Assembly: GCA_965215605.1 (NCBI GenBank) | Contig: OZ244070.1 | Coordinates: 96,001-160,000, forward strand | Reading direction: 5' to 3' | Length of the DNA: 64,000 nt | Source: an uncultured Candidatus Binatia bacterium | GTDB taxonomy: Bacteria; Desulfobacterota; Binatia; UBA9968; JAJDTQ01 | Shown: piece after piece, positions 1 through 64,000 of the stretch | How the letters are laid out: each line of letters begins with the position of its first letter | Position numbering within the stretch: the stretch's first letter is position 1 | The notes under the pieces: generated by a model | The model's database searches: none | What the model was told of the DNA's origin: nothing | What the model saw: the letters and a program-made list of their open reading frames with translations, nothing else | Program-made: the position numbers and the translations under genes

Positions 1-1
1 G

Positions 2-424
2 TACGTCGACCCGGACGGCTACTTCTTCACCGCCGACACCCTGGCGGACCTCGCCGCCGCCATCGAGAACCCCTGGCAGGCCGCGCCCATGACCGGAACG
101 GCCCTGGAAGAAACCGTACGCCGTTACAACAGCTTCGTGGATTCCGGCACCGACGAGGACTTCGGCAAGCCCTCCCCCAGGTACAAGATCGAGAAGCCAC
201 CCTTCCATGCTGCTTGGGGAACCCCACTGGTCCACGACAGCCGCGCCGGCCTGCGCATCAACGAGAAGTGCGAGGTGCTGGACATGAACGGCCAGATCAT
301 CCCCGGCCTCTACTGCGGCGGCGAGTCCGCCGGCGGCTTCAACCAGCACGGCATGGGCCGCTGTACCGTGCAGGGGCTGATCGCCGGCAGGGAAGCGGCG
401 GCGGAGGCCCCACACGGCCTTTGA
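2..424 (+). CDS. FAD-dependent oxidoreductase (flavocytochrome c / fumarate reductase-like), C-terminal part; 5' end outside window
   Basis: Frame open from base 2 (YVDPDGYFFTADTLADLAAAI...); GLRINEKCEVLDMNGQIIPGLYCGGE matches FAD_binding_2 C-terminus. Confidence 0.8.
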   Translation, partial: YVDPDGYFFTADTLADLAAAIENPWQAAPMTGTALEETVRRYNSFVDSGTDEDFGKPSPRYKIEKPPFHAAWGTPLVHDSRAGLRINEKCEVLDMNGQIIPGLYCGGESAGGFNQHGMGRCTVQGLIAGREAAAEAPHGL

Positions 425-482
425 CAACCGCGTTCATTAACGGGATAAGAGGTTCATCAAGGGTTCAAAAGGAGGAACCGTC

Positions 483-1616
483 ATGGAACAAGCCATCATC
501 TCGGCAGACTCGCATGTGATCGAAGTCCCGGACCTCTGGGAGAAGGGATTGCCGGCGTCCATGAGGGACCGGGCGCCCAAGGCCTACTTCGACGAGGGAC
601 GCGACGCCTGGATGTTCGGATCGCCGGACGTGGTGCCGCAAGCCGTGGGCGGGCTGTTCATGGCGGGCCAGCGGCCGGAACAGGTGGAGGAGTTCCGCCG
701 GGCGGGCTTCTCCGTGGCGCGGCCCGGCGGCTGGGACCCGGTGGAGCGCGTCAAGGACATGGCCCAGGACGGCGTGTCGGGTGAGGTCCTCTACCCCAGC
801 CTCGGACTCGGATTCTTCTGCGTCGAGGACCCGTTGTTCCAGGAAGGCCTGTTCCGGACCTACAACGACTGGCTCATCGAATACTGCAAGGGCGCCCCAG
901 ACCGGCTGTTCGGCGTTGCCCTGATCTCGGCCTTCGACATGGACCACGCCCTCGCCGAGATGGAACGCTGCAAGAAGGAAGGGATGGTCGGCACCCTGAT
1001 CTGGCAGGTGCCCCACAAGGACCTGCCGTTCACCTCGGACCACTACGAGCGGTTCTGGGCGGCTTCCCAGGACCTGGACATGCCGGTGCACCTGCATATC
1101 CTGACGGGCTTCGGCGACAGCATGCACCGCCAGACGGCCACGGGCATGAAACGCTACCGCATCGGCGTCGAGCAGACCCGGGAGATCGAGGACGCGCTCT
1201 TCGACGTCATCTTCTCCGGCGTGCTCGAGCGTTACCCCAGGCTCAAGATCGTCTCGGTAGAGAACGAGATCGGCTGGATCCCCTTCTGGCTCGGCCAGTG
1301 TGACAAGAACTTCCGGCGCCACCGCCACGCGCAGCCTTTGTCCATCGACAAGCCGCCCAGCGAATACTTCGCCCGGCAGGTCTACGCCACCTTCTTCAAC
1401 GACCACATCGGCGGGCGGCTGTTTTCCTGGTTCGGCGCGGACAACTGCATGTGGTCCAACGACTACCCGCACCAGAACTCGACGTGGCCCCACTCGCAAG
1501 ACGTCATCGCCCGGGACCTCGGCCCACTCGACGCCGCCGACCGCGCGAAGCTGCTCAACACCAACGTGGCGAGGCTCTACAACCTGAACGTGTCGCCGCT
1601 GATGAACGCGGCCTGA
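483..1616 (+). CDS. Amidohydrolase_2 family protein
   Basis: ISADSH metal motif, LHI, WSNDYPH; SD AAGGAGG upstream. Confidence 0.9.
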   Translation: MEQAIISADSHVIEVPDLWEKGLPASMRDRAPKAYFDEGRDAWMFGSPDVVPQAVGGLFMAGQRPEQVEEFRRAGFSVARPGGWDPVERVKDMAQDGVSGEVLYPSLGLGFFCVEDPLFQEGLFRTYNDWLIEYCKGAPDRLFGVALISAFDMDHALAEMERCKKEGMVGTLIWQVPHKDLPFTSDHYERFWAASQDLDMPVHLHILTGFGDSMHRQTATGMKRYRIGVEQTREIEDALFDVIFSGVLERYPRLKIVSVENEIGWIPFWLGQCDKNFRRHRHAQPLSIDKPPSEYFARQVYATFFNDHIGGRLFSWFGADNCMWSNDYPHQNSTWPHSQDVIARDLGPLDAADRAKLLNTNVARLYNLNVSPLMNAA

Positions 1617-1661
1617 GGGCCATCAACACCTCTGCTGATCCAGCAATATCAAGGAGGAACC

Positions 1662-2675
1662 ATGAAAACATTCGTTCGCGCAGGCCTGTTACTCGTAACC
1701 GGAGCTCTTTGTCTCGCCGCGCCGCTGAACGCCCAGACGGCCCTGTCCCTGGGCACGTCGACGGTGGGCGCCCGGTTCCACATTCTCGCCGTTGGCATGG
1801 GCGATACCGTGAGCCGGAACTCCAACATCAGCGTCACCGTGGAGCCCATCGGCGGCAGCGACGCCAACGTGCGCGCATTGACGGCCAAGCGCATCGAGGT
1901 GGCGATGCTGAACTCGCTGGCGGGTACCCACGGCTACCACGGCATCGGATCGTTCAAGAAGGACGGCAAGGCGCCGTTGCGGCTGCTGTTCCAGGGCGGG
2001 CTCGGCGCCCGCGCCATCGTCGCCCGCGGCGACCGCGGCATCAACACACCGGCAGACCTCAACGGCAAGACCGTGCAGGGGAAGCGGAAATCGCTGGCGG
2101 ATCTCGAAGCCTTCACCCGCGCGATCATGCGGGTCTACGGCATCCCCGAGAACGGCGTGAAGATCCTCCGCCACGGCAATACCAACGAACAGCTCGAATC
2201 CCTCAAGCTGGGTGCGGCGGACGCGGCGGTAATGCCGTTCGGCAGCCCTCAGACGGGCTCGCCGCCGATCCGGCGCCTGGCCCAGGCCATCTCGCTCAAG
2301 GTCATCCCCATCCCCGCGGACAAGGCCGCGGAAATCCTCAAGGACCCGCGGCTTCAGGGATATCGGCAAGCCAAGATCGCCAAGGGCTCCATCAAGGGCC
2401 TCGATGCGGACGTGAATTCTCTGGCCGTGGGAACCTTCACCGCCACCCGTGCGGATATGGCGGATGACACGGCCTACACCTTCACCAAGGCGTTCTTCGA
2501 GAACCTGAAGCAGTTCTATCCGGTGCACGCCTCGGCGAAGCAGTACACGCTCGAGGGAAGTCTGGCCAATCCGACGATCCCGTTTCACCCCGGCGCCATC
2601 CGTTACTACAAGGAGATCGGCGCCTGGACGGACGCTCTGGCCAAGACTCAGAAGGATCTGCTCGCCAGCCAATGA
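1662..2675 (+). CDS. TAXI-type TRAP transporter solute-binding subunit
   Basis: Signal peptide, GGSDANV, IPFHPGAIRYYKEIG; SD AAGGAGG. Confidence 0.9.
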   Translation: MKTFVRAGLLLVTGALCLAAPLNAQTALSLGTSTVGARFHILAVGMGDTVSRNSNISVTVEPIGGSDANVRALTAKRIEVAMLNSLAGTHGYHGIGSFKKDGKAPLRLLFQGGLGARAIVARGDRGINTPADLNGKTVQGKRKSLADLEAFTRAIMRVYGIPENGVKILRHGNTNEQLESLKLGAADAAVMPFGSPQTGSPPIRRLAQAISLKVIPIPADKAAEILKDPRLQGYRQAKIAKGSIKGLDADVNSLAVGTFTATRADMADDTAYTFTKAFFENLKQFYPVHASAKQYTLEGSLANPTIPFHPGAIRYYKEIGAWTDALAKTQKDLLASQ

Positions 2676-2722
2676 TCCGCTTGGTGCCGCCTTCGTGCGA
2701 TTGACGGCGGCCAAGGCACTCC

Positions 2723-4642
2723 ATGGCTGACATCGGATCCCCCGAACCGAGCCCGTCCCAGGACTCCCGTACGTCCTGGGATCGGGTCATCGATCTCCTC
2801 GCCTTCCTCACCGCCGTCTACCACCTCATCGTGGTGGGGCGGACCTTCATCTACCTGGGCATCTTCTATCCGACGCCCTTCCATCGGGCCGTGAGCCTTA
2901 CCTTCGCGTTGCTGCTGGCCTATCTCATCCGCATGCGCCGGCGCAGCGGCCGGGGCGCCGGCTTCTGGGCCGACCTGGGGCTCCTGCTCATGGCCATGGC
3001 GCCCCTGGGCTACATTATCTTCTTTTACGAGCACGTCACCGACTACGACGAATACGGCTTCCTCGACCTCGCCGGCATGGCCCTCGCCTTCTCCCTGGCC
3101 ATCTCCCTGCTGGTGGCGCTCAAGCGCGCCGTGGGCTGGGTGCTGGTGACCATCGTCTGCGTGTTCATGGCCGTGGCCCGTTACCAGAACATCCTGCCGG
3201 GCCTGCTGTTCGGCAAGGGTTATGCCTGGGACCGGCTGACCTACGCGGTGTACGTGCCCGGCGAGGGCATCTTCGGGGTGCCCCTGGGGGTGGCGTCCAC
3301 CATCGTCATGGTGTTCCTGATGTTCGCCCACTTGCTGCAAAGGGCCGGCGTGGGCGAGTGGTTCAGCGAACTGGCCATGGCCATCGCGGGCTGGACCCGC
3401 GGCGGCGCCGCCAAGACCGCGGTTCTGGCATCGGCGTTCTTCGGCACCATCTCCGGCTCGCCGTCGGCCAACGCCGCCACCACCGGAGCGGTGACCATCC
3501 CGCTCATGATACGGGCCGGCTACCGCCCGGGCTTCGCCGGCGCGGTGGAGGCGGCGTCGTCCGCCGGCGGCCAGATCCTGCCGCCGGTCATGGGCGCCAT
3601 CGCCTTCGTGATGGCGGACTTCCTGGGCGCGCCCTACTACCAGATCGCGCTGGCGGCCGCCGTGCCCGCTTTCCTCTACTTCGTCATCGTGTTCATGGGG
3701 GTGGACTTCGAGGCCGCCCGGCAGGGGTTGGCGGGAATGCCCCGAAGCGAGCTGCCGGCGCTGGGGGCGACGTTCAGGAAGGGATGGTTCTTCCTGCTGC
3801 CCATCGGCCTCATGATCTACCTGATGCTGGTGCAGAAGTTCGACCCGGACATGGCCGGTATCTTCAGCCTGCCGCTGCTGGTGGCGGTGAGCTTCCTGTC
3901 CAAGGACCGCGACAAACGGCTTTACCCCGAGAAAATCCACGGCGCCCTGGTATCGGCGGTGAAGGCATGGATCCCGTTGGCCATCCTCACCGCGGCGGTG
4001 GGCATGCTGGTGGCGGCGCTGGGGCTGAGCGGCCTGGGGACGAAGTTCTCCCGCGCGCTGGTGGACCTGAGCGGCGGCAACCTGCCCATCGCGCTGGCTA
4101 TGGTGGGCGTTGCCAGCCTGATCCTGGGCATGGGCATGGATTCCCTGCCCGCCTACATCACCGTGGCCACGCTGTGCGCGCCCGCGCTGGTGTTGATGGG
4201 CGTGCCCGACATCGCCGCGCACCTGTTCGTGGTCTACTGGGGGCTGGCGTCCCACATCACGCCGCCGGTGTGCGTGACCGTGTTCGTCACATGCAGCATC
4301 AGTGGCGCCGGGATCTGGGAAACCGGCAAGGACGCCGTGCGTCTTGCCATCGGCAAGTACCTGCTGCCGTTCTCCTTCGCGCTCCACCCCGCGTTGCTGC
4401 TGCAGGGGACCGCGGACGCCGTGCTGCTGGCGGCCCTGTCCGCCCTGGTCGGCGCCGTCAGCCTGTCGGCCGGGACCATCGGCTACGGGCTGATCCCGCT
4501 CACATGGCCCGTCCGGTTGGTGCACATCGCCGGCGGCGTGCTGCTGATCCTGCCGGGTTGGAACATGCTCGGGATGGGATCGGCGCTGGTGGCGGCGGGG
4601 TTGCTGATGCAATTGCGGGGATGGCGGGCGGCACGGGCCTGA
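2723..4642 (+). CDS. TRAP transporter fused 4TM/12TM permease
   Basis: GGAAKTAV, GTISGS, GGQILPPVMGA, SHITPPV motifs; highly hydrophobic. Confidence 0.92.
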   Translation: MADIGSPEPSPSQDSRTSWDRVIDLLAFLTAVYHLIVVGRTFIYLGIFYPTPFHRAVSLTFALLLAYLIRMRRRSGRGAGFWADLGLLLMAMAPLGYIIFFYEHVTDYDEYGFLDLAGMALAFSLAISLLVALKRAVGWVLVTIVCVFMAVARYQNILPGLLFGKGYAWDRLTYAVYVPGEGIFGVPLGVASTIVMVFLMFAHLLQRAGVGEWFSELAMAIAGWTRGGAAKTAVLASAFFGTISGSPSANAATTGAVTIPLMIRAGYRPGFAGAVEAASSAGGQILPPVMGAIAFVMADFLGAPYYQIALAAAVPAFLYFVIVFMGVDFEAARQGLAGMPRSELPALGATFRKGWFFLLPIGLMIYLMLVQKFDPDMAGIFSLPLLVAVSFLSKDRDKRLYPEKIHGALVSAVKAWIPLAILTAAVGMLVAALGLSGLGTKFSRALVDLSGGNLPIALAMVGVASLILGMGMDSLPAYITVATLCAPALVLMGVPDIAAHLFVVYWGLASHITPPVCVTVFVTCSISGAGIWETGKDAVRLAIGKYLLPFSFALHPALLLQGTADAVLLAALSALVGAVSLSAGTIGYGLIPLTWPVRLVHIAGGVLLILPGWNMLGMGSALVAAGLLMQLRGWRAARA

Positions 4643-4648
4643 GACGGA

Positions 4649-5374
4649 CTACACCATCTCCTCCAGCAGCCGCCCGTATCCCATCACCGACTCGTTGACA
4701 TGGAGCCGCTTCTGGATGGCCCAAACGCGGGCCGGAACCGGGTGCACCACCGGCACCTGCAGGTCCTGCTCCAGCAGTTCGATGATATCCAGCGTGCGCC
4801 AGCCGGAGCCGAGCATGTAGATGGCGTCCGCGCCCTTGTGCTTGAGGAACGCGTTGCGGATATGGGCGTAGACTTCCTGCCCGGCGAGCTTCCCCACTTC
4901 CTCGAACTCAACCGGGATGCCCTCCATGGCCAGCACATCGAACCCCGCCTCCACAAAATACTTTGCGAAGGTCTGGTTGATGTCGCCGGTGAAGTAGGTG
5001 ACCCCGAGGATCTTCTTGGCCTTGAGCGCCTTCAGGGCCTCGATCTGGGTCATGCCGGCGGTGACCATGGGGATCTTGTACTTGCGCTCCCAGGCCCGGA
5101 TGGTGCGTCGTTCGCCCTTGACTCCCTGGAACATGAACGGTGGCGCGCCTTCCGGGTGGATCAGGTCCACTCCGTAGCCGGCGAGTTGGGCCACCCGCTC
5201 CTCGTAGGCCTTCATGGCCTGCTGGAACTCGTCCGCGGTACCCCGCTGAAAGCCGATGAAGAGCGGTATGATGCCGATGCCCTCCGGCATCATCCGGATG
5301 AACTCCTCCAGGGACCCGGGCCGCATGGTCGGCTTGACCACGCCCACGGTGCCGCGCCAACTCGTATATGCCAT
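4649..5374 (-). CDS. Maleate isomerase / arylmalonate decarboxylase (Asp/Glu racemase superfamily) protein lacking cysteines
   Basis: GVVKP, ALKALKAKKI, LEQDLQVPVV, GYGRLL family pattern; no Cys in translation. Confidence 0.8.
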   Translation of the reverse strand: MAYTSWRGTVGVVKPTMRPGSLEEFIRMMPEGIGIIPLFIGFQRGTADEFQQAMKAYEERVAQLAGYGVDLIHPEGAPPFMFQGVKGERRTIRAWERKYKIPMVTAGMTQIEALKALKAKKILGVTYFTGDINQTFAKYFVEAGFDVLAMEGIPVEFEEVGKLAGQEVYAHIRNAFLKHKGADAIYMLGSGWRTLDIIELLEQDLQVPVVHPVPARVWAIQKRLHVNESVMGYGRLLEEMV

Positions 5375-5586
5375 TCACGACTCCTTCTTGGTGGAAAATT
5401 GGACCTCTCGGACGCTAACCGAAGCTCCGCGGTTTTTCAACTCCACGGTCGCCACCGCTTCTGTGCAGGGCTTGAAACGGATCCATGATCGCGGCGCCTT
5501 GCCGGCGGCGGGAATTCCTGCGCATATTCTTGAGCGTATTCATGGCACCCATCACCGTCACCCGCCCGGGCAATCCGACCTGATCC

Positions 5587-6459
5587 GTGGACAACTGGCA
5601 CATCCCGCTGCTGGCTCTGGGAGCCGCCCTGTGCTTCTCCTCCGGCCAGATCTGCTCCCGTCTGGGCCTGAACCACGGCACTCCCACCAGCGCCATCTCC
5701 TTCTCGCTTTTCACCTCCACCGTCATCCTGCTGCTGGTGCTGGGGCCGCTGGCTTCCTGGGACAACGCGCTGCCGGCCGGGCTGCTGCTGTTTACCGGGG
5801 CCGGGATGCTGTCGCCCTTCTGCACCCAGATCCTGCTGTTCATCTCCGCCAACAAGGTCGGCATCTCCCGGGCCTCGCCGCTGCGCAACACGACGCCGCT
5901 CTTCGCCGGCGTGGTGGCGGTGTTGTGGCTGGGGGAAACCATGACCGTGGCCATCGCCTCCGGCACGCTGCTGATCATTATCGGCGCGACTCTGCTGGGC
6001 ATGAGGGATTCCGAGGCGAACACCCCGTACCAGCCCATCTACCTGCTGCTACCCGTTCTGGCGGCGTTTCTGGGCGGATTCTCGAGCCCCATGCGCAAAC
6101 TCGGCTACAGCATGGTCGACTCCGTGCCGCTGGCCATCTGCGTGGTGCAGGGAGCGGCCTTCGTGGCGCTGGTGCTCTATCTGCTGGCGACGGGGAAATA
6201 CCGGGAGCTGATCTTCCGGCGTGAGACAATCATGTGGTTCGGCCTGTCGGGGGTGCTCAACAGCGTGGCCGTGTCCTTGAACATGACCGCCCTGGAGATG
6301 GGAAACGTGGTCCTGGTCTCGCCCCTCATTTCCACCACCCCGCTCTTCACGGTGATCCTGAGCACCGTCTTTCTGCGCTCCTTCGAACGGGTGACGCTCA
6401 AGGTCCTCGCGGGGGCGGCGGCGATCTGCCTCGGAGGGATCGTGCTCACCGTGTTCTGA
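5587..6459 (+). CDS. EamA/DMT family transporter
   Basis: About 10 TM segments, duplicated EamA pattern (SPLRNTTPLF / SPLISTTPLF). Confidence 0.88.
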   Translation: MDNWHIPLLALGAALCFSSGQICSRLGLNHGTPTSAISFSLFTSTVILLLVLGPLASWDNALPAGLLLFTGAGMLSPFCTQILLFISANKVGISRASPLRNTTPLFAGVVAVLWLGETMTVAIASGTLLIIIGATLLGMRDSEANTPYQPIYLLLPVLAAFLGGFSSPMRKLGYSMVDSVPLAICVVQGAAFVALVLYLLATGKYRELIFRRETIMWFGLSGVLNSVAVSLNMTALEMGNVVLVSPLISTTPLFTVILSTVFLRSFERVTLKVLAGAAAICLGGIVLTVF

Positions 6460-6488
6460 TGCGCGGGTGAACCGTATGGCGGCGCGGC

Positions 6489-7190
6489 CTACCCGAGCAG
6501 CTTGCCGAATCCGGGCAGCGACGGCTTCAGCCCCAGTCCCGTCAAGGCGTCCCATATCCACGCCTGAGTGTTGGTGATGACGGGCTTGCCCAGATCGGCC
6601 TCCAGCCGCTCGATGACGGAAGACACCCTCCACTTGTTGCAGGGCATGTAGATGCCGTCCACGTTGGGACACTCCTCCAGGACGGCGGCGGCGAGATCGT
6701 AGCCGGTCTCGGGCGGGAGCTCCCAGATCTCCTGGGTGTTGTCGTAGCCCAGGCCTCGGTTGGCGGCCACCTCGATGTTGTAGTGATCGAGGAACCGGAT
6801 GAGGTTCTCGTCCTGATCGTGTGGGAAAGGCGAAGCCATGACCACCCGGTACATGTCCAGGGACTTCAGCGCGCGCACCACCGCGGTGAGCACCGTCGAG
6901 GCCTTCACCGGCGTGATCTCCCGCACGGAATCCAGCACCAGCCGGTCCGAACCCGGACCGCGGTAGGAGAGGAACAACTCCCCCGTGATCATGAGGAAGT
7001 CCAGGGGATCCCTGGCGAGGTCACGGACGACGTCGGCGAAGTCCTCCTCCACCTTCGCGAAGGTCTCGTCCGCGAACGTGGTGACATGAAGCGGCCGGCC
7101 CTTTATCTCGACGCCTTCCGGCAGAATGCGATAGTACTCCTGAATGGTCGGATCATCCAGATTGGGTGAGATCAGACCCAAAGTCTTCAT
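6489..7190 (-). CDS. Arylmalonate decarboxylase / maleate isomerase family protein
   Basis: Start MKTLGLISP after SD GGAGG; YMPCNKWR, LEADLGKPVITNTQA, GFGKLL. Confidence 0.85.
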   Translation of the reverse strand: MKTLGLISPNLDDPTIQEYYRILPEGVEIKGRPLHVTTFADETFAKVEEDFADVVRDLARDPLDFLMITGELFLSYRGPGSDRLVLDSVREITPVKASTVLTAVVRALKSLDMYRVVMASPFPHDQDENLIRFLDHYNIEVAANRGLGYDNTQEIWELPPETGYDLAAAVLEECPNVDGIYMPCNKWRVSSVIERLEADLGKPVITNTQAWIWDALTGLGLKPSLPGFGKLLG

Positions 7191-7459
7191 CAAATCCTCC
7201 AAACAGAAAAACCAGCGCATCCTCTCGGCGCGGTGCCTGCAAAGCACTCACCAAGCGGCGGCTGGTTCGTTCCGGATATGGTTTAGCCAATCATCTCGCT
7301 TGCGTTGCGGGGCCGGTGGAACACCGGTGGACCCGCACGGCCCGTTCGGCTGTAGGACGCCTACCAGAGCCGACTTTCGCTGTCAAGAACCCGCCCCCGG
7401 CTTGACTTTGACCGGCGGACCCATTTGAATCCATACCCGTCGCCACCCGCGGGTACCGG

Positions 7460-7870
7460 ATGAAACTGCTTACGTTCCTGGCCAAGAGCTTCCGCTGGAA
7501 GCCTTACGTCAAGGCCCTTGCCGAGGCTCCCGATCCACCCCGCGAGACCGCCGCGGTCACCGAGACCGTGGTGGTTTTCGTGGAAGTGGAGAAGGCCGAC
7601 AAGGACAACGTCTCGGTGCTCCGGCAGGCGCTGAAGCACATCAAGTGGCTGGCCGGGAAGAAGCGGATGACCAACGTCGTGCTCCATTCCTTCGCCCATC
7701 TCGGCGGCGAAAGCGCCGCCCCCGACGGCGCCCAACGGTTGATCGAGGAAGTGGCGGGGCGCTTGCGCCGCTCGGGGTACCAGGTCTGGACAACCCCTTT
7801 CGGCTACTTCTGCGAGTGGGACATCCGCGTGCACGGCGACAGCCTGGCGAAGGTCTGGAAGGAAATCTAG
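7460..7870 (+). CDS. Stand-alone archaeal-type threonyl-tRNA synthetase editing domain protein
   Basis: VFVEVEKAD, HSFAHL, TPFGYF, HGDSLAK resemble tRNA-Thr_ED family. Confidence 0.8.
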   Translation: MKLLTFLAKSFRWKPYVKALAEAPDPPRETAAVTETVVVFVEVEKADKDNVSVLRQALKHIKWLAGKKRMTNVVLHSFAHLGGESAAPDGAQRLIEEVAGRLRRSGYQVWTTPFGYFCEWDIRVHGDSLAKVWKEI

Positions 7871-7893
7871 TGTCCTGACAACGAGGTGGAACC

Positions 7894-10116
7894 ATGGCGG
7901 CAAACAGGATCGTGGGAGCTCCGGCGACGCGGGGCGAGGGTGAGGACAAGGTCTCCGGGCGGGCCCGCTACGCGGCGGACATGGCGGTGCCCGGCATGCT
8001 CTGGTGCAAGGTGCTCCGGAGTCCCATCGCCCACGGACGCATCAAAGCCGTCGACACCGGCAAGGCCCTAGCCGTGCCCGGCGTGCGGGCCGTGCTGACC
8101 GGGGCCGACCTCCCGGGCGCGCGCATCGGCAAGAAGATCATCGACATGCCGCTGCTGGCGGACGGAGTGGTGCGCTACATCGGCGAGAAGGTGGCGGCGG
8201 TGGCCGCCGACAGCGAAGCCGCGGCCGAGGCCGCCACGGCGCTCCTCGACGTGGAATACGAAGAACTGGAGGCGGTGGTGGATCCAGTGGAAGCCGCCAG
8301 GCCGACGGCGCCGCTGATCCATCCGGAGGTGACCACCTACCCCGGGCTGCTGCACCGGATGGACGCGCCCGGCAACGTCTTCGTCCGGCTCGAATGGCGC
8401 AAGGGAGACGTGGACGCGGCCTTCGCGGAGGCCGATCTGTTGGTGGAGAACACCTTCACGACGCCGATGCAGCACCACGGCTACATCGAGCCCCACTGCT
8501 GCATCGTGGCAGCCAAGGGCGAAGGCGCGGACGTGTGGGCGTCGACCAAGAGCCTCTTCGCCCTGCGCGACCACATGGCCGGCGCCCTGGGCATTCCGGC
8601 CCACAAGATCGTCGCCCATCCCGGCTACATCGGCGGGGACTTCGGCGGCAAAGGCGACGCCAACGACATCGCCCTCTGCTACGCGCTTTCCAGGAGCACC
8701 GGGCGCCCGGTCAAGTATCTGATGGACTACGCCGAGGAGTTGATCGCGGGAAACCCGCGTCACGCCTCGTTCACCACCGTCAAGACCGGCGTCAAGAAGA
8801 ACGGCCTCATCGTCGCCCAGCACATGCACCTGCTGTTCGACAGCGGCGCCTACGGTTCGTACCGCCCCCAGGGCTATCTGGTGGGCGCCCACAGCTCCGG
8901 AGGCCCGTACAAGATCGCCCACTTCCTGCTGGAGGAGAGCTACGTCTACACCAACAAGGTGCCGTGCGGTTACATGCGCGCCCCGGGCCACCCGCAGGGG
9001 TTCTTCGCCAACGAGAGCCAGCTCGACCTGGTGGCGCGCCAACTGGGCATGGACCCCGTCGAGCTGCGCCGCCTCAACTTCGTGCACGACGGCGACCTCG
9101 ACCCCGTCGGCGACCCCGTGGCGCACATCCAGCCGGACGAGACCCTGGACAGCGCCATCCGCGCCTCGGGCTTCCGCACGCCGAAGGAGAAGAACGTGGG
9201 ACGCGGCATCGCCGTGGCTCAGTGGATGTCCAAGGGCGGCGAGTCCTACGTCGATCTCCGGGTGGAAGCCGACGGCACCGCGACCCTCGGAGCATCGCTG
9301 GTGGACGTCGGCCCCGGCGCCTACACGATGATGCAGCAGGTGGTGGCCCAGGAGCTGGACCTGCCGCTGGAGGACGTGCACTTCGAGACCGTGGACACCA
9401 CCCGCGTGCTCAGGGACACCGGGGTTCGGGGCAGCAGCAGCACCCGCGTTCACGGAAACACCGCCCTCGATGCCGCGGACAAGGCACGTGCCGCGCTGCT
9501 GGCCGTCGCCGCCGAGCGCATGGGCGTTGCCGCTGGCGAGTTGGCGATCGTGAGCGGCGGCATCACCCATCTGCGCTCCGAAAGACGCATGACCTTCGCC
9601 GAGTTGGTGGCGGCCGCGGGCGGGCCGGTGGCCGTGACCGGCCACTACGCCAACCCCTCGGACGGTCCCGAGACCTCCATGGTGGCGCAGGTGGCCGAGG
9701 TGGAGGTGGATCCGGAAACGGGCCAGTACGAGGTGCGCCGGCTAACCACCGCCCACAACACCGGCACGGTGCTGAACCCCCTGGGCCATCAGGGACAGAT
9801 CGACGGCGCCGTGGTCATGGGACTGGGGTTCGCCCGATCCGAGGACATCGTGACCGACGCCGGCAAGGTGATGACGGCCAATCTCGGAGACTACAAGCTG
9901 CCGAATATCAAGGACATTCCGCGGTTGCGGACGGAAGTCACCGAAGCGCCGGTGGGCAGCGGGCCGTACGGCAGCATGAGCATCGGCGAAACCGCCGTCA
10001 TTCCCACCGCCGCGGCCGTGGCCAACGCGGTGCATGACGCCGTGGGCGTGCGGGTCAACACCCTGCCCGTCACCGCGGAGAAGGTCCACGAGGCCATCCA
10101 GGCCAGGCGCGGGTAG
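7894..10116 (+). CDS. Xanthine dehydrogenase family molybdopterin-binding subunit
   Basis: KVSGRARY, IGGDFGGK, YMRAPG, GQIDGAVVMGLG, SIGE motifs. Confidence 0.92.
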   Translation: MAANRIVGAPATRGEGEDKVSGRARYAADMAVPGMLWCKVLRSPIAHGRIKAVDTGKALAVPGVRAVLTGADLPGARIGKKIIDMPLLADGVVRYIGEKVAAVAADSEAAAEAATALLDVEYEELEAVVDPVEAARPTAPLIHPEVTTYPGLLHRMDAPGNVFVRLEWRKGDVDAAFAEADLLVENTFTTPMQHHGYIEPHCCIVAAKGEGADVWASTKSLFALRDHMAGALGIPAHKIVAHPGYIGGDFGGKGDANDIALCYALSRSTGRPVKYLMDYAEELIAGNPRHASFTTVKTGVKKNGLIVAQHMHLLFDSGAYGSYRPQGYLVGAHSSGGPYKIAHFLLEESYVYTNKVPCGYMRAPGHPQGFFANESQLDLVARQLGMDPVELRRLNFVHDGDLDPVGDPVAHIQPDETLDSAIRASGFRTPKEKNVGRGIAVAQWMSKGGESYVDLRVEADGTATLGASLVDVGPGAYTMMQQVVAQELDLPLEDVHFETVDTTRVLRDTGVRGSSSTRVHGNTALDAADKARAALLAVAAERMGVAAGELAIVSGGITHLRSERRMTFAELVAAAGGPVAVTGHYANPSDGPETSMVAQVAEVEVDPETGQYEVRRLTTAHNTGTVLNPLGHQGQIDGAVVMGLGFARSEDIVTDAGKVMTANLGDYKLPNIKDIPRLRTEVTEAPVGSGPYGSMSIGETAVIPTAAAVANAVHDAVGVRVNTLPVTAEKVHEAIQARRG

Positions 10117-10257
10117 GAGTCCGGCGGCCCGATCCGGTGTCCTGTCCGGGGGCTGAGCGCCGGCGGAAACTTGACGGGCACCCTGCCCGCTGTTATCTGA
10201 AAGAGACGGATTGCACCGCCGCCATCAGGCGATGCGGCCCCCACATGCAAGACATGA

Positions 10258-11124
<867 letters not shown>

Positions 11125-11129
11125 GTGTA

Positions 11130-11603
11130 TTGTCCGCCAAGTTGGCCGCCGACTTCCACATAATCTCCCTGACCCTTCATATCGGCCTCGTGGTGGCCCT
11201 CTGGCGCATTCTGCTGCCCGCCTTGAGGGGGGATTCCTCGCGAGCAAGCCGGACGGAGTCGCTGGTGCGGGTGCTGCGGGTCTACAACCCGGTGCAGATC
11301 GGTCTGTTGGGCATACTGACACTCACCGGCGCCTCCCGGATCACGGACCTCAAGGCGCTGCACGGCGCCGCCTACGCCGAGTTCGGCGCCGCTCTGGCCG
11401 TCAAGCTCCTGCTGGCGTTCTTCGTCATCATGCTGGGCACCTGGCAGTGCATGGGCATCGCCCATCGCTTCGTCAGGCTCCACGAATCCCCCGAGGGGGT
11501 GCCGCCGGAGGGCGCCGACGCGATCCTGCGGAAACTGGACCGGTCGTCGGTCATCATGATCGTCTTCCTCGCGGCCACGGTGCTGTACGGCCTCTCCCTG
11601 TAG
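11130..11603 (+). CDS. Four-TM membrane protein (CopD/DUF4149-like); start uncertain
   Basis: Hydrophobic segments, LAVKLLL pattern; TTG start just after ferredoxin stop. Confidence 0.55.
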   Translation: MSAKLAADFHIISLTLHIGLVVALWRILLPALRGDSSRASRTESLVRVLRVYNPVQIGLLGILTLTGASRITDLKALHGAAYAEFGAALAVKLLLAFFVIMLGTWQCMGIAHRFVRLHESPEGVPPEGADAILRKLDRSSVIMIVFLAATVLYGLSL

Positions 11604-11700
11604 GGACAGCCACCCCAAGCCGACCGGCCGATGGGGTCCCGCGGACCCGTCCCGTTTGACAACGAAACGCTTACCGGTTATTGCTCATGGGCACCACCGC

Positions 11701-12072
11701 ATGATTCCAGCCAAAGACAACAAGGGAACGCCCGAGACCAAGGCCGGGAAGGCCGCTCGCAGCACAAAGCTCAAGCCACGGCCGAAAGGCGCCGCCAACG
11801 ATTCCCGCACCGACGACGTCGAGGATCAGGATCTCCCGGGCGACGCCACCGGGCGGCTGAAGATCAAGCGACAGTACCAAGACCTCCTGGGGATCCGCGT
11901 CGAGAAGCTCAAGGGGCGTGTGCTCAACCGGGAGAAGATCAACAAGACCATCGAGGGCATCTACTACATCTGCCTCGAGTGCAAGAGAATCTGCCACAAC
12001 CTGGACGAAGGCCTGGTCCAGGACCCCGAGACCAAGATCTGCTACTGTGAGACTTGCCGCAAGAAGAAGTGA
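11701..12072 (+). CDS. Hypothetical protein with Cys-rich C-terminus (possible Zn finger)
   Basis: CLECKRIC...CYCETC; good codon usage; start uncertain. Confidence 0.6.
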   Translation: MIPAKDNKGTPETKAGKAARSTKLKPRPKGAANDSRTDDVEDQDLPGDATGRLKIKRQYQDLLGIRVEKLKGRVLNREKINKTIEGIYYICLECKRICHNLDEGLVQDPETKICYCETCRKKK

Positions 12073-12100
12073 TTGCCGGTGCCGACGGGCGGCGCGAGCG

Positions 12101-12126
12101 CGGGCGGGTTTGAAAACCGCCCCTAC
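12101..12126 (-). repeat. GTAG-type REP-like palindrome, copy 1
   Basis: Reverse strand GTAGGGGCGGTTTTCAAACCCGCCCG; similar copies at 42864 and 44643. Confidence 0.75.
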
Positions 12127-12971
12127 ACGCCTTCTTCCCGCGGCACAGGTTGCTCGAGGGGCTCGACCCGCCGGGCGGTGGTGACGAAGCCGGTGTGGGC
12201 CACCATCCGGTGCTGCGGCCGGACGCTCATTTCCTTGACGTGCCAGTAACGCACCAGCGTCTCCATGGTGTCGATGCAGGCGAACCCGCCGTGCTCCTTC
12301 AACGAGTCGACGAATCCCTTCACCTGAAGCACCGTGGGCACGTAGCCCATGAACACCCCGCCGGGCCTGAGCGCCCGCCACGCGAGATCGGTCTGCCGCC
12401 AGGGCTCCGGAAGATCGAGAAAGATCCGGTCGACGGTGAGGTCGCGGAGGCCTTCGGTGACGTCCCCCACCTCCAGCGTCCATTGGGGCGCCGCGCCGTA
12501 ATAGCGGGCGACGTTGCGTTCCGCCGCCCGCGCATGCTCCTCCCGGATCTCGAAGGAGATGACCCGCCCCTCCGGCCCCACGGCCCGCAGGAGCGCCAGC
12601 GTAAGCGCCCCGGGACCGACCCCGGCCTCCACCACCGTGGCGCCCGGATAGACATCCCCCCACATGAGGATCAGCGCCAGATCCTTGGGATAGATCACCT
12701 GGGCCTTGCGCGGCAGGTTCGGGATCAGGCGCTCGAGGGTGGGACGCAGCACCACGAACCGCTCCTTGTGCGAAGACCGTACGCTGACGCCGTCCGGCTT
12801 GCCCAGGAGGTCGTCCACCGCGATGGTCCCGCCCCGGATGGAGATGGTCTCGCCGGCCCGAAGCGTCTTCAGGTACTCCCGGTCCTTGCGGTCGAAGAGA
12901 ACCACCGAGTCGCCGTCCCGAAGGGGCTCGCCGGTGGCGCCAAGGCCATTGAACGTGGTTGAGGTGGAAAT
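12123..12971 (-). CDS. trmI: tRNA (adenine-N1)-methyltransferase TrmI/GCD14 family; start uncertain (ATT at 12971 or GTG at 12905)
   Basis: PRKAQVIYPKD, VVEAGVGPGALT, FLDLPEPW, RPQHRMVAHTGF. Confidence 0.9.
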   Translation of the reverse strand: MSTSTTFNGLGATGEPLRDGDSVVLFDRKDREYLKTLRAGETISIRGGTIAVDDLLGKPDGVSVRSSHKERFVVLRPTLERLIPNLPRKAQVIYPKDLALILMWGDVYPGATVVEAGVGPGALTLALLRAVGPEGRVISFEIREEHARAAERNVARYYGAAPQWTLEVGDVTEGLRDLTVDRIFLDLPEPWRQTDLAWRALRPGGVFMGYVPTVLQVKGFVDSLKEHGGFACIDTMETLVRYWHVKEMSVRPQHRMVAHTGFVTTARRVEPLEQPVPREEGV

Positions 12972-12991
12972 GGCGCCCTCCCCGGGTCCGA

Positions 12992-14176
12992 TCAGGAGTT
13001 GGCGGCCTTCGACTTCCCGGCGGCATGCCAGATCGTCACGAGCACGGTGAAAAACAGCATCGGCATGGCGCCGATATTCACCCAGTTCCAGCCCAGGAAA
13101 TGGATGAACGCGCCGGATGACAGCGAGCCGACGGCGACCACCGTGTAGATGATCTGATTCATCATGCCCTGCGTCTTGTTGCGTTCGGCCGGGCTGTAGG
13201 CCGTTGTCATCAGGGTGGTCGCGGCCGTATAGGTGAAATTCCAGCCAAGCCCGAGCAAGACCATCGCCAGCCAGAAATTGAGGACCTCGATGCCCAACAG
13301 GGCCACGCCGATACAGGCGCCCTGGAGGGCGAGTCCGGTCAAGATGATCGGTATCTCCCCGAACCGCTTCACCAGCGAACCGGTAAAGAAGCCGGGCGCG
13401 AACATCGACACCGAGTGCGACGAGATCACGGCGGCCACCGAGCCGAAGGCGTGGCCGCCGTGCGCGATCATGGCCACCGGCGTTGCCGTCATCAGAAAGT
13501 TCATCACGGTTTGAGCAACCGTCGCCGAGACGGCGGCGACAATGAACACCGGCTGCTTGACGATTTCCAGCAACGGCCGTTGCGCGCCTTCCAATTGCTC
13601 CTTGGTCAGGTTCGGGATGTTGAGGAACATCAGCGTGATCGCCCCCAGCAGCCCGGTCCCGACCATGAACAGGAATGCGCCGGCAAAAAGGTGGCTTTCC
13701 AGGAGCCCTTTGCCCCAGTTCGCCAGATTGGGGCCCGCGAACCCGGCAAAAACGCCGCCGGCGAGCACCAGGGAAATGGCCTTGGGGCGGAACTCCTTCG
13801 AGGCGGCGTCCGCGACCGCGAATCGGTAGAGTTGGGAAAAACTGGAAAACAACCCGTACAGAAAGCCGCCCAGCGCAAGCAGCCAGAAGTTCCCGTAGAT
13901 GACGGCGGCGGTACAGGATACCCCGCTGGCCGCGGCCAGGACGGTGCCGCAGAGGAAACCGATCTTCCGTCCGAACCGGCGCGTGAACAGCGAGGTAGGC
14001 ATGGCGGCCAGGGCGGCGCCGACGACGATGAGCCCGGTGGGCAAGGTGACGAGCGCCGGGTGCGGTGTAATCAGAAGCGCGACAGCGGGAGATGTCACCA
14101 TGAAGAGGCCGCGCCCCGTGCCGGAGAGCATTTGGCAGGTTCCGAGGACCAGGACGTTCTTATGATCGGATTGCAT
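12992..14176 (-). CDS. MFS transporter
   Basis: Start MQSDHKNV; RRFGRK, YRFAVAD, KAISLVLAGG; about 12 TM. Confidence 0.9.
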   Translation of the reverse strand: MQSDHKNVLVLGTCQMLSGTGRGLFMVTSPAVALLITPHPALVTLPTGLIVVGAALAAMPTSLFTRRFGRKIGFLCGTVLAAASGVSCTAAVIYGNFWLLALGGFLYGLFSSFSQLYRFAVADAASKEFRPKAISLVLAGGVFAGFAGPNLANWGKGLLESHLFAGAFLFMVGTGLLGAITLMFLNIPNLTKEQLEGAQRPLLEIVKQPVFIVAAVSATVAQTVMNFLMTATPVAMIAHGGHAFGSVAAVISSHSVSMFAPGFFTGSLVKRFGEIPIILTGLALQGACIGVALLGIEVLNFWLAMVLLGLGWNFTYTAATTLMTTAYSPAERNKTQGMMNQIIYTVVAVGSLSSGAFIHFLGWNWVNIGAMPMLFFTVLVTIWHAAGKSKAANS

Positions 14177-14264
14177 GGCTTTCCCTGTCCCGGAGAAGCG
14201 GTCGTCTGCGGCGGCTCGCAAGCCAAGGGCGTACCTGAAATGTCCGTGATATCGACAAGATGGC

Positions 14265-14357
14265 TGGCGGAGAGGAGGGGATTCGAACCCCTGGTACCCT
14301 TTTGAGGTACACACGATTTCCAGTCGTGCACCTTAAGCCAGACTCGGTCACCTCTCC
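14265..14357 (-). tRNA. tRNA-Ser(GGA)
   Basis: GGAGAGG/CCTCTCC acceptor stem, anticodon arm CACGA-CTGGAAA-TCGTG, long variable arm, GGTTCGAATCC, encoded CCA. Confidence 0.97.
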
Positions 14358-14526
14358 GGCGTGGGTCGGGAAACGGTTTGAGCACGTCCACCCGTCTCCG
14401 CAAGAGCGAATCCCGCGAAAACGATCCTCCCCGAGTTTCTAGCATTACAGCGAGAAATTGGCGACTCCGCGTGACGCCGGAGAGATACTGCCGCTGGAGA
14501 GCCGGTGAATCTTCGACGTTGGCCGT

Positions 14527-15513
14527 TCAAGTCGCTATGTCCCTGGCCCAGTCGCGGTTGCGGCGGTACCAGTCCACCAGCTCCCCCACGCCGGTGGCGA
14601 AATCCGTATCGGGCTGCCAGCCGAGCAGCCTCCGGGCCTTGGCGATGTCGGCCCAGGTGGCATCGACGTCCGCCGGGTGCCGCTCCTGATGCCGAATGGC
14701 CGCCCGGCGGCCGACGAGTTGCTCGATCAGCCGGATGGCGTCGTTGAGGACGATGGGTTCGTCGGAGCCCAGGTTGACGACTTCGTGGCCGGAGCCGGCC
14801 GTGAGCGCGGCCACGACGCCGTTGGCGACGTCGTCGACGTAGGTGAAGTCCCGCTGCTGGCTGCCGTCGCCGAAGACCGTCACCTCCCGGCCCTCGCTGA
14901 TCCACTGGACGAACCGGAAAAGGCTCATGTCGGGCCGGCCCGCCGGCCCGTAGACGGTGAAGAAACGGAGCACCGTCACGTCGAGGCCGTGGAGGGCATG
15001 ATAGCTGTAGCTCATGGCCTCGGCGGCCTTCTTCGAGGCGGCATAGGGCGACAGCGGCCTGTCGGTGTCGGCGTCCTCCCGGAAGGGACGGGGGTTGTGC
15101 TGGCCGTAGAGGCTCGAGGTGGAAGCGAGCACAAACCGGCCGATCTCCAGTTCCCGGCACAGCTCGAGCAGGTTCAGGTTGCCGGTCACGTTGGTGTCCA
15201 GGTAGACCCACGGGTCCGCCACCGAGTTGCGCACCCCGGCCCGGGCGGCCAGATTGATCATGGCGTCCACCCTGCCCCTCCCCGCCGTCGACCGACCGAA
15301 GGACCTCAGAGCCTCCCGGTCGCCGATGTCCAGGCGGGTGAACGTGAACCCGGACCGCTTCCGGAGTTGCGCCAGACGCCAGTCCTTGAGGCGCATGTCA
15401 TAGGCTTCGTTGACGTTGTCGACGCCGATGACGGCAAGGCCGCCGGCAAGGAGCTTCTCGCACACCTTCCAGCCGATGAAGCCGCAGGCTCCGGTAACGA
15501 GGATGGTGCTCAT
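14527..15513 (-). CDS. NAD-dependent epimerase (UDP-glucuronate 4-epimerase-like)
   Basis: TGACGFIG, LAARAGVR, SPYAASKK, FFTVYGPAGRPDM, RDFTYVDD. Confidence 0.92.
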   Translation of the reverse strand: MSTILVTGACGFIGWKVCEKLLAGGLAVIGVDNVNEAYDMRLKDWRLAQLRKRSGFTFTRLDIGDREALRSFGRSTAGRGRVDAMINLAARAGVRNSVADPWVYLDTNVTGNLNLLELCRELEIGRFVLASTSSLYGQHNPRPFREDADTDRPLSPYAASKKAAEAMSYSYHALHGLDVTVLRFFTVYGPAGRPDMSLFRFVQWISEGREVTVFGDGSQQRDFTYVDDVANGVVAALTAGSGHEVVNLGSDEPIVLNDAIRLIEQLVGRRAAIRHQERHPADVDATWADIAKARRLLGWQPDTDFATGVGELVDWYRRNRDWARDIAT

Positions 15514-15717
15514 GAAGTCGAACGCCGGGATGACGGATTGGTCGTCATTTGGTCGGTGGGGCGACCCGTGGCGGTCGCTGACGGGAGGGGGCGGCCCGCT
15601 TGAATATTGGTGACGCTATTGTTAGTCGGAACCACGTTCACAAGTCAAGGAAGCCGGCGAACGGCGGCCCACGATCCCCGGGTCGTTCCCCCGCGCGCGG
15701 GCGTTCCTGCCGCGACC

Positions 15718-16179
15718 ATGAAAATCCTGCTCCAGAGAGTCGAACGCGCCGAGGTGAGCGTGGACGGCGAGACGGTCTCCGCCATCGGGCCGGGTCTGTG
15801 CGTGTTTCTCGGGGTCGGCAAGGGAGATTCGGAGAAGGACGGGGCGTTCCTGGCGGACAAGCTCCTCAACCTCCGCATCTTCTCCGACGAGTCCGGCAAG
15901 TTCAGCCGTTCCGTCACGGACACCCGGGGCGACATCCTGGTGGTTTCCCAGTTCACCCTGTACGGCGATACCCGCAAGGGGCGGCGTCCCTCGATGACGG
16001 ACGCGGCAGCCCCGGTAGAAGCGGAACGGCTCTACCGGGACTTCGTGGATCGGCTGACCCTGCCCGGCGGGCCGAGGATATGCACCGGCACTTTCCAGGC
16101 CGCCATGAAGGTGTCGCTGGTGAACGACGGGCCGGTCACCTTCCTGGTCGACAGCGCCGAACCGCGAAAAAAACCATGA
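15718..16179 (+). CDS. dtd: D-aminoacyl-tRNA deacylase
   Basis: MKILLQRV start, SQFTL and NDGPVT motifs. Confidence 0.95.
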   Translation: MKILLQRVERAEVSVDGETVSAIGPGLCVFLGVGKGDSEKDGAFLADKLLNLRIFSDESGKFSRSVTDTRGDILVVSQFTLYGDTRKGRRPSMTDAAAPVEAERLYRDFVDRLTLPGGPRICTGTFQAAMKVSLVNDGPVTFLVDSAEPRKKP

Positions 16180-16195
16180 AACGCAGCGGAACGCC

Positions 16196-16648
16196 ATGAA
16201 CGTCGTGCTCTTCGAACCTGAGATCCCGCCCAACACCGGCTCGGTGGCGCGGCTTTGCGCCGCGACCCGGACCCGGCTGCACCTCATCGAGCCGTTGGGC
16301 TTCGAGATCGACGACAGGCACCTCAAGCGGGCCGGCCTCGACTACTGGCCCCACGTGGACCTCCGGGTGCACGGCTCGTGGGAGGAGTTCACCGGCCGTA
16401 ACCGCCGGGCACGCATGCGCTATTTCTCCAAAAAAGCCGTAACATCGTATACTTCGGCCCAGTTCGACGAGGATGATTTCCTCGTGTTCGGACCCGAAAC
16501 CCGGGGCCTGCCGGAGAGCCTGCTCCACGCCAACGAGTCCGACAGCTACGTCATTCCCATGATGAACGCCGCCGTCCGCAGCCTCAACCTCGCCAATGCC
16601 GTATCCATCGTGCTCTACGAGGGCCTTCGTCAGCTCGGAAGGGTCTAA
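16196..16648 (+). CDS. trmL: tRNA (cytidine/uridine(34)-2'-O)-methyltransferase
   Basis: PEIPPNTG, LKRAGLDYW, FGPETRGLP, RSLNLAN. Confidence 0.95.
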   Translation: MNVVLFEPEIPPNTGSVARLCAATRTRLHLIEPLGFEIDDRHLKRAGLDYWPHVDLRVHGSWEEFTGRNRRARMRYFSKKAVTSYTSAQFDEDDFLVFGPETRGLPESLLHANESDSYVIPMMNAAVRSLNLANAVSIVLYEGLRQLGRV

Positions 16649-16672
16649 AACGAGCCCTTCCCGCCCGTGGGA

Positions 16673-16699
16673 TTGACTGACGCGCTGGACGTGCTTAAT
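16673..16699 (+). promoter_or_regulatory. Putative promoter (TTGACT-N15-CTTAAT) upstream of NEW3/ABC operon
   Basis: AT-rich intergenic region; near-identical motif at 24087-24113 on minus strand. Confidence 0.45.
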
Positions 16700-16742
16700 T
16701 ATACGTGATCATATTTCGACCAAATTTCGGAGGGTTTTATCT

Positions 16743-17968
16743 ATGAGCATCCGAAGAGTTCATCTTGTCTGGCTGCTGCTGGCCGCGCTGGTGGCCTTCT
16801 GGCCGTTGTCGGGCACATCGCATGAGACCTCGGAGACCGCCGCGCCGCCACCCGACATACCGGACGACCAGAAAGAACCGTTCGAACTGATCATGGCCTA
16901 CACGAACATCACCGTGGGGCCGGGTCAGGAATTCGAGATGGACGCCGAGGTCGTCAACCCGAGGAAGGCGAGTGTGCGGGTGGCGTTGGAGGCAACCTCG
17001 CTGCCCGACGGGTGGACCGCCGCGTTCCATTCCAGGTACCCGAGCTATCCGGTGGGCGGCATCATGGTCCAGGGCGGCAAGAACACCACCCTGGAACTCA
17101 AGATCAAGCTTCCCGACGACGTGGAGCCGGGCAACTATGAGGTGGCGGTAACCGCCAGGGACGACAAGGGCGAGAAGACGGAGAACGCCAAGATTGCCTT
17201 TAACGTCTCCGCCAAGAAGGTGGACACCGGCGGCCTCAAGATGGAGAGCCAGTACCCGGTGCTGAGCGGCAACACCAGCCAGACCTTCAAGTTCGGCATC
17301 GACCTCAAGAACGAGACCGACAACCCGGTGACCACTGCCCTGGCGGCCCAGGCGCCGCCGGGCTGGGTGGTCAAGATCAAGCCTCAGTTCGAGGAGACGC
17401 AGATCTCCTCCATCGCGCTCAAGAAGGATTCGAGCGAGACCCTGAGCGTCGAGATCCAGCCCCCGCTGCTCGGGGAGCCCGGTGACTATCCGGTGGTGGT
17501 CAGGGCCCGCTCCGGCGGTCTCTCCGCCCAAGCGGACCTCAAGATCTCGCTGTCCGGCACCCAGGAGCTCGACATGGGTACCGCCACGGGCCGGTTCAAC
17601 GCGTCAGTGACCGCCGGAGAGCAGTCCCAGGTGGATTTTCTCGTGGCCAACGCGGGCACGGCGCCGCTCACCAATCTCTCCTTCATCTCATCGAAGCCGG
17701 ATCAGTGGGAGGTCAACTTCAAGCCGGACAAGGTCGACTCCCTGAATCCCGGGGCACTCCGCGAGGTGAAGATGGAGATCACCGCCCCGGACCGGGCCGT
17801 AGCCGGCGACTACATGCTCGCCGTCACCACCAACAGCCCGGACACCAACAAGTCCATCAACTTCAGGGTCACGGTGTCGACGCCCACCATCTGGGGTTGG
17901 ATCGGCGCTTTCATCGTGGCGGCCGTGGTGCTTGGACTGGCGGCAGTCTTCATCCGGCTGGGACGGAG

Positions 17969-17972
<4 letters not shown>
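16743..17972 (+). CDS. NEW3/NPCBM-associated Ig-like repeat membrane protein (COG1470-like)
   Basis: Signal peptide, three Ig-like repeats with PxGW..PGxY pattern, C-terminal TM + GRR. Confidence 0.8.
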
Positions 17973-18901
<929 letters not shown>

Positions 18902-18903
18902 CG

Positions 18904-19833
18904 ATGCTCGTCGTTTATTGGAAGGAGCTCCAGGATCATTTCAGCAGCCTCCGCTTCATGATCCTGCTCGCCCTGATCATGCTGCCGGGGATATTGTCCG
19001 TCTACATTGCGGGGCAGGCGATCCAGCAGTCGGTGCAAAGCAACCCGACGGAGTACGTCTTTCTCAGGCTTCTCACCACCGAGTCCCTCTTCTTTTCGCT
19101 TGCCACGTTCCTGGGCCTCTTCGGCCCGCTGGTGGGCATCACCTTGGGATTCGACAGCATCAGCGGTGAATACGGACGGGGGACGCTGAGCCGCGTGCTG
19201 TCACAGCCCATCTACCGGGACAGCCTGATCAACGGCAAGTTCCTGGCCGGCTTGACTACCTTGGCCATCCTGTGGGTGTCGATCCTGCTGGTGGTGCTCG
19301 GTCTGGGCATCACCCTCATCGGCTATTTCCCCAATGCCGAAGAGCTGTGGCGGATGCTCTTCTTCGCCATCATCGGCATCTCCTACACGGGCTTCTGGCT
19401 GGCCTTGGCCATGCTGCTCTCCATGGTGCTCCGGAGGACGGTCACCGCGGCGCTCGCCGCCATCGCCCTGTGGCTCTTCCTGGGAATCTTCATCGGCGTG
19501 CTCTCCGGTTTCGTGGCCGGACTGATCATCCCGACTCCGGGGACCGCCGAAGAGGCGGCCCGGCTCGCGACCATCGAAACGGTCCTTGGGCGCATGTCCC
19601 CGAGCCTGCTCTACAGCGAATCGGTGCGGCTGCTGCTGAATCCGGTGGCGCGGACCCTGATCCCGATCCTGCCGGAACAGCTCGCCCAGCTCGAAAGTCT
19701 GATCGTCGCGCCCCTCAGCCTCGGCCAGAGCCTGCGCCTGATCCTGCCCATGTTCTTCACGCTGGTGTCGCTCGTGGCAGTGTGCTTCGGCATCGCCTAC
19801 ATCAAGTTCATGCGAACGGAAATCCGCGCCTGA
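18904..19833 (+). CDS. ABC-2 type transporter permease
   Basis: GFDSISGE..GTLSRVLSQPIYR..GKFL motif; multiple TM. Confidence 0.9.
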   Translation: MLVVYWKELQDHFSSLRFMILLALIMLPGILSVYIAGQAIQQSVQSNPTEYVFLRLLTTESLFFSLATFLGLFGPLVGITLGFDSISGEYGRGTLSRVLSQPIYRDSLINGKFLAGLTTLAILWVSILLVVLGLGITLIGYFPNAEELWRMLFFAIIGISYTGFWLALAMLLSMVLRRTVTAALAAIALWLFLGIFIGVLSGFVAGLIIPTPGTAEEAARLATIETVLGRMSPSLLYSESVRLLLNPVARTLIPILPEQLAQLESLIVAPLSLGQSLRLILPMFFTLVSLVAVCFGIAYIKFMRTEIRA

Positions 19834-19857
19834 TACGGGAGCGCAGACTCCGACGGC

Positions 19858-19905
19858 CAATGCGAAAAGGGCAGGTGTCATCCGACACCTGCCCTTTTCG
19901 CATTG
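19858..19905. terminator. Perfect 22-bp hairpin between convergent operons (likely bidirectional terminator)
   Basis: CAATGCGAAAAGGGCAGGTGTC-ATCC-GACACCTGCCCTTTTCGCATTG. Confidence 0.8.
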
Positions 19906-19934
19906 TTTCCGGCGGCCGCGGACTCCGCGGGAAA

Positions 19935-20423
19935 TCAGGAGGCCTCGCTCTTCCCCACCCCCATGATGGACTCGACGATCTTCTTGTAGCCGGTGCAACG
20001 GCAGATGTTGCCGTTCATGTACTCGATGACTTCTTCCTCCGTGGGGTCCGGATTCTCGTCGAGCAGGGTCTTGGCGGTCAGGATCATGCCCGGCGTACAG
20101 AAGCCGCACTGGAAGCCGCCGAATTCGATGAAGGCCTCCTGGATCGGATGCAGCTTGCCGTCCTCGGCCATTCCCTCGATGGTGAGCACGTCCTTGTCCC
20201 TGGCCTCGAACGCCGGCAGGGTGCACGAACTCACGGGGCGCCCGTTCACCAGCACCGTGCAGGCGCCGCACACCTGCACGTCACAGGAACGCTTGGAGCC
20301 GGTGAGGCCCAGACGCTTGCGGATCACGTCCAGGAGCAGCTCGTGGGGTTCCACCTCGATGTCGTAGCGAGTCCCGTTCACGTTGAAGGATAACGGAAGG
20401 GTCTGCCGTCCGCTGTCTGCCAT
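19935..20423 (-). CDS. (2Fe-2S)-binding small subunit, CoxS/XdhC-like
   Basis: CDVQVCGACT, QCGFCTPG, NICRCTGY. Confidence 0.95.
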   Translation of the reverse strand: MADSGRQTLPLSFNVNGTRYDIEVEPHELLLDVIRKRLGLTGSKRSCDVQVCGACTVLVNGRPVSSCTLPAFEARDKDVLTIEGMAEDGKLHPIQEAFIEFGGFQCGFCTPGMILTAKTLLDENPDPTEEEVIEYMNGNICRCTGYKKIVESIMGVGKSEAS

Positions 20424-20479
20424 AGCCGTTGGCCTCCGCTCGGTTCTTGTGGCTGAAATCCGGTGTCCGCGTCAACCGG

Positions 20480-21349
20480 CTAACCGGCCAACTCCGTCCG
20501 GATATCGTTGAAGGCCCGGGTCAAAAGGACCTTGACGATGTGTTCCTTGTATTCGGCCGATCCATGGAGATCGCTGATGGCGTCGCCCGCGCGCGCGGCG
20601 ATGTCGCCGGCCTCGGCCATCCTTTGCGCCGCCTCATCGAGGCTCTTCCCCCGCAGCACCGCTTCCGCCTCTTCCACCCGCATCGACTTGGGGCCCACGC
20701 AGCCCACCGCGATCCTCACGTCCTGGACCGCTTCCCGCGCCCCGTCCGCCATCACGTGAAGCGCCAACCCCGCGCTCGGCCGTTCCAGGTAACCGAACTT
20801 GCGGTAGCGCACCGCGGCATTGGCGGCGGGCAACGGCACCACGATCTCGGTGAGTACCTCGTCCTCTTCCACGGCCGCGTCGTAGGCGTCCACGAAGAAC
20901 TCGGCCATGGGGATCTCTCGCGAGCCGTTGGCGGTTTGCGCAACCACCGTGGCATCCAGCGCCAGCAGCAGGGTGCCGGGATCCGCGTGGGGCTCGGCGA
21001 AGGTCAGATTGCCGCCGAGGGTCCCGACCTCGCGCACCCGCAGGTTGGCCACGTTCCGTTCCATCTCCACCAGCACCGGCAGCTTCTCCTGGAGCGTCCC
21101 GGAACGTTCGAGTTGCCGGTGGGTGCTCAACGCGCCGATCCGGACGCTGCCGTTGTCAAGGTTGATCCCATCCAGCCCGGGAATCTTCTTGACGTTGACG
21201 AGGCACTCGAAGTGGACCAACCCCTCCTTCATGGCCAGCAGCAGCTCGGTGCCGCCGGCGTAGACCTTGGCCGAGTCGCCGTAGCGGGCGAGGGATTCGG
21301 ACGCCGCCTTGACGCTATCCGGCTCTTCCAGACGAAACGGACGCAACAT
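20480..21349 (-). CDS. FAD-binding medium subunit, CoxM-like
   Basis: AGGTEL, VREVGTLGGN, SDLHGSAEYK. Confidence 0.93.
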   Translation of the reverse strand: MLRPFRLEEPDSVKAASESLARYGDSAKVYAGGTELLLAMKEGLVHFECLVNVKKIPGLDGINLDNGSVRIGALSTHRQLERSGTLQEKLPVLVEMERNVANLRVREVGTLGGNLTFAEPHADPGTLLLALDATVVAQTANGSREIPMAEFFVDAYDAAVEEDEVLTEIVVPLPAANAAVRYRKFGYLERPSAGLALHVMADGAREAVQDVRIAVGCVGPKSMRVEEAEAVLRGKSLDEAAQRMAEAGDIAARAGDAISDLHGSAEYKEHIVKVLLTRAFNDIRTELAG

Positions 21350-21352
21350 GGA

Positions 21353-21805
21353 TCAGGCTCCTCCCTCGAGTTCCTTCTTGACCGCCTCGGCAAACTTCAC
21401 CATGTCGTTGTCCGCCTTGCGCTTGATGATGCTGTGTCCCAGCGTGGCCAGCTTGCCGAGGATATCCACGGAAGCCACGACGGAAACCTGCGTCGCCTCG
21501 CCCCGGTCCTCCAGCGAGACGTCGAGGTCCACCTTCAGGTGGCTGCCGATCTTGTTGTCGCTGCCGGTGGCGCGGGCCTTGATCCGATCCTTCGGCTCGT
21601 TCTCCAGGACCTCGATCTCGATGGGGAAAGTGACCTTGAAGGGCCCCACCCGGGCCACCATCTTGGCTTTGTAGCGTTTGCCGGCCTCGACGGTGGAGGC
21701 TTCCTCGCAGCCGGGAACGCAGGCGATCAGCCGGTCCACGTCCCACAGGAAGTCCCAAGCCGTATCCCGGGGCACTCCGATCTCGATACTGTTCTCGAAA
21801 TTCAT
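21353..21805 (-). CDS. CoxG / SRPBCC domain protein
   Basis: AWDFLWD..LIACVPG, GKLATLG; adjacent to CoxM/S-like genes. Confidence 0.88.
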   Translation of the reverse strand: MNFENSIEIGVPRDTAWDFLWDVDRLIACVPGCEEASTVEAGKRYKAKMVARVGPFKVTFPIEIEVLENEPKDRIKARATGSDNKIGSHLKVDLDVSLEDRGEATQVSVVASVDILGKLATLGHSIIKRKADNDMVKFAEAVKKELEGGA

Positions 21806-21838
21806 AACGGGGTTCTTAGCAGAATCCCGGCGGCCACA

Positions 21839-22831
21839 TCAAGCGCGCTCGTTGAAGCCCTCGAGGACCTCGAACTCCCGTGACAGGTAGGTCTTGAGCT
21901 TCTTCTTGACCCGATTCTCGATCTGACGGACCCGCTCCCGGCTGATGTCGTACCGCTCGCCGATCTCGCGCAGCGTCAGCGGCGTTTCCGCCATCAGCCG
22001 CTCCCGAAAGACCACCCGTTCCTTGTCCTTCAGGCCCTCCCCGAACGTCCTCAAGCGCGTCTTGATGGCCCGACGGTACTCGTCCTCCGCCAGCAGCTCC
22101 TCCGGCGTCGGACTGTCGTCCGTGAGGGTGTTCAGCAGGGTGGCGCCCTCGCCCTCGCCCATGGGCGCGTCGGTGGAGAGGTCCCGGCCCGAGAGCCGCT
22201 GGTCCATCTCGATGACCTCGGACTCTTTCACGTCCAGCCGCTGCGCGATCAGCTTGGCGCCAGGGACAAAGCCCTCGGCCTCCAGCTTCTCCTTCTCCTT
22301 CTGCAGGTTGAAGAACAGCCTGCGCTGCGCCTGGGTAGTCCCCAGCTTGACCATGCGCCAGTTGTTCATGAGGTAGCGAATGATGTAGGCGCGGATCCAC
22401 CAGACAGCGTAGGACGGGAACCGGACGCCCCGGTAGGGGTCGAAGTTCTTGAGGCTCTCCATGAGCCCGATGTTGCCTTCCTGTATCAGGTCCAGGAGAT
22501 TCCGGAAGGCCCGTTCGTATTCCCGGGCGATCATCACCACCAGCCGCAGGTTCGCCCGCACCAGCTTGTAGGCGGCCTCGACGTCACCGAACTGCTTGTA
22601 CCGCACCGCCAGTGCGTGTTCCTCCTCGCGCGTGAGCACCGGGTAGCGGCGGATCTCGGTCAGATAGCTTTGCAGCGCGTCGAAGGGAACCAGCGCGCCG
22701 GGGGGTTCCTCCGCCTGATCGGCGGCGTCCGCAGCGTCGTCAATCTCGTCCGGCACCACCGGCTCGGCGGTTGCGTCCGCGGCTGGAGCGTCACTTTCCT
22801 CGACGACTTCAATGGGCGGGTATTTGGCCAT
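21839..22831 (-). CDS. rpoH: RNA polymerase sigma-32 type factor
   Basis: DLIQEGNIGLM, SYAVWWIRA, RpoH box-like QRRLFFNL, SRERVRQIE. Confidence 0.85.
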   Translation of the reverse strand: MAKYPPIEVVEESDAPAADATAEPVVPDEIDDAADAADQAEEPPGALVPFDALQSYLTEIRRYPVLTREEEHALAVRYKQFGDVEAAYKLVRANLRLVVMIAREYERAFRNLLDLIQEGNIGLMESLKNFDPYRGVRFPSYAVWWIRAYIIRYLMNNWRMVKLGTTQAQRRLFFNLQKEKEKLEAEGFVPGAKLIAQRLDVKESEVIEMDQRLSGRDLSTDAPMGEGEGATLLNTLTDDSPTPEELLAEDEYRRAIKTRLRTFGEGLKDKERVVFRERLMAETPLTLREIGERYDISRERVRQIENRVKKKLKTYLSREFEVLEGFNERA

Positions 22832-22843
22832 ATGACAACGCTG

Positions 22844-22872
22844 AATGTACCGTTTTTACGGGGGTTTATCAA
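22844..22872 (-). promoter_or_regulatory. Putative sigma70 promoter of rpoH
   Basis: TTGATA-17nt-TACATT on minus strand, 12 nt before ATG. Confidence 0.5.
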
Positions 22873-22887
22873 GAACAAGCGGCTACC

Positions 22888-22916
22888 TTGACATGGCGCA
22901 CGGCGGGTCCTATTCT
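22888..22916 (+). promoter_or_regulatory. Putative sigma70 promoter, probably leaderless transcript
   Basis: TTGACA-17nt-TATTCT, ATG 8 nt downstream, no SD. Confidence 0.65.
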
Positions 22917-22924
22917 AGTGGCCC

Positions 22925-23404
22925 ATGGCACTGACAGAGATCATTACGGGTTGGTTCGAGCGCAATCGGGCGAAACGGGAGGTGCGCACGACACGGACCG
23001 TGCTGGCCGACAACTACCGGGAGTTGGCCGGCTTGGCCAACCGGCTCAGGCAGCACGCCGAAAAGGCGCCCTACCCCTTCATGGCCGAGCGGCTGCGGCA
23101 GATGGCCGCGGAGAAGGAAAAGAGCATCGGAGTTCTGTTCGAGAGCATCGAGCATCTCGGCGCCCGGGTCGCCAAGTTCGATTCGAGCGTCCCGTCCGGC
23201 AGGAACCACTGGGAACGGATGCACCAGGACTTCGAGGACCAGAAGCGGGTGGAGGCGAGGCTCACGGCCGACATCTCCTGCCTGGCCATCGAGGCGCCGG
23301 ACCACAGCCAACTCCTGCGGCAACTCGTGGAGGTCGAGCGCCGTCACAACGCGGCGTTGCTGGACCTCCTGGCCCGCGCCGACCCTCAGGCCGAACAGAC
23401 CTGA
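22925..23404 (+). CDS. Hypothetical all-helical protein (ferritin-like fold possible)
   Basis: Amphipathic helices, E-x-x-H near C-terminus; good promoter. Confidence 0.6.
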   Translation: MALTEIITGWFERNRAKREVRTTRTVLADNYRELAGLANRLRQHAEKAPYPFMAERLRQMAAEKEKSIGVLFESIEHLGARVAKFDSSVPSGRNHWERMHQDFEDQKRVEARLTADISCLAIEAPDHSQLLRQLVEVERRHNAALLDLLARADPQAEQT

Positions 23405-23466
23405 ACTCCGGACTCGGACTCCGGCGCGTGAAGTCTCGCCGTAACGGCGGCAGCCGGCGATGCCGG

Positions 23467-23634
23467 CTACTGCTCCCGGCGCGAAGGCTCGCGTCCGTCC
23501 GAGAAGGCCACGTTCAGGGCGAGACCGGCCATGATCGCGTCCCATGCCTGCCTCTCCGACAGTCCCGCTGAACGGAACGTCTTCCACAGGCCGATGATCT
23601 CGGTCTCGGTGGGCGAGGTAAAGGAAGTATCCAT
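23467..23634 (-). CDS. Small hypothetical protein (55 aa) translationally coupled to Rid gene
   Basis: ATG overlaps TGA of upstream gene (TGATG); MDTSFTSPTETEIIGLWKTFRSAGLSERQAWDAIMAG. Confidence 0.5.
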   Translation of the reverse strand: MDTSFTSPTETEIIGLWKTFRSAGLSERQAWDAIMAGLALNVAFSDGREPSRREQ

Positions 23635-24035
23635 CAATCGATACAAGCCAGCCCGGACACTTCGACCATGCAGTCCGGGTTGTAGAGTCCCGTTACCTGA
23701 ACCAGGGTGATCGCGGGGAAGTGCTTTCCAAAGATCGCCCGGTAGGAAGCGCCGATCTCCTTGCGGTGGTCGTGGTAGGCCTGGACGTCGGTGACGTACA
23801 TCGTCAACGTCGCGTAGTCCTGGGGACGGCCCCCGGCGCCCTCGACGGCCGTCCGGAGGTTCTTCCACACCTGCCCGAACTGCGCCGCGAGGTCGCCCTT
23901 GCCGACCACGTTGCCCTCGGCGTCGAACGGCGCCTGCCCGGCCACCTCCACCAGCCTGCCGGAAGAGATGCTCGCCAGATGCGAGTATCCCACCGGATTC
24001 TCGAGGCCGTTCGGATTAATCAGATCGAATGCGAT
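23634..24035 (-). CDS. Rid (YjgF/YER057c/UK114) family protein, Arg-less subgroup; probable ATC start
   Basis: PVGYSH, VAGQ, FPAITLVQV, MVEV; SD AAAGGAGA 7 nt before ATC. Confidence 0.85.
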   Translation of the reverse strand: MAFDLINPNGLENPVGYSHLASISSGRLVEVAGQAPFDAEGNVVGKGDLAAQFGQVWKNLRTAVEGAGGRPQDYATLTMYVTDVQAYHDHRKEIGASYRAIFGKHFPAITLVQVTGLYNPDCMVEVSGLACID

Positions 24036-24166
24036 GACGATGTCTCCTTTGCCGGATCGTTTGGACTCGCGTAAGTCACGACTTGCATTAAGCATCGTCC
24101 TGATCGTAGTCAAGCACGCCAGGACGAACAATCAATGCGGCCGAGCCTCTTATCCGTCCGGCGACG

Positions 24167-25165
24167 TCACCGGCGGCCGAACGCCCCGATGAACTCCCGG
24201 ATCTCCGCCACCACGTCGTCCGTGCACGGGACGTACGGCAGGATCACGCGGGTGGCACCGGCGTCGCCGTAGGCCTTCACCTGCTCCAGCACCTCCGCCA
24301 CCGACTCGCCGGCCACCAAGGGCAGGCCGTCCAGGAGCCGGTCCGTGATCTGCCCGGTGGCGGCCCGGAATCCCGACTCGCGCCAAGCCCGCCGGATGGC
24401 GGCGACCTCCTCGCTGAACCCCATGCGGGCCAGCAGATCGCGGTAGTAGTCGGCCAGGGCGTAGTAGGTCAGGATGCGGCCCAGCGCCCGGCGCGCCGCC
24501 TCCCTGTCCGCGGCCACGCAGCACCGGACCTTGCAGATGATCTCCAGCGCGTCCGGGTCCCTGCCCGCGAGCCGGGCGCCCTCCCGGGCGTTGTCCGTGA
24601 TGCGGCGGATCTCCTCCGGATTGGCCATGTTGATCAGCACGCCGTCGCTCAACCGGCCGGCCAGGCGGCTCATCTGCGGCCCGAAGGCCGCCAGGTAGAC
24701 CGGGATCTTCCTGCCCGACGGCTTGAACGCCATCTTGAACGCGCCGGCATGGTAGAAACGCCCCTGGTAGTCCAGCTTCTCCCCGCGGAGCGCGGCCTGG
24801 ACCACCTCCAGGTACTCCCGGATCCGCCCCAGCGGCCGGTCGAACTCCACCCCGTGCCAGTTGGCGATGGTGGGGTTGGAGATGCCGAGCCCGAACAGGA
24901 ACCGCCCGCCGGAGAGCTCGTCGAGGCCGGCGGCGTGGAGCGCCATGCTCACCGGCGTCCGGCCCAGCATGTGGTAGACCGCGGTGCCGAGCTTCAGCCG
25001 GCCGGTCACCGCGGCCGCCGCCGCCAGCATCACCGTCGGGTCCTTGTTGTTGGCCTCCCCTCCCCAGGCGCAGTCGAACCCGCTGTCCTCCGCGGCCCGG
25101 GCCAGTTCGGGAATGGCGTCCATGGGAAGCTGGGCGCCCGAGTTGAATTCGATGTCGAGCTTCAT
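24167..25165 (-). CDS. LLM-class (luciferase-like / Mer-like) flavin-dependent oxidoreductase
   Basis: ARAAEDSGFD, LDELSGGRFLFGLG, PVYLAAFGP. Confidence 0.9.
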   Translation of the reverse strand: MKLDIEFNSGAQLPMDAIPELARAAEDSGFDCAWGGEANNKDPTVMLAAAAAVTGRLKLGTAVYHMLGRTPVSMALHAAGLDELSGGRFLFGLGISNPTIANWHGVEFDRPLGRIREYLEVVQAALRGEKLDYQGRFYHAGAFKMAFKPSGRKIPVYLAAFGPQMSRLAGRLSDGVLINMANPEEIRRITDNAREGARLAGRDPDALEIICKVRCCVAADREAARRALGRILTYYALADYYRDLLARMGFSEEVAAIRRAWRESGFRAATGQITDRLLDGLPLVAGESVAEVLEQVKAYGDAGATRVILPYVPCTDDVVAEIREFIGAFGRR

Positions 25166-25260
25166 GGGGTCTCCAGGAAATGATGCGGTTAACACCGCCT
25201 CGGCCGGCGGTCAAGCGTCATGTCTTGAAACTCCGGCATGGATACATTAGTTACCGTGCC

Positions 25261-26178
25261 ATGATCATCGACGCTCATGCCCATCTGGTGCCGCAAGACT
25301 GGTACCACCCCAAGTCGCCGCAGGCCATCTTCGACATCCCTCGTCTGCGGGACGAGCAGCAACAGGCCGGGGTGGACCTGACGATCTTCGGCAACAACTG
25401 GATCCGCACGCCCGCCGGCAAGGACCCCTTCGACATCGTGACGGAGTTCAACGCGTTCGCGGCCGAGACCACCGCCAAGCACTCCGACTACCTGCTGGGG
25501 CTGGCGTGCGCGGTGCCCTTCGGCGGCGACAGGTTCCTCAAGGAGACCGAACGGGCGGTGCGCGAATACGGCCTCAAGGGGATCATGATCAACTCGAGCG
25601 TCGACGGCGAGTACCTGGACTCGCCCAACGCGGTGCCGTTCTTCGAGCTGGTGACCGACCTCGACGTGCCGTTGTTCGTGCACCCGCCCCGGGTCACCAT
25701 CGGCGCGGAGAAGATGGAGATCTTCCGCCTCCCGGAGATGGTGGGCCGGCCCTTCGACACTACCCTGTCGCTGGCGCGCTTCATCTTCACCGGCGGCTTC
25801 GAGCGGTTCCCGGACCTCGTGATGATCTGCTCCCACGTGGGCGGCGCCCTGCCCATGCTGCCCGGACGCCTGGACTTCGGCTACGAGCTCCGCAAGGACG
25901 ACAGCTTCGGCCCCTGGGAGCCCGACGTGCTACCGCGGGCGCCGAGCACCTACATCGAACAGCTCTACTACGACACCGTAAGCCTTCACGCGCCGGCGGT
26001 GATGTGCGCCGTGGAGACGGCGGGCGCCGACCACGTGCTGTTCGGCAGCGACTTCCCGCCGGTGCCGATTCCGCTCGAGCGCTCGGTGGACGCCGTCCGG
26101 GACGTCCGGCTGTCCGACTCGGACAAGCAGAAGATCCTCGGCGACAACGCCGTGAGGCTGCTGCGGCTGGGACAGTAG
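25261..26178 (+). CDS. Amidohydrolase_2 family (ACMS decarboxylase-like)
   Basis: IDAHAH, FVHP, SHVGG, FGSDFP. Confidence 0.9.
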   Translation: MIIDAHAHLVPQDWYHPKSPQAIFDIPRLRDEQQQAGVDLTIFGNNWIRTPAGKDPFDIVTEFNAFAAETTAKHSDYLLGLACAVPFGGDRFLKETERAVREYGLKGIMINSSVDGEYLDSPNAVPFFELVTDLDVPLFVHPPRVTIGAEKMEIFRLPEMVGRPFDTTLSLARFIFTGGFERFPDLVMICSHVGGALPMLPGRLDFGYELRKDDSFGPWEPDVLPRAPSTYIEQLYYDTVSLHAPAVMCAVETAGADHVLFGSDFPPVPIPLERSVDAVRDVRLSDSDKQKILGDNAVRLLRLGQ

Positions 26179-26239
26179 CAGGGGGCGGCCGATGGCTCGA
26201 CCTCCCCTTTCGGGGCCGCCCGACACGGGCGCCCCGCCG

Positions 26240-26713
26240 TCAACTCAACACGAGGGACAGGCACAAGTGGGCGGTCAGGTTCGCGCAGACCCCGGCCGCG
26301 ACGTCATCCATCATCACGTTCCAGGGTCCTGGGCGGCGGTCGAAGAACGAAACCGGCGGAGGCTTCCACACGTCGAAGAGACGGAACAGCAGGAACGCGG
26401 CCAGCATGAACTCCCAGCGGCCCGCGTAACCGACGCTCAGGAGCGCGATCCACTGCCCCGCCACTTCGTCGCACACCACGTGGGGCGGGTCCTTGGGGCC
26501 GTCGCCGCCCCGCAACATGACGCCCACGCTGACGCCGCCCAGGACGAAGGCGACGACGATGACCGGCGCCAGCAACGCGGCCTGCTGGAACGGACCCATT
26601 AGCGCGTAGACCTGGACCGCGACAACGCTGGCCATCGTGCCCGGGGCTACGGGAAAGAACCCCAGGCCGCCGACGCTGGCCACCGCCACGGCCCATGTTG
26701 AACTTCGCTCCAT
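26240..26713 (-). CDS. pgpA: Phosphatidylglycerophosphatase A
   Basis: APGT, DPPHVVCDEVAGQ, FRLFDVWKP, MMDDVAAG. Confidence 0.9.
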   Translation of the reverse strand: MERSSTWAVAVASVGGLGFFPVAPGTMASVVAVQVYALMGPFQQAALLAPVIVVAFVLGGVSVGVMLRGGDGPKDPPHVVCDEVAGQWIALLSVGYAGRWEFMLAAFLLFRLFDVWKPPPVSFFDRRPGPWNVMMDDVAAGVCANLTAHLCLSLVLS

Positions 26714-29138
26714 GAATCTTCCGGCACTGCTGCTGACGCCGTTGCTGCGCCTGATGGCGCGCAGGAACCTCCCGAAACGCCAGGGCACGGTCCAGCTCCC
26801 GGGCCTCCGCAAGGACGTCCGGGTCCGCTGGGACCCCTTTGCCATACCCTACATTTTCGCCGAGAACGAGCCCGACCTGTTCTTCGCCCAGGGCTACCTG
26901 CACGCCCAGGACCGGCTGTGGCAGATGGACCTCAACCGGCGCGTCTTCAGCGGACGGCTGGCCGAAGTCTTCGGGGACCGCGCCATGCCCCGCAACGATT
27001 TCGTGCGGCACCTGCGGACCGGCACCATGACCGGCGTCGACCACTTCATGCGGATCATGGGCATCCGCCACGCCGCGGCACTGTCGCTGCCGCTCCTGTC
27101 GGAACGGTCCGCCCGGGCCGTGGAGGCCTATTGCGCCGGCGTCAACACCTGCATGGGAAGACCCCGGCGGCGCCTGCCGGTGGAGTTCCGGCTGCTGCGC
27201 TACGAACCCCCTGCGTGGGAGCCGGTGGACTGCCTCACCCTCGCCAGGGGGTTCTCCCTGTTCCTGTCGTCCGCGCTCATGACGCGGCTCACCTTTCTGG
27301 CACTCCATGGCCGCCTGGAGAACGAACCCGACAAGCTCCGTTCCCTGGTCCCGCACTACCCATCCTGGGGCGCCACCATCACCCGCGCTCTAAGCGACCA
27401 CGGCGCCGGCCTGCTGCGCTTCGTGAACGGCAGCTTCGCCGACGCCCCCTGGACCCCCAGGGGCCAGGGCAGCAACGGCTGGGCCGTGGACGCAAGGCAT
27501 TCGGCAGAGGGCCATCCGATCCTGTGCAACGACATGCACCTCCGCATGACCCTGCCCGGCATCTGGTATCTGAACCACCTTCGGACCGTCGACGATTCGG
27601 GCGGCACGCCGCCCTTCGAGGCCGCCGGCGTGTCGCTGCCCGGCTCACCCCTCGTCTACGTCGGACACAATCGGCACATGGCCTGGGGCTTCGTCGCCGC
27701 CCTGTGCGACGACGGCGACCTCTACCGGGAGCGGATTCATCCCGAAAAGCCGGCTCTCTACCAAACGCCCGACGGCTGGGCCGAGTTCGAGTCCCGGCCC
27801 GAGACCATCGCCGTCCGCGGCCGCCGCCCGCTGGAGACCGTGGTCCGCAGCACCCGCCACGGCCCGGTGCTGTCGGACATCCTGGCGCCGACGCCGCACG
27901 ATTCGGACCCCCCGGACCGTGAGCTCCTGTCATTCAAGTGGGTCGCCCACACGCCGGGCAACGAGGTGGGGCTGCTGGACGGCGTCAACCGGGCCCGTGA
28001 CTGGAGCGAGTTCCTGTCCAGCATGGCGCACCACGTCACGCCCTCGCTCAACTGTGTCTACGCCGACACCCGGGGCAACATCGGCTACGCCCTGGCGGGA
28101 AGAGTCCCCCTGCGCCCGCGGCAGGAGCCCTCATGGCTGCCCCTGGAGGGCTGGAACCCCGCCCACGACTGGACCGGCGCCATCCCGTTCGACGAGCTGC
28201 CGCGCCTGTACAACCCCCCCGAAGGCATGGTCGCCAACGCCAACAATCGCATCGCCAGCGCCGGCTATCCCTACTACCTCTCCGATCTGTTCGAGCCCCC
28301 CTACCGCATCGAGCGCATCCGCCACCTGCTCGCCCGCGACACCCCCCTCGGCATGGAGGACATGGCCCGGATCCAGCTCGACACCCGTTCGGTCCAGGCC
28401 GAACGGCTGTTGGAGGCCCTGGGTCAGGAGCTGAGCGAGATCGCGCGGGAAGAGCCGTCCTTGCGGGATTGCGTGGAGTTGCTCGAGGAATGGGACCACG
28501 ACTGCGGCACGGAGTCCGCCGGAGCCGCCCTCTTTCACGTCCTCTATCACCGGCTCATGTGGAACACCTGGGGAAACGATCTCGGCGAGGACCTTTTCAC
28601 GAGCTATGCGGAGATCCTGAATCAGGCAGTAACGCCGCTGGACGACATCCTGACCAACCCCAAATCCATTTGGTTCCGCGACACCGCCCGCAAGGAAACG
28701 CTGGCAACAAGCCTCCGTGAGGCCCAAGCCGAGCTTACGAAACAGCAAGGCCTCGACCCCGCCAACTGGTCCTGGGGTCGCCTCCACACCCTCACCCTCG
28801 CCCACACCCTCGGAAACAACCAATGGCTGGCGCCGTTCTTCTCGCTGGGCCCCTTCCCCATCGACGGTGACGGCGTCACCGTCAGCAACTCCTACTACCG
28901 CCACTCCCGCCCCTACGACCAAGCGGTCGGCGCATCGATGCGGATGCTGGTGACCCTGAGCAATCCCATCCGCTCCCGCTTCGTCATCGTTCCGGGGCAG
29001 GCGGGAAATCCAATGTCGCTGCACTACCGCGACCAACTCGATCCGTGGCGCCACGGCCGAACTATTCGCACGGCGGAGCCGGAAGACCGAATGGAGGAGT
29101 GGTCGCTGTTGACGCTGACGGGTAGCTCGCGGGGTTAG
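26712..29138 (+). CDS. Penicillin acylase family Ntn-hydrolase
   Basis: AQGYLHAQDRLWQMD, G-SNGW nucleophile, VANANN, VPGQAGNP. Confidence 0.92.
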   Translation: MNLPALLLTPLLRLMARRNLPKRQGTVQLPGLRKDVRVRWDPFAIPYIFAENEPDLFFAQGYLHAQDRLWQMDLNRRVFSGRLAEVFGDRAMPRNDFVRHLRTGTMTGVDHFMRIMGIRHAAALSLPLLSERSARAVEAYCAGVNTCMGRPRRRLPVEFRLLRYEPPAWEPVDCLTLARGFSLFLSSALMTRLTFLALHGRLENEPDKLRSLVPHYPSWGATITRALSDHGAGLLRFVNGSFADAPWTPRGQGSNGWAVDARHSAEGHPILCNDMHLRMTLPGIWYLNHLRTVDDSGGTPPFEAAGVSLPGSPLVYVGHNRHMAWGFVAALCDDGDLYRERIHPEKPALYQTPDGWAEFESRPETIAVRGRRPLETVVRSTRHGPVLSDILAPTPHDSDPPDRELLSFKWVAHTPGNEVGLLDGVNRARDWSEFLSSMAHHVTPSLNCVYADTRGNIGYALAGRVPLRPRQEPSWLPLEGWNPAHDWTGAIPFDELPRLYNPPEGMVANANNRIASAGYPYYLSDLFEPPYRIERIRHLLARDTPLGMEDMARIQLDTRSVQAERLLEALGQELSEIAREEPSLRDCVELLEEWDHDCGTESAGAALFHVLYHRLMWNTWGNDLGEDLFTSYAEILNQAVTPLDDILTNPKSIWFRDTARKETLATSLREAQAELTKQQGLDPANWSWGRLHTLTLAHTLGNNQWLAPFFSLGPFPIDGDGVTVSNSYYRHSRPYDQAVGASMRMLVTLSNPIRSRFVIVPGQAGNPMSLHYRDQLDPWRHGRTIRTAEPEDRMEEWSLLTLTGSSRG

Positions 29139-29171
29139 CCGCTGTCAGATTCAAAAAAGACACTTCGCCTT

Positions 29172-29194
29172 CGTCATTCCCGCGAAAGCGGGAA
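29172..29194. repeat. CGTC-type REP-like GAAA-tetraloop hairpin between convergent genes
   Basis: CGTCATTCCCGC-GAAA-GCGGGAA. Confidence 0.55.
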
Positions 29195-29265
29195 CCGCGA
29201 TTCGGCTCGGTGTCACCAGAAACAGGCTGTCCCGCGTTCTCGCTTCCCCTCGACGGCGAAACCGA

Positions 29266-32004
<2,739 letters not shown>

Positions 32005-32102
32005 GTTTCCCCCTCGTGATTTTCCGTTCCGCCCGGGTCAGGGAATCGACCGAACTCCTCTCCCGTGGGCGTCTTTCGGTGATACCCGCACTGTCCGTGA
32101 TT

Positions 32103-32150
32103 GAGCCGTATTTAGTGCAGAACTACCACAATACCCACAACATATAGTGC
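32103..32150. promoter_or_regulatory. Tandem NrdR boxes
   Basis: CCACAACATATAGTGC (32135-32150) and weaker GAGCCGTATTTAGTGC (32103-32118), 32 bp apart, upstream of nrdJ. Confidence 0.8.
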
Positions 32151-32156
32151 TGTCAA
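32128..32156 (-). promoter_or_regulatory. sigma70 promoter of nrdJ
   Basis: TTGACA-17nt-TATTGT; spacer is occupied by the strong NrdR box. Confidence 0.75.
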
Positions 32157-32264
32157 GAACAACCTTCCGAGAAATTCCGGGCCGGGGGCTTGATGCCGCG
32201 CCGCGCCTGCGGCTATGCTGAACCCTGTAACAGCCGCCCGCGCCCGGCGGCAGGCATTGGAACC

Positions 32265-32702
32265 ATGGAACGACTCGGCGACATTCTCCACCGCACGGTG
32301 CGGCGGCTGCCGCTCAAGCGGAAGCTCGACGACTACGCCATCTGGGATATCTGGGAAGAGACCGTGGGCGCCACGGTGGCCCGCAACGCCCGGCCCGAGA
32401 AGATCCGCAACGGCACGCTCTTCGTCAAGGTCCGGGCCGCCGCCTGGATGCAGCAACTCCAGTACATGAAGGACATTCTCCTGGAAAAGCTCAACCAGCG
32501 GCTTGAGCGCGAGGCGGTCCGGAACATCTTCTTCGTGGTCGGCGAGTTTCCGCTCGACACGCCGCCCGAAAGCCCGGAAGGGCCGGCCCCAGCGGTGGAC
32601 ACCGCACGGCTGCCGGAACGCGAACTGGGCGGCATCGACGATCCCGAACTCCGGGATACCCTGCGGAGCCTGCTGCTGAACCACTTGCGGAAACGGGGGT
32701 AG
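32265..32702 (+). CDS. DUF721 / DciA family protein
   Basis: IWEETVG..VARNARPEKIRNGTLFVKV...W.QQLQY. Confidence 0.85.
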   Translation: MERLGDILHRTVRRLPLKRKLDDYAIWDIWEETVGATVARNARPEKIRNGTLFVKVRAAAWMQQLQYMKDILLEKLNQRLEREAVRNIFFVVGEFPLDTPPESPEGPAPAVDTARLPERELGGIDDPELRDTLRSLLLNHLRKRG

Positions 32703-32761
32703 GCTTCTGTGGACAAGGTATGGCCCATTCAAATTTGAACGCGCCATACCTTCACGCCGGC

Positions 32762-33493
32762 CTACCTCCCGGCCCTCAGCAATCCCGCCATCTCGTCCGT
32801 GTACTCGTCCTCCCGCCGATAGATGACCAGCGGAGGCAGCACCGTCAGGCTCGGGCGGGCGCCCTTGACGCCCTCGGCGAGGACCAGGGCGGCGGGGTCG
32901 CCGGCAAACGAATGCACGAACCGCGCGCGCCTGGGCTCGAGGCCGTGCTGGCGCATGGCCGAGAACAGATCCACCGCCCTTTCCGACGGATAGACCAGAT
33001 ACATCCGTCCCCGGTGCCGCAGCAGCCATGCCCCGGCGCGAAGGAAGTCCGCCAGCGTTCCCTCCACCTCGTGCCGGGCCACCAGCCGCTCCCGGTCGGG
33101 ATTCACCCGGCCGCTCCGGCGCGCCCGGTACGGCGGATTGCACACCGCCGCGTCGAAGCTCCCGGACGTTAGCTCCGTTGCCAGGTCGCGCACGTCCCCC
33201 CGCACCATGCGGACCCGTTCCCCGAGGCCGTTCAGCACCGCGGCCCGAGCCGCCCGGTCGACCATGTCCTCCTGCAGTTCCACGCCCACGGCCTCCACCC
33301 CGCCCTTCAGCACCGCAAGTGACAGGGCAAGAACGCCATTGCCGGTCCCGAGGTCGACGATCCGCTCCCGCCCGCGCACCTCCACGAAACGCGCCAGCAA
33401 TAGCGAGTCCAGCGCGAACCGGTAGCCCCCGCGCCGCTGAATGACGGCGACGCGGCCGTCGAACACCCTGTCGATGGTTTCCCGTGTGTTCAT
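32762..33493 (-). CDS. tRNA1(Val) (adenine(37)-N6)-methyltransferase-like SAM methyltransferase
   Basis: GYRFALDSLLL, DLGTGNG, NPPY, ARHE. Confidence 0.85.
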   Translation of the reverse strand: MNTRETIDRVFDGRVAVIQRRGGYRFALDSLLLARFVEVRGRERIVDLGTGNGVLALSLAVLKGGVEAVGVELQEDMVDRAARAAVLNGLGERVRMVRGDVRDLATELTSGSFDAAVCNPPYRARRSGRVNPDRERLVARHEVEGTLADFLRAGAWLLRHRGRMYLVYPSERAVDLFSAMRQHGLEPRRARFVHSFAGDPAALVLAEGVKGARPSLTVLPPLVIYRREDEYTDEMAGLLRAGR

Positions 33494-33557
33494 GGCGAGG
33501 CTGCGGCCTTACGGTAGTTGGCCGATCCGGATTTCTCGTCTATCCTGTTGGAATTCG

Positions 33558-34328
33558 ATGATCGCACTCCTCGCAAACATCGGCGGACGGACCCTTAGCT
33601 ACCTGGCGGGCATGGGCGCGGGCGTGACCTTTCTCGGCTCCGCCCTGGCCTGGGCGGCGCGGCCGCCCGCCAAGATCCGTCTCATCATACAACAAATCCG
33701 CGCCATCGGGGTGGACTCGCTGCTGGTGGTGCTGCTCTCCGGCCTCTTCACCGGCATGGTGCTGGGGCTCCAGGGGTACTACAGCCTGCGGCAGTTCAAC
33801 GCCGAGAGCTTCCTGGGCGCGATGGTGGCCCTGAGCCTGCTGCGGGAGCTCGGTCCGGTGCTGTCCGCCTTCATGGTCACCGGCAGGACCGGCTCCGCCA
33901 TGGCGGCGGAGCTGGCCTCCATGCGGGTCACCGAGCAGATCGACGCCATGCATTCCATGGCCCTCAATCCGGTCAAGTACCTGGTGTCGCCCCGCGTCGT
34001 CGCGGGCGTCATCGCCATGCCGCTCCTGACCAGCATATTCAACGTCATCGGCATCTGGGGCGCCTACCTCGTCGGCGTCGGCCTGCTGGACCTGGGCTCG
34101 GGCAGCTACATCTCCGGCATGGAACAGGCCGTGCAACTCCGTGACGTGGTCGAAGGGCTGATCAAGTCCGCAACCTTCGGGCTCATCATTTCCTGGGTGT
34201 GCTGCTACAAGGGGTTCCATGCGCTCCCCATGGCCACGGGGGTGGGCCGGGCCACCACCGAAGCGGTGGTGCTCTCGTTCGTCCTGATTCTGGTGTCGGA
34301 CTACTTCCTCACCTCGGTGATGCTGTAG
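33558..34328 (+). CDS. mlaE: Lipid asymmetry ABC transporter permease
   Basis: RELGPVL, GRTGSAMAAELASMRVTEQIDA, GVGRATT. Confidence 0.93.
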   Translation: MIALLANIGGRTLSYLAGMGAGVTFLGSALAWAARPPAKIRLIIQQIRAIGVDSLLVVLLSGLFTGMVLGLQGYYSLRQFNAESFLGAMVALSLLRELGPVLSAFMVTGRTGSAMAAELASMRVTEQIDAMHSMALNPVKYLVSPRVVAGVIAMPLLTSIFNVIGIWGAYLVGVGLLDLGSGSYISGMEQAVQLRDVVEGLIKSATFGLIISWVCCYKGFHALPMATGVGRATTEAVVLSFVLILVSDYFLTSVML

Positions 34329-34337
34329 GGGCCTGTC

Positions 34338-35084
34338 ATGATCGAAGTCATCGACGTCCACAAGAACTTCTCCCATCAGGAGGTCCTCAAGGGCACCAAC
34401 CTGACCATCGAGGAGGGCGGCATCACGACGATCATCGGCGGCAGCGGCTCCGGCAAGACCGTGCTGCTGAAGACCATGATCGCGCTGCTGCTCCCCGACC
34501 GGGGACAGGTCCGGGTGGACGGGACGGACATCACCCGGCTGGGAGAGAAACCCCTTAACGAAGTCCGGCAGAAGTTCGGCTTCCTGTTCCAGGGCGCCGC
34601 GCTGCTGGATTCCATGACGATCTTCGACAACGTGGCCTTCCCGCTGCGGGAAAGGACGCCGCTCGGCGAGGACGCCATCGGCGCCAAGGTCAGGGAGCGG
34701 CTGGATCAGGTGGGGCTCAAGGACATGGGCTACAAGTACCCGGCGGAAGTGAGCGGCGGCATGAAGAAACGGGCCGGATTCGCCCGGGCGCTGGTGACCG
34801 ACCCGGAGATCGTGCTGTTCGACGAGCCCACCACCGGCCTCGATCCGCTGCTGGGCAAGAGCATCCACCAACTCATCGCGGACATGCAAAGCCGGGTCGG
34901 GTTCACGGGCGTGGTCGTGAGCCACGACATTCCGGCAGTCTTTACAATATCCCACCGCGTGGCTATGTTGGCCGATGGAGTGATCGCCGACAGCGGCCCC
35001 ACCGAGGAGTTCCTCAAGTCATCCAACCCGGCGGTACGGCGGTTCCTGAACAGCGACGCATCGGAAGCGACGGACGCGGTATGA
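34338..35084 (+). CDS. mlaF: Lipid asymmetry ABC transporter ATP-binding protein
   Basis: GGSGSGKT, LFQGAALLDS, SGGMKKR, DEPTTGLDP. Confidence 0.92.
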   Translation: MIEVIDVHKNFSHQEVLKGTNLTIEEGGITTIIGGSGSGKTVLLKTMIALLLPDRGQVRVDGTDITRLGEKPLNEVRQKFGFLFQGAALLDSMTIFDNVAFPLRERTPLGEDAIGAKVRERLDQVGLKDMGYKYPAEVSGGMKKRAGFARALVTDPEIVLFDEPTTGLDPLLGKSIHQLIADMQSRVGFTGVVVSHDIPAVFTISHRVAMLADGVIADSGPTEEFLKSSNPAVRRFLNSDASEATDAV

Positions 35085-35536
35085 ACCACAGAGCTACGGA
35101 AATCATCGTGGGGACCTTCGTGGTGGCGGGCCTCCTCTGCCTGGGCTACCTCGCCATCAAACTCGGCAAGCTCGACGCCTTCGGCAATTCCGGATACGTG
35201 CTGTACGCCGACTTCGCCAGCGTGGCCGGACTCCGGCGCGGGGACGTGGTGGAGATCGCCGGCGTCAGCGTCGGCCGGGTGGATTCCATGGCCCTGGTGG
35301 AAGACCGCGCGCGCCTGACCCTGCGGATCAACCCGGGCGTGGCCGTCCAGGAAGACGCCATCGCCTCCGTCCGGGCCAGGGGCCTCATCGGCGACAAGTT
35401 CATCTCCATCTCGCCGGGCGCGTCCGACCGGATCATCCCGTCCGGCGGCAAGATCCGCGAGACCGAGTCGCCGCCCGACATCACCGACCTCATCGGCAAG
35501 ATGATCGGCGGCAACGTCACGGAAGGCGCGCCCTAG
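35081..35536 (+). CDS. mlaD: MCE-domain lipid asymmetry protein
   Basis: VEIAGVSVGRV, GLIGDKFISISPG. Confidence 0.92.
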   Translation: MNHRATEIIVGTFVVAGLLCLGYLAIKLGKLDAFGNSGYVLYADFASVAGLRRGDVVEIAGVSVGRVDSMALVEDRARLTLRINPGVAVQEDAIASVRARGLIGDKFISISPGASDRIIPSGGKIRETESPPDITDLIGKMIGGNVTEGAP

Positions 35537-35542
35537 CGTCGC

Positions 35543-36844
35543 ATGCCCTTCAAGAACGTCATTCAAAACTGCCGGAGCTATCTTTCGTTCCACGGCTGGC
35601 GGATGGTGCTGGTGGGCTGCCTCTTCCGGTTTCTCGGCGGCGGCTTCCACTTCTACGGCTTTACCGTCTTCGTCTCGCCGCTGGAAAAAGACCTGGGCAT
35701 CACTCGCCGCGCCACCAACCTCATATTCGGTCTGGCCCGGGCCGAGGGCGCCATCGAAGGCCCTCTCGCGGGATATCTCATCGACCGTATCGGGCCGCGG
35801 CCCATCATGATGATCGCGGTCCTGCTCACCGGCCTGGGTTACATCGTGTGCTCCTGGGTCGAGTCCTACTGGGCCTTCCTGGTCATCTACCTGGGGGTGG
35901 TCTCGCTGGCCTTCGGCGCCGGCTTCATGCACTGCCCGATGGTGCTGGCCAATAGCTGGTTCGTCCGTTTCCGCGCCAGGGCCATGGCGCTGGTGAGCTG
36001 CTCCATCGGCATCGGCGGCGCCTTGCTGGCGCCGGTACTTGCATACGTGGTCTACTACTTCGGCTGGCGTTGGGGGATGGTGTTCGCCGGCACCGTGTTC
36101 CTCGCGCTGGGCACGCCGCTGGCGGCCGTGGTGCGGCGATCGCCCGAGGACATGGGGTTGGTGCCGGACGGCGACTATGCCGCGCGCACCTCTCAAACCT
36201 CGGACCGGCCGTCAGCCGGCGGCGTGGCGGCGGCCGAGCCCGACGTAGGCATCTGGGAGGCCCTTCGCGGCGCTCCTTTCTGGCTCCTCGTCGCTTCGAC
36301 TCTCTTCCGGGTGTTGGGCCTCAGCACCGTCATCGTCAATTTCGTGCAAATCCTCGAATGGAAAGGCGTGGGAGCCCTGGCGGCAAGCTGGTTCCTGGGC
36401 GTATTCGCGGCGCTGTCCCTTCCGACGCACCTCGCGGTGGGCTGGCTGGCGGACCGGCTGGACAAGGCGAGGGTCATGGCCGTCTGCATGCTGATCGCCG
36501 CCGCCGCCCTGGTGCTGCTCACCTACTCCCGGGGCACGCTGTTGATCTGGCTCTTCCTTCCCCTGTTCTCCCTCGTGGAAGCCGTCTTTCCGGTGACATG
36601 GGCCATGGTCGGGGAGTTGTATGGCCGCCGCAGCTTCGCCAAGGTGCGCGGCAACATGGGCTTCTTCTACCAATGGGGCGGCATGATCGGACCCTACCTG
36701 GCGGGCGCCATCTACGACGCGACCCACAGCTACAAGCCCGCGCTCCTGGGGATGGCCGGCCTGTACGTGCTCTCGGCCGTCCTCTACCTGCTGCTCGGCA
36801 GGACCCGGCTCGCACGGATGCGGGCCGCCTCCCAGGCCTCGTAG
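35543..36844 (+). CDS. MFS transporter (OFA/MCT-like)
   Basis: GYLIDRIGPR, NSWFVRFRARA, PEDMGLVPDG, GWLADR. Confidence 0.9.
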   Translation: MPFKNVIQNCRSYLSFHGWRMVLVGCLFRFLGGGFHFYGFTVFVSPLEKDLGITRRATNLIFGLARAEGAIEGPLAGYLIDRIGPRPIMMIAVLLTGLGYIVCSWVESYWAFLVIYLGVVSLAFGAGFMHCPMVLANSWFVRFRARAMALVSCSIGIGGALLAPVLAYVVYYFGWRWGMVFAGTVFLALGTPLAAVVRRSPEDMGLVPDGDYAARTSQTSDRPSAGGVAAAEPDVGIWEALRGAPFWLLVASTLFRVLGLSTVIVNFVQILEWKGVGALAASWFLGVFAALSLPTHLAVGWLADRLDKARVMAVCMLIAAAALVLLTYSRGTLLIWLFLPLFSLVEAVFPVTWAMVGELYGRRSFAKVRGNMGFFYQWGGMIGPYLAGAIYDATHSYKPALLGMAGLYVLSAVLYLLLGRTRLARMRAASQAS

Positions 36845-36878
36845 CCGGACGCCTTCATCCCCCCACCGGACCGCCAAC

Positions 36879-37742
36879 TCATCCTCCCAGTGAGATGGCC
36901 GCGGTGCCCGTGATGACGCAGACGGCGCCGGCGATCGTCTGGGGCCGGACCTGCTCCAGGTCCCGGAGGAAGATGACGGTTCCCAGCAGCACCCACAGCG
37001 GGCTGATGCCCACCAGCGGGGAGACCGTAATCACGCTGCCGATGCCCAGGGCGGTGATCACCAACAGGATACCGCAGGTCTCGGCGGTTCCGGCCGCCAG
37101 GAATGGCAGCATGGCGCGCCGGTGCCACACCAGCGGCTCACGGCTGAACGGGGTGTAGACGAGGAAACACGCGAGCGAGACGACCCCCACCAGGGCGGCA
37201 AAGAACAACGGCTCGTGGGAAATGGACAGCGCGTAGCGGCGCATGGGATGGACGATGCCCGCCAGCAGCGCGGCGGTGAGCGGGAACAGGAATTCCCACC
37301 AGCGGAACGACCGCACCTCCGCGGCCCGCTTCCAGGTGATGAGCACGATGCCGCACACCACCGAGACCACGCCGGCGAGGATCACCAGGTTGGCGTTCTC
37401 GCCCAGCACCATGATGGCGATGCACACGCCGAACATGGGATGCGTCGACCGGATGGGGCCGCTGCGGGCGGCGCCGACCCTTTGCACGCCGGTGTAGGTG
37501 CACAGGCGGATGATGGGCTGGAGCATGCCGGCGACGACGAAAACGTAGACCGCCACGGCATCCACCCGGGGAATCCCGCCGGTGAGAAACACCGCGGTCC
37601 AGGTGCTGACCGTGTGGACGATCAGCGAGATCAGGGTCACGGTCTTGGGAGTCGAGAACTGCATGCCCCGGCGCGAGGTCACCAGCACGCAGGCATAGGA
37701 CAGGGAGGCGCAGAGGGCGATGACCTGGGGAGGTATGGACAT
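36879..37742 (-). CDS. EamA/DMT family transporter
   Basis: About 10 TM, duplicated pattern, FLRDLEQV. Confidence 0.88.
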   Translation of the reverse strand: MSIPPQVIALCASLSYACVLVTSRRGMQFSTPKTVTLISLIVHTVSTWTAVFLTGGIPRVDAVAVYVFVVAGMLQPIIRLCTYTGVQRVGAARSGPIRSTHPMFGVCIAIMVLGENANLVILAGVVSVVCGIVLITWKRAAEVRSFRWWEFLFPLTAALLAGIVHPMRRYALSISHEPLFFAALVGVVSLACFLVYTPFSREPLVWHRRAMLPFLAAGTAETCGILLVITALGIGSVITVSPLVGISPLWVLLGTVIFLRDLEQVRPQTIAGAVCVITGTAAISLGG

Positions 37743-37765
37743 GTCGGGGCGTTCTCTCCCGCGGA

Positions 37766-38164
37766 CTATTCCCGGGAGACACCGGAACCGGAGTCCGGCC
37801 CGCCCTCCAGAGACAGCCGCGGGAGGCGCAACTCGGGAACCGCGCCCCTACTGGCGAACCACGCTTCGAGTGCGTTCAGATCGGCTCCGACGTTGGCCAG
37901 AAAATCCGTCACGTCGACGCCCAGACAGGCCGGCCGGTAGGGTTCGATCCTCCGAACGCCCGCGCGCAGCAGCTTGAGCGTGCCCAGCGGCACCTCCTGC
38001 TGCCACTTGAAGTAACCCGCGGCCACCTGAATAATGCCTTGGTAGAACTCGCGCTCGGGGCCGTGGTCCTCGAGCCAGATCTCCTCCAGGGTCTCGTGAG
38101 CCTGGTAGAAGAGTCCGCGGTTGAACTCGTCGATGCCCTTGAGGAAACGCGGATCGTGTTCCAT
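37766..38164 (-). CDS. DUF309 domain protein
   Basis: GIDEFNRGLFYQAHETLEEIW...FYQGIIQVAAG. Confidence 0.88.
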   Translation of the reverse strand: MEHDPRFLKGIDEFNRGLFYQAHETLEEIWLEDHGPEREFYQGIIQVAAGYFKWQQEVPLGTLKLLRAGVRRIEPYRPACLGVDVTDFLANVGADLNALEAWFASRGAVPELRLPRLSLEGGPDSGSGVSRE

Positions 38165-38333
38165 GGCGTGAAGGCGGCCTCCCATGCCGCGCGGCGACAA
38201 GCCGCTTGAACCCTCAATACGTAGCCGATATCAATGACTTGTCAAAGGAACACGGAGCCCACTGTCGCCGGCGGTGACGCGGCATTGCACCGCCTCTCAT
38301 GTCCGTTGGGGTGAGTCGTCCGGAAACAACGCA

Positions 38334-39626
38334 ATGACGGACTACCCCATCCTCACCATCGATTCCCTGATTCACGGCCCCTGGGGGCTCGGGCGGGACC
38401 AGGGCAAGGTGGTCCTGGTCCCCATGACGGCACCGGGCGACCAGGTGTCGGCGGAAGTGGTGGAGGAGCACAAGCGGCACTCGGTGGCCCGGACGGTGTC
38501 GCTCCTGCGCCCGTCGCCCGTACGCCGGGAACCGCCCTGCCCCTACGCCGGGACCTGCGGCGGCTGCGCATGGCAGCAGGTGTCCTACGAGGCGCAACTC
38601 CACGCCAAGCAGCAAAACGTCGCCGACGCCCTGGCCCGGGTCGGGGGCATCAGCGGCTTCGATCCCCTGCCCATCCTGCCCGCGTCGCAGGAGTTCCACT
38701 ACCGGCGGCGCATCGCTCTCCAGGTCGACGACCGCCGCAGGCTCGGGTTCCGCCGCGCGTTTTCGCGGGAGTTGGTGGAGGTGGACCATTGCCTCATCGC
38801 CGACCCGGACGCGGACCGCGGCATTCCGCTGGCGGCCGAATGGGTCGCACGGCTGGAAACCGAAGTCACGAGAGTCGAGATACTGAGCGGCGACCGCCCG
38901 GGCGAGGTGGTCCTGTCGGCCACCGCCCGCCACCGGCCGGGCGGCGCCGACGAACGTGCCTGCGAGGCGTCCGTAGCCGGCCCGGTGACGGGAATCGTCA
39001 TGGCGGGCCAAGGCTGGCGCCGGCAGTGGGGCGACACCACCGTCTCCTTCGTGGTGGACGGCGATCTGACATTGCGGCACGACGCCGGCACCTTCGGACA
39101 GGTCAACCCGGCGGGCAACCGGAAGCTGGTGGACGAGCTGCTTTCATGGGGCGCGTGGGGCGCGGAGGACAGCGTCCTGGAGCTCTACGCCGGCGCCGGC
39201 AACCTGACGCTTCCCGTGGCGCGCCGGGTCCAGCGGGTGATGGCGGTGGAAGGCCGCCGGCGACTTGTCGAGAACGGCAGGCGCAACGTCGCGGACAACG
39301 GTATCCGCAACATACGGTGGCGGGGGCAGGATGCCCTGGCGGCGGTGGAGGATTTCATCCGCCGCGGGCGCCGCTTCAACACCCTGGTACTCAATCCTCC
39401 CCGGGCCGGGGCCAAGGTGCTGGCCCCTAAACTGGCCGCGCTGGGGGCGGAAAGAATCCTTTACGTCTCGTGCGATCCGGCGACGCTGGCGCGGGACCTT
39501 CGTCAGATTACCGCCACGGGCTACACCCTGCGCCGGGTCCGCCCGGTGGATCTCTTTCCGCAGACCTTCCACGTCGAAACGTTGGCCGAACTGATCGCTT
39601 CCAAGCCGTCCGACCCGTCCACGTAG
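38334..39626 (+). CDS. rlmD: 23S rRNA (uracil-C5)-methyltransferase, TRAM + [4Fe-4S]
   Basis: CPYAGTCGGC, FGQVN, ELYAGAGN, NPPRAG, YVSCDPATLARD, DLFPQTFHVE. Confidence 0.88.
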   Translation: MTDYPILTIDSLIHGPWGLGRDQGKVVLVPMTAPGDQVSAEVVEEHKRHSVARTVSLLRPSPVRREPPCPYAGTCGGCAWQQVSYEAQLHAKQQNVADALARVGGISGFDPLPILPASQEFHYRRRIALQVDDRRRLGFRRAFSRELVEVDHCLIADPDADRGIPLAAEWVARLETEVTRVEILSGDRPGEVVLSATARHRPGGADERACEASVAGPVTGIVMAGQGWRRQWGDTTVSFVVDGDLTLRHDAGTFGQVNPAGNRKLVDELLSWGAWGAEDSVLELYAGAGNLTLPVARRVQRVMAVEGRRRLVENGRRNVADNGIRNIRWRGQDALAAVEDFIRRGRRFNTLVLNPPRAGAKVLAPKLAALGAERILYVSCDPATLARDLRQITATGYTLRRVRPVDLFPQTFHVETLAELIASKPSDPST

Positions 39627-39773
39627 CTGAACGAATGAGCCGTTTTTCGGGGGGTTACGGTTTGTATGTACATCTCTACTTGAAAGGAAATCGTGGCCGG
39701 GACGCGCCGTTACCCAAACTTCAGGGTTGAGTTGCGGACTCCAACTGGTGTAGAGTGTGCCGGGGAGGAAGAA

Positions 39774-40019
39774 ATGACCCAGCCGAAGAAAAGGGTAACT
39801 CCGAAGGTCACCATCATCGACAGCAACGGCGCCAGCCAGACGATCAACTACCTGCTCGAAGACCGGGACGAGCTCGAATGGCTGATGGCGGTGGGACGGA
39901 ACAAGAACGGTGACATCTTCTTTTACGACACCGGCGGCGACATTCTCCATGATCTCGGAGCGCTGGAGTACGTAAAGGAGCGGATTCTCAGGGACTACTT
40001 CGGCGAAATGGACGAGTAA
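39774..40019 (+). CDS. Small acidic hypothetical protein (81 aa)
   Basis: SD GGGGAGG, ATG at 39774, plausible codon usage. Confidence 0.65.
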   Translation: MTQPKKRVTPKVTIIDSNGASQTINYLLEDRDELEWLMAVGRNKNGDIFFYDTGGDILHDLGALEYVKERILRDYFGEMDE

Positions 40020-40047
40020 CCACTCCTGACGGCGGTGGCGGCGGGGC

Positions 40048-41412
40048 TCAGCGGTCCGGCTTCGCGGAACCCTGAAGACGCATCCACAGGAAGGCCGCGG
40101 CCGCCACGACCATCACCGCACTGAGATACTGCCCCCGGGACAGTCCCAGCGCCAGCCCCAGATGGGCGTCGGGTTCACGGAAGAACTCCACCATGAACCG
40201 GACGGCGCCGTAGCCGCCGATGAACGCCCAGGTCACGACGCCGTGTGCCCGCACCCGCGTTCCCAACCACAACAGCAGCGCCAGTAGAACCGCCCCCTCG
40301 AGAAACGCCTCGTAGAGCTGGGAGGGATGGCGCGGCAAGGGACCGCCGCCGGGAAAGACCATCGCCCACGGCACCTCCGTGGCGCGGCCGTACAACTCCC
40401 CGTTGATGAAGTTGCCGAGCCGGCCGAGTCCCAGGCCAAGGGGCGCGGCGGCGATGATGCAGTCCGCCGCGGGATAGAACGGCAAACCCTGCTTGCGCAC
40501 GTACCACCATCCCGCGAGCAGCGCCCCCAGCATGCCGCCGTGAAAGGACATGCCGCCGTGCCAAAAGGCGAAGATCTGTGACGGAGAGGCCAGATAATAC
40601 GAGAGATTATAGAAGATCACGTAGCCCAACCGGCCGCCCAGAACCACGCCGATGGCCACGTAGCTGATGAGCTCCACCAGTTGCTCGCTGCCGAGAGCGA
40701 GGCCTCTCCGGCGGGCCAGCCACAGGGCAATGAAATAGCCGCCGACGAACCCGAACAGGTACATGAGGCCGTACCACCGCACCGACAGCGGCCCGACCCG
40801 GAACGCCACGGGGTCGATGCGGGGAAAGGACCACGGCGCCGCCTCCACGGCTCCCCTGTCCACGACGGCCGTGCTCTCGATCTTCCCGTCCCCGAGCAGC
40901 GCGGCCACCAGCTCGCGCACGTCGTCCTTGTACCAGTCCTTGTATCCGATGGCCTTGGCGATGACCTCGCCCTTGCGTCCGATCAGCACGGACACCGGCA
41001 GCCGCATCACTCCGTACTGCTCGGCGATGTCGGCCTGTCTGTCCAGCAGCATCGGATAGGTCAGCTTCTGTTCGTCCGCGAACGCCCGCACCAGGTCTGG
41101 GGACTCCATGAAGTTCACCGCCACCACCTCCAGCCCCTTGCCGCGGAACTCCTGGTAGAGCCGCTCCATGGCCGGCATCTCCAGACGGCAGGGAGGGCAC
41201 CACGTCGCCCAGAAGTTCAGCAGCACCAGCTTGCCCCGGAAGGACGCGGCGTCGACACGGTTTCCGGCCGCGTCCTCGGTGGTGAAGCCGGGTGATTCGA
41301 CGAAGCCTTCCTGCACGAGGAAGCCGAGCTTCTTCAGGCGATCGTCCGCCGCCGCGCCCACGACCGCCGGGCAAAGCGCGATGAGAAGCAATGCGAGCAG
41401 ACAGCGTTTCAT
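40048..41412 (-). CDS. lgt: Fusion: signal peptide + TlpA-like thioredoxin domain + prolipoprotein diacylglyceryl transferase
   Basis: LNFWATWCPPC then PRIDPVAF..VRWYG, GGMSFHGG, GRLGNFINGELYGR, RHPSQLYE, EFFREPD in one ORF. Confidence 0.9.
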   Translation of the reverse strand: MKRCLLALLLIALCPAVVGAAADDRLKKLGFLVQEGFVESPGFTTEDAAGNRVDAASFRGKLVLLNFWATWCPPCRLEMPAMERLYQEFRGKGLEVVAVNFMESPDLVRAFADEQKLTYPMLLDRQADIAEQYGVMRLPVSVLIGRKGEVIAKAIGYKDWYKDDVRELVAALLGDGKIESTAVVDRGAVEAAPWSFPRIDPVAFRVGPLSVRWYGLMYLFGFVGGYFIALWLARRRGLALGSEQLVELISYVAIGVVLGGRLGYVIFYNLSYYLASPSQIFAFWHGGMSFHGGMLGALLAGWWYVRKQGLPFYPAADCIIAAAPLGLGLGRLGNFINGELYGRATEVPWAMVFPGGGPLPRHPSQLYEAFLEGAVLLALLLWLGTRVRAHGVVTWAFIGGYGAVRFMVEFFREPDAHLGLALGLSRGQYLSAVMVVAAAAFLWMRLQGSAKPDR

Positions 41413-41422
41413 GACCGTATGG

Positions 41423-42469
41423 CTATGGGGCGGAGCGGCCCGGCCCCAGGGCGAGCCCCCCGTCGCCGCCCCCGCTCGCGGCGTTGGCGGCGTCGTCCTC
41501 GGCGATGAGCCTGCAGGCCACCAGCACCAGTATCGGGACGATGTACATGTGGCCGCTGACCCACATGATGCCGCCGCCGAGGGCCTGGTCCTGGACCGGG
41601 CTCAATTTCTCGATCACCGGAACGGCCGCGTAGAACGGATACAGAACGCGCTCGGGCAGGGCGATGGCCATGCCGAGCAGCGTGTTCTGAAGGGTCGCAG
41701 CCAGCAGGTACACGATTCTCCACCCCAACGGGCGCATGGGGCGGAACAGCGGCGCGGCGTTGACGACGGGCCACCAGAAGAGCACGGCCGTGCCGAAGAA
41801 CAGCCAGTGCTCCAGGTCGTGCAGCCACCAATACTCCAGCGCGGCCTGGTACAGCGCGGGGTGGTGCCAAGCCCACAGGTTCGCCACGTAGAGGGCCCAG
41901 GCTACCGGCATGGAGGTCAACACGGACAGCGCGGACCGGAGCGGAGCGCCGTCGCGGAACAGCGCGGCGAAGCGCTCCCGGATCGCGGCGGGGAGGCCCC
42001 AGACCACGGCGGCAAAGGGGTTGGCCAGGAGGATCCCCAGCGGCGCCACCATCAGCAGCAGGATGTGCTGCACCATGTGCATGCTGAGCCGCTCCGAGGC
42101 CAGACGGTCCACCGGAGAGACCAGCGCTGTCAGGAGGGCGGCGATGCCGCCGAGGTAGAGAGCCAGACCGGACAGGGTGGCGGCGCCATCGGCCTGTCTG
42201 CGGAGCCGGCGCCACCCGGTGAGATAGACGGCCGCGGCCAGCGCCAGTGCCAGAAGAATGTCCGCGCGGAAGTTCCACGGGATCATCCCGAACACCAAGA
42301 CCAGTGCGTCGAACGGCAACGGCTCGTGCGGTGAGCCGCCGTGACCGTAGAGTGCCCCCGGCCACCACCACGCCGCCAGCGTCAGGCCGGCGGTGTTCGC
42401 CGCGGACCGGAGCCGCGGCCTCGGGCTTCTCTTCCCGTCCGCCAGACGGCACCGGCCGCCGGGTCTCAA
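41423..42469 (-). CDS. Cytochrome c oxidase assembly protein, Caa3_CtaG family; start uncertain
   Basis: SMHMVQHILL, WAWHHPALY, HDLEH, FWWPV, DQALGGGIMW. Confidence 0.85.
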   Translation of the reverse strand: MRPGGRCRLADGKRSPRPRLRSAANTAGLTLAAWWWPGALYGHGGSPHEPLPFDALVLVFGMIPWNFRADILLALALAAAVYLTGWRRLRRQADGAATLSGLALYLGGIAALLTALVSPVDRLASERLSMHMVQHILLLMVAPLGILLANPFAAVVWGLPAAIRERFAALFRDGAPLRSALSVLTSMPVAWALYVANLWAWHHPALYQAALEYWWLHDLEHWLFFGTAVLFWWPVVNAAPLFRPMRPLGWRIVYLLAATLQNTLLGMAIALPERVLYPFYAAVPVIEKLSPVQDQALGGGIMWVSGHMYIVPILVLVACRLIAEDDAANAASGGGDGGLALGPGRSAP

Positions 42470-42831
42470 GACACCCGCCACAGCATGAACCCCCAGGAGG
42501 GCAGCAGCGCCACGGCGCCGAGGAACCAGTAGACGGCCCCCGGGACTGTCGCCGGCCGCGCCTTGAGCCGTCTCACGCAGAACTCCGTGACAATGACGCC
42601 CAGCAACCCGCTGGCGGTCGAAAGCGCGAGCAGTGCCTTCATGCCCTTGTCCGGATTCTCTCCCGACAAACCGCCCAGCAACACCATCAGGGCGATGATC
42701 CAGGCCGGCGCCGTGGCCGCGAGGCCCACCATCCAGTAGCGCTCGGGCTTGCCGAGACGATCCCGCAGACAGGCCGACGCCAGCGCTCCCGCCAGCACGC
42801 CGATCACTCCGATCCAGATGGATAGCGTCAC
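42466..42831 (-). CDS. Small four-TM membrane protein
   Basis: GTG start after purine-rich SD; hydrophobic; stop overlaps next gene. Confidence 0.6.
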   Translation of the reverse strand: MTLSIWIGVIGVLAGALASACLRDRLGKPERYWMVGLAATAPAWIIALMVLLGGLSGENPDKGMKALLALSTASGLLGVIVTEFCVRRLKARPATVPGAVYWFLGAVALLPSWGFMLWRVS

Positions 42832-42863
42832 TCCCCTGCTCCTTCTCCGGCGGCGTCCGAACG

Positions 42864-42889
42864 CGGGCGGGTTTGAAACCCGCCCCTGC
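42864..42889 (-). repeat. GTAG-type REP-like palindrome, copy 2 (GCAG variant)
   Basis: Reverse strand GCAGGGGCGGGTTTCAAACCCGCCCG. Confidence 0.75.
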
Positions 42890-42990
42890 ACGGAAATCTA
42901 ACAGCCGGGACCGTGACTTGAAAGCGCGCCCCGGGCCTGGGCTTGCCGGTGGCGCCCACTACGCGTAAGACGGGAGCATCGAGCCCCGAC

Positions 42991-44205
42991 ATGCGCTTTT
43001 CCGTTTCCTCCCTGTTCGACCTGGGCGAGCTTCCCGCGGAGCTTCGCCGCTCGCTGAGCCTCGTCTACGCCTCCAGCGTGCTGGCGATCATGGGGGTGAA
43101 CCTCATCCAACCGGTGCTGCCGGCGATGATCGCGCCGTTCGGCATCACCGACGCCGACGTCGGGCTGGTGATCGCGGTCTACACCGCTCCCGCCATCCTG
43201 CTGGCGCCGCTCCTGGGAATCGCGGCCGACCGCTGCGGCCGGCGGCCGCTCCTGGCGGGAGGATTGATCCTGTTCGGCGCGGCCGGCACCGCCGTGGCCT
43301 TCGCCCCGGACTTCCGCTGGGTGCTGGCGCTGCGGGCGGTGCAGGGCATCGGCTTCAGCGCCGTCATCCCGCTCACCATCGTGCTTATCGGCGACCTGCT
43401 GGAGGAGCGCCGGGAGGTATCCGGCCAGGGCATGAAGGTCTTCATCGACCGGATCGGCGAGCTGGTGCTGCCGCCCCTCGGCGGCGCCCTTGCCCTGGTC
43501 GGCTGGCGCTGGCCGTTCCTGTCCTACGCGGCCGCCGTTCCCCTGGGGTTGCTGGTGCTCCGTTGGATGCCCGAGACCCGTGGAACCAGCTCCGCTTCGC
43601 TGGGGCGCTACCTCAGGGACGTGGCCCGGGTGGCCAGGAACCCGCGGCTGCTGCTGGCCTTCGCCGCCGGCTTCCTGCGCTTCTTCCTGGACTACGCGTT
43701 CTTCACCTATCTGCCGCTGTTCGTGGTCCGGACCCACGGCCTCACCACCGCCGGGGCGGGGCTGCTGCGGTCCCTGCACGCGCTGGGCGCCATGGTCACT
43801 TCCAGCCAGGCCGGGCGCCTGGCGGGCTCGTGGGACAAGGGGACCCTGGTCCTCGGCGCCTTCATCGTGAGCGGGCTCGCCCTCCTGGCGGTCCCCTTCA
43901 CTCCGGACATGGCAACCCTGGCTCCGGTGCTGCTGTTCTATGGAGTGGCCAACGGAATCATCTCGCCGATGCAGAAGAGCCTGTTGACCCAGAACGCCCC
44001 GCTGGAGCTGCGTGGCGGCGTCATCTCCCTGGACCGGCTGAGCCAGCAGATCGCCAAGACCGCCGGGGTGTCCGGCATCGGCCTGATGCTGGGGGTGGCG
44101 GAGATATCCACGCTCTTCTGGATCATGGCGGTGCTGTCGTTCGTGAGCGTCGGGCTGATGGCGCCCCTGGCCTGGAGCTCCAGGGACCGGGCGCTAGCGC
44201 CTTGA
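42991..44205 (+). CDS. MFS transporter (DHA1-like)
   Basis: GIAADRCGRRP, LRAVQGIG, GWRWPF. Confidence 0.9.
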   Translation: MRFSVSSLFDLGELPAELRRSLSLVYASSVLAIMGVNLIQPVLPAMIAPFGITDADVGLVIAVYTAPAILLAPLLGIAADRCGRRPLLAGGLILFGAAGTAVAFAPDFRWVLALRAVQGIGFSAVIPLTIVLIGDLLEERREVSGQGMKVFIDRIGELVLPPLGGALALVGWRWPFLSYAAAVPLGLLVLRWMPETRGTSSASLGRYLRDVARVARNPRLLLAFAAGFLRFFLDYAFFTYLPLFVVRTHGLTTAGAGLLRSLHALGAMVTSSQAGRLAGSWDKGTLVLGAFIVSGLALLAVPFTPDMATLAPVLLFYGVANGIISPMQKSLLTQNAPLELRGGVISLDRLSQQIAKTAGVSGIGLMLGVAEISTLFWIMAVLSFVSVGLMAPLAWSSRDRALAP

Positions 44206-44253
44206 CTTCGAACCGGCCCGTTGATGTAGTGCCCCACCAGGAGGAGGACACCC

Positions 44254-44646
44254 ATGCCCAGATATACCCGGGACCACATCCATCTCAGGAGCCGGGATCC
44301 CAAGGCCACGGCGCAGTACTACCACGACATGTTCGACGCGAGGATCGTCGAGACCGTCCAGACCGACGGGCGTCCCCGGGTCGACCTGGAGATAGACGGC
44401 CTGACCATCTGCATCGCCAGGGCGCAGCCGGAGCACGACTCGGCGCCGGAACGGCCGTACGTCGGACTCGACCACTTCGGGCTGCAGGTGGAGGACCTCG
44501 ACGAGGCCGCCGCGGACCTGAGGAAACGGGGCGCCGAGTTCTACTCCGAGCCGCGCCTGCTCCGCCCCGGCCTCAAGATCGCCTTCGTGCGCGCTCCGGA
44601 CGACGTCCGCATCGAGATCCTTGAACGAAAGAACGACGCCACGTAG
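44254..44646 (+). CDS. VOC (glyoxalase) family protein
   Basis: DHIHL, GLDHFGL, FVRAPDDVRIEILE. Confidence 0.9.
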   Translation: MPRYTRDHIHLRSRDPKATAQYYHDMFDARIVETVQTDGRPRVDLEIDGLTICIARAQPEHDSAPERPYVGLDHFGLQVEDLDEAAADLRKRGAEFYSEPRLLRPGLKIAFVRAPDDVRIEILERKNDAT

Positions 44647-44669
44647 GGGCGGGTTTCAAAACCCGCCCG
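44643..44669 (+). repeat. GTAG-type REP-like palindrome, copy 3
   Basis: GTAGGGGCGGGTTTCAAAACCCGCCCG. Confidence 0.78.
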
Positions 44670-44699
44670 TGTCGCGGACCGGCGCTCCGGGACCGGCGT

Positions 44700-45788
44700 C
44701 TACGTTTCCCGGAACTCCGCGCCGTCGATGGGAAGCTCGGTGCCCAGCCCCTTCTCCCTGGCGCGCTGGTAGAGCAACTCGCCGATGGCCTGGTCGCCCA
44801 CGCCCCAGAAGGCATTGTTCTTGTAGAAACTGATCTGCTCCTCGGACGTCCGCCCGGGCACTTGCCCGGCCAGCAACTCGCCGAGGTCCCACACGTCGTC
44901 CCAGGTGATGACGCCCTGCTGGACCGGATCCCACAGCACCCCGGGCTCGTCCAGGATCTCCTGCCGCTTGGAGTTGCAGACGATGATGTCGCAGCGCTGA
45001 AGCGTCTTGTCGTCCACCTCGCGCCGCTTCTGCTGGATGAAACCGCCGCGCATGAGGCCGATGTTGCTGGAGACGATGGAGCACAGGTGCACCCCCGGCT
45101 CCAGCCAGTCGCCGTCGAAGGTGGGCACGTTGGAGTTGGTCACCGACAGCAGCACGTCCACGCCCTGGACCGCTTCGCGGTTGGTGGCCACCGGGCGCAC
45201 CTCCATGTCCAGCAGCTCGGTCATCTTGGCGGCGAACCGGGTGCGGTTTTCCGGATTGGGGCTGTAGACCTTGGCTTCCTCGATGCCGGGGATGACCGCC
45301 TTGGTCGCGAGCAACTGGCACTCCGCCTGGGCCCTGGAGCCCAGCACCCCCACCACCCTGGAGCTCTGGCGCGCCAGGTGCTTGATGCCCACCGCGGTGG
45401 AGCAGGCGGTCTGGACGTTGACCACGTTGTTGGCGTCCGGCAGTTCCTTCACCCGGACCTCGCCCACCGTGATGCACTTGAGCTCGGCGTTGTTGCCGTT
45501 GAACATCACCCGCACCGGGCGCCCCCGGGTCTGGTAGGTCTGGATGCCGTTGTCGTGGATCATCACGTGCTCGCAATGGGTCAGGATTCCCGTGACCCCT
45601 GCGGAGTTCGGCGCCCCCTGGTGCACCGTGACGCGGGCGTTGTCCACCGAGTGCACGCGGCGCCTCAGCGCCCCCAACTCGCGGTTCTTCGCCCAGTCCA
45701 TGTAGCCCCGCTCCATGGCGTCCACCGCCTCTTTCATCGTGATGAGCCCGGCCATGTCCTCGGGGCCCAGCAGTAGTACCGATGCCAT
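44700..45788 (-). CDS. Ornithine cyclodeaminase / mu-crystallin family protein (divergent)
   Basis: KHLAR, GVLGSRAQA, VYSPNPENR, WLEPGVH, PGRTSEEQISFYK. Confidence 0.85.
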   Translation of the reverse strand: MASVLLLGPEDMAGLITMKEAVDAMERGYMDWAKNRELGALRRRVHSVDNARVTVHQGAPNSAGVTGILTHCEHVMIHDNGIQTYQTRGRPVRVMFNGNNAELKCITVGEVRVKELPDANNVVNVQTACSTAVGIKHLARQSSRVVGVLGSRAQAECQLLATKAVIPGIEEAKVYSPNPENRTRFAAKMTELLDMEVRPVATNREAVQGVDVLLSVTNSNVPTFDGDWLEPGVHLCSIVSSNIGLMRGGFIQQKRREVDDKTLQRCDIIVCNSKRQEILDEPGVLWDPVQQGVITWDDVWDLGELLAGQVPGRTSEEQISFYKNNAFWGVGDQAIGELLYQRAREKGLGTELPIDGAEFRET

Positions 45789-45826
45789 TGCAACACCTCC
45801 CTGACAGTCGTCCGTTTACCGGCGCC

Positions 45827-46996
45827 TTAGTTGACTGGCGCCGCTCCTCGCTTCAATAGCAGAAAGAGCCGGCCCGGGCTCTTCATGTATCCCGCCTGGG
45901 CTCCGGCCGAGTCGCCAGCGCCGAAATAGAGGTCCACCCGCGCCGGACCCCGGATCGCCGCGCCGGCGTCCTGGTTGAGAACGAACCGCCCCACCGGGCG
46001 CCAGCCCGCCAGCGCGCCGTCATCGTCCACCACGGGCGTCCGGGTCTCGACGAACAAGAGCGCCCCCTTGGGGTAGATCCGGTGATCCATGGCCGCCGAA
46101 CGGCCCGCCGTGAGCGGAACCCCGAGACTTCCCAGCGGCCCCCTCTCGTCCAACCGGAAGAAGATGTAGCGCTCGTTCCGCGCGAACAACTCCTCGCGCT
46201 CGCCCGGAAACTCCGCGAGCCAGGCGCGGATGCGCTGCATCGACATGGACTCCCCGTCCAGCCTGCCCTGGTCGATGAGCACCTTGCCGATGCTGGTGTA
46301 GCGCATGCCGTTGGTGGCCGCGAAGTTGAGCGGGATCTCGCGCCCGTCGGCCATCCGCAAGAGCCCCGAACCCTGGATATGCAGAAAGAAGCGGTCCACC
46401 GGGTCCCGCAGCCACGCAATCTCGTAACCCCTGCCCTTGAGGCTGCCCAGCACGTCGATGTCGCGGCGGGTGTAACCGGCCGCCTTCCGGGCCCGGCCGC
46501 GCAGCTCGTCCGGCTCCCGATAGACGGGATAGCGGTAGTCCGCGGTCTCCACCGGGCTGGCGTCGATTACCGGCTGATAGTAGCCGGTGAACAGGACGTC
46601 GCGCCGTGCCGCGTTCAGGGGCGCGGGAAAGAAATCGAACCGCTCCGCCACCCGATGGGGCCACGCCTTGTCCGATACCGTCGGGTTGTCCAGGAGATCC
46701 AGAAACTCGGCCAGGGACGCCCGGATCTCTTGCGCCGTAACCCGCCTGGGCCACTGTCCCAAAGGCCGCGCCGCCGGGACCGCATCGAGGAACCGCAGGC
46801 TCTCCGCCACGGCCGCCCGGAGCGACCGCGCGCCGTGATCGTCCGGGACCTCCACCGGCAACCTGGGGGCTTGGCCCGGCTGCGCCAGGGGCGCCGGGGG
46901 CAGCGGCAGCGCCGGCCCGCAACCGCCCAGCAGTTGAAGCGCCGCGAACACGACCCCAAGGACCCGCGCCGCGCTCCGCCCCTCCCGCCAAGCCAC
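45827..46996 (-). CDS. mltA: Membrane-bound lytic murein transglycosylase A (lipoprotein)
   Basis: Lipobox LGGC, FTGYYQP, FFLHIQGSG, YTSIG, QDAGAAIRG..RVDLYFG. Confidence 0.9.
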   Translation of the reverse strand: MAWREGRSAARVLGVVFAALQLLGGCGPALPLPPAPLAQPGQAPRLPVEVPDDHGARSLRAAVAESLRFLDAVPAARPLGQWPRRVTAQEIRASLAEFLDLLDNPTVSDKAWPHRVAERFDFFPAPLNAARRDVLFTGYYQPVIDASPVETADYRYPVYREPDELRGRARKAAGYTRRDIDVLGSLKGRGYEIAWLRDPVDRFFLHIQGSGLLRMADGREIPLNFAATNGMRYTSIGKVLIDQGRLDGESMSMQRIRAWLAEFPGEREELFARNERYIFFRLDERGPLGSLGVPLTAGRSAAMDHRIYPKGALLFVETRTPVVDDDGALAGWRPVGRFVLNQDAGAAIRGPARVDLYFGAGDSAGAQAGYMKSPGRLFLLLKRGAAPVN

Positions 46997-47010
46997 CGGA
47001 CGGCGGCGCC

Positions 47011-48099
47011 TCAGTCCCGGATGTCCTGGGTGAACCATTCCGTGGGCAGCTCGCGCCCCATGCCCTTCTCCTTGGCCATCTGGTAGACCCGCCCGGCGCA
47101 AGCCGCGAACTGAAGGCCCTGGGTTCCCGCGTTGATGAAGAAGGTGGTCTGATCGGGGCTGGTCCGCCCCGGCTTGCGGCCGAGCTTCACGTCTATGAAG
47201 TAGCTGAAGTAGTCGCCGGTATAGACGTCCTGCACGGGGTTCGGTATGCGCGCGATCTCCTCGGGCTGACCGGCCACGTAGCCCACGTTGCCGTGGAGCC
47301 GCACCATGCCCTCGTCCATGGTGACCACGGTGTTCCGCCCCAGCTTCACCGAGATATCGCAGGCCTTCACCACCCGGGGGCCGATCTCGCAGGCGCGCAC
47401 GCAGGTGATGTGGGCGCCGCGCTTGAGCCACTCCGGATTGTCGAACACAACCCGGGTGGAGTCGGTGCAGGCGGAGATGATGTCGGCCCCCCGGACCACG
47501 TCCTCCGGCCGGTCCACCGCAACGACCTTGAGGCCCAGGGTCTCGCTCATCTCGGCGGCGTAGGCCTCGCGGTTCGCCTTGGTCGGACTGTAAGCCCTCA
47601 CTTCCTCGATCTTCCGCACCTCGTTGAACGCCATGAGATAGGTCCGCGCCATGCCGCCGGAGCCGAACATGCCCACCACCGCGGCATCCTCCCGGGCGAG
47701 TTCCTTGGCGCCCAGTCCGGCGCAGCCTCCCACCCGCATGTGCTGCAGCACGCCGTCATTGATGATGGCCAGGGGCTCGCCGTTGGCGATGCTGAACACC
47801 ATGATGAGCCCGCAGTAGTTGCCGGGCTCCATGCAGTACTTCTCCTCGGTGTCGCCGCCCGGCCAGTAGACCACGTCCGACTTCATCCGGATCGCGAACG
47901 TGCCGATGGTGCGGCTGGCCCCTTCCATGGTGCCCCAGCGGTAGTAGCCGTCGGGCCGCTCGCAGGGCACCCACACATCCAGCCGCGGCCGGTACACCGC
48001 GTCGTTGCGGCCGAGATCGTCATAACCTGTCTCCAGCGCGTCGAGACAGGCCTTCATGTTCATCAGCTCTTCCACTTCCTGGTTATTGATGAGCAGCAT
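47011..48099 (-). CDS. Ornithine cyclodeaminase / mu-crystallin family protein
   Basis: QHMRVG, GMFGSGGMA, YSPTKANR, PGRTSPDQ, GTQGLQFAA. Confidence 0.88.
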   Translation of the reverse strand: MLLINNQEVEELMNMKACLDALETGYDDLGRNDAVYRPRLDVWVPCERPDGYYRWGTMEGASRTIGTFAIRMKSDVVYWPGGDTEEKYCMEPGNYCGLIMVFSIANGEPLAIINDGVLQHMRVGGCAGLGAKELAREDAAVVGMFGSGGMARTYLMAFNEVRKIEEVRAYSPTKANREAYAAEMSETLGLKVVAVDRPEDVVRGADIISACTDSTRVVFDNPEWLKRGAHITCVRACEIGPRVVKACDISVKLGRNTVVTMDEGMVRLHGNVGYVAGQPEEIARIPNPVQDVYTGDYFSYFIDVKLGRKPGRTSPDQTTFFINAGTQGLQFAACAGRVYQMAKEKGMGRELPTEWFTQDIRD

Positions 48100-48216
48100 G
48101 CGTGTTCCTTCCGGTCGTTGGGTTGGTCAGGCCCTATTTTCCTATACGATGCAAGGCACCTTGAAAAGGGACGCCCGGCACAGTCGAGGACACGGACAGG
48201 TCGGCCAATCCCCCGG

Positions 48217-48280
48217 GACCCTGGGTCAAACTTGCCTCGGCCTTGACCCCGGATCAGGTCCGGGGCAGGCTCCGGGGTCC
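48217..48280. repeat. Nested palindromic element in divergent intergenic region
   Basis: GGGTCAA...TTGACCC followed by CCCCGGA-TCAGG-TCCGGGG. Confidence 0.45.
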
Positions 48281-48396
48281 GGAGACGCTGAGGCACCCGC
48301 CCTTGGCACCGACGCACAGTTGATGATCCGAGGCCCGGCCTGTATGCTCTCAGGCCGGCAACGGAAGCCGCCCGACGGCTCGGAAGCCTGACCCCC

Positions 48397-49509
48397 ATGG
48401 ACGCGGACATCATCGCAAAGCAGCGGAAAGCGATGGAGGAGCGGGGCCTCGACGCCCTCATCGCCAGCTCCCCCGAAAATCTCGCCTATACCACGGGTTT
48501 CGTGGTGCCATCCCAACTCCTCATGCGCTGGCGTCACGCCATGTGCATCGTCGACCGCTCCGGCCACGCCACCATGGTCACCATCGACATGGAGGAGACC
48601 ACGGTCAAGGCCCACGCCGCCTTCGACGACATCCGCGTCTACCGGGAGTTCACCGACGATCCCATGCGCGAGGTGGCCGCCGCACTGAAAGACCGGGGGC
48701 TGGCCGGAGCCCGGGTGGGCGTGGAGATGGACTATCTTCCCGCCGGAGACTTCGCCACCCTCCGGGACCTGCTGCCGGACACCCGCTTCGTGGCCGCCGA
48801 CGGTCTCTTCTGCAAACTCCGCCAGGTCAAGACGGCGCGGGAGATCGCGCTCCTCCGCTCCCTGAGCCGCATCACCGACTCGGCCATCGGCGGGACCCTG
48901 GCATGCGCGCTTCCGGGCATGACCGAGCTGGAGATGGCCGGGGATCTCACCGGGCGGATCTTCGCCGGCGGCGCGCAGCACTTCAAGCTCATGATCATCG
49001 CCTCCGGCGAACGCAGCCAGTTCCCCAACGTCGGCCCCACCGACCGGGCGCTTGGGAAGGGCGACCTGATCCGCATGGAGATTTTCGGGGTCCTCGACGG
49101 CTACCACGCCGGCGTGTGCCGCACCGCGGTGGTGGGCGAGCCGACGCCGGAACAGGAGCGCATCTGGGACAACCTGGTCGAGTGCAAGCACTTGGTCATG
49201 GACCTCATCAGGCCCGGGGCCCTTGCCAAGGCAGTGTACCAGCGGTTCCTCGAAAAATTCGACGAACTGGGGCTGGAACCCATCAGCTTCGTGGGCCACG
49301 GCATCGGCGTGTTCCTGCACGAAGAGCCCTACCTGGGGCGCTACGGCGAGGAGGTGCTGGAGGAAGGCATGGTGGTGGCCATCGAGCCGCTGGTCTACAT
49401 CCCCGGCCGCATGGGGCTTCAGAACAAGGACATGCTGCTGGTGACCCAGGACGGCTGCGAACTGCTCTCGGACGCCACCGGCACGGACAAGCTCATTCCG
49501 ATCGGCTAG
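48397..49509 (+). CDS. M24 (Xaa-Pro peptidase / creatinase fold) hydrolase with altered metal ligands
   Basis: ENLAYTTGF, RQVKTARE, GHGIGVFLHEEP, AIEP. Confidence 0.85.
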   Translation: MDADIIAKQRKAMEERGLDALIASSPENLAYTTGFVVPSQLLMRWRHAMCIVDRSGHATMVTIDMEETTVKAHAAFDDIRVYREFTDDPMREVAAALKDRGLAGARVGVEMDYLPAGDFATLRDLLPDTRFVAADGLFCKLRQVKTAREIALLRSLSRITDSAIGGTLACALPGMTELEMAGDLTGRIFAGGAQHFKLMIIASGERSQFPNVGPTDRALGKGDLIRMEIFGVLDGYHAGVCRTAVVGEPTPEQERIWDNLVECKHLVMDLIRPGALAKAVYQRFLEKFDELGLEPISFVGHGIGVFLHEEPYLGRYGEEVLEEGMVVAIEPLVYIPGRMGLQNKDMLLVTQDGCELLSDATGTDKLIPIG

Positions 49510-49519
49510 CGGAGCGAAG

Positions 49520-50680
49520 ATGAAGATCCAATCCATCGAAACCATTCCGGTCAGGCTGCCCACGCGCCGGGTCCACCAGTGGGCCAACCTCAAGACCCCC
49601 ATCGGCGTCTACCTGCTGGTCCGGCTGGAGACGGACGATGGCTGGACCGGCCTGGGCGAGGCGCCGGCGCTGAAGGACTGGGGCGGCGACCACATGCGCT
49701 ACTACGGCGAGACCCCGGCGTCGGTGGCCGGGGTGATCCACGACATCCTGGCGCCGAGCATCGTGGGCGAGGACCCGCGCCGCATCGAGTGGATCCACAC
49801 CCTCATGGACCAGGCCGTCAAGGGGTACCCCTACTCCAAGGCGGCCATCGACATGGCGCTGTACGACGTGGTGGGAAAGGCCGCGGCTGTACCCGCCTAC
49901 CAGCTCCTGGGCGGACTCTACCGGGAATCGGTCCCCATCTCCCACAGCATCGGCCTCATGGACATGGACGAGGCAGTGGCCGAGGTGAGGCGCGTCCAGG
50001 CAGAGGGCGTCAAGACCATCAAGCTCAAGGGCGGGGTGGAGCCGGGACGGGATGTCGAGTTGCTGCGGCGCGTCCGGGAAGCCCTGGGGCCGGACATGAA
50101 CCTCACGGTGGACGCCAACAACGGCTACCGGTCCGCCAAGGAAGCGGTCCGGACCACCAAGGCCATGGAGCCTTACAACATCCTCTACATGGAACAGCCC
50201 GTGGAAGGCCTCGACGCCATGGCCGAGGTCACCCGGCGGGTGGACACTCCCGTCATGGCCGACGAGAGCGCCTGGACCACCTGGGACGTCCTGGAGATCA
50301 TCGAGAAGAAGGCCGCCGACATCATCTCCATCTACACCACCAAGCCCGGCGGCCTGCTCAAGGCCAAGAAGGTGGCCGCCATCGCCGAGGCCGCGGGGTT
50401 CCCGTGCAACGTCAACGGCTCGGTGGAAATGGGTGTAGGCAACGCCGCCAACGTCCACCTGGCCGCCTCCACCGCGGCGGCGAACCTGGCCTGCGTGATC
50501 CCGGTCACCGTCCCGGACGCGGAAGCCTCGGGACGCACCGCCGGCATCTATTACAAGGACGACATCGTCACCGAGCCGTTCGAGTTCGCCGACGGCGCGG
50601 TCAAGGTGTCCGACCGGCCCGGGCTGGGCATCGAGCTGGACGAGGAGAAGGTGGAGCGGTACCGGACGGACCGGGGATAA
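49520..50680 (+). CDS. Enolase superfamily, muconate cycloisomerase / dipeptide epimerase-like
   Basis: KAAIDMALYD, KLK, VDAN, EQP, ADES, KPGG. Confidence 0.9.
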   Translation: MKIQSIETIPVRLPTRRVHQWANLKTPIGVYLLVRLETDDGWTGLGEAPALKDWGGDHMRYYGETPASVAGVIHDILAPSIVGEDPRRIEWIHTLMDQAVKGYPYSKAAIDMALYDVVGKAAAVPAYQLLGGLYRESVPISHSIGLMDMDEAVAEVRRVQAEGVKTIKLKGGVEPGRDVELLRRVREALGPDMNLTVDANNGYRSAKEAVRTTKAMEPYNILYMEQPVEGLDAMAEVTRRVDTPVMADESAWTTWDVLEIIEKKAADIISIYTTKPGGLLKAKKVAAIAEAAGFPCNVNGSVEMGVGNAANVHLAASTAAANLACVIPVTVPDAEASGRTAGIYYKDDIVTEPFEFADGAVKVSDRPGLGIELDEEKVERYRTDRG

Positions 50681-50715
50681 GTCGGGAATGACCTGTCCGG
50701 GCGCCGGGATCGATC

Positions 50716-51825
50716 ATGAGCATTGCAACAGTCGCAATCCTGGGAGCCGGCAACGGCGGGTGCGCCACCGCGGCGGATCTCGCGCTCCGTGGTTTCGAGA
50801 CGCGGCTCTACTCCCGTTCGGAGAAGACCCTGGAACCGTTGCTGCGGCGCCGCGGCATCGAGCTGGTGGAGGACGGGCGGGAGTCCGTCGGACAGCCCCA
50901 CCTCATCACGTCGGCGCTGGAAGACGCCGTGGCCGGAGCCGATCTCGTCACCATCGCCGCCCCCGCGGTGGCCCACGAGTTCATGGCCCGCGCCCTGGCG
51001 CCGCTTCTGACCGACGAACAGATCGTGCACCTGAACCCCGGACAGACCGGCGGCAGCCTGCATTTCGTGCACGAGCTGCGGCGGGCCGGTTGCGGCATCC
51101 CGGTGCGCTGCTGCGAGACCGTGACCCTGACCTGCATCTGCCGCATGGCCGGCCCCGCGCGGGTGGAGATCTACCGGCGCACCGCCAACCTCGGATGCGC
51201 GGCCTTCCCCGCCGCGGCCGGTCCGGACACTCTGCCCGAGATCGCAACCGTGTTCCCCAACACCGTGCCCGCCGAGAACGTGCTGGAGACGGGCCTGTCC
51301 AACATCAACGCCATCATGCACCCCGCCGGCATGGTGGGAAACGCCGGCTGGATCGAGCAGCACGGCGGCGACCTCCTGTTCTACCGGCAGGCCCTCTCAC
51401 CCTCGGTGGCGCGTCTCATCGAGGGAGTGGACCGGGAGCGGCTGGCCATCGTGAGTGCGCTGGGGCTCTGTCCGCGCACCTTCGTGGAGATCTTTCACGC
51501 CGCCGGCCTCACCTCGGACGGGGCGCTCGAGAGCGGTTCCGTCTACCAGGCCACCCAGGAGAGCGAACCCAACAAGACCATCGCCGCGCCCACCACCCAC
51601 GACCACCGCTACGTCCACGAAGACGTGGGCTACGGCCTCGTGCCCATGGCCGAGCTCGCCGCCCTGCTGGGCATCGGCACTCCCGTCATCGACGCCCTCA
51701 TCACCCTGGCCTCGGAGATGAACCGCACCGACTACCGCCGCGACGGCCTCACCCTGGCCCGGATGGGATTGGAGAGTGCAGGCCCAGCCACCCTCCATGG
51801 CATCCTTGAGGCCGGCTTTCCATAG
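50716..51825 (+). CDS. NAD(P)-dependent opine (octopine/nopaline) dehydrogenase family protein
   Basis: GAGNGG, NPGQTGG, NINAIMHP, HRYVHEDVGYGLVP. Confidence 0.9.
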   Translation: MSIATVAILGAGNGGCATAADLALRGFETRLYSRSEKTLEPLLRRRGIELVEDGRESVGQPHLITSALEDAVAGADLVTIAAPAVAHEFMARALAPLLTDEQIVHLNPGQTGGSLHFVHELRRAGCGIPVRCCETVTLTCICRMAGPARVEIYRRTANLGCAAFPAAAGPDTLPEIATVFPNTVPAENVLETGLSNINAIMHPAGMVGNAGWIEQHGGDLLFYRQALSPSVARLIEGVDRERLAIVSALGLCPRTFVEIFHAAGLTSDGALESGSVYQATQESEPNKTIAAPTTHDHRYVHEDVGYGLVPMAELAALLGIGTPVIDALITLASEMNRTDYRRDGLTLARMGLESAGPATLHGILEAGFP

Positions 51826-51866
51826 GCTGGCTATCCGCACTGTCTGCGGCGCAAGCAGTTGGCTGG

Positions 51867-52103
51867 TCAATCCTCTTCACTCCTCGTCAAGACCGCCACG
51901 CGCCGGAACTCCGCGATCACGGCTCGAAGGGAATCGCGGTAATGCGCATGTTTGGGCCGCTCGGCGACGGCCTCATATTCGGCGAGAATCAGGTTGGAAA
52001 GGATAATGTCGTGCCACCGGACTACGTTGTCGATGACCTTCCTGCAGACGCCGTCAACACGAGATGCGGATACCAGGACGTTGCAGTCGACGACAACGTT
52101 CAT
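51867..52103 (-). pseudogene. Truncated PIN-domain toxin (78 aa)
   Basis: MNVVVDCNVLVS..ILAEY N-terminal PIN pattern; usual C-terminal acidic catalytic segment absent. Confidence 0.7.
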
Positions 52104-52393
52104 GCCTTGCGGTTTCGACGCTCTCGGCGAGAGTCGGCGATGTCGGCGGTGGTATCCGCCATGATCTCGTCTTCGGTGCGTCCGACGTCTTCGGACGACT
52201 GCGCCGCGGCCGAGAAACGGGCGGCAATACGATCCGCGGCCTTGTGCCGGTCCACCACATCCATGGGACGAAACAGGATGCCGTCTCCCACCACGGTGGC
52301 CTCCATGATGTCGCCCTCACGGAGGTTGATTCCCCTGCGCAGTTTCACAGGTATTGTGACCTGGAACCTCGGTTTGACAGTGACCAGCGGCAT
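52100..52393 (-). CDS. AbrB/MazE/SpoVT family antitoxin
   Basis: FQVTIPVKLRRGINLREGD; SD GAGAGG; ATGA overlap with PIN gene. Confidence 0.88.
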   Translation of the reverse strand: MPLVTVKPRFQVTIPVKLRRGINLREGDIMEATVVGDGILFRPMDVVDRHKAADRIAARFSAAAQSSEDVGRTEDEIMADTTADIADSRRERRNRKA

Positions 52394-52526
52394 GGTATAC
52401 CTCTCAGAAACTCGGGTTTTCGTATTTTCTAACAATCGAAGTGAGAACGGTCAAGTCAAAGCGGACACTAGCCCGGCCGTCGGCGTCGTCTTTTATTCCC
52501 TTCCCCTTTGTTCTAATCTGACCGCC

Positions 52527-53501
52527 ATGCACGCTGGCTTGTGTTTCGACGGCTTCTACTCGATCCAGGAGATGATCGAGCTGGCGCAACTGGCCGACGA
52601 CATCGGCATGGACTCCATCTGGATGTCCGACCACATCTGTTTCCGGGACTCCATCGCCTCGGCCATGGCGTTCCTCGCCAGGACTCCACGCATCAAGGTC
52701 AACCCGGCGCCCCTGAGCCCCTATTCGCGCCACCCCATGGTCACCGCCATGGCGCTGGTCACCATGGAGGAGTTCGCCCCCGGACGGGTAGCCGCCACCG
52801 CGGGCACCGCCAACCCCACCGCGCTCCGGGAGATCGGCATCGAGGCCCACCGGATGCTCAGGACCATGCGCGAGTACATGACGCTGCTGCGCCGGCTGCT
52901 GGCGGGCGAGACCGTTGAGTTCCAGGGCGAGGTCTTCACCATGCGTGGGGCCAGCATGGGGCTCACGCCCGGAACCGAGGTCCCCATCTACATGACCGCG
53001 GTTCGGCCGGGGATGCTGCGACTGGCCGGCGAGACCGCGGACGGCGTGCTGCTGTCCGCGGGCTGCACGCCCGCCTACATCCGGCGCTGCGTCGAGGAGG
53101 TGGAGAAGGGTGCGGCCCGGGCCGGAAAGCCGGCCAAGGGAGACGTGGCCGGCTTCATCGCGGCCTCGGTATCCGACGACCCGCGCGAGGCCATGGAGGC
53201 CACCAAGACCTTCCTGGCCTATATCTTCCGCAACAAGCACCACGCCGAAAACCTGCGGCTCGGCGGCGGCGCGGTGGACCAGGACCGGCTCGCCGACGCC
53301 ATCGCCCGGCGGGCGTGGGACGAGGCCAAGGGCCTCATCAGCGACGAAGTGGTCCACGCCCACTCGGTCACCGGCACTCCCGAGGAATGCCGGCGGCGCC
53401 TGGACGAGTTCGTCCGGGGCGGCCTGGACCTCCCCCTGCTCATGCCCTTGGGTACTCAGGAACAGCGCAGGCGTGTGGTGGAAATCGCCCGGGAGACGTA
53501 G
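52527..53501 (+). CDS. LLM-class (Mer-like) flavin-dependent oxidoreductase
   Basis: MDSIWMSDH, SPYSRHP, PIYMTA, LAGETADGV. Confidence 0.88.
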   Translation: MHAGLCFDGFYSIQEMIELAQLADDIGMDSIWMSDHICFRDSIASAMAFLARTPRIKVNPAPLSPYSRHPMVTAMALVTMEEFAPGRVAATAGTANPTALREIGIEAHRMLRTMREYMTLLRRLLAGETVEFQGEVFTMRGASMGLTPGTEVPIYMTAVRPGMLRLAGETADGVLLSAGCTPAYIRRCVEEVEKGAARAGKPAKGDVAGFIAASVSDDPREAMEATKTFLAYIFRNKHHAENLRLGGGAVDQDRLADAIARRAWDEAKGLISDEVVHAHSVTGTPEECRRRLDEFVRGGLDLPLLMPLGTQEQRRRVVEIARET

Positions 53502-53567
53502 TGGTACGCCGGCAGGGGTGCAGGAGATCCGTGGGAATTCCGGAACGTGTAGAGAAACGGAGAGCTT

Positions 53568-54869
53568 ATGACCCAGAGCCTCACGGAACGCTTGAAGGAA
53601 ATCGCTGAACGGTCCGAGCGCAGGCTCCCCGCCCTGACCGACATCCGGCGCGGCATCCACCGGCATCCGGAGGCCGGCTGGACCGAGTTCCGGACCACCG
53701 GCATGGTGGTGAACCGGCTGCGGGAGCTGGGCTACCGGGTGCAGACGGGATCGGACTGCGTACATCCGGACGCGGTGCGCGGGTGGCCCGAGGACGCGGT
53801 GGTGAGGGAGAGCCGGGCCCAGGCCGGCGATCTCGCCAGGGACATCGAGGTCCCCGGGGCGGTGGGCATCCTCGAGCGCGGCGACGGCCCCACCGTGGCG
53901 CTTCGCTTCGACATGGATGCCACCGAGGTTTCCGAGTCCGACGATCCCGCGCACCCGCCGGTAGCCAAAGGGTTCGCTTCCAACAAACCCGCGGTCATGC
54001 ACGCCTGCGGCCACGACGCCCACGTCACCATCGGCCTGGGCGCAGCCGAGTTGCTGGCCGAGGACCCGGACTGGCGCGGCCGCGTGAAGCTGCTGTTCCA
54101 GCCGGCTGAGGAAGGCGGCCGTGGCGCCCATCCCATGGTGGAGGCCGGAGTGGTGGACGACGCCGACTATTTCGCCTGCCTCCACATGGGCGGGCCCACG
54201 CTGCCGCTGGGGGAAGTGGCCCTGGAGGCCACCCACTTCCTGTCGTCGGTCAAGATGGAGGCGCGCTTCCGCGGCGTGGCTTCCCACGCCGGGGGCGCGC
54301 CGGAGCGGGGACGCAACGCGCTGCTGGCAGCCTGCCAGGCCACCCTGGCGCTGCACGCCCTGCCCCGCAACGGCCAGGGCGCCACTTTCGTCAACGTCGG
54401 CGTGCTGAACGCCGGCACCGGCACCAACGTGGTGCCCTCCGACGCGCTCATGAAGTACGAGGTGCGCGGCGGCACCGACGAGATCTGCGAGCTCATGGAG
54501 GAAGGCGCCCGGCGCTGCCTGTCGGGCGCGGCCACTCTCCAGGGGGTGGAGGTCGACACCGAGATCACCGGCCGCACCATCGGCGCCAAGTCGGACAACG
54601 AGATGAAGGACCACCTGGCCTGGGTGGCCGGGTCATCGCCGGTGGACTTCCGCGTCCACGACGCCCGGCCCCTGGGCGGCGGCGAGGACGCCACCTACTT
54701 CATGCGCCGGGTGCAGGAACGCGGCGGCAAGTCCCTCTACTTCCTGCTGGGGGGCAGCACCCCCACGGGACATCACACGTCCACCTTCGACGTGGACGAG
54801 AAGGCCCTGGCCCACGGCGCCATGCTCATGGCCGGCATGGTGCTGCGGCTTACCGGCAAACATGCCTGA
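53568..54869 (+). CDS. M20D amidohydrolase, AbgA-like
   Basis: HRHPEAGWTEFRT, RFDMDA, MHACGHDAH, FQPAEEG, GEDA, HH. Confidence 0.88.
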   Translation: MTQSLTERLKEIAERSERRLPALTDIRRGIHRHPEAGWTEFRTTGMVVNRLRELGYRVQTGSDCVHPDAVRGWPEDAVVRESRAQAGDLARDIEVPGAVGILERGDGPTVALRFDMDATEVSESDDPAHPPVAKGFASNKPAVMHACGHDAHVTIGLGAAELLAEDPDWRGRVKLLFQPAEEGGRGAHPMVEAGVVDDADYFACLHMGGPTLPLGEVALEATHFLSSVKMEARFRGVASHAGGAPERGRNALLAACQATLALHALPRNGQGATFVNVGVLNAGTGTNVVPSDALMKYEVRGGTDEICELMEEGARRCLSGAATLQGVEVDTEITGRTIGAKSDNEMKDHLAWVAGSSPVDFRVHDARPLGGGEDATYFMRRVQERGGKSLYFLLGGSTPTGHHTSTFDVDEKALAHGAMLMAGMVLRLTGKHA

Positions 54870-56085
54870 GATCAAAGTGGACGCCGCGGCCCTGGTGGAC
54901 CTCGCCGGCGAGCTCATCAAGATTCCGAGCTTCTGTCCCGACGAAACTCCGGTGGCCCTGTTCTTGCGCGATTACCTCTCGGACCGCGGCTACCGTGTGG
55001 AGTTGCAGGAGGTGGAGCCCGGCCGCTTTCAGACCATCGCGACCCTCGAGGGCTCGGGCGGCGGCCCGAGCCTGATGTTCAACGGCCACATCGACATCAA
55101 CTCCCTCACCCGGGGCGGCAAGCGGGACCCCTGGACGCCGTCGGTGGAGGGCGACCGGCTCTACGGCCACGGCGTCCAGAACATGAAAGGCGGCGTCGCA
55201 TCCATGATCACGGCCGCCGAGGCCGTCCGCCGCGCCGGCGTGAAGCTGCGCGGCGACCTGGTGCTGGCCTGCGTGGTGGGCGAGACCCAGGGGGGCGAGG
55301 GCACCCACTTCCTCATGGAAAGCGGCCTCCGCACCGACGCGGCGGTGCTGACGGAGCCCTTCGGCATCGGCAACCTCGTCACCGTGCACGGCGGCATTGT
55401 CCACTTCGCCGTCCATACCTACGGGGTCACCGGACACGTGAGCAGGATCGAGGATACGGTGAACGCGGTGGGGCAGATGACCCGGGTCATCGAGGCGCTG
55501 CGCAACGTGGAGTTCACCTACACGCCAAGGGCCGACCTCCCTGCCCTCCCCCGCCTGAACGTCGGCAGCATCATCGGCGGCCGCGGCGAGGGTTACGTGC
55601 TGACGGAGCCGCCCTACGTGCCGGATCTGTGCACCGTAATCGTGGATGTGCACTTCGTGCCGGGCCAGAGCGCGGACTCGGTCATCGCCGACGTAAGGCG
55701 AGCCCTCGACTCCCTGAAGGACGGCGACCCGGGTGTCGACTACGCCATCGAGATCCCACCGCCCGCCTTCTTCAAGGGCTGCCGGCGGCTGGTGATGGAC
55801 CCGCTGGACGTGCCCGCGGATGCCGCCATCGTCCGGGCCGTGGCCCGGAACCACGAGAAGGTCACCGGCTCTCCGCCCAACCTCATCGGCGCCCACCTGC
55901 CCATGTCCTACTCCGCCGGAGACAGTTGCTGGCTGTGGAAGCACGGCATCCCCTGCCTCCACTACGGCCCCGGCGGCGGCTTCCTGGATCCGGGGCCGGA
56001 CGGCAGCTACATCTTCATCAGCGAGATGGCGACGTGCGCCGAGGTGCTGGCGCACACGGCCATGGACGTGTGCGGCACGGTATGA
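54862..56085 (+). CDS. M20A ArgE/DapE-like hydrolase with degenerate second metal site
   Basis: FNGHID, GVQNMKGG, VVGETQGG, LTEP, YGPG. Confidence 0.85.
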   Translation: MPEIKVDAAALVDLAGELIKIPSFCPDETPVALFLRDYLSDRGYRVELQEVEPGRFQTIATLEGSGGGPSLMFNGHIDINSLTRGGKRDPWTPSVEGDRLYGHGVQNMKGGVASMITAAEAVRRAGVKLRGDLVLACVVGETQGGEGTHFLMESGLRTDAAVLTEPFGIGNLVTVHGGIVHFAVHTYGVTGHVSRIEDTVNAVGQMTRVIEALRNVEFTYTPRADLPALPRLNVGSIIGGRGEGYVLTEPPYVPDLCTVIVDVHFVPGQSADSVIADVRRALDSLKDGDPGVDYAIEIPPPAFFKGCRRLVMDPLDVPADAAIVRAVARNHEKVTGSPPNLIGAHLPMSYSAGDSCWLWKHGIPCLHYGPGGGFLDPGPDGSYIFISEMATCAEVLAHTAMDVCGTV

Positions 56086-56133
56086 AGAACCATCGCTTCC
56101 GTACCACTGCCGAAAGTAGGTATTAGCAACACC

Positions 56134-57051
56134 ATGAGCATCTCCGACAGCAACTACGAAGTCACCGGGGCGGTGGACCTGCACGTACACTGCGGGCCGG
56201 AGGGTATTCCGCGGCGTTTCGACGCGGTGTCGCTGGCGCGGCACGTGGAGCAATCCGGGCTCGGCGGCGCCGTGCTCAAGTCCCACATGGCGGCTACCGG
56301 GAGCTGGGCGCAGATGGCCCACGAACTCACCGGCGTCCGGCTCCACGGCTCCGTGGTGCTCAACCACTACGTTGGCGGCATCAATCCCGCGGCGGTGCGG
56401 GGCGCGCTGGGACCGTCGGCGGGCGGCGAGCCCTATCTCAAGGTGGTGTGGCTGCCCACGGTCCACGCAGCGGCCCATCTCACGGCCCGGCACCACGAAG
56501 GCGAGCAATACGACATCCCGCCCGAGTGGTGCGGCGGCACCGTCTCGGCCCTGGCCCGGCCCCTCGACGAGGTCGACCCCATCAACGTGCTCGCCGCCCA
56601 CCTGCGGCCGCCCCTCGACGAGATCCTGCGGATCGCGGCCGACCATGACCTGGTGCTGGCCACCGGACACGCGGGACGGGACGAAGTGTTCTACGTGATG
56701 GAAAGGGCCAACGCCCTCGCGGTGCGGAAGGTCATCGTCACGCACCCGTGCTACGATCCGCCGGCCATCGACGTGGCGGAGCTTACCGAACTGGCCGCTG
56801 CCGGGGCCTACATCGAGTTGAGCTTCATCCTGGTGGACATGGGCCTGGTGTCGTTCGAGGACACCGCGGCGATCTTGAAGCGGGTGGGGCCGGGCCGGAC
56901 GATCCTGTCAACCGATGTCGGGCAGGTGGACCGGGTGGCTCCCGCCGAAGGACTGGCGGAACTCGGGGCGGGTCTGCTCGCGGAGGGAGTTCCGCGCGAA
57001 GACATCGACATTGCGATGAAGCGCAACCCCCGGTTCCTCGTAGGCCGGTGA
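56134..57051 (+). CDS. DUF6282-like amidohydrolase-fold metalloprotein
   Basis: DLHVHCGP, VLKSH, GGINP, VWLPT, LATGH, THP, STDVGQ. Confidence 0.75.
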   Translation: MSISDSNYEVTGAVDLHVHCGPEGIPRRFDAVSLARHVEQSGLGGAVLKSHMAATGSWAQMAHELTGVRLHGSVVLNHYVGGINPAAVRGALGPSAGGEPYLKVVWLPTVHAAAHLTARHHEGEQYDIPPEWCGGTVSALARPLDEVDPINVLAAHLRPPLDEILRIAADHDLVLATGHAGRDEVFYVMERANALAVRKVIVTHPCYDPPAIDVAELTELAAAGAYIELSFILVDMGLVSFEDTAAILKRVGPGRTILSTDVGQVDRVAPAEGLAELGAGLLAEGVPREDIDIAMKRNPRFLVGR

Positions 57052-57135
57052 ACCCCTCTTCCGAAGGCCTCGACCCGTTGATTCGCAATGACGAAACCGG
57101 TTCCCGGAGATGCTCCCGGGAAGGCCGGAGCGCAC

Positions 57136-58308
57136 CTACCAGGCCATCTCCAGGCACTCCAGCACCTGCGACGCCGAGTGGATCTTCTTGGGGTTGTTGT
57201 GGGTACTGATGTCGTCCAGCGCCGCCTCGGCCAGGGACGGCAGCGCGTCGTGAGGGATGTCCAGGTCCCGCAGCCGTAGCGGCAATCCCATCTTGACGTT
57301 CATGCCGTAGACCACCTCGGGGGCCTCGGCCGCGGCCTTGACGTCGTCGGGCTCGCGGACTCCCATGACCCGGGCCATGCGGGCCATGGCCTCGGTGGTG
57401 CCGTCCAGGTTCCAGCGCATGGCGTAGGGCAGCATGAGGGCGTGGATGTTGGCGTGGGGCACGGTGAACCGGCCGCCGATGACGTGCACGATGCCGTGGT
57501 GAATGCCGGTCCAGGCGCTGTAGACGCCCATGCTGGAGAGGGTGGCGGCCACCTGCATCTCGCCGATGGCCTCAAGGTCGTTCATGTCCGCCACCAGCCG
57601 CGGCAGGTAGGTGGTGATGGGGCCGATGGCAGCCATGCAATAGGCCTGGCTCAGAATCTGGGTCTGGGTCGAGTAGACCGCCTCCACGCAGTGGGCCAAC
57701 GCGTTCATGCCCGACGCCGCCAGGAGCCTGGCCGGGGCGGTCTGCGCCGCTTCCGGATCCAGCATGACCGTCCGGGGAGACATCTTGGGATCGGCCAGGA
57801 TCAGCTTGTGGCCCCCTTCCGCCAAGCCCGCGGAGTAGCTGTACTCGCCGCCGGAGAACGTGGTCGGGATGGCGATGTGCGGCAGCTTGGGCGCCGGCAT
57901 GGGCGGCACTTCCTTCTTGTCCGGCGGAATGAAGTGGGTGGCCAGATCCTTGAGCGGGCGGCCCTCGGCCAGGAGCGCGGCCATGCCCTTGGCGGTGTCG
58001 ATGGAGCTACCGCCGCCCACGCTCACGAACGCGTCCGCGCCGGCATCGGCGGCCTGCCTCGCCGCCACGCCGATGGAATCCGTCGGCGAATGCGGCTTTA
58101 CGGTATCGAAGACTCCCACGCAGAGACCGCCCAGGGCCGACCGCACCGCATCCAGGAGGTACGTCCTGGCGATGGACGGCGAGGTCACGACAAATACGCG
58201 GCTCGCCTCCAGGCGCCCGACCTCGTCCGCCAACTGCTTCACCACCCCGCGGCCGAAAACTATGCGCTCCACCCGTGGATTGCTGTACTCGAACGCTGAA
58301 ACCGCCAT
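57136..58308 (-). CDS. Iron-containing alcohol dehydrogenase (maleylacetate reductase-like)
   Basis: VGGGSSIDTAK, IPTT, NALAHCVEA, HHGIVH, PHA. Confidence 0.9.
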   Translation of the reverse strand: MAVSAFEYSNPRVERIVFGRGVVKQLADEVGRLEASRVFVVTSPSIARTYLLDAVRSALGGLCVGVFDTVKPHSPTDSIGVAARQAADAGADAFVSVGGGSSIDTAKGMAALLAEGRPLKDLATHFIPPDKKEVPPMPAPKLPHIAIPTTFSGGEYSYSAGLAEGGHKLILADPKMSPRTVMLDPEAAQTAPARLLAASGMNALAHCVEAVYSTQTQILSQAYCMAAIGPITTYLPRLVADMNDLEAIGEMQVAATLSSMGVYSAWTGIHHGIVHVIGGRFTVPHANIHALMLPYAMRWNLDGTTEAMARMARVMGVREPDDVKAAAEAPEVVYGMNVKMGLPLRLRDLDIPHDALPSLAEAALDDISTHNNPKKIHSASQVLECLEMAW

Positions 58309-58968
58309 CCGTCACCTCCTCGATGATGCGTGGGGTGTGAGAACCACACGCCGAAGGGCGTGTCAATCGCACTTCCTGACCGCTCAAACCATCGGGCGAT
58401 GAAAGCCGTTGTGCCACCGGTAGTTAGCCCGAGCGGCGCATGAGCGGCGGCGCCCGCCGCGCACTTGCGGAGACAGTTCTCGAACCGCCGCGCGGCTTCC
58501 AGGCGTGCACTATAGGAAGCACGAGGTAACAAATCAATCGGCGAGGACACGCGTATGGGCCGGCACACTACAGGCCTGCACTGTCGGCGACGGTGCGTGC
58601 GGCCAGCGCTGGATTCAGGCTCTGCAAGACGCTGCATCGGAAGGTCCAGGCGGCGCGGCTGCTGTGCGTCAAGCAACGGACCGCCGCCGTGGTCAGCTAC
58701 CGGGAGGTAAACAAGAGCGCGTCGATGCAGAAGCTCGGGGCGCACCAGCGCTCCGTTATTTCCAACGTCAGTCGGTCTGGTGCCTATATGCAATCCGAGC
58801 GGCATGTGTCCGACGGCACAATCCCGGCCGGGACGGGATGCTTCGATGCAACTGCCTTCAGCGAGACTCCTTGATCCACGGCCTCGGGCCATTGCATATT
58901 CTTCCAACACACATTGCCCGTCGATGCGGTCGGGAACCGGATTCATCTGGAACCAGAGGAGAGACGCG

Positions 58969-59999
58969 ATGATTCGACGATTGATGATGCCGCTTGTGCG
59001 GGCGGTAAAGACCTTGCTCACAGCAGGCGCGGACGTGAACGCCAAGGACAAAGATGGGAGTACTCCCCTTCACGAGGCGGCAGCCGAGGGCGAAGCGGGA
59101 GCGGTGAAGGCCTTGCTCACTGCTGGCGCGGACGTGAATGCCAAATACAAAGATGGGTGGACTCCCCTTCACTGGGCGGCACTCAAGGGCCAAGCGGGAG
59201 CAGTAGAGGCCTTGCTCGCTGCCGGCGCGGACGTGAATGCCAAATACAAAGATGGGTGGACTCCCCTTCACGGGGCGGCACTCAAGGGCCAAGCGGGAGC
59301 GGTGAAGGCCTTGCTCACTGCTGGCGCGGACGTGAATGCCAAATACAAAGATGGGTGGACTCCCCTTCACTGGGCGGCAGCCAAGGGCGAAGCGGGAGCG
59401 GTGAAGGCCTTGCTCACTGCTGGCACGGACCTGAACGCCAAAGACAAAAATGGACGGACTCCCCTTCACGCGGCGGCACTCAAGGGCCAAGCGGGAGCAG
59501 TAGAGGCCTTGCTCGCTGCTGGCGCGGACGTGAATGCCAAATACAAAAATGGATGGACTCCCCTTCACTGGGCGGCAGCCAAGGGCGAAGCAGGAGCGGT
59601 GAAGGCCTTGCTCACTGCTGGCACGGACCTGAACGCCAAAGACAAAATTGGATGGACTCCCCTTCACGCGGCGGCACTCAAGGGCCAAGCGGGAGCAGTA
59701 GAGGCCTTGCTCGCTGCCGGCGCGGACCTGAACGCCAAAAGCAAAAATGGGTTGACTCCCCTTCACGCGGCGGCACTCGAGGGCCAAGCGGGAGCAGTAG
59801 AGGCCTTGCTCGCTGCTGGTGCGGACCTGAACGCCAAAGACGAAAATGGGGCGACTCCCCTTCACGCGGCGGCACTCGAGGGCCAAGCGGGAACGGTGCA
59901 GGGCAACCTCGGACGTAGCATCGTGATCGACACGACAACGCCGGAGGCTTCCGAGTATCTGGAATTCCTGCGCAACCTGGATGACTCCGTGATCCAAGT
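58969..59999 (+). pseudogene. Ankyrin-repeat gene, 5' part, interrupted by IS21 (reads through into IS to 60153)
   Basis: SD AGGAGAG, MIRRLMMPLVR, nine 33-aa ankyrin repeats, then non-ankyrin segment cut at 59999. Confidence 0.85.
59002..59892 (+). repeat. Nine tandem near-identical 99-bp ankyrin-coding repeats
   Basis: Units start at 59002, 59101, 59200, 59299, 59398, 59497, 59596, 59695, 59794; ACTCCCCTTCAC invariant. Confidence 0.97.
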
Positions 60000-60181
60000 T
60001 GTCAATGGCAACCGAAAACTGCACACATTTGGCAATCGAAAACTGCACACTTTCGAGAAGAGCGTCCGTGCAGAAGTGACGCTCTGCGGTTGGTTCGGTT
60101 CATGGGTCATGGTCTGGACGGAGGGAGCGGAGCGAGCGGAGTCCAGGCCATGACGGGTTGCAGATCGGCAGGACATGGCGC

Positions 60182-60979
60182 TCACAGGACGCCTCCCTGG
60201 CGAGGCTGCTCGTCGGCTGACCGCATGAGGTTGCGGTGTTCGCGCATCCTGTAGCTGTTGCCGCGGATGTTGACGATGTGGCAGTGGTGGAGGAGCCGGT
60301 CGATGAGGGCAGCAGCCATGACCTCGTCGCCGAGGACGCTGCCCCAGTCCTCGAAGCCCTTGTTGGAGGTGAGCACGGTGGAGGCGCGTTCGTGCCTGGC
60401 GTTGATGAGCTGGAAGAAGAGCACGGCGCCGTCCTGGGTAACCGGCAGGTAGCCGATCTCGTCCACCAAGAGCAAGGCGGGATAGGTGAGGACCCGCAGC
60501 CGGCGGGAGAGCTCGCCTGCGGCCTTGGCCTCCAGCAGCGACTCGATCAGTCCGGCCAGGGTTCCGTAGTAGACGCGGCGGCCGGATTCGGCGGCGGCGA
60601 CGGCTAGGCTGATAGCCAGATGAGTCTTGCCGACCCCGGGCGGCCCGAGAAAAATGACGTTTTCGCGGCGATCCAGGAAGCCGAGTTCGTGGAGGCTCTC
60701 GATCTGCTCGCGCTTGATGCTGGGCTGGAAGGCGAAGTCGAACTGGGCCAGGGTCTTCACGGCCGGCAGCCGCGACGAGCGCATGGCGGTCTGGAGGCGG
60801 CGGTTGTTGCGCAACCCGATCTGGGCGTCCAACAACTGCTCGATAGCCTCGCTGGCGGTGGCCGCCCCGCTGTCGGCCTGGGCCAGGACGTCGTCGACGG
60901 CCTCGAGCGCGCCCGGCATCTTCAGATCCGCCAGCATCGCCCGCAGCCGGTCGCGCCGGTTGCCTGCCTCGGCCCTCAT
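60182..60979 (-). CDS. istB: IS21 helper ATPase
   Basis: FDFAFQP, GPPGVGKTHLA, VDEIGY, LTSN, DRLLHH, GNSYR; ATGA overlap with istA. Confidence 0.96.
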   Translation of the reverse strand: MRAEAGNRRDRLRAMLADLKMPGALEAVDDVLAQADSGAATASEAIEQLLDAQIGLRNNRRLQTAMRSSRLPAVKTLAQFDFAFQPSIKREQIESLHELGFLDRRENVIFLGPPGVGKTHLAISLAVAAAESGRRVYYGTLAGLIESLLEAKAAGELSRRLRVLTYPALLLVDEIGYLPVTQDGAVLFFQLINARHERASTVLTSNKGFEDWGSVLGDEVMAAALIDRLLHHCHIVNIRGNSYRMREHRNLMRSADEQPRQGGVL

Positions 60980-61998
60980 GACACCGCCTCCGCGTAGACC
61001 CTGAGCGAGCGCCGCTCGACGTCTACGGTGACGGGCAGGGGGCGCCGGGCTTGCTGTGGAAGCCTGTGCATACCAAGGCGCCGATACGGGCAACTCGCCA
61101 ACGGCAGCAGCGCCTGCTGCTCGTCGCGCTCGAAGCGGTCCACCGGGCGCTCCCTGGTGGTGCCGTGCCAGCGCCGGTTCGCGGTTCCCTCAAGCCACAA
61201 GCGCGCCTGCTCGTTCAGGTCCTCGTCGTTCAGGAACTCCCGGCCGTAGAAGAAGTTGTTGCGGATGTAGCGGATCGGCCGCTCCACCTTGCCCTTGGTT
61301 TGGGCTCGGTACGGCCGGCATGCCCGAGGCCGGAACCCCCAGTGCGCGGCGAACCGCAAGAAGTCCGCGTTCAACACCAACTCGCCCCCGCCCGCGCGGC
61401 CGTCCGACAGCACCACCGTCCGCATCTGGTCGAACAAGAGCTCCTGCGGCACCCCGCCGAAGCACTCGAAGGCGCTCTCCAGCCCTTCGATCAGCACTGC
61501 CATCGTCTGCCGCCGGTAAAACCGCAGCCACAACAGCCGGGAGTGGCTCAGAACCATCACCAAAGCATGCCGCCGCCCCCAGGGAAGCGTGAACGTCGCA
61601 AAGTCCACCTGCCCCTGCCGTCCCGCCGGCGTCTCGAACCGCACCACCGCCTCCGCCGGCTCCCTTGGCCGCACCGCCCGAACGTACTCCCTCACACGGA
61701 CGTACCCGCCCGTGTAGCCTGCCCCTCGTACCTCGTCGTACAGCCGCTTCGCCGACAACCGCGGATACTCCTCCAGTCGCGCCTCGATGATCCCCTTGTA
61801 CGGATCCAGCTTGTGACACACCGGCGGCCTCGCCCTGTATCGCGTCCCGCCTCCCGACAGATCCCGGTCCAACTGTCCTGTCTCGATCCACTCGTGGATC
61901 GTCCGGCGACTCACCCCGAACCGCCGCGACAGCTCCGTCTTCGTTACACCCCGTTCCAGATAGTGCCTAAGCAGCATCCTCGTCTCCCATCCGTGCAT
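60976..61998 (-). CDS. istA: IS21 transposase
   Basis: N-terminal HTH, RFETPAGRQGQVDF, FGGVP, FDQM, PYRAQTKGKVER. Confidence 0.96.
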   Translation of the reverse strand: MHGWETRMLLRHYLERGVTKTELSRRFGVSRRTIHEWIETGQLDRDLSGGGTRYRARPPVCHKLDPYKGIIEARLEEYPRLSAKRLYDEVRGAGYTGGYVRVREYVRAVRPREPAEAVVRFETPAGRQGQVDFATFTLPWGRRHALVMVLSHSRLLWLRFYRRQTMAVLIEGLESAFECFGGVPQELLFDQMRTVVLSDGRAGGGELVLNADFLRFAAHWGFRPRACRPYRAQTKGKVERPIRYIRNNFFYGREFLNDEDLNEQARLWLEGTANRRWHGTTRERPVDRFERDEQQALLPLASCPYRRLGMHRLPQQARRPLPVTVDVERRSLRVYAEAVS

Positions 61999-62125
61999 CT
62001 GTGCTCCGCTCCGTTCCTGTTGGTCTTGCCAACAGCCTGGACCCGAGCACTCACGCCAGCAATCAATGTGTGCAGTTTTCGATTGCCATAAATGGGAAAT
62101 TTACAGTTGCCACCAACATCCAAGT

Positions 62126-62306
62126 CAACGGACGTACCTATTTGGTGGGCTTCTACGTACCGTACGTGTTGAAGCGAGGGCCGATTCACGAATGGATTGA
62201 AGCGGAAACCGGACTAGTATTCCGTGTCGGAGACTCCTACTACGTCTGTTGCCGAGTGACGCGGGAACGGCCCGCGCCGGTTCTTCCGCTTCCCAACCCG
62301 TCCTAG
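62126..62306 (+). pseudogene. 3' continuation of the IS-interrupted ORF (non-ankyrin C-terminal segment)
   Basis: Removing IS + one DR restores the frame ...DDSVIQ-V-NGRTYLVGFY...PNPS*. Confidence 0.8.
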
Positions 62307-62314
62307 ACGCGCCG

Positions 62315-62581
62315 ACGGTGGAGGTCTTGCTCGCTGCTGGCGCGGACGTGAACGCCAAAAACAATGCTGGGGCGACTCCCCTTCACTGGGCGGCACTCAA
62401 GGGCGAAGCCGGAACGGTGAAGGTCTTGCTCGCTGCTGGCGCGACGGTCAACGAGAGAACCGGAGATAGAATAACTCCTCTGGAAGCAGCCCGAGTCGGG
62501 ATGGAAAAGACAGAGGGAAACGTCAAACATTTTCAGGAGGTGGTGCGGACACTGGAAGCACACGGGGCACGCGAAGGATGA
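62315..62581 (+). pseudogene. Orphaned original 3' end of ankyrin gene (repeat 10 + capping repeat)
   Basis: TVEVLLAAGADVNAKNNAGATPLHWAALKGEAG...VVRTLEAHGAREG*; resumes in the exact repeat register lost at 59898. Confidence 0.85.
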
Positions 62582-62871
62582 GGCCGATGAATGGACAGGG
62601 AACGCTCGTGGAAGCGAGCGGCGGACTCCTCCCGCATCCTTGCGGAGCCTGTCCGTGCCACGATGCTCTCGTCTCCCGGGATAGAGGAGGTCATCAAGCC
62701 CGCAAGGGCTTGCCAGGAACGGCTAACCCAGCCGAATTGAGGGAATGTGCAACCATAACCGATCAATCATCTGCGGCTCAGAAGGATGCTTCTATTCCGG
62801 GCTGTTTCCCATTTCTCCTCCCTTGGTTTGCTGGTTTTCGACAGGCAGCGGCGAAATGATTCAGGCAAACG

Positions 62872-64000
62872 CTATACCCTTTTGGCATCAGGAACACGGG
62901 GTCGGGGCACGGTGGCGGGTTTGAGGGAAGGAATCGGGCACATTGCCCCGAGGTGCGTAGAAGGCGACGTCTGGTCGAGGCCGATGGAGCCGGCAATGAG
63001 TCTCCCCACCCTCTCTGCCGCCTCGGCCATATGGCGGTCGGCGAGATGGGCGTAGCCCGCGGTGGTGCGGTGCCGCCGGTGCCCGAGCAACCTGCCGACC
63101 AGGGGAAGATTCTCGCCGGACATCACGGCTTGGCTGGCGATGGTGTGCCGAAGGTCATGAAGGCGAAGCCTTCCGAGCTTCGCGGCCGCGCACGCCGCGC
63201 GCGGACGGTCCCGCAAGGGATGATAGCCCTTCCCGTGCGCGTAGGTCGGAAACAGCAGCCCATCCGGATCGCGAAGACCCCGCAGCGTCTCGATATGCGC
63301 CCGCGCGGACCGGTCTTGGAGTCGCCAAGGTTGAGCGCGTCCCGGCCGACATCGCGCCAGGGCAGATTGAGCACCTCGCTTCGGCGGCATCCGGTGAGCG
63401 CCAGCAGCCGGATCGCGGCGACGGCGACGGCCTCGGGCCATCGGGGCTCGCCGGCGTCGAGCGCGCGACCGAGGCGCGCCAGTTCGTCCGCGTCGAGAAA
63501 CCGGGCGATGTTGTTCCGCGGGTTCTTCCTGATGCCGACACAAGGGTTGCTGTCGCGTTGGCGCAAACCCCACTCTTCGGCGCGGAACATCATCGAGCGC
63601 AGTATCTCGAAGGCGCGGTTGGCCGCACCGGGCCGGTCCTTGCTGGCTGCGTCGAACCACGCGGCCACATCCTCGGGACCGATGCGGTCGAGCGGTATCC
63701 TGCCGAAGGCAGGTAGGATGCGGGACTTGATATAGTTGCGCACGGTCTTGCGTCCTGAGGGCTTCCAGTGCGGACCGCAGCGACGCAGGTACTCGTCCGA
63801 GAACTGCGCAAGGTCAAGGTCTCTTTCTCCCTGCGGTTGTCGCCCGCGCGAATGCGCCCAAGCATGTCACGGGTGCGACGGCAGGCCTCGGCGATCTCGA
63901 TCTCGGCATGCCGAGCGATGACGATGCGGCGGCTCCGTCCCTCGATGCGCGCCTGCACGATCCAGACCTTCCGGCCTGATGGATGGATGCGAAGCCCGGA
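62872..64000 (-). pseudogene. Frameshifted tyrosine recombinase/integrase (arm-binding type); 5' end outside window
   Basis: GLRIHPSGRKVW, LLALTGCRRSE, LHDLRHT, LLGH..TTAGYAH spread over at least three frames. Confidence 0.88.

What the first reader, a model, noticed from the sequence alone, without database searches (positions are those of the whole stretch)
40048..41412. TlpA thioredoxin fused to prolipoprotein diacylglyceryl transferase
Seen: one ORF with signal peptide, WCPPC thioredoxin domain, short linker and a full Lgt with intact SFHGG and GRxGNFxNGE motifs; no Met at the junction. Known: Lgt modifies the free thiol of the lipobox Cys and its N-terminus faces the periplasm, so the topology is compatible. 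Inference: a dedicated reductase keeps substrate cysteines reduced for lipidation, a redox-coupled lipoprotein maturation step I do not know to be described.
Basis: partly seen in the sequence, partly recalled or inferred. Interest (0 to 1): 0.72.

Follow-up and report, generated by a model that had tools for sequence, protein, structure and literature searches.

The report
Periplasmic thioredoxin fused to Lgt
A thiol-reducing enzyme domain is fused to the cell's only lipoprotein-lipidating enzyme, a fusion that arose about three separate times in one bacterial genus, so the two activities may work together at the membrane.

Summary
Window 40048-41412 (-) is one 454-aa ORF: signal peptide, TlpA/ResA-type thioredoxin domain (WCPPC), a flexible linker of about 18 residues, and a complete Lgt with all signature residues. 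It is the genome's only Lgt.

The fusion is not an artefact. 8 of 28 genomes of the genus carry it, and contigs from two studies bridge the junction. The other 19 scorable genomes have tlpA and lgt as neighbours. There TlpA ends in its own transmembrane anchor.

Three different in-frame deletions removed that anchor, the stop codon and part or all of the spacer. A flank-gene tree needs at least 3 changes and rejects a single fused clade.

The reductase lies in a conserved operon mem-ctaG-tlpA-lgt. In the sister family it stays near ctaG while lgt lies elsewhere. So its ancestral role is more likely copper-centre and oxidase assembly than lipobox reduction.

Some link to Lgt remains plausible. 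The fusion recurred, and TlpA genes sit beside LGT-family genes in Chloroflexota (11 of 11 in one divergent clade) and in one Actinomycetota genome.

No other Redoxin-then-LGT fusion turned up outside the genus, and no paper describing one was found.

The parts
40048..41412 (-). Whole fused ORF, 454 aa plus stop: signal peptide, TlpA-type thioredoxin, linker, Lgt
41350..41412 (-). Residues 1-21, N-terminal export signal (MKR, hydrophobic core, VGA/A). Cleavage is inferred, not tested. The Cys in ALCP is not conserved in relatives, so this is not a lipobox.
   Evidence: hydropathy; N-termini of 20 loci
40909..41292 (-). Residues 41-168, thioredoxin-fold Redoxin/AhpC-TSA domain. Best solved relatives are ResA and TlpA.
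   Evidence: AF2 pLDDT above 90
41188..41199 (-). Residues 72-75, the CPPC redox pair within WCPPC. W, both Cys and the second Pro are invariant in the 50-row alignment A1; the first Pro is conserved in at least 90%.
40834..40887 (-). Residues 176-193, flexible linker GDGKIESTAVVDRGAVEAAP. Its 3' part aligns with the former tlpA-lgt spacer of split genomes. It contains an in-frame GTG (V189) after AGGGGAG.
   Evidence: pLDDT below 50 for residues 176-189
40051..40833 (-). Residues 194-454, complete Lgt, starting WSFPRIDP as does the stand-alone Lgt (MWSFP...) of split relatives
40387..40425 (-). Residues 330-342, Lgt signature GRLGNFINGELYG (E. coli G142-G154)
41423..42481 (-). Upstream gene of the same operon: Caa3_CtaG-type cytochrome oxidase assembly factor. 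Its stop is 11 nt before the fusion's ATG. It is the only CtaG in the genome.
42466..42891 (-). First gene of the cluster: 141-aa membrane protein without a Pfam family, always upstream of ctaG

Best explanation
Shown. This is a genuine natural fusion protein. An exported TlpA/ResA-type thiol-disulfide reductase domain (CxxC = C72/C75) is tied by a disordered linker of about 18 residues to the N-terminus of a complete Lgt. That Lgt is catalytically intact by sequence and is the genome's only one. The ancestral state in the genus is an operon mem141-ctaG-tlpA-lgt. There TlpA has a signal peptide and its own C-terminal transmembrane anchor with a basic tail, and lgt starts about 30 nt later with its own ribosome-binding site and GTG/ATG. 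Three different in-frame deletions removed the anchor, the tail, the stop codon and part or all of the spacer, so Lgt's first helix now anchors the reductase. Removing the anchor is what keeps the topology right: the thioredoxin stays outside and Lgt's N-terminus stays outside.

Inferred. Both activities are kept. Lgt does general lipoprotein lipidation. The TlpA domain is presumably re-reduced by the genome's single CcdA. It is the cell's non-CcmG periplasmic reductase, and its primary clients are probably the copper-site cysteines served by the co-transcribed CtaG (CoxB CuA site, Sco), as for Bradyrhizobium TlpA. On this reading the fusion is mainly an anchor swap made easy by gene order. 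The tether does place the CxxC site over Lgt's periplasmic head, so action on lipobox thiols is possible but not required.
For: Architecture and intact residues. Y214, H291, R331, N334, E339, G342, R405 and E409 correspond to E. coli Y26, H103, R143, N146, E151, G154, R239 and E243, whose roles are described in PMC4728403 (passages).

Sole Lgt: 1 match in G000, which is 97% complete.

Split-form anatomy: 13 of 13 split TlpAs read end in a hydrophobic helix plus an RRRGR-like tail.

Three distinct junctions. The WCPPC-to-RWYG distance is 444 nt in 5 genomes, 498 in G004 and 438 in G020. It is 548-597 nt in 16 split genomes, 756 in one and 914 in one.

Independent origins: the flank-gene tree (27 rows, 1758 columns) needs 3 changes, starred branches force 3, and the AU test rejects one fused clade at p = 1e-43.

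Operon: mem141-CtaG-TlpA-Lgt lie on one strand in 26 of 26 other genus loci.

Sister family: in 3 of 3 long loci the TlpA orthologue (47-49% identity) lies 1.2, 2.8 and 4.9 kb from mem-CtaG on the same strand, and the lgt matches found with this query lie on another contig or about 100 kb away.

Own genome: 1 COX1, 2 Sco with CxxxC, 1 CcdA and 1 CtaG. A separate CcmG-like Redoxin lies directly after CcmC/CcmF, leaving this TlpA for a non-cytochrome-c task.

Precedent: TlpA reduces the CuA site of subunit II and Sco (PMC9145763, passages).

Copper context of TlpA plus LGT-like pairs elsewhere: L180 and L048.
Against: ctaG-tlpA is not next to the cox genes, which lie about 310 kb away.

A CtaG neighbour is not general for close TlpA homologues. 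Among the 79 genome-contig loci that hold a TlpA match, 0 have CtaG within 1 kb and 23 have CcdA.

A neutral anchor swap does not easily explain three independent fixations. Nor does it explain the TlpA-LGT-family adjacency in other phyla.

The domain scores below NCBIfam's cut-offs for TlpA (94.3 against 230) and ResA (123.1 against 170).

No expression or biochemical data exist. Signal-peptide cleavage, CcdA as donor and the clients are all inferred.
Confidence: 0.45

Rival explanations
1. One reading: redox-coupled lipoprotein maturation. The tethered reductase keeps, or returns, the lipobox cysteine of exported prolipoproteins in the thiol state so that Lgt can form the thioether. It might also resolve wrong disulfides between the lipobox Cys and other cysteines.
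For: At least three independent fusions, all of which preserve both domains and the CxxC.

The fusion has been kept across 28% protein divergence between G000 and G013.

tlpA and lgt are adjacent in all 27 scorable genus genomes.

Lgt's N terminus is strand beta1 of the periplasmic head, next to arm-1 and the front cleft (PMC4728403, passages). A flexible linker of about 18 residues therefore holds the CxxC near the substrate entry.

The genome has 2 DsbA-like oxidases.

Independent TlpA-LGT-family adjacency: tlpA(lipobox LAGC)-ccdA-lgt in an Actinomycetota genome whose only LGT match is that gene; 11 of 11 members of a Chloroflexota LGT-like clade; G031 and G040 in the window's own order; and P0217, an Lgt-like N-terminal piece fused to TlpA.
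Against: tlpA's older partner is ctaG, not lgt.

The TlpA-adjacent LGT-like proteins of Chloroflexota lack the Lgt signature (no R143 or N146 equivalents), so their link cannot be ordinary lipidation.

No need for a reductase is known for Lgt in model bacteria. My paper searches found nothing on it.

The fusion is rare: 0 of 400 other genomes sampled from the phylum.
Confidence: 0.33
2. TlpA and LGT-fold membrane proteins form a two-part module for maturation of exported copper proteins (cupredoxins, CuA, their chaperones). The LGT-fold partner itself handles the cysteine-bearing segment. In this genus the canonical Lgt has taken that place.
For: G488 locus: CopA-like ATPase, TlpA, Lgt-like, Cupredoxin_1, YtkA-like.

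G031 locus: DsbA, Cupredoxin_1, TlpA, Lgt-like, Cupredoxin_1.

Here CtaG lies directly upstream.

In B. subtilis, Lgt and LspA are among the twelve proteins needed for cytochrome caa3 (PMC9145763, passages).
Against: Only 2 of the 4 such loci whose neighbours I annotated show copper genes; L182 and L049 do not.

In this genome CoxB and both Sco proteins have no lipobox.

Nothing shows what a signature-less LGT-like protein does.
Confidence: 0.12
3. The thioredoxin domain is the cytochrome c maturation reductase (CcmG/ResA).
For: The best solved relatives by sequence are ResA proteins, 88-95 bits. The best NCBIfam thioredoxin hit is the ResA subfamily.
Against: A separate Redoxin gene lies directly after CcmC/CcmF at C1:3861952-3862326. 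No ResB was found. TIGR00385 dsbE scores 48.8 against 123.15 and ResA 123.1 against 170.
Confidence: 0.05
4. Assembly or sequencing artefact, or a decaying pseudo-fusion.
For: None found. The only contigs with 0 differences may come from the source sample.
Against: 8 species genomes carry the fusion, with three junction types. A contig from a second study bridges the linker. 8 protein clusters come from several sources. All catalytic motifs are intact. It is the only lgt.
Confidence: 0.01

Closest known systems
Bradyrhizobium TlpA (PDB 1JFU, 4TXO)
   Same: Membrane-anchored periplasmic thioredoxin-fold reductase with a CxxC. It coexists with a separate CcmG and is tied to cytochrome oxidase biogenesis: it reduces the CuA site of CoxB and Sco (PMC9145763, passages). 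Sequence match 73-78 bits. Here it is co-transcribed with CtaG.
   Different: It scores below NCBIfam's TlpA equivalog cut-off, 94.3 against 230. The anchor is a C-terminal helix in split relatives and Lgt itself here. No test of substrates has been done.
Bacillus ResA (PDB 1ST9, 4NMU)
   Same: Closest solved sequences, 88-95 bits. An extracytoplasmic CxxC reductase fed by CcdA.
   Different: ResA serves cytochrome c maturation with ResB/ResC. This genome has Ccm genes with their own Redoxin neighbour and no ResB.
E. coli Lgt (PDB 5AZB/5AZC)
   Same: 209 bits. The signature GRLGNFINGEL is identical, and all residues named essential are conserved. Seven long helices appear in the AF2 model.
   Different: It carries about 193 extra N-terminal residues (signal peptide, thioredoxin domain, linker).
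Other natural Lgt fusions
   Same: Lgt tolerates added domains: Ank-LGT (P0256), TauE-LGT (P0261, P0298), LGT-Cu-oxidase_4 (5 of 10 scanned), and the M. tuberculosis C-terminal extension (PMC13251419, passages).
   Different: None of these carries a thioredoxin domain. None is known to me to have arisen repeatedly.
Thioredoxin-like domains fused to the enzyme they serve: Neisseria PilB/MsrAB N-terminal TlpA-like domain, VKOR-Trx, DsbD (recalled, not from a call)
   Same: An exported TlpA-like or Trx-like domain on one chain with a partner enzyme. NCBIfam PRK14018 (MsrA/MsrB) gives a weak hit to the domain here.
   Different: In those cases the partner has redox-active cysteines that the domain recycles. 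Lgt has no known catalytic cysteine, so any client here would be the substrate protein.
Chloroflexota TlpA plus LGT-like gene pair (found here)
   Same: A TlpA gene immediately upstream of an LGT-family gene on the same strand, 11 of 11 in one clade.
   Different: These are separate genes. The LGT-like member lacks the GRxGNFxNxE signature, and these genomes hold other, canonical Lgt copies.

Membership tests
Lgt (PF01790 / TIGR00544) | Profile score above the curated cut-off | tested here: met
   PF01790 scores 254.8 bits against 24.9. TIGR00544 scores 234.9 against 118.9.
Lgt (PF01790 / TIGR00544) | Signature motif G142-RLGNFINGELWG-154 and residues Y26, H103, R143, N146, E151, G154, R239, E243 | tested here: met
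   GRLGNFINGELYG at 330-342. Y214, H291, R331, N334, E339, G342, R405 and E409 were placed by alignment to 5azb. They are invariant in the 63-row alignment A2. Their roles are given in PMC4728403 passages.
Lgt (PF01790 / TIGR00544) | Seven transmembrane helices with a periplasmic N-terminus and head domain | tested here: met
   The AF2 model shows seven long helices between residues 213 and 448, pLDDT mostly above 90. Orientation is inferred from E. coli Lgt and from the export signal upstream.
Lgt (PF01790 / TIGR00544) | Transfers diacylglyceryl from phosphatidylglycerol to the lipobox Cys | not testable with these tools
   Inferred from its being the only LGT match in a 97%-complete genome.
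TlpA/ResA-type extracytoplasmic thiol-disulfide oxidoreductase | Thioredoxin-fold Redoxin/AhpC-TSA domain above the cut-off | tested here: met
   AhpC-TSA 103.4 bits and Redoxin 94.5 bits, against cut-offs of 26 and 26.6. PDB ResA and TlpA matches.
TlpA/ResA-type extracytoplasmic thiol-disulfide oxidoreductase | CxxC active site and a conserved Leu-Pro loop (L138-P139; I take it, from recall, to be the cis-Pro loop of the thioredoxin fold) | tested here: met
   WCPPC at 71-75. W, both Cys and the second Pro are invariant in A1, the first Pro is conserved in at least 90%, and L114/P115 of A1 (residues 138-139) are invariant.
TlpA/ResA-type extracytoplasmic thiol-disulfide oxidoreductase | Exported and membrane-tethered | tested here: met
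   N-terminal signal-like segment. Split relatives carry a C-terminal TM anchor. Actual export was not tested.
TlpA/ResA-type extracytoplasmic thiol-disulfide oxidoreductase | Equivalog-level identity with TlpA (NF047696) or the ResA subfamily (NF002854) | tested here: not met
   94.3 against 230 and 123.1 against 170. I file it under the broad family only.
CcmG/DsbE | TIGR00385 above the cut-off, encoded with ccm genes | tested here: not met
   48.8 against 123.15. Another Redoxin gene follows CcmF.
Gene fusion of neighbouring genes (Rosetta-stone type) | One uninterrupted frame here, two adjacent genes in relatives, junction traceable in DNA | tested here: met

The most novel reading that the evidence does not exclude
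Periplasmic TlpA reductases and LGT-fold membrane proteins are functional partners across phyla. In this genus the partnership has been welded three times onto the cell's only Lgt, so protein lipidation, and possibly copper-protein maturation, is redox-coupled at the membrane surface. That step is absent from the textbook Lgt-Lsp-Lnt pathway.
Probability: 0.3. Interest if true: 0.8.

Novelty: new variant of a known kind. Interest (0 to 1): 0.58.

Why it matters
Lgt is essential, is a drug target, and is thought to need only a free thiol on its substrate. Nothing in the standard pathway guards that thiol in the oxidising periplasm. A natural reductase-Lgt fusion that has recurred offers a ready construct to test whether the redox state of the lipobox cysteine is ever limiting. 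The recurrence itself is a clean example of how topology constrains gene fusion: the anchor helix had to go each time. The side finding gives a second entry point. A signature-less LGT-like clade always lies next to TlpA in Chloroflexota, sometimes among copper genes. This hints that the LGT fold has a thiol-linked role beyond lipidation. If instead the domain only serves CtaG and oxidase assembly, the fusion is an evolutionary curiosity.

Tried and rejected
Complex prediction, Lgt part against TlpA part with my own alignments: score 0.00, no verdict. It is not used as evidence either way.

The protein-atlas search: the nearest clusters are all TlpA-only and score 0.80 or less. No lead.

RNA evidence: no RNA holder was listed, so nothing can be said on expression.

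I make no claim about habitat.

The listing of cluster members gave no names.

Promoter and terminator scan of 39600-43200: 0 promoter-like sites. The one terminator-like site lies inside hyp108. Uninformative.

Idea that TlpA's N-terminal Cys is a lipobox: rejected. The Cys is replaced by Trp in 3 loci and absent in 1 of the 20 loci read, and the -1 residue is Leu.

Idea that Lgt sits in the cluster because CoxB or Sco are lipoproteins, as in Bacillus: rejected for this genome. I saw no lipobox in CoxB or in either Sco.

Idea of a CcmG role: rejected.

Search for the same architecture elsewhere:
- Word-based search with the thioredoxin part among proteins of 249-795 aa: 189 hits, 120 listed, and only the 8 genus clusters plus P0217 carry LGT.
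- Representative search: in the top 150, no protein matches both halves. I Pfam-scanned 20 of the 150, the long or multi-stretch ones.
- 400 other genomes of the phylum: 0.

These searches are capped or sampled, so rarity is shown, not absence. Supplementary files of the papers were not consulted.
Full report
OBSERVATION. Window 40048..41412 (-) is a single ATG-started ORF of 454 aa. Pfam places a Redoxin/AhpC-TSA thioredoxin-fold domain at residues 41-168 (E 1e-29 and 6.6e-27) and a full LGT domain at 201-443 (E 8.8e-76). NCBIfam's lgt equivalog is passed, 234.9 bits against a cut-off of 118.9. The ResA, TlpA and DsbE models are hit but stay below their cut-offs. WCPPC lies at 71-75.

By alignment to E. 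coli Lgt (5azb, 209 bits), the signature GRLGNFINGEL is identical. The counterparts of Y26, H103, R143, N146, E151, G154, R239 and E243 are all present. Their importance is stated in the passages I read of PMC4728403.

The first 21 residues form the only hydrophobic segment before Lgt and look like a Sec signal. An AlphaFold2 model built on a 91-row alignment folds both domains with high confidence: mean pLDDT 89.4, seven long helices in the Lgt part. Residues 176-189 stay below pLDDT 50 and pTM is 0.69. The model therefore shows two well-folded bodies on a flexible tether.

NOT AN ARTEFACT, AND THE ONLY LGT. The window's genome (4.06 Mb, 8 contigs, 97% complete) has one LGT match, and it is this gene.

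In runs X2 and X3 (one study, possibly the source sample) a 2103-nt contig covers 39977-41600 without a difference. In run X6 of a second study a 189-nt contig covers 40753-40941 with 3 differences and no gap, so it spans the linker. These are assembled contigs, not raw reads.

A search of 5.8 billion proteins listed 120 best hits. Of these, 8 clusters (72-94% identity, several sources) carry both domains, 111 are plain Lgt and 1 is a plain TlpA.

HOW IT AROSE. The family holds a single genus of 28 species genomes. Of these, 8 (including the window's) have the fused frame and 19 have tlpA and lgt as adjacent genes on one strand. One genome, 76% complete, has no match.

In the 13 split loci that I read, TlpA is a signal peptide, the thioredoxin domain, a linker, and then a hydrophobic helix followed by a basic tail (for example ...YGSAVVVGAVGLVLGGWVAFRIRRGRARGPVG). 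This is a C-terminally anchored periplasmic protein. lgt starts about 30 nt after the tlpA stop, behind its own GGAG-like site, with GTG or ATG followed by WSFP or WTFP.

The fused forms lack the helix, the tail and the stop. Three different junctions exist:
- In G004 about 95 nt are missing, from the middle of the helix to just before the ribosome-binding site. Half a helix, the old Shine-Dalgarno site and the old GTG are now read as ...GPAVLVGAVERQEV-WSFP.
- In G020 the deletion runs from the linker to the start codon. The Lgt part begins WTFP, as in G020's split sisters.
- In the main clade of six genomes (junction read in G000, G014, G016, G022 and G013; for G043 only the uninterrupted 1-454 match) the helix, tail and stop are gone. 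The old spacer appears to be translated as the end of the linker, and the old start codon is lost.

The distance from WCPPC to RWYG is 444 nt in 5 genomes, 498 nt in G004 and 438 nt in G020. It is 548-597 nt in 16 split genomes, 756 nt in one and 914 nt in one. Two genomes failed my motif search.

I built a maximum-likelihood tree from seven flanking proteins, leaving TlpA and Lgt out (27 rows, 1758 columns). It puts the fused genomes in three places. Starred branches force 3 changes, none of 200 bootstrap trees has one origin, and an AU test rejects a single fused clade (p = 1e-43). I named the group after seeing a first quick tree, so the p-value is generous. The three junction sequences are independent evidence for the same conclusion.

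Each deletion had to remove the anchor helix. With the helix left in, Lgt's N-terminus would be on the wrong side of the membrane.

CONTEXT. The gene order MFS<- ->mem141, ctaG, tlpA, lgt-> <-hyp108 holds in 26 of 26 other genus loci. In the window, ctaG (Caa3_CtaG, E 3.4e-55) stops 11 nt before the fusion's ATG.

In the sister family, all 3 loci on long contigs have the TlpA orthologue (47-49% identity) 1.2, 2.8 or 4.9 kb from mem-ctaG on the same strand. The lgt matches found with this query lie on another contig or about 100 kb away. TlpA's older companion is therefore ctaG, and lgt joined only in this genus.

The genome has one haem-copper oxidase, two Sco proteins with CxxxC, one CcdA-type DsbD_TM protein, one CtaG and two DsbA-like proteins. 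It uses Ccm genes for cytochrome c. A separate Redoxin gene lies right after CcmC/CcmF, and no ResB was found.

This repeats the Bradyrhizobium pattern, with CcmG for cytochromes c and TlpA for the CuA site of subunit II and for Sco (PMC9145763, passages). CoxB and both Sco proteins have no lipobox here. The Bacillus reason for linking Lgt to oxidase assembly (same paper) therefore does not obviously apply.

DISTRIBUTION OF THE ARCHITECTURE.
- A word-based search with the thioredoxin part, restricted to proteins of 249-795 aa, gave 189 hits with 120 listed. Only the 8 genus clusters carry LGT, plus P0217. P0217 is a 293-aa protein in the opposite order: an Lgt-like N-terminal four-helix piece without the signature, then TlpA.
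- A full HMMER pass over 1.84 billion representatives listed 150 proteins, and none matches both halves. I scanned 20 of these, the long or multi-stretch ones. They are tandem TlpAs, Ank-LGT, TauE-LGT, LGT-Cu-oxidase_4 or LGT with unassigned extensions.
- None of 400 other genomes sampled from the phylum has a match spanning both domains.
- Paper searches found no description of such a fusion or of redox control of the lipobox cysteine. I used the terms diacylglyceryl transferase + thioredoxin + fusion; lipobox cysteine + disulfide + DsbA; and TlpA + Lgt. I saw the listings and abstract openings, and passages of PMC12419801 and PMC13251419.

A WIDER TlpA-LGT LINK. Among the 80 best loci from one genome per species, 3 hold TlpA beside an LGT-family gene. 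The ranking may favour double matches, so 3 of 80 is not a frequency.
- An Ardenticatenaceae MAG has tlpA and then an lgt-like gene 6 nt later.
- An Anaerolineae MAG has ccdA, tlpA, lgt-like, a second tlpA and cytochrome b.
- An Actinomycetota MAG has tlpA (with a lipobox, LAGC), ccdA and a canonical lgt that is its only LGT match.

In an even sample of 81 genomes of that Anaerolineae MAG's phylum (Chloroflexota; the MAG's own genome included), 30 had an Lgt-like match, and 12 of the 30 best loci hold a TlpA-family ORF within 1.5 kb. On a tree of 59 LGT-family sequences, 11 Chloroflexota rows form one well-supported clade. All 11 are preceded by tlpA, and all 11 lack the GRxGNFxNxE signature.

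Two genomes of the window's own order, G031 and G040, also have TlpA next to a signature-poor Lgt-like gene.

Of the 4 such loci whose neighbours I annotated, 2 lie among copper genes. G488 has a CopA-like ATPase, Cupredoxin_1 and a YtkA-like gene. G031 has DsbA and two Cupredoxin_1 genes.

Close TlpA homologues elsewhere usually sit with CcdA: 23 of the 79 loci that hold a TlpA match. None of the 79 sits with CtaG within 1 kb.

MECHANISM. What is shown: the architecture, its origin by anchor-removing deletions at least three times, its long retention with intact motifs, the operon with ctaG, and the absence of another Lgt.

What is inferred: the signal peptide sends the thioredoxin domain to the periplasm, and Lgt's first helix follows and anchors it. 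CcdA recharges the CxxC. Both activities work.

In E. coli Lgt the N terminus is strand beta1 of the periplasmic head and is followed by arm-1, which with arm-2 frames the front cleft. The tether therefore keeps the CxxC within a few nanometres of where substrates enter.

I rank the readings as follows.
1. 0.45: an oxidase/copper-site reductase that has swapped its own anchor for Lgt.
3. 0.12: a broader TlpA plus LGT-fold module for copper-protein maturation.
4. 0.05: CcmG.
5. 0.01: artefact.

Readings 1 to 3 are not exclusive. The recurrence of the fusion is the main reason not to dismiss a functional link to Lgt. The ctaG synteny is the main reason not to call the reductase 'dedicated' to Lgt.

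NOVELTY. Both domains are ordinary members of known families. The combination, its threefold origin and the topology rule behind it were not found in print by my searches. I class it as a new variant of a known kind.

LIMITS. No raw reads, no RNA, no biochemistry, and the lineage is unnamed. Complex prediction gave no verdict. Supplements of papers were not read.

Noticed in passing
G000:C1:3625864-3626253, 67547-67957, 1821760-1822143, 3387045-3387401, 1130717-1131127, 1603684-1604223 (all outside the window): Five of the 7 Redoxin matches and one of the 2 DsbA-like matches in the genome have a single in-frame TGA exactly at the redox-cysteine position (for example WUGKC, FVUPWC, TPGUT). These are candidate selenoproteins. 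Many TlpA-like hits in the related family f3 also carry one TGA.
   Followed up: partly
L149-L156, L159, L160, L163, L072 (Chloroflexota loci): A clade of LGT-family proteins lacks the Lgt signature (R143 and N146 equivalents lost). Each of its 11 members is encoded directly after a TlpA gene. The two genomes checked (G443, G444) hold 4 LGT-family matches each.
   Followed up: partly
L180:2915-10285 and L048:7-4529: TlpA plus Lgt-like pairs lie among copper genes. L180 has a CopA-like P-type ATPase, Cupredoxin_1 and a YtkA-like gene. L048 has DsbA and two Cupredoxin_1 genes.
   Followed up: partly
window 39693-40019 (+): A 108-aa ORF convergent on lgt has no Pfam family but is 80-100% identical across the genus. 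In many genomes it is more conserved than Lgt or TlpA (for example 98.8% where Lgt is 82%).
   Followed up: no
(Lgt part, residues 194-454): The genus's Lgt is 55-59% identical to the best-matching Lgt of other families in the phylum sample, but only 30-39% identical to Lgt of its own order's other families. It may have come in by transfer when it landed beside tlpA, or the relatives' copies may be fast-evolving. The sister family's copies read GRIGCH, with Cys at the N146 position.
   Followed up: partly
P0217 (293 aa, from a 2027-nt contig): Opposite-order fusion: an Lgt-like N-terminal four-helix segment without HGG or the signature motif, followed by a TlpA domain with WCPPC.
   Followed up: no
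P0256, P0261, P0298, P0246, P0299, P0304, P0308, P0378: Other natural Lgt fusions among database representatives: ankyrin repeats-LGT, TauE-LGT and LGT-Cu-oxidase_4 (YfiH-like).
   Followed up: no
G004 locus L027, linker region: The G004 fusion keeps the old lgt ribosome-binding site and GTG in frame inside the linker. Free Lgt might still be made alongside the fusion. In the window an in-frame GTG (V189) follows AGGGGAG.
   Followed up: no

Follow-up and report, generated by a model that had tools for sequence, protein, structure and literature searches.

Polymorphic toxin, Rhs and CDI loci are known for a new C-terminal piece that follows in frame, with the old 3' end directly downstream. 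The ankyrin locus analysed here shares both properties. It lies near the end of a 64,000-bp stretch of DNA (the window) from an uncultured, sponge-associated Candidatus Binatia bacterium. Unlike the known loci, it has no homology-guided cassette and no immunity gene. Its new piece is a standalone orphan gene minus the first ~7 codons, a 6-bp duplication flanks that piece, and no alternative tips were seen in the paralogues or in the congener loci read. None of the three properties that mark polymorphic toxins (a recurrent C-terminal domain family, an immunity gene, alternative tips) was found.

Rickettsia palindromic elements are in-frame MITE-like elements. Elements of this kind resemble the insert in their small size (290 bp here), a target-site duplication and in-frame read-through in the host gene. 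The insert differs in that it brings in a stop codon and that its coding content can be recognised as part of a normal small gene. Among the features of transposons with terminal inverted repeats and of MITEs, the target-site duplication is present, but terminal inverted repeats and additional copies are absent. Integron cassettes are comparable as promoterless gene-sized units of ~300 bp that code for orphan proteins, and a 296-bp circle that recombined at a short core would lead to precisely the observed product. However, no attC-like hairpin was seen, and the stop is followed by just 8 bp of insert. The core is ACGGTG and not GTTRRRY, and the target is a coding repeat and not attI or attC. 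Neither attC, IntI nor insertion at GTTRRRY was found.

Illegitimate recombination and filler DNA events also bring in heterologous DNA once only, with short homologies at the junctions and none of the features of mobile elements, but at this locus the whole target remains and 6 bp of it are duplicated. In naturally transformable bacteria, illegitimate insertions are usually shorter or accompanied by target deletions. The nested insertion sequence (IS) at this locus is nothing unusual for the IS21 family; it accounts for the second event only and not for the 290-bp piece. Finally, the ankyrin eukaryotic-like proteins of sponge symbionts are a parallel, since the ankyrin family is multi-copy and the sequence of the host genome was found in sponge metagenomes. 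In contrast to them, this copy is disrupted and has no hydrophobic leader. One report describes single eukaryotic-like protein genes that enable bacterial escape from sponge phagocytosis (PMC13747020). The literature searched otherwise gave only general work on symbiont ankyrins and IS.

Two nested insertions in an ankyrin gene

The features of the locus are collected in Table 1. The 5' part of the ankyrin gene belongs to Pfam Ank/Ank_2, with tandem 33-aa repeats matching the profiles (PF00023, E 7.9e-78, 10 stretches). Its repeats keep a 99-bp register, visible as a GGAGCxGTx-type motif at 59098 + 99n through 59791. The next motif is due at 59890, and downstream the register is kept across the insert (62411 - 99 = 62312). 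As the preliminary description stated, the array stops after ACGGTG (59893-59898, the end of the 5' part) and restarts in register after a second ACGGTG (62315-62320); the positions and the register both bear this out. ACGGTG occurs 5 times within 58901-62600. Of the three further copies, two belong to the IS (60375 and 61025) and the third, at 62414, follows one repeat after the restart.

Table 1. Features of the interrupted ankyrin locus (positions in the window)
Feature	Position	Strand	Content
Ankyrin gene, 5' part	58969..59898	+	310 codons, ATG 58969, ~9 repeats of 33 aa
Insert, left 101 bp	59899..59999	+	First 33 codons + 2 nt of the small-gene copy
IS21-family insertion sequence, 2119 bp	60000..62118	-	istA 60976-61998, istB 60182-60982
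Insert, right 189 bp	62126..62314	+	Last 60 codons, stop TAG 62304-62306, then 8 bp
Displaced ankyrin 3' end	62315..62581	+	Right ACGGTG, 1.5 repeats, usual family C-terminal tail
Frameshifted tyrosine-recombinase (phage integrase family) gene	62872..64000	-	Runs past window end

The displaced 3' end is intact, with 88 codons and the natural stop, and retains a Pfam Ank match (E 1.9e-11). Its tail also terminates all six paralogues and the homologues in 7 congeners. The end that was initially called an orphan is simply the ordinary C-terminus of the ankyrin family. The hydrophobic leader is absent from the interrupted copy and from its closest paralogue, and present in the other 5 paralogues.

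An uninterrupted version of the site was found in a congener (G021, locus L008), which reads ...GCGGGA-ACGGTG-GAGGCC... with a single ACGGTG. The alignment of this locus to the downstream part of the window (93.9%) starts exactly at 62315. Because the congener has one ACGGTG, the interrupted locus represents an insertion that duplicated 6 bp of its target. The displaced 3' end is 93.9% identical to the congener and the 5' part 92.2%. The 3' end is thus no more diverged than the 5' part, and the first insertion is not ancient. All paralogues (6/6) are uninterrupted and carry no alternative inserts. The same is true of the 7 congener loci that were read among 9, the other 2 being not resolved.

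When the IS is subtracted along with one of the two copies of its flanking duplication, the foreign DNA amounts to 101 + 189 = 290 bp, or 296 bp when counted with one ACGGTG. It reads as 93 codons, the stop, 8 bp and then ACGGTG, and without the IS the chimera has 310 + 93 = 403 aa. This reproduces the arithmetic of the preliminary description. The left part is in frame with the ankyrin gene and aligns to the N-terminal third of a family of 94-100-aa proteins. The right part matches the profile of the same family (E 1.8e-30) and an intact paralogue at C1:2413217-2413393 (tblastn, 41.7% over 60 aa, E 5e-11). The insert lacks ~7 N-terminal codons of the small family, and its boundaries fall inside that gene.

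Apart from the target-site duplication, the insert has none of the marks of a transposon that were looked for. It is single-copy, as each half matches only itself in its own genome (blastn), and its 20-nt ends have 1 and 2 genome-wide matches at up to 3 mismatches. Terminal inverted repeats are absent, as had been claimed: one end scored 6 against the reverse complement of the other, versus 7.7 +/- 1.6 for shuffles. No dyad-symmetric arms were seen in the sequence around ACGGTG. No partner or immunity-like gene follows the new tip, since ankyrin sequence returns 8 bp past the stop. A near-identical donor copy was found nowhere in the data searched, including the present assembly. The two junctions have 13 of 18 positions in common around ACGGTG, a mild hint of donor-target pairing.

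The second insertion is recent. The IS is flanked by a 7-bp duplication, TCCAAGT (59993-59999 and 62119-62125), and is one of 4 copies in the genome that are 100% identical over 2118 bp; the remaining 3 have duplications of 5 bp. The element has imperfect terminal inverted repeats, which start with TG and end with CA, and repeated subterminal sites. Its gene pair is that of the IS21 family: IstA contains PF00665 (rve, E 6e-13) and HTH_23 with an N-terminal HTH, and IstB matches PF01695 (IstB_IS21, E 1.4e-79). The gene pair, the TG/CA ends, a duplication within 4-8 bp and the several copies place the element in this family. The ends of the insert show no likeness to IS21 ends beyond chance, the sole shared stretch being the 7-mer GGCAACC with 982 occurrences in the genome. 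The idea that the IS21 transposase used surrogate ends of the whole 2.4-kb block was rejected, as the alignment scores were within those of shuffles. After 394 codons, the frame of ankyrin gene and insert now runs into a stop inside the IS, which makes the locus a decaying pseudogene and not a working swap system.

The joins were compared with independent contigs made by another assembler from runs X19 and X20, which may be the source sample of the assembly. These bridge 59780-60158 and 59863-60029, and X19 also bridges the IS to the insert (62094-62298), all with 0 differences. None of the contigs listed bridges the right junction (62314/62315). In sponge metagenome runs X1 and X2, 62200-62303 is uncovered. 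Both runs contain joints from 59775 to 62328 or 62374 with other letters between the two sides. These come from other ankyrin genes and are therefore uninformative on empty alleles.

The small gene family and the neighbouring recombinases

The search for a donor family suggested at the outset led to a standalone orphan gene of 94-100 aa, of which the inserted 93 codons are a copy. An intact standalone paralogue of 95 aa is present in the same genome (C1:2413109-2413396). At this locus a 1332-bp IS3-family element stops 60 bp short of the gene, and the gene was rejected as its passenger. Searched with a profile, 1.84 billion representatives yielded 5 matches at E <= 1e-3. Two are credible, at 94 aa (E 6.6e-24) and 100 aa (E 2.4e-16), and both are standalone. 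The remaining matches, to 3 long repeat proteins, consist of 4-12 weak stretches each and were rejected as family members. Among these representatives the small family was never seen as a C-terminal domain or fused to a larger protein.

The family is extremely rare. Public data contain 4 distinct standalone sequences in addition to the inserted copy. Within the genus, 1 of 28 genomes possesses the family, namely the one studied here, and the family was not found in the 27 congeners. In a sample of the phylum it was found in 1 of 401 genomes and not in the other 400. No candidate emerged when the 62-aa right piece was compared by word index with 5.8 billion proteins. Back-translated scans confirmed no match, either with the homologues P0001 and P0002 (encoded on contigs of 51.9 kb, 52.2 kb and 16.2 kb) in genome_contigs and viral_contigs or with the right piece and P0001 in metagenome_contigs. 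A tblastn search of phages and plasmids with the paralogue gave no match. The 93 aa found nothing in Pfam, PHROGs, NCBIfam, PADLOC and PDB sequences beyond a YciI-like match, which was discarded (E 0.095). The ESM Atlas gave no usable match, and an AlphaFold2 model from a 5-row alignment (pLDDT 53.1) was too poor for a fold search.

The tyrosine-recombinase gene beyond the displaced 3' end retains pieces of PF00589 in two different frames. It belongs to a repeated module of ankyrin and integrase genes, present at at least 6 loci. Homologous integrase blocks adjoin other ankyrin loci, with an intact copy at C1:864538-865659. Recombinase-like matches number more than 20 in the genome, and one is found beside every ankyrin locus.

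Possible routes to the first insertion

The locus is probably the result of nested hits on one ankyrin gene: a one-off illegitimate or off-target insertion followed by a recent IS, with a pseudogene left behind. The first event placed a 290-bp foreign piece into the ninth or tenth repeat of an ankyrin gene of a multi-copy family. The piece is close to the whole coding sequence of the small gene, from codon ~8 through the stop and 8 bp beyond it, with 0 target bases lost and 6 bp (ACGGTG) duplicated. That it is read through is a matter of chance (1 in 3 for the frame, given the orientation). The predicted product was a protein of 403 aa, 310 aa of ankyrin with 93 new residues, while the capping tail and the 1.5 repeats before it would have been left untranslated downstream. 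An IS21-family element then entered the foreign piece, recently.

As for the mechanism of the first event, the tentative first choice is a single enzyme-made exchange at ACGGTG. This could have been a staggered 6-bp cut that was then filled in, or a single crossover in which the donor, as a small circle or in tandem form, recombined with the target across the 6-bp core. Tyrosine recombinases use overlaps of this length, and the genome has a recombinase-like match next to each ankyrin locus. A role of the adjacent tyrosine recombinase is possible. An identical 6-bp core is present, inverted arms were not seen, and the integrase itself is frameshifted. For a random accident it is a mild coincidence that the fragment almost equals one whole small gene and has the orientation and frame needed, which leaves room for a mechanism acting on gene-sized units. 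A perfect 6-bp duplication without transposon hallmarks is explained by no mechanism tested here.

The first event could also have arisen without a dedicated enzyme, through replication- or repair-based illegitimate recombination (microhomology template switching, or double illegitimate recombination during the uptake of DNA), although this is rather unlikely. A nascent or incoming single strand would have paired with the ankyrin template over a short and imperfect homology around ACGGTG, and a 290-nt stretch from a transient donor, for instance a plasmid, a phage or DNA acquired by transformation, would have been copied or integrated, leaving the 6-bp repeat. The 13/18 junction likeness and the single-copy insert devoid of terminal repeats suit this route, and a donor missing from the assembly fits transient DNA. 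No Ku gene was found in the genome; Ku-dependent end joining was rejected as a route, classical end joining being unlikely without it, and homology-guided routes are what is left. However, a perfect 6-bp duplication without target loss needs either a donor that carried ACGGTG, or most of it, at two points separated by 290 bp, or a strand that rejoined the target exactly 6 nt behind where it had left. In addition, the insert ends at its 3' side in …CCG, which does not pair with the …GGA that precedes ACGGTG in the target, and re-priming would be poor. A retrocopy, in which a 5'-incomplete cDNA of the small-gene mRNA was placed at a staggered nick in the manner of a processed pseudogene, would account for a gene-sized piece that starts ~7 codons late and ends 8 bp past the stop. 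It would also fit a flanking duplication without terminal repeats. It is nevertheless very improbable: the 3' tail signature is absent, and the genome (assembly 97% complete) has a single RVT_1 match, of 31.7 bits, which lies at the N-terminus of an ORF for an MMPL-type transporter and looks spurious. No bacterial precedent for such a retrocopy is known.

The preliminary description had favoured a cassette-like replacement of the C-terminus, reminiscent of polymorphic effector loci and possibly brought about by microhomology or the adjacent recombinase. One part of it stands, in that a foreign coding piece does replace the end in frame and the original 3' end is intact directly downstream. The tyrosine recombinase gene 290 bp further on, the ankyrin and integrase module and the 6-bp core would also suit a programmed exchange, as 6 bp is an overlap length used by tyrosine recombinases (6-8 bp). 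The cassette-like character and the effector likeness did not hold up. The donor family was seen only as standalone small proteins and was not found in the 27 congeners, the gene is cut at the insert boundaries and truncated at its 5' end, no partner or immunity gene precedes the returning ankyrin sequence, and the insert is unique in the genome. Alternative alleles, expected from such a system, were absent from the 6 paralogues and the 7 of 9 congener loci that were read, and G021 has an empty site. The best integron integrase match (TIGR02249) reached 85.4 bits against a cut-off of 265, so none was accepted, and the chimera itself has been knocked out by the IS. The insert is a one-off without alternative alleles, an outcome that the preliminary description had itself set against its proposal, and the cassette idea therefore fails; a programmed replacement is considered improbable. 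A related proposal, that the 296-bp unit is a promoterless gene-sized mobile cassette whose circle was captured at a 6-bp core inside an ankyrin repeat by one of the ankyrin-linked tyrosine recombinases of the genome, is a long shot. Most improbable is an assembly artefact, a chimeric join within repetitive ankyrin and IS sequence. The sequence here is very rich in repeats (99-bp units and an IS present 4 times in the genome) and its right junction lacks a bridge among the independent contigs listed, but the X19 and X20 contigs cross from ankyrin through insert to IS, and X19 from IS back to insert. A misjoin, moreover, would not yield an in-register 6-bp duplication around a unique, coding 290-bp piece with homologues.

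If the circular cassette were real, new ends would be grafted onto host-interaction proteins in an integron-like way outside any integron, and the proteins so altered would be those carried on integrase and ankyrin modules. If the insertion is a one-off, as it appears to be, it is of little importance in itself. It would then be a clean, datable case of a symbiont's expanded ankyrin family decaying under a heavy load of mobile DNA, and would illustrate that a repeat protein can acquire a foreign peptide in a single step, through an accidental insertion. The repeated module of ankyrin and integrase genes may be the better lead on how symbiosis genes spread.

An ankyrin-repeat gene interrupted twice

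The 5' part of the gene consists of about nine near-identical 99-bp repeats (Pfam Ank, E 7.9e-78), with a GGAGCxGTx-type motif at 59098 + 99n as far as 59791. At 59890, where the next motif is expected, the sequence reads GGA-ACGGTG and the ankyrin pattern is lost beyond it. The pattern is back at 62315 as ACGGTG-GAGGTC and the motif at 62411 lies exactly 99 bp past 62312, so the register is kept. ACGGTG stands on both sides of the interruption (59893-59898 and 62315-62320) and zero ankyrin bases were lost. Once the IS21-family element and one copy of its duplication are removed, the foreign insert measures 101 + 189 = 290 bp (296 bp counting one ACGGTG) and gives, in frame with the ankyrin repeats, 93 codons, a TAG at 62304-62306 and 8 further bases. 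A fusion of 310 + 93 = 403 aa results, as the preliminary description had reported together with the break and the in-register resumption at the second ACGGTG; all of this was confirmed. The present-day frame stops within the element at 60153 (394 aa).

Six paralogous ankyrin genes in the genome are all uninterrupted and all end in the tail found at 62315-62581. This segment, earlier described as an orphan, is therefore the normal C-terminus. The tail was detected in 17 of the 28 genomes of the genus (own genome counted). Nine congener loci were fetched, and in seven the array continues into the tail (with a caveat that L009 and L016 were not resolved by the pattern). No alternative alleles were seen in the six paralogues or these seven loci. 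The closest relative of the interrupted locus, L008 in congener G021, is 92.2% identical to the 5' part and 93.9% identical to the 3' part, where the alignment starts exactly at 62315, and it has one ACGGTG (GCGGGA-ACGGTG-GAGGCC). L008 is the empty site, and the first event was one insertion that duplicated 6 bp of the target. It is probably not ancient, because the displaced 3' end has stayed intact and has diverged from the congener no further than the 5' part.

The second event was the IS21 hit. The element has imperfect terminal repeats starting with TG and finishing with CA, and is bordered by a 7-bp duplication (TCCAAGT); duplications at the remaining three genome copies are 5 bp. All four copies are identical (100% over 2118 bp), so this hit was recent. 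These copies and those of an IS3-family element (1332 bp, at least 11 near-full copies, 91-99% identity) show a heavy insertion-sequence load.

Sequence from the window turned up in metagenome runs from sponges, and 68-74% of the words sampled from it are found in four 2025 runs of a single organism. Contigs assembled independently from two of these runs (X19 and X20, which may be the source sample) cross three junctions with 0 differences. The ankyrin/insert and insert/IS junctions are spanned by X19 (59780-60158) and X20 (59863-60029, reaching 30 nt into the element, one short of the bridging criterion of 31 nt), and the IS/insert junction by X19 at 62094-62298. Spanning contigs thus bear out three junctions, and 62314/62315 is crossed by none of the contigs listed. 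A misjoin is very unlikely because the duplication lies in register around unique coding DNA.

Features of the interrupted locus and related loci (bare numbers, window positions; C1, contig coordinates in the same genome; L002 and L025, fetched loci)
Feature	Coordinates	Strand	Details
Ankyrin-repeat gene start	ATG 58969	+	purine-rich ribosome-binding stretch upstream
Leaderless start, this gene and closest paralogue	58969-59050; C1:3647144-3647452		
IS21-family element, 2119 bp	60000-62118	minus (istA, istB)	rve + HTH (istA); PF01695, E 1.4e-79 (istB)
Broken tyrosine recombinase adjoining the ankyrin gene	62872-64000	minus	Phage_integrase catalytic part and N-terminal SAM-like + central parts in two different frames
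Module at interrupted locus	58327-64000, on to about 65103 (C1:154327-161103)		
Further module loci	C1:864400-868340, 772850-774350, 1902370-1910320, 3250280-3251760, 3646700-3648250		
Intact module integrase	C1:864538-865659		373 aa
Consecutive tyrosine-recombinase matches	C1:859799-862471 (outside window)		at least 3 separate open frames
95-aa paralogue of insert	C1:2413109-2413396 (L002 5110-5397)		
IS3-family element	C1:2411718-2413049 and at least 10 other sites		
MMPL/RND-type transporter ORF	C1:2721563-2724232 (L025 1064-3733)		889 aa; borderline N-terminal RVT_1 match, 29-32 bits

Identity of the inserted codons

The 93-codon product had zero matches in Pfam, PHROGs, NCBIfam, PADLOC and PDB. 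An intact standalone 95-aa paralogue is encoded in the same genome, 60 bp away from an IS3-family element and ahead of an AAA_14/DUF4143 ATPase gene (41.7% identity to the insert's right piece over 60 aa, E 5e-11). A profile search of 1.84 billion representative proteins gave 5 matches at E <= 1e-3. Two are real, standalone and unnamed proteins of 94 aa (E 6.6e-24) and 100 aa (E 2.4e-16) from metagenome assemblies (cluster sizes 2 and 1); the other three, long repeat proteins that matched weakly in 4-12 stretches each, were dismissed. Only 4 distinct sequences of this small gene family were found in public protein collections. They share the motifs GR-Y, HEW and DYY-CC-V-RERP, and an AlphaFold2 model consists mainly of beta strands, at low confidence. 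When aligned with these sequences, the insert corresponds to the family from about position 8 through the end; by this measure it is a small-gene copy that lacks some 7 codons at the N terminus, and it is no domain known in larger proteins.

The family was detected in the own genome only, both among the 28 genus genomes and among 401 genomes of the phylum sample, and searches of phage records, plasmid records and viral contigs did not find it. A donor family for the 93 aa (standalone, 94-100 aa) exists, and the donor itself was found nowhere in these collections or in the genome, the resident paralogue being excluded because its identity is just 42%.

Origin of the first insertion

A transposon with terminal inverted repeats, or a MITE, was rejected: the insert is single-copy and its inverted-end score is 6, against 7.7 +/- 1.6 for shuffled sequences, which agrees with the earlier remark that such repeats are lacking. 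Movement by the IS21 transposase acting on surrogate ends was also rejected. So was an integron cassette: the insert lacks an attC, ACGGTG differs from the integron core, and the best integron integrase candidate in the genome reached 85 bits, below the cut-off of 265. A retrocopy is unsupported, as the sole RVT_1 match falls in the transporter ORF and is probably a false positive. The C-terminal swap proposed in the preliminary description was not upheld: unlike polymorphic-effector loci, the insert has no partner gene and no alternative tips, and recurrence is missing.

The favoured explanation, a tentative one, is an enzyme-made event, either a filled-in staggered cut or one crossover, over a 6-bp core, between the target and a donor in small circular or tandem form. 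The exchange would have taken place at ACGGTG, and an overlap of 6 bp is what tyrosine recombinases use. The genome holds 22 tyrosine-recombinase matches and each ankyrin locus has a companion recombinase within its module, which fits such an event; arguing the other way, the adjacent copy carries a frameshift and binding-arm symmetry around ACGGTG was not seen. Microhomology-guided template switching or double illegitimate recombination, which 13 of 18 like positions around ACGGTG at the two junctions also fit, is a less likely alternative. No Ku gene (classical end joining) was found in the genome. The fragment nearly matches the extent of a complete small gene, a slightly odd coincidence that leaves a mechanism acting on gene units alive at low probability.

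Ankyrin modules and the fate of the gene

At 6 or more loci, some tandem or partly deleted, an ankyrin gene is paired with a convergent tyrosine-integrase gene in a recurring module of about 4 kb, and one module integrase is intact. Small integrative elements may carry the ankyrin genes along as cargo. About 2 kb from one module lie consecutive recombinase matches, a layout reminiscent of 'recombinase in trio' elements. The hydrophobic leader present in the other 5 paralogues is missing from the interrupted gene and from the paralogue closest to it; a short stretch substitutes for it, fused straight to the first repeat. The two products may not be exported.

Older work links ankyrin proteins of sponge symbionts to avoiding phagocytosis. 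One paper reports that single genes for eukaryotic-like proteins enable bacteria to escape being phagocytosed by sponges (PMC13747020). Gain and loss within the ankyrin family are biologically relevant. Here one of the seven ankyrin paralogues has become a pseudogene through a one-off nested insertion, an ordinary instance of decay apart from one mechanistic detail that lacks an explanation.

Follow-up and report, generated by a model that had tools for sequence, protein, structure and literature searches.

The locus described here raises the question of how a bacterial gene comes to hold a run of mosaic ankyrin repeats that are close to uniform in DNA sequence and vary mainly at codons of the presumed binding surface. 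It lies in a stretch of 64,000 nucleotides (hereafter, the window) of contig OZ244070.1 from an uncultured Candidatus Binatia bacterium. A preliminary description, made from the letters alone, had interpreted the repeats as a natural DARPin-like library and as a receptor diversified by recombination under positive selection, with adenine-directed mutagenesis of AAN codons as a further possibility. According to our analysis, the array probably forms the repeat part of a gene that belongs to a lineage-specific, fast-evolving ankyrin (ANK) family shaped by recombination and by diversification of the binding face, and the copy in the window is broken.

The array and its gene family

At positions 59002-59897, Tandem Repeats Finder reported 9.1 copies of a 99-bp period, with 88% matches and no indels. 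Nine tandem 99-bp units, each corresponding to one 33-residue ankyrin repeat, occupy 59002..59892 on the plus strand. All nine are in frame with an ORF at 58780..60153, which comprises 394 aa when counted from the family start codon at 58969. The ankyrin assignment by Pfam (PF00023, E=9e-77, in 8 stretches, and PF12796, E=1e-71, for 58969-60150) is in line with the spacing of the TPL motif, which is 33 residues in all nine units, and with the best PDB sequence matches, which are ankyrin-1/2 and DARPins with E values down to 6e-123. In an AlphaFold2 single-sequence model (mean pLDDT 90.7) the array is predicted to form two helices per 33 residues (DSSP), and Foldseek matched this model with probability 1.00 to DARPins and ankyrin-1; the TM values (query) were 0.85 for 8cs9_A, 0.83 for 7tw3_G (ankyrin-1), and 0.76 for the DARPin 6mok_A. 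The 12-mer ACTCCCCTTCAC occurs exactly 10 times in the 64 kb, nine times in the array and once in a separate tenth unit described below. This confinement rules against a repeat pattern that arose by chance. Pfam assigned ANK families alone to the window ORF, with neither a membrane nor a signalling domain, and thus gives no support to the term "receptor" used in the preliminary description.

To locate the variable residues on the fold, the units were aligned to DARPin chains by HMMER, which places codons 15, 16, 17, 18, 20, 25, 28, and 29 at repeat positions 33, 1, 2, 3, 5, 10, 13, and 14, respectively. In the AlphaFold2 model, codons 22-29 form helix 1 and codons 8-21 the loop before it; given these limits, codons 25 and 28 would lie on helix 1 and codons 16, 18, and 20 in the beta-turn region. 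The DARPin alignment and the model agree with the earlier placement of these five codons on the binding surface of beta-turn and helix 1. The internal repeats of the aligned DARPin chains differ from one another at positions 2, 3, 5, 13, 14, and 33, which are also the positions varied in the DARPin design. In the ANK-N5C library, positions 2, 3, 5, 10, and 13, located in beta-turn 1 and helix 1, were randomised and had been picked for their high entropy in natural repeats; that study gives values above 1.6 at these positions among 28 natural repeats (PMC4308713).

The array is not the only one of its kind in the host genome (4.06 Mb in 8 contigs, 66% G+C, 97% complete). The preliminary description had proposed a search for other arrays, and this search revealed six further loci, so that the family consists of seven paralogues with a common start-codon context, the same repeat type, and a common C-terminal cap. 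Counts of the TP[LM] motif are 9 in the window gene (plus 2 past the break) and 13, 8, 13, 5, 6, and 2 in the others, and blastn with the array as query found genomic copies only inside these ANK paralogues. The general plan of a family gene would thus be one start, a variable number of consensus-like 33-residue repeats, and a common C-terminal cap. The paralogues also have in common a 5' region, a putative promoter or leader region of the family, at 58732..58968 on the plus strand (blastn). A 270-nt match covering 58732-59000, which extends into the first codons of the gene, is 96% identical to C1:3647420-3647689, and five other paralogue loci are 75-80% identical to the 5' region over 135-182 nt. 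In an Rfam search of 58250-59050, only a chance-level match to asR3 was obtained (22.5 bits vs. a gathering score of 46).

Comparison with the paralogues identified the family start codon (ATGATTCGACGA...) and, in the window gene, a shortened N-terminus, MIRRLMMPLVR (58969..59001, plus strand), in which 24 codons encoding the hydrophobic core of the family and the N-cap are missing. The same holds for paralogue G (MIRRLMMPLVRAVKTLL). Paralogues B-F start with MIRRLVIVLVLACLWSPTALMAAP, which contains two arginines and a 21-residue uncharged stretch. The maximal Kyte-Doolittle mean over 11 residues is 1.24 in the window copy vs. 3.25 in paralogue F, and the longest uncharged run is at most 7 residues in the N-terminus of the window gene vs. 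21 in paralogue F. Judged by inspection and hydropathy, the N-terminus of paralogues B-F is signal-peptide-like; by hydropathy, such an N-terminal secretion signal is absent from the window copy and present in B-F alone. Because most members have this signal-peptide-like N-terminus, the family is probably exported, and its members would be binders of the "eukaryote-like protein" type that may interact with host proteins. The window copy would belong to a signal-less subfamily. Its short N-terminus recurs in three other species of the genus (G021, G001, and G019), where one relative has at least 15 intact repeats, one has three repeats, and one (G019) is frameshifted. Since the short N-terminus has been kept in these three species, in one case with at least 15 intact repeats, the signal-less subfamily may be functional.

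Of 24 other genomes of the genus, 19 contain relatives detected with paralogue F as query; in two further families of the same order, 1 of 5 and 2 of 11 genomes do. Among public records with a name, the closest are MAGs labelled as Candidatus Binatia (77 and 70% identity), as Thermodesulfobacteriota (76%), or as Gemmatimonadetes (66%). Repeat number ranges from 1 to at least 15 among paralogues and orthologues. Literature searches on Binatota ankyrins in sponges, and on selection and recombination of ANK repeats in symbionts, retrieved no description of this family.

Mosaic units and variation of the binding face

All codon variants listed in the preliminary description for codons 16, 18, 20, 25, and 28 were recovered in a per-codon table; two of them, AAC at codon 16 and GCT at codon 18, exist solely in the separate tenth unit and not within 59002..59892, to which they had been ascribed. 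Among the nine contiguous units, codon 16 is GAC (four units), TAC (four), or AGC (one), codon 18 is GAT (four), AAT (four), or ATT (one), and codon 20 is TGG in five units and AGT, CGG, TTG, or GCG in one each. Codon 25 reads GCG (four), TGG (three), GAG (one), or GGG (one). Codons 16, 18, 20, and 25 thus have three to five states each; codon 28 has two, CTC (six units) and GCC (three), which differ at two bases. The third base of the five codons is indeed nearly fixed, the sole change being AGT. That the framework is almost invariant was somewhat overstated, as 28 of the 99 sites are variable among the nine units (13 at first, 5 at second, and 10 at third codon positions). The variable framework sites include ten synonymous third-position sites, and eight framework codons (3, 4, 7, 10, 12, 17, 29, and 31) are two-state replacement codons. 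Compared pairwise, the nine units are on average 87.7% identical in DNA and 79.4% identical in protein sequence. The internal identity of arrays in relatives has means of 0.67-0.81 vs. 0.877 in the window array, a comparison in which just 6 of 80 related loci passed the strict unit filter, too few to rank the window array.

The patchwork character of unit 4 was confirmed: apart from three bases in codons 28 and 31, where it agrees with unit 6, it is identical to unit 2. In a four-gamete test on 23 two-state sites, all four combinations were present in 57 of 253 pairs, the minimum number of recombination events (Rmin) is 6, and incompatibility is lower for neighbouring sites than after shuffling of the site order (permutation p=0.003). 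The mosaic units thus fit recombination, as had been proposed. A two-unit duplication is apparent from 59258-59519 and 59456-59717, with 10 differences over 262 nt. Maximal tract lengths without a difference are 89-136 nt within arrays A, D, and E and 23-81 nt between loci; because tracts are longer within arrays than between loci, homogenisation acts within each gene, the usual course for tandem repeats that undergo unequal crossing-over or slippage. Blocks of one or two units would be duplicated, deleted, and recombined within the gene by these processes, and such within-gene recombination may have produced both the near-uniform framework DNA and the mosaic units. Gene conversion from other paralogues or from a silent cassette was also considered and rejected. 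The longest tracts that the window array has in common with other paralogues are 31-45 nt, apart from a 77-nt N-terminal tract shared with G, and there is no sign of recent exchange.

Which residues vary is best seen outside the window gene. In 25 regular units of paralogues B-F, amino acid entropy is 2.0-2.7 bits at codons 16, 18, 20, 25, 28, and 29 vs. 0-0.8 at most framework codons. Within the window gene's own ten units, pN/pS is 0.87 overall. For a larger sample, 66 distinct 99-nt units from the genome and its relatives, dN/dS was obtained by a parsimony count per codon on a FastTree tree (a simplified SLAC). Codons 16, 18, 20, 25, and 28 accumulated 162.2 non-synonymous and 13.8 synonymous changes (dN/dS 2.53, binomial p=2e-4) and all other codons 194.4 and 133.6 (dN/dS 0.54); the two groups differ with a Fisher p of 2e-16. 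After removal of the window units (56 units left), the counts were 138.2 and 10.8 for the five codons (dN/dS 2.69, binomial p=4e-4) and 173.8 and 123.2 for all others (dN/dS 0.52). It should be noted that this parsimony count was of our own making and that the tree, built from short (99-nt), recombining units, is poorly resolved. When the library codons 15, 17, 18, 20, 25, 28, and 29, a set fixed beforehand, were taken instead, dN/dS was 1.20 (p=0.2) for the 66 units and 1.09 (p=0.37) for the 56 units, which indicates change faster than in the framework and leaves positive selection unproven. None of 33 single-codon tests survives correction, the best being codon 28 with p=0.002.

The variation of the surface might therefore reflect relaxed constraint on exposed residues, together with homoplasy and tree error, over a buried framework that is conserved, and involve no positive selection at all. 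The library-position values, which are no different from 1, and the failure of every single codon to pass correction would be expected under this scenario, and variability at these sites is a general property of ankyrin repeats on which library design was based (PMC4308713). However, the five codons show their excess of non-synonymous change also in the independent units from outside the window gene. Moreover, units 5 and 7, the most recently duplicated ones, differ at only two bases, and both are replacements, at codons 18 and 20. We regard relaxed constraint alone as a rather unlikely explanation. Protein-level change is faster on the binding face than elsewhere, and positive selection on its codons, which the preliminary description had inferred, is likely but not proven: the excess at the five codons stands, and the library positions and the single-codon tests stop short of it. 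Diversifying selection would preferentially keep ordinary point mutations where they affect beta-turn and helix-1 residues of the concave binding face.

Foreign DNA between units 9 and 10

The preliminary description had counted a unit 10 with the array. A tenth ankyrin unit does exist, but it is not contiguous with the others. It is located at 62315-62413 on the plus strand, 2,422 bp downstream of unit 9, and as the window stands it is in another reading frame. With the sequence that follows (62315-62578) it matches PF00023 with E=1.9e-11. Unit 10 is succeeded by the C-terminal capping repeat and the tail of the family (...TPLEAARVGMEKTEGNVKHFQEVVRTLEAHGAREG) at 62414..62581 on the plus strand, with the stop codon at 62579-62581, as recognised by blastn to the tails of the paralogues. 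This cap and tail region is 87% identical at the nucleotide level to the tail of paralogue G and 81-83% to those of B, C, E, and F.

The interruption starts with 107 bp (59893..59999, plus strand) that continue in frame from unit 9, match no Pfam family, and are unique in the genome according to blastn. The hexamer ACGGTG opens both the interruption, as its first six bases, and unit 10. This segment ends in the 7 bp TCCAAGT, the left copy of the duplicated target of an IS21-family insertion sequence of 2,119 bp (60000..62118, minus strand). This element carries istA (60979-61998) and istB (60185-61093), identified by the Pfam families rve and IstB_IS21 (E=2.2e-79), and has terminal inverted repeats of 48 nt at 60006-60053 and 62065-62112 that are 81% complementary; the 7-bp direct repeat TCCAAGT flanks both of its ends. 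The insertion is recent, because the genome contains four copies of the element that are 100% identical. Beyond it, the right copy of TCCAAGT and the remaining 61 codons of a foreign small ORF extend over 62119..62306 on the plus strand, with a stop codon at 62304-62306. The window ORF now ends at 60153, within the end of the IS.

Without the IS and one copy of the duplication, the interruption measures 296 bp and represents the 3' part of this unrelated small ORF. The right half resembles (44% identity, E=1e-11) a 95-aa ORF at another site of the genome, G000:C1:2413223-2413393 (L107 1387-1674), with an IS3-type transposase on one side and a DUF4143 ATPase on the other; no BLASTP alignment to this paralogue was obtained with the 35 codons on the left of the interruption. 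Neither half of the interrupting ORF, nor the 74 codons upstream of the start, matched a Pfam family at E up to 10; the region of the 95-aa ORF and the remainder of the foreign ORF likewise yielded no family above the cut-off. With the interrupting ORF as query, no match was found in 27 other genomes of the genus. Foreign DNA has broken the gene between units 9 and 10, namely the 3' part of the small ORF, into which an active IS21 element inserted later. The interruption, the family of seven paralogues, and the missing signal-peptide-like N-terminus had all been overlooked in the preliminary description.

The nine-repeat ORF might nevertheless still work, as a truncated or chimeric ankyrin protein that lacks an export signal and is cytoplasmic or leaves the cell by another route. 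Its frame is open from 58969 to 60153 without stop or frameshift, the region upstream of it shares 96% identity with the corresponding region of paralogue G, which is short and intact, its N-terminus has been kept in three other species, and a fold is predicted with confidence in the absence of an N-cap (pLDDT 90.7). However, open frames are common in DNA of 66% G+C, and two other frames are open across the array. Moreover, unit 10 and the C-terminal cap are cut off, and the ORF enters the fragment of the foreign ORF and then 51 codons of IS end sequence. The recent date of the insertion, with its four identical IS copies, and the frameshift in the subfamily member of G019 also argue against a working gene, which we consider improbable. 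Most likely, the window copy is in decay or, at best, truncated, and not a working "receptor".

Much less probable still is an assembly artefact as the source of the mosaic order of the units. It would be compatible with the short contigs of four runs (X1, X5, X9, and X10), which break inside the array and leave the bins at 59408-59695 almost uncovered; these contigs cover mainly the IS21 element and a repeated upstream element, and where they have joints inside the array, the sides are shorter than 31 letters or unknown letters stand between them. The array itself, however, sits in a contig of 3.96 Mb, and the same architecture, with other unit numbers, recurs at six further loci and in other genomes. 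In addition, a 167-letter contig of X1 matches 59863-60029 without difference, but extends just 30 letters to either side of the two junctions, fewer than the bridging rule requires.

Relation to known systems of repeat-protein diversification

That a DGR or another adenine-directed mutator wrote the variable codons from an AAN-rich template is scarcely credible, even though the five codons vary at positions 1 and 2 with a nearly fixed position 3, just as AAN templates would give. The 97%-complete genome contains no intact reverse transcriptase and no signature of adenine templates: the sole RVT_1 match is a fragment covering profile positions 1-78 of 205, which stops before the catalytic region, reads on into a transporter-like frame, and resembles the initial part of a group II intron reverse transcriptase. 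None of the 3,184 ordered unit pairs of the genome, and none of the 4,272 of the genus set, had at least 90% of mismatches at template A or T (maximal share of mismatches at template A or T, 0.75; median at template A, 0.25-0.26). Furthermore, A is absent from all ten units at 10 of the 31 variable sites, and the ten synonymous third-position sites vary too. No special mutator is needed for the fixed third bases, because the observed replacements require changes of the first and second base, and third-base changes are found as synonymous variation at ten other codons. The likeness to DGRs is thus superficial and limited to variation at codon positions 1 and 2, whereas a reverse transcriptase, a template repeat, and adenine specificity are lacking in the window system. 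The variable region of the window gene is also not the C-terminal lectin- or Ig-type domain of a DGR.

The combination of concerted evolution and surface diversification of ANK repeats is already known in kind, from fungal NOD-like receptors (NLRs) and from the ANK genes of Wolbachia. In fungal NLRs, near-identical ANK, TPR, or WD repeats differ in number and are reshuffled by recombination, which amounts to concerted evolution, and about five positions per ANK repeat, on the concave face formed by the inner helix and beta-hairpin, are positively selected (Dyrka et al., 2014; PMC4986451). The window family resembles these receptors in the near-identical repeats within one gene, in number variation and shuffling, and in the variable binding face. 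In contrast to them, the window gene is bacterial and, according to Pfam, consists of ANK only, with no NACHT/NB-ARC or effector domain; the paralogues are composed of start, signal, repeats, and cap. Moreover, the mean amino acid identity of the window units (79.4%) is under the criterion of at least 85% over at least 100 aa that PMC4986451 applies, and repeat-number variation in the window family is seen between paralogues and orthologues.

For Wolbachia, Siozios et al. (2013; PMC3563639) describe strain variation in repeat number, chimeric repeats that result from recombination of distant repeats, intragenic recombination, and ANK copies disrupted by IS elements or frameshifts. The window family shares with these genes a bacterial multigene ANK family, variation in repeat number, recombination, and an IS-disrupted copy. 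It differs in belonging to another phylum, in having far more uniform, consensus-like repeats, and in the signal-peptide-like N-terminus and family-specific C-cap found in most members.

Designed ankyrins provide a third reference. The 33-residue consensus framework is the same as in DARPins and ANK-N5C, and codons 18, 20, 25, 28, and 29 correspond to library positions 3, 5, 10, 13, and 14 (PMC8683736 and PMC4308713); the predicted model of the array superposes on DARPin structures. However, position 1 (codon 16) is hypervariable in the window family and fixed in DARPins, whereas positions 2 and 33 (codons 17 and 15), which are randomised in libraries, are nearly fixed in the window family (K in 30/35 and 35/35, respectively). 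Helix 2 of the window family also differs from that of DARPins in being Ala/Gly-rich (AGAVKALLAAG).

Sponge symbionts provide a fourth reference. ANK proteins of the "eukaryote-like" type are known as a characteristic of these symbionts, and Ircinia sponges have yielded MAGs of Binatia (PMC9531527); single ANK genes are reported to let free-living cyanobacteria escape phagocytosis by sponges (PMC13747020). The window family shares with such symbionts the ANK-only proteins, which are enriched in the genomes of symbionts, and its nearest named relatives are MAGs labelled as Binatia, but the window copy differs in having no export signal. Six sponge-metagenome runs hold small shares, and contigs of X10, one of these runs, match parts of the array at 90-95% likeness; these matches are a weak hint of a sponge habitat.

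Tentatively, the genus could keep a repertoire of exported, consensus-type ankyrin binders. In these, selection would diversify the concave faces, and recombination within the genes would maintain uniform scaffolds and alter repeat number. Such a repertoire would be a bacterial counterpart of the repeats of fungal NLRs and be directed against host or prey proteins, and the signal-less subfamily might act within the cell or be released from it by a different route. The window array reveals no new mutagenic mechanism, and the window copy is probably decaying. The family to which it belongs is a clean bacterial example of repeat-protein diversification, in which the scaffold is uniform, the binding face is variable, and the number of repeats changes. 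Little is known about the biology of the Binatia, and sponge microbiomes are the source of part of the named relatives. With its seven paralogues and many orthologues, the family offers a natural series of putative binders, and the targets of these proteins could show how these bacteria handle a host.

A conserved element upstream of the ankyrin gene

An element of approximately 210 nt (window 58327-58545; candidate strand minus) is conserved almost base for base among 11 copies, which come from 10 genomes of the genus. Seven of these copies adjoin ankyrin genes and four lie at other places. When read on the minus strand, the element ends at its 3' side in a GC hairpin, ACGCC-N4-GGCGT, which is followed by a T-run. 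A start codon lies approximately 40-60 nt beyond the element in two of the three copies of the genome that contains the window (G000). The gene reached in this direction from the window copy encodes an Fe-alcohol dehydrogenase, and the one following the copy at C1:1020601 is, by eye, presumably UbiD-like. In each of the four sequencing runs compared (X1, X5, X9, and X10), contigs cover 58400-58543 at 15 to more than 100 times the depth of the neighbouring bins. A 25-nt core (window 58423-58447; query positions 115-139) also recurs on its own with 96% identity, at 26 places among the matches listed and in 12 genomes of the genus. The Rfam search of 58250-59050 matched the element to no family, and in its predicted structure compensatory change affects only 2 of 45 predicted pairs. 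The element may be a small RNA or a leader of a kind not yet described, or possibly the end of a mobile element.

A frameshifted orthologue and a reverse transcriptase fragment

Another species of the genus (G019) carries an orthologue of the ankyrin subfamily found in the window, encoded on the minus strand (locus L099, G019:C4:46913-50268). It is frameshifted after about three repeats, leaving a frame of 110 aa and a subsequent one of 541 aa that holds the remaining repeats. The sole reverse transcriptase match in G000 is an N-terminal fragment in ORF 1435..3234 of locus L001 (G000:C1:2720129-2723362), beyond which the same open frame continues into a long hydrophobic, transporter-like sequence. 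This fragment is probably what is left of a group II intron reverse transcriptase.

Mobile DNA around the ankyrin family

The fragment interrupting the window's ankyrin gene has a 95-aa paralogue in locus L107 (1387-1674; G000:C1:2413109-2413396), which belongs to no known family (the match to DUF1353, at E=0.06, is below the cut-off). Its neighbours on the two sides are an IS3-type transposase and an AAA_14/DUF4143 ATPase. On the minus strand of window 62872-64000, open frames resemble parts of a tyrosine recombinase/integrase that is divided between at least two frames. Motifs seen by eye in these frames include HDLRHT and GHRRHRTTAGYAH. Together with the IS21 element, the integrase-like frames suggest that the ankyrin gene sits at the edge of mobile DNA. 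Directly upstream of paralogue C, a further ankyrin-family locus of G000, lies a 186-nt remnant of an IS21 end (G000:C1:774265-774447) with 84% identity to the IS21 element of the window. Thus, a second member of the ankyrin family has been visited by the same IS.
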